This document shows positions 1 to 20,000 of a stretch of DNA of 20,000 nucleotides, in pieces. A model generated the notes under the pieces. The model did not search any database, was not told the origin of the DNA, and saw nothing but the letters and a program-made list of their open reading frames with translations. How positions within the stretch are numbered: the first letter of the stretch is position 1; every line of letters begins with the position of its first letter. This stretch comes from Folioceros fuciformis (taxonomy: Eukaryota): positions 530,983 through 550,982 of the forward strand of contig JBNGIO010006316.1 of the NCBI GenBank assembly GCA_049999805.1, in the 5' to 3' direction. Made by a program: the position numbers and the translations under genes.

Positions 1-1194
1 GGCACTGGAGCTTCTCGAGTCCTTGTATCGAGATCATCCTGGGCCAGTCTGGCGAGTATCACTCTCCATCACCGTTGAGCCCTGAATTTCCTTCACCTTT
101 TCCTCGCCTTGTTTGGTATAACCGAGTCCAGGGGGCGTGGAGGTTGGTGATGGCGTGCTCGCAAATGCTTGCAGGCCGCAAGTCGCAACGCCGTGGGTAA
201 GGTGGAGAACGGCAAGTACTTAATATACGGAGAGGTGATCACCTGGCTGGACTCCCCCCCCTGGTAACATCATTGGGGACTTGCTGTAGCTCACAAGATG
301 TCTTGACAGCATTCCGCAGGTCAGTTTTGTTGCCTTTGCCAGGTTGCTCGACCAATTCGTGGATTTGGTAAAGCGCAACGGTGAATGTCGTCCGGGGTTT
401 ACGTTCTACGATCTCGGATGCGGTTCGGGTCGCCCAGTGTTCATGACAGCGTTATTGAGCGCTGATTGCGTCAAGGCCTGTGGCATCGAGATTGTTCCAG
501 GTCTGTTCTGGAGCTTCATGAAGCTCACTTTCAGCTTAAGGGAAAATTGCTCATTTGTTCTTTTCTAACACTGTTACCAAAATGTGATGTAGGCATCCAT
601 CAGATGAACCGAGCGCTGTTGCGACTGTACGACCTGGAGGCAATACGTCTATCCCACACCCCCTGCCCTCGGCACGCCCGCGTTATCCATGCTAATCTCT
701 CTGCGTGCTCCAGGTTCGTCCATTGCTGCAACCCCGGAAGCAAAAACAAGAGATATCGTTTTTGCAAGGGGATTTCCTCAAGGTGACTAAAATTTCTGAA
801 CACTTCTTCTGCTACTCCCGCATGTATCCTCCTCTGCTGGGTGCTTACAGGACCGCGGCTGCTGTCGCTGCAGATTGACTGGTCTGATGCTGACATAATC
901 TTCACCAACGCCACCTGCTTTGAAGACCCTCTCTTCCAGGACCTGGAGGTATGTGTCCTCAGGCGCCCATACCCACCTTTTCATCCCCATGAAAATATCA
1001 CATGGAGGATTGACCGTGGCCCTTCCTTCCTGCAGAACTTGGCTACTCAGGTTCTCCGACCTGGTGCCCTCGTCATTTCTGTGACACGGTACTTCACTGG
1101 GAGTGACTGGGAGCTGCTCGACAAACAGGAGAGGAGAATGAGCTGGGCTTCCGCATTTGTCTATGTTCAAAGGAAGAAGGGGTATCGAATCTGA
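1..1194 (+). CDS. DOT1-like (class I SAM-dependent) methyltransferase, 5' end outside the window or unresolved, at least 6-7 exons
   Basis: Exons 175-234, 320-500, 593-639, 714-782, 874-948 and 1036-1194 join in frame: AASRNAVGKVENGKYLIYGE/VSFVAFARLLDQF...FYDLGCGSGRPVFMTALLSADCVKACGIEIVPG/IHQMNRALLRLYDLE/VRPLLQPRKQKQEISFLQGDFLK/IDWSDADIIFTNATCFEDPLFQDLE/NLATQVLRPGALVISVTRY...RRMSWASAFVYVQRKKGYRI*. The motif order YGE, DLGxGxG, GIE, GDF, hhFxN, LxPG, SW matches the DOT1 catalytic domain. A probable upstream exon (ALELLESLYRDHPG) lies at about 2-46, but its donor site is unresolved. Confidence 0.82.
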
Positions 1195-1237
1195 CCAAAC
1201 GGGTTTTGGGTACGAGGGCGCAGCTATTCCCTGGATG

Positions 1238-4200
1238 TCATCTTCTCACGCTTTTCTCACCCTTTCCTTTCAGATAGGCCGTCAGCTGCATCAGCCCACG
1301 GCGGAAGATCTCGAGTAGTAGGGACAAAGTCCAATTTGGCTCTGTTTGTCGCTTTCTCGCTTCACAGCTTTGAGGGAACAGAGCAGGGCCTGCAAGCGCA
1401 ATTGTTCCAGCACGTAACGGACGGACTATTTGTGGTTTGCGGACGGGAGGTAGCTTTCGTGAAGTTATCTCTCCTACAACAACTGCGTTGTGTCAAATGC
1501 TTGAACTGCAAAGGTCGAATAGGAAGAAGGATTTGAACCTGGGAAGTCGAAAATACGATCTCAAACCTGGATGGAAAGCTTGGTATCTAGTCTTCCAATC
1601 TATATCATGCAAGAGATGCTCATATGCTTTCATCTGGACCCTCAAATTTTCGTTCTCTTCTGTGACCTGAAAAGAGAGCTGCGTCAATCTTTGAACTACG
1701 CGATCATTGCACGCACGGAAATGGCTATGACTGGCACCTTACTAGGTCACAGTAGTCTACAACTTCTTCTAGCGTTGCCTGTATGAGTGCCGGTGCACTG
1801 CTTGTCTCATCCTGTCGGTAGGAGGGGGCCCTGACGTCTGGTTGGTGAACGGTGGACTTTTCAGTCATGAGCATCGTGCGGATCTCTGCTAAAGCGGTGG
1901 TGAGTAGGCCTGTGTCCACGTCGGAGTGTGCTTTCCTCTTTGGAATAATCTCTTCATGGGCAATCATCTCGTTGACAGCAGAACATAATTGTTCCAGCAT
2001 GTCATAGTTGCTTTTTGGGTGCATCTGCAGAGTAAGGGACATACATCTACCACGTCAGCTGTAAGGTTGTGAATGTCAACAAGCAACGCTCACGCATCAC
2101 AGACATTGTCGAAAGTGTGCGAGTACTCCACCATTGCCTTGCTGCTACTCAAATCTGATGGACAGGTGCTGAGAGGAGAGAGATTTTGTGGAGCTCTATT
2201 ATCTGCGTTTTCCTCTAGATATAGTCAGATATTAACGAGAGTAGTGAAACAACCGGAGCTCGGCTTTTTTTGGAAGGAGGCATACCTTCAGTTAGAGAGC
2301 GCAGGCGAGCATTCAGGAGAAGAACTTGACTCCGTAGTTGGTCACATTCAAGTCCAGATCTCTCTAGAAGTTGCTCCAACTCGTGCCTTCCTCTTTCAGT
2401 GTTGATGACGGGTCTGTTCTTGATCTGCTTTGCTCTATCAACCCACATCACAGGAACAAAACACGGTCTGATGCTAAAAGCCCGGGAATACCTCGAGCCT
2501 ACAGGTGTCTCCCAGCTGCTTATTGGGAAAATATGCTGTACTTTGTGAGGAATTTGCTACCTCGTCCCAAATCTCAGAGTGGATAGAGTCTCAGCAGCGT
2601 TGCACGAGCTGGGTGAGCAACAGCACAATAAGGTTGTCCGTGAGTTTCCACCCTGCAAGCGCAAATAGTCAGCAAGTCTGTCTCTGCTATAGCGGCACTA
2701 AGAAGGTTACTTGCAGGAAAGATAACCGACTTACAAGTGACTCTTGAAGTATACGCGTCAACTTGGAATCACGGTATGGTACATGGCTTGTTTTACCTAC
2801 GGGGCGAGCGATCAAGAGTTGCCCAATGTTTGCCCGGTGCTGGACACTAGCAAGCAGCGTATCAGGAAGGTTTTACCGGAAGTTAACGCATTTATCACGT
2901 TTCCAAGGGAGGAAAGTGATTTGTTGATGGTCTTCGCTTCATCAAGGAGCTTCCCTTCGGCACCTGTTTTGCCTAGTTTTTCTGAGCCAGCGAGATCCAC
3001 AAGGAAAATCTTCCCTCGTTTCAAGCTGGTCTCAGGGATTGGGTTAGACATGATGTGGCCAACGTTGACCGCGAAAGAGCAGCAGGTGTAGCCAGACGCG
3101 GCTCACCTTTGATTTTCAGTATTTCGTTGTTCGATCGTGAAGAGGAAGACACAGTGGCTTCTGCTGCTTCCGGGATTCATTTCTACAGATCGGCTCAAGG
3201 CGACAGCAACTTATCGCGCGTAACATTTCAAACCACTGGGATGCAGGACCCATTTTGTGATTGGATACGGGTTGCGCCAACAGCTCTATTCGCTATCCCG
3301 ACCTGGTAAACACATCGATGGCCTATGAGTGAAGCCAAAAACTACCGGACAAGCAGCCAGAAACTACTGAACAAGCCAGGTCTAATCAGAATGTCAACCA
3401 GGGAATGGCTTGCATGTTCCACCTCGAGAAGCAGAAGCACCTCTTGCTCCGTTTGCACATATTTCTGCATTGCACATTCCAAATATATCATTAGCCAAGG
3501 GCTGGGTTTCAGATGACGACAATCCAAAGTGTTACGAAACTTGAAACTCATGAAGAGGATCTGCATCATTAGAGTGAACCTCGGTGGCACCAGCTACGTG
3601 AACGCCATGTGCTTTGTCTTCCTTAACTTGGAGATTGTCTTTTGTGATGTCAAACAGATCCCTTGTTTGTGAAGAGCGGCGAAGCAAGATGAACAAAAAA
3701 GGTGCCTCTTTGTAGGGGTTCAAAGCTTGCAAAACAGTAGGGGTAAGATCTGAGGCTTTTATCACCTGATCCGCTCCATATAGATCTCCACCTGTATGAC
3801 GGGGTCAGGCAGTTACAAGGATTGAAAGGAAATCATCACTAGGTTGAGAGTGATTTGATCTTTCCCCAGATTCACCTACCACAGATAACTTGATGAAGAA
3901 CTCGTATGGACCCTCAGCATCTGCAATGAGCTTAAAAATTGTTTCAACCACCCTGGGTAACATGCCCTTAAGGTGAAGGTCCCCAGCTAGGAGATTCGGG
4001 CCCTGATGCAGACATTGTTCTGCAATGTGAGTTGACAATGCCAGCCAGCACTGCAGCAGAAAGTTCCCACCAGACTCTCGGCTAGACTCTCACATTCTTT
4101 CAGCTACCTTGCTATGGTATAAGTATGGAACCTGCAAATTACCTCCATGCTGTGCGTTTTTCCAGTCCCCGTCTGCATGACAGATGTACAGGTAAGGTGG

Positions 4201-4724
4201 CAAGAACCTACAATAAGTTGTCTGTACAACGAATGGAGAGACTGGATTAATACCTGACCATACGCAAGGATTGTCCCGTTCACAGCATTCATAGCGTCTG
4301 CGAAATAGAGCATAGCAAACGCCACAAGGTCAAGCTCATTATGGCCGATAACTGCGGCCAGCGAAAATCCTGGCCCAAACTGCGGAGGTAACAATCATGA
4401 GGTGGATTACCTTTGACAATGGGCAAAGCAACGAATTCAAACACTTCGGCTTGCGTTGAGCCATCGTAGAAAATTCTGTCAAATGAGAAAGCGACTTCTC
4501 CTTCTCTTTCATCCTGCACCAAACAATCAGCCAAGCTCCAATCGAAGAACAACAACCAAAAAACTGTCCCTCCTACTAGGGGAACTCGCGGAGGAGGCAA
4601 CGACAGCATTTACATTGAACATGATCGTTTCGGCATGTACTCCCTGCACGCAAGTAGATCCTCCCTCCTGGATTTCCCTCCGATTGACGGGCCTGAACCT
4701 CACACAGACTGTGACATTCGACAT
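1238..4724 (-). CDS. KIN1: Kinesin-1 family motor, plant KIN1/PSS1-like, about 18 exons
   Basis: ATG at 4724 ([12 protein letters not shown], the same start style as Arabidopsis PSS1/KIN1). Exons: 4724-4614, 4513-4411, 4297-4254, 4172-4143, 4002-3880, 3791-3766, 3661-3580, 3464-3423, 3302-3269, 3182-3107, 3025-2877, 2796-2735, 2652-2561, 2434-2286, 2214 to about 2100-2137 (donor ambiguous), 2024-1743, 1666-1567, 1473-1238. They give the P-loop [19 protein letters not shown], switch I NPGSSRSH, switch [42 protein letters not shown] and neck linker [11 protein letters not shown], followed by coiled-coil-like segments. If the last intron is not spliced, the stop is at 1493. Confidence 0.92.
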
Positions 4725-6239
4725 TTTCCAGAAGCTTTATCAGCTGTCCGATGGCGACGCTGTGGGAGCTGCCAGAAGGAGGGATCCCGGATCAGAACAC
4801 GAATGGCATGCAGCCTGTTCTTGTATCACACCAGTAGCAACATGCACAATCGCAGGTGTATTTCAGAGCGTGTGTAGCGTTCAGATCCTCCCAACTAACT
4901 GCCGATGACGCTGAGCATCCGTGATATACCGCACGACGAAATTCAACACACCGAGAGCGGAGGAGCCAAGCACTCTTGAGCTTGTGATGATCCGCCTTGT
5001 TCCAGCTGAGATTCGGCAGAGTGAGACGCGTAGGTGAGTTCGCCCGAAACTCTGAACCTTCGGGGCCCGAGTCGTGAGCGCTAAAACGACGTGTGTTTTC
5101 AAATTTTGTTGTGTTCGCTTTGAGCGACCGCACAGTCTCGCGTGCATGGATGACAAATGCTGAGGGGTCCTCTTTCTTCCAGGTAGTCGGAATCACAAGG
5201 CTCACAAGGTTTTCCGGTGATGATGCTGCCAAGTTGTGTGAACGTACTCTGCCTCGAGAAAAGGGATGAAGTCTGATCTCATCAGGAGACCGAAAAGGGA
5301 TGGTTGGTACCTTCCAGGCATGGCAAGGACAGAGGGGGCCAGAGCAATCATCTGACAGTCCGTGTGACGATGGCGCAGTGGGTGCCCGGTCCATTTCTCC
5401 TAGGGTGCTGCCGTAAATCCTTTGTGTGGGGATGAGGCCCGAGGGGTTAGGTTCTACAGAATGTCTTTTCCCCTTGTGCCAGGAGGCCAGTTTTTCCTAC
5501 ACGTGTATGAGCACTAGGGTAGCTGTGTCTTGCAGTAGATGGTAGAATGGCTACGATGTATGTACTGTGAAGGAGCGTCATGTGCTCGACTGTGACACAT
5601 GAGCAGAACAGAAGGGTGAGAGGTGCCGGAGCCCAGCTGGCCTGTTCAATGTTGTCCAGTTTTGTCCAGTTTAGTACCTTTGCGGACGTTGTCCACCACC
5701 ACCACCTGCTCGCCGCACTTGTGCGTTGTGCACATTGGAGGAGTGACAACCCGCAGCGGTCCTTACTAATCTGTGGCCTTGGGGGAAGGCCTCCATGTGG
5801 AAGATGGGACAGCGCAGGGAATTCATTGCCCAAGCAAGGGTCCTAGTCACCAGTGTCCCTTCAACCAGCGTGCAAGCGAGGCGAAGAATCTCTCTCCATC
5901 AGTCAGTCACAGTGCACCTGGTTTGGAGTCCCTGGTCGTGAGCTGTAGCGCACAAGAGCAGATTACGAGCGATAAGCGAAATGATGTAAATCGAGCACTG
6001 CCAGGTGTAGCATCCTGTGCTCGTGACCAAGATCAGGTTCATGCACCGGGGCACAAACTTGGCGTGTCCAACAGGCGCAATTTGTCTGGGCCTAGGGTGC
6101 GGGGTAGTTTAGCATATCCTCATTCATGAAAGTGAGTTTCGTCTAAAGTGGCTCCTTTGCAAGAAGAATCTTGGGAAAGTTTGAACACAATTTGCGATTC
6201 GACAGTGGAGCAGGCATATACAGTATGTATGTGCCTTTA

Positions 6240-7420
6240 GTATGTAGGAAGCAATATTGTTTAGAGGTTGTTGGTCTGACGGGCTGTCCCCCCTATTTCC
6301 CGTTGCAGGTTGTGGTTAAGGATGCTGGGTGAAGTCGAAATGGGAGTGGAGTTTTCCTAGTGATGGGATGATGGTGGTGATGGATATTTGCTATGTATGA
6401 TGAAGTTGTGAGTTTGACCGTCTTGTGATTTGAAATAGATAGCGTGTAGATGAGTGCAGCACCAGCAGGAGCAGAAGGAGCGGAAGTCGTTGAGGTGGCG
6501 GGCTCTGATCTGGGTGTGTGTGGGATGGGAAGAGGGCAGCAGCAGTAGGAGATCCAGGACCAGTAGCGGTAGCTGTACCAGCGTGCATGGATGTACATTG
6601 AGGAACAGGAGCAGGCCAAGGGAGTAAAAAATGAAATCCAATGATGTGAGAGACTGTGGCAGCGTTGGTGGTTGGTGTGGTGGTTGTCTGATGGTTATGT
6701 GAGGCCGGGGCCCGGGCCCTGGCTGGCCCTGGCCCTGGCCGGCCTCGAAACTATCGAAGGTGAAGACGGCAGCAGACACACGCTTCGAAAAGGGGTGCGA
6801 GGGACGGATGTCTTTTCCACTGCTTGGGTTATGGGGCAGGCTCTAGGGCTATGAAGTGGGAAGTGGTATGAAAACCGGAGGAGGAGGAAAGGGAATTGGT
6901 GGGGAATTACAGAAGAGGGACAAGTCTTGGGGTGGAGTAGTGGAGGCTGATGACTATCATGGCGCCGTCCTCACATGTGAAGGCAACGGAGTGTGCTACA
7001 GTGAGGCTGACTGTTTGCTTTTCTTGGCAAGGCAAGGCTGGTCCATGAGCAAGGGCATGGAGGGCATGGTGGAATGAGGCACACAGAGAACGTGGCTTTG
7101 GTGCAGCAGATCACATACAATGTTGCACGTTGGTCTGTGGGCATCTGGCTCCGGAGGCCATGCCGTGGGATTGTGATGAGCAGGCAGGGTGGCACTGCTG
7201 GGAGTGATGCGTTTTGTGGATGACAGGGGTGGAGCAAGGGCTGGGAGGTGGATTGGAGGCTGGGCCCAAAAATATCCGGCGGTTGATGGGTGTTGTGGTA
7301 AGTTGGGAAGCTAGGGAGCGGAAGGGAGCGGGGGTATCGGGATTTGAAGGCTTGCCAGTGTGCGGGGCCCTCCTGAGACCCCGTTTGTCGCCTGGTCGAC
7401 CAATGGGTAAATATACAATA
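6240..7420 (-). mobile_element. Possible highly decayed transposon remnant (LINE/gag-like); identity unproven
   Basis: Sustained G-rich plus strand and C-rich minus strand, broken Pro/Ser/Thr/His-rich minus-strand frames, and a degenerate zinc-knuckle-like string HQRCHSLSHHWISF near 6629-6670 (only the inner C and H of CX2CX4HX4C remain). No RT, integrase or transposase motif is seen. Confidence 0.25.
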
Positions 7421-8087
7421 TCCGGCTGCAGCTCTGCTCTGGTGTGCCCTGCCCTGTCCCGGGTGGAGAGCTCTGACAGACAGTCCGACTGAGACCAGTG
7501 TCAGAGTTTATGAGAGGCTGTGATGTGATGATACTGAAGGTCCAGGCCAGGTCCAGGTCCAAGTCTTCCCAGTTTGTGATTCATCGGCGGGCCTGGTGCC
7601 TGGAGCCTGGAGCCTGGGGTTGTGGGACTGTGCGGCTGTGCGGCGTTGGTGTTTGGCAGCTTTGGCTTTGCCTTTGGCTGGCTTGGGAAGACCGTTGCCA
7701 TGGTGTAGCGGAGGATCTGGATACACCGAGGCGAGGAGGTTGATTTATGTTAGTTGGCACATGGGAATAGAGGGGCGGCACGGCGTCCTGGCCTACAGCT
7801 CCTCGGCGGCCTTGTGCTGATGAGCTGTGATTATTCCCTTCACAATGTGACCGGTGACCGTTCTGGCCAACTGACGCCATTGGCATGGCCGCTGGGAGAC
7901 GCGGGGGAGAGATAGAGAGAGAGTGGCTGCGGCGGAAAGGGAGAAGGGCAAAGGCGGGGGTGTGTGTTGTGTGCTGCATGCTGTGTGCTGTGTGCGGCTG
8001 CAGTGGGCTGTAGTGCACGGTGGCCCCCGTGATTCCATGCTTCCTCCGGCTGTCCTACTTTATCGTAGGGGCGACGGCAACCACTCC

Positions 8088-8112
8088 CGTCTTCGTCTTT
8101 GTCTTCGTCTTC
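8088..8112. repeat. (GTCTTC)n-like hexanucleotide microsatellite
   Basis: cgtcttcgtctttgtcttcgtcttc read directly from the sequence. Confidence 0.7.
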
Positions 8113-8416
8113 CACTCTTTCACATGTTTCCGTTGTACGCCTACACATGGGGTTGTGAGTCATTTACGACTTCCCTCGGTAATGTACATCAATACTTTTA
8201 CAATGGGATTCATTCTATTCGATTAGGTTACGAAAATAAATCTAGTCTAGTTTCGTCAAGTATGTCAAACGCTTCTTTTTAGGACATCATAGTTAGAGCG
8301 AATTCTTTTTCTATCTATTTAGCTTGGAGATGAGTGGATCACATAATATCACCTCATCCAATGCATGGGAGAATAGAATATCTTCATTCATAGTCATGGA
8401 AGTGCAACGAGAGAGA

Positions 8417-8529
8417 TTTGTGACAACTTTGTTTGAATCCAAGCAAGTCTCATAATAACAATCGCATTCATATTTTTGTGACAACTTTGTTTGAATCCAA
8501 GCAAGTCTCATAGTAACAATCGCATTCAT
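8417..8529. repeat. Tandem direct duplication, 55 bp x2 (period 58)
   Basis: tttgtgacaactttgtttgaatccaagcaagtctcata(a/g)taacaatcgcattcat occurs at 8417-8471 and 8475-8529 with one mismatch. Confidence 0.95.
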
Positions 8530-8762
8530 GCTCTTCACAAGGCTTGTGGGAGTTGAAAGATGAGTGTACTACGTACATATGTCAGTCATCATCACATGTA
8601 TTGTTTGAGAGGGAAGGAAGCAAGCAAGCACAAAAGAAAGAAGGAAAAGAGGTGATACATTCATACCGTACCTCATTTGGAATACAATGACGGAAGATTG
8701 TTGGTTTGTCGGCCAGACGAGAACACTATGTACCCTCTCTTTGGATTCTAAATATGAAGTAT

Positions 8763-8820
8763 GGATGCGACAACAGAACGAGGATGCGACAACAGAACGA
8801 GGTCGATTGTTAGAACGAGG
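8763..8820. repeat. 19 bp tandem repeat, 2 perfect copies plus 1 degenerate copy
   Basis: ggatgcgacaacagaacga at 8763-8781 and 8782-8800, then a partial ...agaacgagg ending at 8820. Confidence 0.85.
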
Positions 8821-10377
8821 TTGATTATTAGACGTAATTTGTTCACTATGAGACATGCACGTATGCATGTACGTAGCTTGTTTGAGAGTGATGTCGGTTG
8901 GGTTGGCTCTTTCTTTGTTGTCATGTTGTTGGTGGATTTGAATTTGTTGGATGAGGTGATGGCGCAAGCCAAAAGAAAGTTGAAATGTTGTTGGGTGCTT
9001 GGATTTTGGTTTGATGGATGCTTGCTTGGATGTTGCTGGTGTGTTGGTACAGCTTTGCCTTGCGCAATATGTGAAGGTGTCTTCCTTGACAAAGTCATCA
9101 TCCATGACAAGACGAGCACGCTACTTAGTGGCACTAGCTAGAAATTATGGTGGAGAGGGAGCTTTGTGGGTGCCACGGCGATGGATAGTTCGTACCTGGA
9201 GTTGATTCTTGACTCATACGCACATGGATGATGATGCTGGTGATGTGGCATGATTCGGGATGAGCAGTAGATAAGTGATGTAGAAAAGGGGAGGCATGGA
9301 ACGGGAAGGACGCAGGTGGAATCCCGGAGTCCCGGCCTCGGTACAGGAATCTGGAGCAGGGCAGCAGCGGCATGCAGGCAGGCAGGCAGGCATGATGATT
9401 GATGAGGCGCTTGCCGGGTGCCCGGGGATTGAATGTGGGTGGGTGCCTTCATGAGCCCTCGACCCTCCTTCCCTCCCCTCCCCTCCCCTTGGTGAGGTCT
9501 GAGCTCCAGGCTGTTGAAGCCCCCTTTCCCTCGGGCCTCATGAGGGGGCTGGAACTGGGGCGCGCCGCCAATCAGCAGCCATGCTTGCCGTTGCCAGGGT
9601 CATTTTTTAATAACAAATTCCAGCCCGGCCCAAGTTCAGCTTCTGTTTCTACTTCCGGAGGCTGCAGCTGGGGAGCCGTTGCAACGGCACAATCCCTCTC
9701 CCTCCCTGTGTTGTGTGGGTGGCCCGAGGGGAATTGGGATGGAAGCGCGAAACCAAACGGCCCCCTTATGTGTATGAATGAAAGCGCGACCGTCGGATGG
9801 ATGGGCTTGCTTTGCTTGCAAGGCTGATGATGCACGTTGTCTCCCGGGAGCTCGGGCGGTGGGTCTGGGCGAGTGACAAAACAGAAGAGGGAAACAAGCA
9901 AACATTTCCCAAAGACGCCGGCACCGGCCGAGGCGGACTCCGTGTGCCGATTTGCTTGCCGAAGCCGGAGCCGCTGCTGGTGCCGGCTGACGAGGAGGAA
10001 GAGGAGGTGGAGGAGGAGAAGGAGAAAGGAAGGAATGAAAGGCAAGCCAAGGACAGGGTAGAGCCCAAGGGAAGAGCGGGCGGCAATCTCGGTGCTGAGG
10101 TAGCCGGTAGCGAGGCGGCCGCTTTGGGCCGGGTCGCCCAATGTTTATCTCATGCCGCTGACAGCAAAAGCGAGCGATGGAGGGGTCGGATCGGCTGGCG
10201 GAGGAAGCGCGGGAGCCCGATCCGGGCTGCTGCCGGGCTGGCCACCTTGTCCGTCGTGCCCCCACTCACCCTCGCCTTTGCGCCAAGCCAGCAGAGCAGG
10301 GCAGAGCAGACCAGAGCGGAGCGGAGCTGAGCTGGGCCAGCCCCTGGAGCATGTGCCCTACTCACTCCATCCTGCCC

Positions 10378-10387
10378 GCCACGTGTC
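10378..10387 (+). promoter_or_regulatory. G-box/ABRE-like element upstream of patellin
   Basis: GCCACGTGTC about 560 bp upstream of the ATG, just before the pyrimidine-rich leader. This is a motif match only. Confidence 0.35.
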
Positions 10388-10449
10388 ACCCCGGCCCCAT
10401 TAAAGCCTGTTGCTGCCCGCCTTCATCCGCCCACAAACGCTGCCCGCTG

Positions 10450-10870
10450 CCCCTCTCTCTGCTGCCCATACTCCTCCAACTTGGGCTTGCCCCTGATCTT
10501 ACTCTCCTCTTCCTCCTCTCCTTCTCGCACACTTGCACATTCGCACGCACAAGAGCTTCAAACACGCACACGCTGCCCTGCCCCCTCTGCTCTGCTCCTC
10601 TGCTCTGGTCTGCTCTGTTGCTTCTCCTCTCGTCTCCTCTCCTCTCCTCTCCTCTCGGGAAACAAAGAGAGAGAGGGAGAGAGAGAGAGTGCGAGAGTAG
10701 CCCGTTCCTTCTTCTTCCTCGTCTTCCTCCTCCCTGGCATTTGGCTTCCCTGCTCTGCGCTCTTCTTCCTTGCGCTCACCGCTGCATTTTTTGCTTCTGC
10801 GCGGCCCACCTGCTGCTGCCGCTTGCACGACTCGTGTTGCTGCTGTTTCCTCCTCCTCCTCCTCATCTTC
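10450..10870 (+). promoter_or_regulatory. CT-rich/GA-repeat leader (Y-patch, (GA)n) of the patellin gene
   Basis: Runs of CTCCT, CTCTG and CTT, plus a (GA)n tract at about 10666-10697. These are typical of plant core promoter and 5'UTR regions. Confidence 0.5.
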
Positions 10871-10940
10871 TTGGGGGGTGCTTCCCTGGGTGGGACAGGG
10901 TAGAGCTGTAGACGCAGCCGGAAGGAAAAGCCCGCAAGCC

Positions 10941-13146
10941 ATGGCCGCGGAGACCGTCCCTCCTGCCGCGGAGCTGACCCCGGAGGCCACCAAGCCCGTT
11001 GCAGGGCAGGAGACCGCGCCGGCGCCACACCCGGAACCGACCAAGCCTGACGCCGCCGCCGCCGCCGCCGTCACCGCCGCTGACGCCCCCGGTGGTGTCG
11101 ATGCCGAGCCCCCGACCGCCGTGGCTCCCGCCGGCGGGGAGGAGGTCCCCGCCGAGGCCGACAAGGAGGTGGTCGCGGTGGCCTCGCTCGACAAGGAAAT
11201 TGTGCCTCCTTTCAAGCAGGAGACCTACGTCGTCTCGGAATTGAAGGACTTCGAAAAGAAGGCGCTGGAGGAGTTCAAATTGAGGATCGAGGCCGCCATC
11301 AAGGCCAACGAGTTCGTCGTCCCCCCGCCGCCTCCTCCGCCTGCTCCCAAGGAGGAGGAGATCAAGCCGGAGGAGGATAAGGAGAAAGAGGTGAAGGCAG
11401 AAGGGGAGGGTGAGGTAGAGGTTCCCGCCAAAACAGAGGAGAAGGCTGTGGAAGCAGCTCCGGCCAAGGAGGAGCCCGCCTTGGTGGAAGTTGTAAAGNN
11501 NNNNNNNNNNNNNNNNNNNNNNNNNNNNNNNNNNNNNNNNNNNNNNNNNNNNNNNNNNNNNNNNNNNNNNNNNNNNNNNNNNNNNNNNNNNNNNNNNNCC
11601 CCCGCCCCTGCCCCTGCGCCTGCGGCTGAGGAGGCCGCTGCGTCTGCTGAACCCGTCGACAAGGAAGCCCCTGTTGCGGATGACAAGGACAAGCCAGTGG
11701 AGGCCGCGCCCGTGGAGGAACCGGTGATCGTCATCGACGAGGACATCTCGCTGTGGGGCGTGCCGCTGCTGCACACCAAGGGGGACGAGCGGACCAACGT
11801 CATCCTCCTTAAATTCCTGCGCGCCAGGGACTTTAAGGTTAAGGATGCCTTCGTCATGCTCAAAAAGACCATCATCTGGAGGAAGACGTTTAACGCGGAC
11901 GGCCTGCTGGACGAGGACTTCGGCACGGAGCTCGACACTTTCGCTTTCATGTCCGGAGTAGACAAGGACCACCACCCTGTCTGTTATAATGTCCTTAACC
12001 CTTTCAAGGATAAAAAACTCCACCAGAACGCCTTCGGCAGCCCCGAGAAGATCGAGAGCTTCATCCGTTGGAGGATCCAGGTTCTTGAGAAGGGGATCAA
12101 GCACCTCAATTTCACGCCCGAGGGCCCGCACTCTATGGTTCAGATCACCGATCTCCGCAATAGCGTCCTGGAGCTCTTTCCCTTCGGTCTCCGACCTCAG
12201 GTCAAGAAGGTTCTAAATCTGCTGCAGGACAACTACCCCGAGCTCGTGGTTCGCAAGGTACGGTTCTCACTCGCTCTCCGCCTCCGGGCGCTGTATTGCA
12301 CATAGGATCAATTCCAGCTCTCCCTGGCGCTTGGCCTTTGACAGCTCATGCCTGCTTGCTGCTGTAGATCTTCATCAACGTGCCCTGGTACTTCAGCGCG
12401 CCCTACACCCTCTTCATCAGCCCCTTCCTGACGCAGAGGACCAAGAGCAAGCTCGTGGTGGCCACCGCGGGAAAGGTCACCGAGACTTTGTTCAAGTATG
12501 CTTTTACCGCTCCTTTCTTCGCTTCCTATCCTATACGCAAGCGGCTAGTTCCAGTGTCTTGTTCCACTCTTCCTCTCTGGTGGCATCTTTGATGTGATCG
12601 TATCGTTGCCTCTTAACCAGATACATCTCTCCGGATCAAGTCCCTGTTCAGTACGGCGGCTTCAAGTCGGCCAGCGAAAGCCACTTCGATGGGCTGGAAG
12701 TGCCCATCACCGAGCTCACCATCAAGGCCGGAGCCGTGGAAACCATCGAGATTCCGTCTCCCCATCAGGTAAACTTTCCCGTCTCCGTCCTCCCCCTCTG
12801 TTACTCCGCAAGCTTTTCCACCATGCCCTCTGTGGTATCCTCTTCCGGCTGACAGTTGCTGTGCCTGCAGAAGGCAACCATCTACTGGGATGTGGTCGTG
12901 GTAGGCTGGGATGTGACCTATCTTGCAGAGTATACTCCGGTGGAAGGTTACACCACCATTGTCGAGAAGTCCAAGAAAATAAGCGCCACCGAGGGGCAGG
13001 GGCCTTTGAGCCCCAGCTTTCCTGCCCACGCACCCGGCAAGGTTGTCATCACCATCGACAACTCTGCCTCCAAGAAGAAAAAGCTGGTGGTTTACAGATA
13101 CGATGTGGTGACAACGTCCTGCGAAACAACCGAACTGGCCGGTTGA
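10941..13146 (+). CDS. PATL: Patellin (acidic Pro/Ala/Glu N-terminus, CRAL-TRIO/Sec14 domain, GOLD domain)
   Basis: GCC-ATG-G start at 10941. Exons 10941-12257 (contains the N gap 11499-11598), 12368-12495, 12621-12768 and 12871-13146, all GT-AG. Patellin motifs: FKQETYVVSELKDFEKKALEEFK, ISLWGVPLL, VILLKFLRARDFKVKDAF, LLQDNYPELV-IFINVPW, ISPFLTQRTKSK, YISPDQVPVQYGG, and GOLD WDVVVVGWDV...GKVVITIDNSASKKKKLVVYRY. Confidence 0.95.
11499..11598. other. Assembly gap (100 N) inside patellin exon 1
   Basis: 100 N in the low-complexity N-terminal region. True length is unknown. Confidence 0.99.
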
Positions 13147-14789
13147 GGGGAGGGCGGTGTAACAATGCATTGCATGCATGCAGGTCGCAGCAGCTCTTGT
13201 TGAGGGTCCCAGCAGCAGCTCCCGTCCTGTGTAGCTGCAGGTTGGGTGGCCATTTATGCTGGCACCCTGGACTGGAGTACACAGGCCACTGGCACGCATG
13301 AAGTGAAGGTCCGCCGCCCTTGCTTGCTTTTCTTGGCTTCGCTTGCGAAGAAGACGCAAGAAGGGATCGATTACTGTCCCTGGGACCCAGCCAGGCTCAT
13401 CAACGTCAGTGTGGTGCATGTCCATAGAGGTGTACATGAACTATTAATTGGCTACCGGCTCCCACCTCCACCACAATCAGTTTACATGTGTTCACGCAGG
13501 ACTTGGACTGATTGTGTAAATACTCTAGTCATGTTTAGATTTTAAGACTTTGTTGGGTTGTAGTTTAGACCATTCTTCTGTCGTCTGCACTTTTGTGTGT
13601 TCACGACCTCACTACCCCGATTTATTCTTGTGGTGTTGGCATAAATTATTTGATGACACTTCTGCCTGGGAAGGACTGAATGAACTCTTATTGGGCAGCT
13701 GTCCGCGCTGTGCTTGGCAAGCGCTTGGCATGGAAAGACGAATAAGCGTTTTTTTTTGGACTTGAGTAAGTGTCACGCTGTCCCTTGTCGGAAAGTGATG
13801 GGCTGCACGAGGAGGGGGAAAAGTTTGGCTGTTTCGACTCTACTCCCCACATATCTAGGATTATGAATTGTACCCAGACCAGAACCTTCGCTGTGGCTGG
13901 CAAGTGGGTAAATAGCGTGCTTGCTCGCACGTGTAACATATTCGGTATTGTTCCGTGAGTTTGTCTCGGGGAGCTACCAAAATCAGGAGAACAAATTTCA
14001 CCTAAATGACAGCAAGCAAATTCCAACCACAGGATGCTATGCTGCTGCAGCTGGAAGCTGTGTGATGCTTGCGGCTGTGGTGTTGCATCAGACCCCAGGT
14101 ACCCCCAATCTCGCCGCAGCCGCGCCCTGGTCTCGGTCTCAGTCCCAGTTCTCATGTCACACATCGTGTACATGCTTTAACTTAGGATGAATGACCAGGC
14201 CGCCAGCCAAGAAAGAACAGACCCCACTGCAAAGAAAATGGAGCCGGTTTTAATGAAGTTGCGGGTAAAATGTACACATACTGACTTGCCCCGACACCGC
14301 GTATGACAAGTCACAATACTGGGAGAAACTTTACGATAAGTAAACGTAGCACTATTCCTGCTCACATTTTATAGCAATTTTTAAGCTGATTTTCTACCCA
14401 TGCTTCAGGACGACACGTATTCCTTCCTATCTCCTCCAGCTGGCTGGCTAACCACAATGCACTGGAGTGCATAAAACATTTACACCTGGGGCTTTTTCTG
14501 TGGCCGAAGGGTGAGGATAAGAAAGAAACACATCATCTTACGCACCCTTCACTCCACAATTTAGTCACTCTCTTTCGGGTTGACAACAAGACGTCAATCA
14601 CCGCACCAACAAGGATGTTATATGATACATGTCAAAAACCCTTGTCCACGACCACCAACCTGAAAAGAAAAGTGCCAGTCCGTTCTTGTGCCACTGCTAA
14701 CACTTAAGAGCGGTGCACAACAACCACAACACAGAACAGAGACAGGCCTAGGAAACCAAGGTGTTAGGATAACCTGAAGGTTGAGGAAA

Positions 14790-16489
14790 TCAGCAAAGGT
14801 TTTCCCCGTGGTTGGGAAACGAGAAAGAGTAATGTGATCCTCTCGGGTGAGAAGGGACAGGGGTGGGGGACACCACCGGAGATGTTTGGGTGGCTGCAGG
14901 GATGGAAGACACAACAGGAGCAGGTGGACTTACTGTGGCTAACAAGGGAGTACTTTCAGACGGTGGCGGCTCAGCAATTCTAGAATGCGCATCTCGCTTA
15001 CACACTGGACAAAAAGGTCGCCGGGTCATAAGCCACTGATCAACACAACCTGCATGGAACTCTGTACGAACGAGACGAGAGAAACATGTCAGTACCTTCA
15101 GCAAGACAGGACTCATCCATAACAAACCCAAGGAAGAACTTCTAGGGACAAAATACCTACCATGCCGGCAAGGCAACACCCGCAATTTCTCCCCAGCTTC
15201 ATAGTCTTCTAGGCAGATAGCACAAGTCTCAGCTCCAGTGTTTGTCGTGCTGTTGAAGATGAGCGAGGGAAGTGCCTTCACCTCCCTTGAGCTCATACCC
15301 AGAGACTCTCTAGCGATTGCAGCACCGAAATTTCTCCAGCCATGGTGTCGAAGTCTATGTCGGCGGACAAAGAAAAAAGTTGCAAGCACGGCTGATACAG
15401 CCAGGAGAGAGATGAAAGACACAGCCAACACCGACCAGGCTGTGTTCTCAAAGGCTGGTGTGATGTTGCAACTCACATCCGGGTTTCCCGCATATTCCAC
15501 GAGAGCCTGTCCGGATGACTTTGAGACAAAGACAGCATGGATGTTTATACCTGCTGTATTCCCCGACACTGCATCACCATAGGCAATCAAGTAGGCCACA
15601 CATGGGGTAAGCAAGACGGTCAAGCACTTCAGAATAACCCTTCAGGAACGACACACTTTCATGAATCAAAACAACATACTGGTAAGGAGATCACGGCCGT
15701 CCACATTATTGTAGATGATGACGGCAGCAAAGCCGGCATGCTGAGCATGTCGAACCTTGGTTTCAAACGTGCAGTCTCCACGAATTATAACAACAAAAGG
15801 AAGAAGATTGTATCCTGTTTCGGAGGCATTCTGAATAACCGAGCAAGCATCAGGAGGGTCTGAGACCTGCAGCTTTCCCCAAATCCCAGAGCTCGGAATC
15901 CTTGGTGCTGAAACGCAAAAAAAAACAGTGTGTGTTAAACCTCAGACGTGTTCCATCCACGTCACNNNNNNNNNNNNNNNNNNNNNNNNNNNNNNNNNNN
16001 NNNNNNNNNNNNNNNNNNNNNNNNNNNNNNNNNNNNNNNNNNNNNNNNNNNNNNNNNNNNNNNNNGTTCCATCCACGTCACATCCATGCCCAAACGGTCG
16101 ACCATCTTCCCCCACGGCGAAGATTTCCACTCCTGCCTTCACCCAAGCAAGGGGTACTGACGGGGGCATAGCTAAGGAGGGAGTTTGAATTGATCAAAGA
16201 CAACGGAAGTCCAAACTCCGAAGGCAACCTAACCACGACACACACCGTGCCGACAACACCAATACCAGCCAAGAACCGGATGTGACGCCTCACCGAAACT
16301 GGCCTCCATATCGGGGAAGGTCCAAGTCTCGTTCGCAGTAGAGACAAGCAAGATTGACGCATTGGCTCTCCCCTTGAAGAGCGTGAGGATAACAAGAACA
16401 AGACCTGCCAAGGTGATCATAATTTCCCTTCGATTAAACCGGGCGCCCCGGGTGGCAGGTTCCGGAGCCTCGCCAAGTGGGGGCGGCAT
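14790..16489 (-). CDS. RMR: RMR-type receptor homology region, transmembrane, RING-H2 protein (PA domain vacuolar sorting receptor/E3 ligase)
   Basis: Exons 16489-16294, 15907-15680, 15568-15161 and 15061-14790 join in phase. They encode a signal-like segment (IMITLAGLVLVILTLF), FPDMEASF/APRIPSSG...PPDACS, PA domain IIRGDCTFETKVRHAQHAGFAAVIIYNN, MSGN..IHAVFVSK, TM segment WSVLAVSFISLLAVSAVLATFFFVRRHR, RING-H2 CAICLEDY..LPCRH/EFHAGCVDQWL..CPVCK, and SESTPLL. The exact start Met is uncertain. Confidence 0.93.
15966..16065. other. Assembly gap (100 N) in RMR intron 1, flanked by an identical 16-mer
   Basis: gttccatccacgtcac at 15950-15965 and again at 16066-16081. Confidence 0.97.
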
Positions 16490-16937
16490 GCTAGAACCGG
16501 GTCACGACTCAAGCCCCGAGGTGCAACAGCAGCCAGAATGCTGATCTAGCCATAAAATTTCAGCTTCCCTGCATTGCTCCACCAGCCAAGCTGTTCACTC
16601 TGCTGCTGCATACACAAGAATTCCAATCTGGTGCAACAATTGGCCCGCCTGCCCCCTAGGGGAGGGTAAGCAGATGGCAGATCCGCGTCCGCCCCCCGTT
16701 CTGCCGCGCGGGCGAAGATGAGGTGGAAAAGGGCAACGATTCCGCCAACCCGCCGCTATGGGCGAGGCAGGGCTTCGAGGACTGTTTATGCTCGGCCCCG
16801 AACCCGGCGGCAACCCCCACGCTCCAACCTTCCTCCTCTTCCTCCGAGCCTGTTGAACTTTAGGCTGCTTATGTCCAACTATATCTCCGCTAACCCCTTC
16901 AACATGACACATGCATGTGCCATACCCCTGTAATTTT

Positions 16938-17291
16938 ATGGCAGATATTGTTCAGCCGAATCCGGCAGCTGCTGGCACCAGCATGGTCCCGTCCTCCGAC
17001 CAGTTGGCCTCAGCCGCGTCCACCTCACCACCTATCCCGACACAATTTCACAAAGTCTTCCTCTGGCTTTGGGTGGATGGGTTTCTCCATCTCATCTTGT
17101 ACAAAAACGCTTCCTTTGCGAGACACAAGATTAAAAATATGTCAAAACATGAAATTGATCCATCCTTGGTACCCAAAGTCCGCTACTCCGAGCTTCTCCT
17201 TCTGGCTTTCAAAGAGGCTGTCGGTGGCCCTCGTGTTATAGAATACCGCTCGTGCTTCCCCTACGTGGTCAGCACGGCCAATCTTTCATGA
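16938..17291 (+). CDS. Hypothetical intronless ORF (117 aa), unknown function, possibly TE-associated
   Basis: ATG-initiated ORF MADIVQPNP...ANLS* with a low-complexity N-terminus and a mixed hydrophobic/charged C-terminal half. No motif recognised. Confidence 0.25.
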   Translation: MADIVQPNPAAAGTSMVPSSDQLASAASTSPPIPTQFHKVFLWLWVDGFLHLILYKNASFARHKIKNMSKHEIDPSLVPKVRYSELLLLAFKEAVGGPRVIEYRSCFPYVVSTANLS

Positions 17292-17440
17292 ATGTCAAAA
17301 ACAAACTAGGATGGCTTAGTAGCCAACAATATCAGACCAGAGAGCCATCCTGATGGAGAAGCATCATACTAGAGGCTAGCTTGCACTGCAATGCAAGTAA
17401 GGAGGAGAGTAGATTGAAGAGAGGATTGGGATGCAAATCA

Positions 17441-18075
17441 AGAGCAGGAGGACATTAAGGAGAGTCCAACCTAGGTGAATGACTCTACCGAGCAAGAGGA
17501 CATTAAAGAGAGTCCAACCTGGGTGAATGAGGAGGACATTAAGGAGAGTCCAACTTGGGTGAATGAGGAGGACATTAAGGAGGGTCCAACCTAGGTGAAT
17601 GAATCTACCGAGCAAGAGGACATTAAGGAGAGTCCAACCTAGGTGAATGGCTCTATCAAGGAGCAGAGGACATAAAGGAGAGTCATTAAGGAGAGTCCAA
17701 CCTAGGTGAATGGCTCTATCAAGGAGCAGCAGGACATTAAGGAGAGTCCAACCTAGGTGAATGGCTCTATCAAGGAGCAGGAGGACATTAAGGAGAGTCC
17801 AACCTAGGTGAATGGCTCTATCAAGGAGCAGGAGGACATTAAGGAGAGTCCAACCTAGGTGAATGGCTCTATCAAGGAGCAGGAGGACATTAAGGAGAGT
17901 CCAACCTAGGTGAATGGCTCTATCAAGGANNNNNNNNNNNNNNNNNNNNNNNNNNNNNNNNNNNNNNNNNNNNNNNNNNNNNNNNNNNNNNNNNNNNNNN
18001 NNNNNNNNNNNNNNNNNNNNNNNNNNNNNGCAGGAGGACATTAAGGAGAGTCCAACCTAGATAAATGGCTCTACC
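17441..18075. repeat. Minisatellite, consensus 51 bp (aggagcaggaggacattaaggagagtccaacctaggtgaatggctctatca), about 12 visible units, interrupted by an N gap at 17930-18029
   Basis: The core gacatt recurs at 17451, 17499, 17535, 17571, 17619, (17669 and 17682 as variants), 17733, 17784, 17835, 17886 and 18037. Confidence 0.97.
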
Positions 18076-18623
18076 CTTCTCACAGCATCCTTCTCGCGGC
18101 AAAGGAAGAAGGCCTAATAATTTATGTCCTTCAAAGGAGGCCTGGTTTACTCATTATCACTAGTTAGCATGAAGGTTGTTGCTAGTAGAGGAAGGAAGGA
18201 GCTCGTCAAACGTGAATAATGATGTGATTTGAGTATAAAATAATGTAAATCTAATTAGTAAATTATAATGATATAGATTCATTGATATAAAGATAATCAC
18301 TATACTTATTGTATATATGCTTAGGAGAATTCGGAAACTTTATCGAACTCATAGATTTTAAAGATATTTGGTATGTTTTGAAAATATAAATTACCGAGGT
18401 AAGTGCATAGAATTAAAGCTTGATATGAGAAATTCAAGTATTTAATAGCTACGCATCTTGAGATAGGTACCTACCTACTGTCTAGATTCCAATTTCCAAA
18501 TATGGTGGCGAGTGTCGGGAACAGAGGACACTACAGAACGGGGGCAAGCGAAATGTTTTGTCCCGGGGCTCCATGTTCCACAAGCTGGTCTAGCACAATT
18601 GAGACTCCAAACTAGGACACGGC

Positions 18624-20000
<1,377 letters not shown>

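Follow-up and report, generated by a model that had tools for sequence, protein, structure and literature searches.

Gene content of the locus and structure of the DOT1-like gene

The stretch of Folioceros fuciformis DNA analysed here (20,000 nucleotides, contig positions 530983-550982, hereafter the window) begins inside a DOT1-like gene on the + strand, whose first ATG lies upstream at window position -250 (= L002:7733). Seven exons, spliced together with the upstream DNA, give a frame of 298 aa with zero internal stops, and a product of 295 aa is an alternative form. Six introns of 74-119 nt were modelled, five of them GT-AG and one GC-AG. The parts of the gene are listed below by window coordinate, with the evidence for each.

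-250..55, + strand: exon 1, coding (1..55 is its 3′ part); orthologue alignment, RNA contig
52, + strand: alternative GC donor of intron 1, frame-shifting; RNA contig joint
56..174, + strand: intron 1, GT-AG, 119 nt, phase 0; position conserved in orthologues
175..234, + strand: exon 2, gate loop and YGE motif; splice model, orthologue and DOT1L alignments
320..500, + strand: exon 3, SAM-binding motif I (DLGCGSG) and post-I (GIE); PF08123 match, RNA contig
593..639, + strand: exon 4, helix after post-I; model, RNA contig
640..713, + strand: intron 4, GC-AG, 74 nt; 74-nt skip in RNA contig, same breakpoint in orthologue isoforms
714..782, + strand: exon 5, motif II (GDF); model, RNA contig
874..948, + strand: exon 6, DWSDAD-IIF-TNATCF; model, DOT1L alignment, RNA contig
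1036..1181, + strand: exon 7, last strands, short loop and MSW (W283); model, RNA contig
1182..1273, + strand: intron 7, GT-AG, 92 nt; RNA contigs, both spliced and retained
1274..1277, + strand: exon 8, finishes the last codon and supplies the stop of the 295-aa form; RNA contig joint

Exon 1 encodes a conserved N-terminal helix upstream of the window, with LYRDHP..VWR falling within 1..55. In the spliced frame the motifs start at residues 120 (YGE), 153 (DLGCGSG), 177 (GIE), 217 (GDF), 232 (TNATCF) and 281 (MSW). A first-pass annotation of this DNA had reported a DOT1 motif series in a hand-spliced protein, and all the motifs it listed do lie within one spliced frame on the + strand. Its description of the gene as intron-rich is borne out by six introns with canonical ends and by orthologue alignments that span every exon junction (E 1e-60 to 1e-91). 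Moreover, annotated isoforms of Marchantia, Riccia, Ceratodon and Diphasiastrum break at the positions of introns 1-6 of the window gene, and these introns therefore look ancestral to land plants. The DOT1-like gene is real, far beyond chance. Acceptors at window 131 and 850 were discarded by eye, since both lead to stops.

The position of the C-terminus depends on intron 7. Its retention leads to a stop at 1192-1194 and 298 aa, whilst its removal leads to a stop at 1275-1277 and 295 aa. The first-pass annotation had the protein end right after the catalytic domain; the window protein ends 12-15 residues past the Trp, and the end at 1194 belongs to the intron-7-retaining form.

The gene is single-copy, as a genome search with an orthologue matched only the window locus. 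A search of the genome with PF08123 returned three matches, all below the cut-off, one being the window gene. The match at L003 was rejected as a second DOT1 gene, having a generic motif I and none of the other subfamily motifs in that frame; the third sub-cut-off match is L005.

Convergent with the DOT1-like gene is a kinesin gene (PF00225) on the - strand at about 1480-4724, the N-terminus of which we take to resemble plant kinesin-1. A loose end of an RNA contig near 1485 fits an intron of this gene. Further along, a + strand gene at about 10941-13146 encodes an acidic Pro/Ala-rich N-terminus and CRAL-TRIO domains, is interrupted by an N gap at 11499-11598, and is presumably patellin-like. 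The - strand gene at about 14790-16490 combines a PA-domain-like part with a transmembrane stretch and a RING-H2 finger, a make-up that we assume to resemble that of RMR receptors. What is presumably a beta-tubulin gene occupies 18624-20000 on the - strand and runs past the window end. At about 17450-18060 a unit of roughly 50 bases is repeated in tandem, with an N gap interrupting the array; just ahead of this array a 127-codon open frame was found on the + strand (16908-17291). In the upstream DNA, two GC-rich stretches of the - strand (L002 about 100-870 and 4500-6500) have sequence in common and look like paralogous coding regions.

Membership of the DOT1 family

The encoded protein is a member of the DOT1 family. 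PF08123 was the best Pfam match of exon 3 alone (E 4.7e-4, 20.2 bits, under the 23-bit gathering score) and of all seven land-plant orthologues scanned (31.8-43.7 bits against the gathering score of 23), in agreement with the family first proposed for it. In these seven orthologues the match ends at profile position 149-167 of 205, and PF13847 was a second Pfam match of the orthologues. Motif I (153-159), post-I (177-179), motif II (217-219), YGE (120-122) and the channel residue N233 are all present in the window protein, and little or no variation in the core motifs occurs among the green sequences. N233 and F237 correspond in the alignment to N241 and F245 of human DOT1L, both of which function in the lysine channel. 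For fold comparisons the query was an AlphaFold model of an orthologue rather than of the window protein, namely Diphasiastrum isoform P0008, which lacks 12 residues (pLDDT 77.5). With this model, Z ranks 1-11 were all DOT1 structures. Neither the Pfam scans nor the fold searches found another class I family as best match.

The pattern of the conserved N-terminal helix was present in 7 of 10 sequences tested. This helix might be a partner-binding or targeting element. The window protein showed no transmembrane segment and no match to simple NLS patterns.

Affinity to the short LpDot1-like proteins

The best PDB match was 9NE1, which is LpDot1 of Legionella pneumophila, in all five sequence searches and both fold comparisons. 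A single plant orthologue as query matched LpDot1 at E 2e-16 and no human or yeast DOT1 at E<=1. A liverwort-only profile gave 4e-14 for LpDot1, against 5e-4 for yeast and 0.09 for human, and a green profile, with one bacterial row included, gave 146 bits for LpDot1, 44 for human DOT1L and 43.5 for archaeal aKMT, an enzyme of broad protein specificity. Even exon 7 alone had 9NE1 as its sole PDB match, albeit a weak one (E 1.2). The orthologue model aligned to 9NE1 with Z 25.1 and rmsd 2.1 over 190 residues, and to DOT1L with Z 20.8 and rmsd 5.3 over 227.

A comparison of conserved spacings points the same way. The distance from the channel Asn to the Trp is 50 residues in the window protein, 50-51 in all 12 green orthologues and 64 in DOT1L; by this spacing the 14-residue nucleosome-binding loop 273-286 of DOT1L is absent, and exon 7 encodes a loop without this insertion. 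The C-terminal helix 319-331, which in DOT1L contacts H2A/H2B and ubiquitin, is absent as well, the window protein stopping so soon after W283. Unconserved tails of 29-66 residues follow the Trp in 5 of 12 orthologues, and the orthologue tail was modelled as a low-confidence coil. At the offset of F131, the aromatic gate residue of DOT1L, the window protein has G115, and none of the 11 YGE-bearing orthologues has an aromatic residue five positions before YGE, although differing loop lengths make this position approximate. Moreover, the window protein has no net basic charge (K+R 37, D+E 38).

Being catalytic-domain-only, with a short loop before the SW strand, and closer to LpDot1 than to DOT1L, the protein is of the short LpDot1/protist type. 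The first-pass annotation had likewise placed it nearer to stand-alone proteins of protists and Legionella than to animal DOT1L, and the PDB, fold and plant-only profile scores agree. Judged from these scores and the missing elements, the gene does not look orthologous to animal or yeast DOT1L. The terminal MSW segment, on which that placement had partly relied, proved to be of no diagnostic value because human DOT1L carries an equivalent W305, as given in part of the LpDot1 preprint (10.64898/2026.01.11.698932). The diagnostic features are the missing loop and the missing helix, not SW.

Distribution among green plants and origin

Relatives were sought with two profile searches, both word- and length-limited, which gave 14 matches from 7,999 candidates scored and 51 matches from 8,000 scored. 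With exon 3 as query, four of 14 candidates were matched, all of them liverwort proteins. Named land-plant matches came from eight species, namely Marchantia polymorpha, M. paleacea, Riccia sorocarpa, Calypogeia fissa, Ceratodon purpureus, Selaginella moellendorffii, Diphasiastrum complanatum and Adiantum capillus-veneris. These orthologues, which represent liverworts, lycophytes, a moss and a fern, share 47-56% identity with the window model and support the land-plant source suggested for this DNA. Marchantia had one locus among the matches, MPTK1_4g21560. Thirty proteins were identified by name; outside land plants, the closest relatives were from Mesostigma, Pyramimonas and two Tetraselmis species, plus Bryopsis in the 51-match search. 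The Bryopsis record (P0166) joins RPA-interacting domains to a DOT1-like domain and may be a merged gene model. A full HMMER scan gave 6,676 representatives at E<=0.001, of which the best 150 were listed. The nearest ESM Atlas clusters were oomycete, diatom, haptophyte and viral DOT1.

No seed plant occurred among the named matches of the two word- and length-limited searches (14 and 51 matches), consistent with the proposed retention of the gene in seed-free plants. Physcomitrium, Sphagnum, Ceratopteris, Chara, Klebsormidium and Chlamydomonas were also absent from the named matches of both searches; therefore, either the pattern is patchy or the searches are incomplete. That the gene had been overlooked is true in part. 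Selaginella moellendorffii was reported to have Dot1, and the angiosperms examined to lack it, in passages of a 2016 paper (PMC4822149) that take it as an H3K79 enzyme, and UniRef already labels the plant orthologues H3K79 methyltransferases. Excerpts of the LpDot1 preprint (10.64898/2026.01.11.698932) place a green alga among the close homologues and call the protist targets unknown. The passages of PMC10117894 that describe a Legionella-protist-virus clade name Amoebozoa and SAR, not green plants. Our literature search, which covered the text and open supplements of freely accessible papers, found no paper placing the plant gene in the short subfamily, tracing it to green algae or testing it. 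The family and part of the distribution were already known; the subfamily assignment, the vertical green origin and the loss of nucleosome-docking elements are new.

Two trees were built. FastTree, run on 193 of 203 rows (isoforms, fragments and 2 short matches were dropped), recovered a green clade with a support of 0.998. IQ-TREE was run on 56 hand-picked rows and 211 columns under LG+G4, with no mixture model and with the root not known. Land plants were supported at 100/99 (with no firm placement of the window gene in any one of their lineages), greens at 99/98, and greens together with other eukaryote-type rows at 100/99. The named eukaryotes in this last clade are Pelagomonas, a pelagophyte, Chromulina, Platysulcus and Amorphochlora, and it holds none of the 13 named bacterial rows. 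Among bacteria, relatives fall mainly in Legionellales, Coxiellaceae and Berkiella and in other Gammaproteobacteria (of 84 loci, 80 were kept). AU tests under LG+G4 rejected a grouping with the 11-row bacterial clade for land plants (p 0.00018) and for all greens (p 0.0032); therefore, bacteria-to-plant transfer is not supported. Five rows (P0014, P0015, P0022, P0116 and P0195), some of them from eukaryote transcriptome sets, form a separate short-type DOT1 clade (100/99), most with a long N-terminal extension.

The gene was inherited vertically from a green ancestor, with green algae and then SAR protists as its relatives. An old horizontal acquisition by land plants, which had been offered as one explanation, does not survive this analysis: that early land or green plants took the gene from amoeba-associated bacteria and gained introns later is extremely improbable, for although the closest solved structure is bacterial, relatives are common in Legionellales, Coxiellaceae and Berkiella, and the DOT1 family often moves between domains (passages of PMC10117894), land plants nest within greens and greens within eukaryotes without named bacteria, and the AU tests (p 0.00018 and 0.003) go against the bacterial grouping. 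A much older transfer into eukaryotes may still have occurred, because the root of the tree is not known.

RNA contigs and splicing

The RNA data come from one shallow public run (X1), its type guessed as RNA, and consist of contigs only. As contigs drop rare variants, they show presence and cannot rank the 295- and 298-aa forms. Contigs skip introns 3, 4, 5 and 6 at their modelled lengths (92, 74, 91 and 87 nt). They also revealed the intron at 1182-1273, and a contig retaining this intron 7 is likewise present. Intron 1 is either retained or replaced by a 123-nt skip fitting the GC donor four bases upstream; these two outcomes truncate the protein to 111 and 116 aa (window 52-174; L002:8007-8157). 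Among the contigs of this one run, which lose rare forms so that absence is not implied, no in-frame intron-1 joint was found and no intron-2 joint was listed. The unproductive intron-1 forms may be regulated splicing or noise; most annotated isoforms of Ceratodon and Diphasiastrum break the core too.

These forms raise the question of whether the gene is decaying, or largely silenced through unproductive splicing, with little current function. Truncated 111- and 116-aa products in one run, and a core broken in 5 of 6 annotated Ceratodon and 2 of 3 Diphasiastrum isoforms, would fit such a course. However, the frame is intact across 7-8 exons, identity over land plants stays at 47-56% with the catalytic motifs conserved, the in-frame donor of intron 1 sits at a conserved position, and contigs of a shallow run speak for presence only. 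Decay is therefore very unlikely.

A possible link to flagellated cells

All 13 named green carrier species have, we assume, a flagellated stage. Moreover, the genome contains dynein heavy chains (9 matches above the threshold, spread over 6 contigs), as expected for a plant with flagellated sperm. The six Ceratodon records are one locus, KC19_VG231300, the only Ceratodon locus found, the tag of which presumably indicates the male V chromosome. These observations are suggestive of a link to sperm or flagella, and a role in flagellated cells or sperm is speculative. In its fullest form, the proposal would be that green plants kept an ancient second DOT1 lineage, distinct from DOT1L, as a lysine methyltransferase of flagellated cells, modifying sperm or flagellar proteins or sperm chromatin, spliced productively in the male germline, male-limited on the moss V chromosome and lost together with motile sperm; we regard this as unlikely. 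Flagellated Physcomitrium, Sphagnum, Ceratopteris, Chara and Chlamydomonas are absent from the named matches, and Acanthamoeba has a short DOT1; both count against the link. A search of the literature for antheridial expression found 'Mp4g21560' in no paper, and it had no occurrences in one supplement of PMC11371191, which may use other identifiers.

Likely substrate

The reading that we tentatively prefer, and to which we give almost even chances, is that the plant protein would be a vertically inherited, single-copy, short DOT1-family methyltransferase acting on lysines of non-histone proteins. Motif I, post-I and GDF would bind SAM, and a lysine would be methylated by way of the DOT1-type channel (YGE loop, N233, F237 and W283), most likely in non-histone, non-nucleosomal proteins rather than at nucleosomal H3K79. 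The DOT1L nucleosome-docking elements are missing, and the target may well, therefore, not be histone H3. We infer the activity, the lysine chemistry and the substrate class of the plant enzyme. Parts of the preprint on LpDot1, the nearest characterised relative (10.64898/2026.01.11.698932), report that activity towards calf thymus histones was not seen, while SFPQ was methylated at K518; the authors attribute the lack of histone activity to the absence of loop 273-286, helix 319-331 and F131. The same source considers that LpDot1 may have been retargeted after transfer, which counts against the non-histone reading.

It is doubtful, though a serious possibility, that the gene instead encodes the enzyme that writes H3K79 methylation in green algae and seed-free plants; it would dock on nucleosomes or free H3 without the DOT1L loop or ubiquitin helix, possibly in particular cell types only (spermatids, for example), and angiosperms would have lost gene and mark together. 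The protein from which loop 273-286, helix 319-331, F131 and any basic region are absent nevertheless keeps the DOT1 channel residues and comes from the only DOT1-like gene found in the genome, and the compact DOT1A of T. brucei is, by PDB title, a histone H3K76 enzyme. Precedents come from excerpts of several sources: Rv2067c methylates non-nucleosomal H3K79 (PMC10739865; 10.64898/2026.01.11.698932), H3K79me occurs in Naegleria and Thecamonas without Dot1 orthologues (10.1101/2021.11.30.470311) and in a chlorarachniophyte and a ciliate (10.1101/2025.03.17.643675), the last source also proposing a domain-only Acanthamoeba Dot1 as H3K79me2 writer, and in brown algae, which use H3K79 methylation, DOT1 has four derived subfamilies (PMC13076208). 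The lack of the gene in angiosperms (passages of PMC4822149) would fit too. Set against these are the inactivity of LpDot1 on histones and our literature search, covering the text of accessible papers and preprints, which found no report of H3K79me in a seed-free plant. A substrate other than protein, either RNA or a small molecule, is most unlikely, for whilst class I fold matches were strong too (Trm11, the 'RNA methyltransferase' 5bxy and RsmD) and PF13847 was a second Pfam match, DOT1-family lysine methyltransferases and aKMT come out best by both sequence and fold, and the YGE, N..F and SW elements are DOT1-type.

Dot1 and H3K79 methylation are commonly described as missing from plants. 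Taken together, the missing nucleosome-docking elements, the subfamily assignment and the vertical green origin put the H3K79 annotation in doubt. If the plant proteins are of the short protist/Legionella subfamily, automatic 'H3K79-specific' annotations of them are unsafe, and Marchantia (MPTK1_4g21560) would then serve as a genetic model of a subfamily that is widespread in eukaryotes. Were the protein acting on non-histone substrates, these would be the first native targets outside histones for any short DOT1 of eukaryotes; were it an H3K79 writer, plants would have had an H3K79 mark that was lost in flowering plants.

Comparison with known systems

The plant protein shares with LpDot1 a catalytic-domain-only DOT1 fold, the short loop before the SW strand, and the lack of both the C-terminal helix and an F131 equivalent. 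It differs in that LpDot1 is a bacterial secreted protein, whereas the plant protein comes from a nuclear, intron-rich gene inherited from green algae and has an extra conserved N-terminal helix; structure-based identity between LpDot1 and the orthologue model is about 26%. The sister group in the tree consists of short DOT1-like proteins from SAR protists, haptophytes and giant viruses; they carry no formal subfamily name, and passages of PMC10117894 discuss their clade.

With DOT1L and yeast Dot1 the plant protein has in common PF08123, YGE, motif I, GxE, GDF, the equivalents of N241 and F245, and the fold (Z 18-21). However, identity is only about 16-19%, and the plant protein is without loop 273-286, helix 319-331, F131 and the long extensions. 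Trypanosome DOT1A (PDB 8FJM/8FJN) is likewise a compact member of the DOT1 family, with a 257-residue chain in T. brucei, but is distant (E 0.38 with one orthologue, Z 16.9) and is an H3K76 methyltransferase by PDB title. Lastly, Sulfolobus aKMT (PDB 5FA8) is a minimal Dot1-related lysine methyltransferase of similar fold (Z 18.7-18.9), but has about 160 residues and no N-terminal helices.
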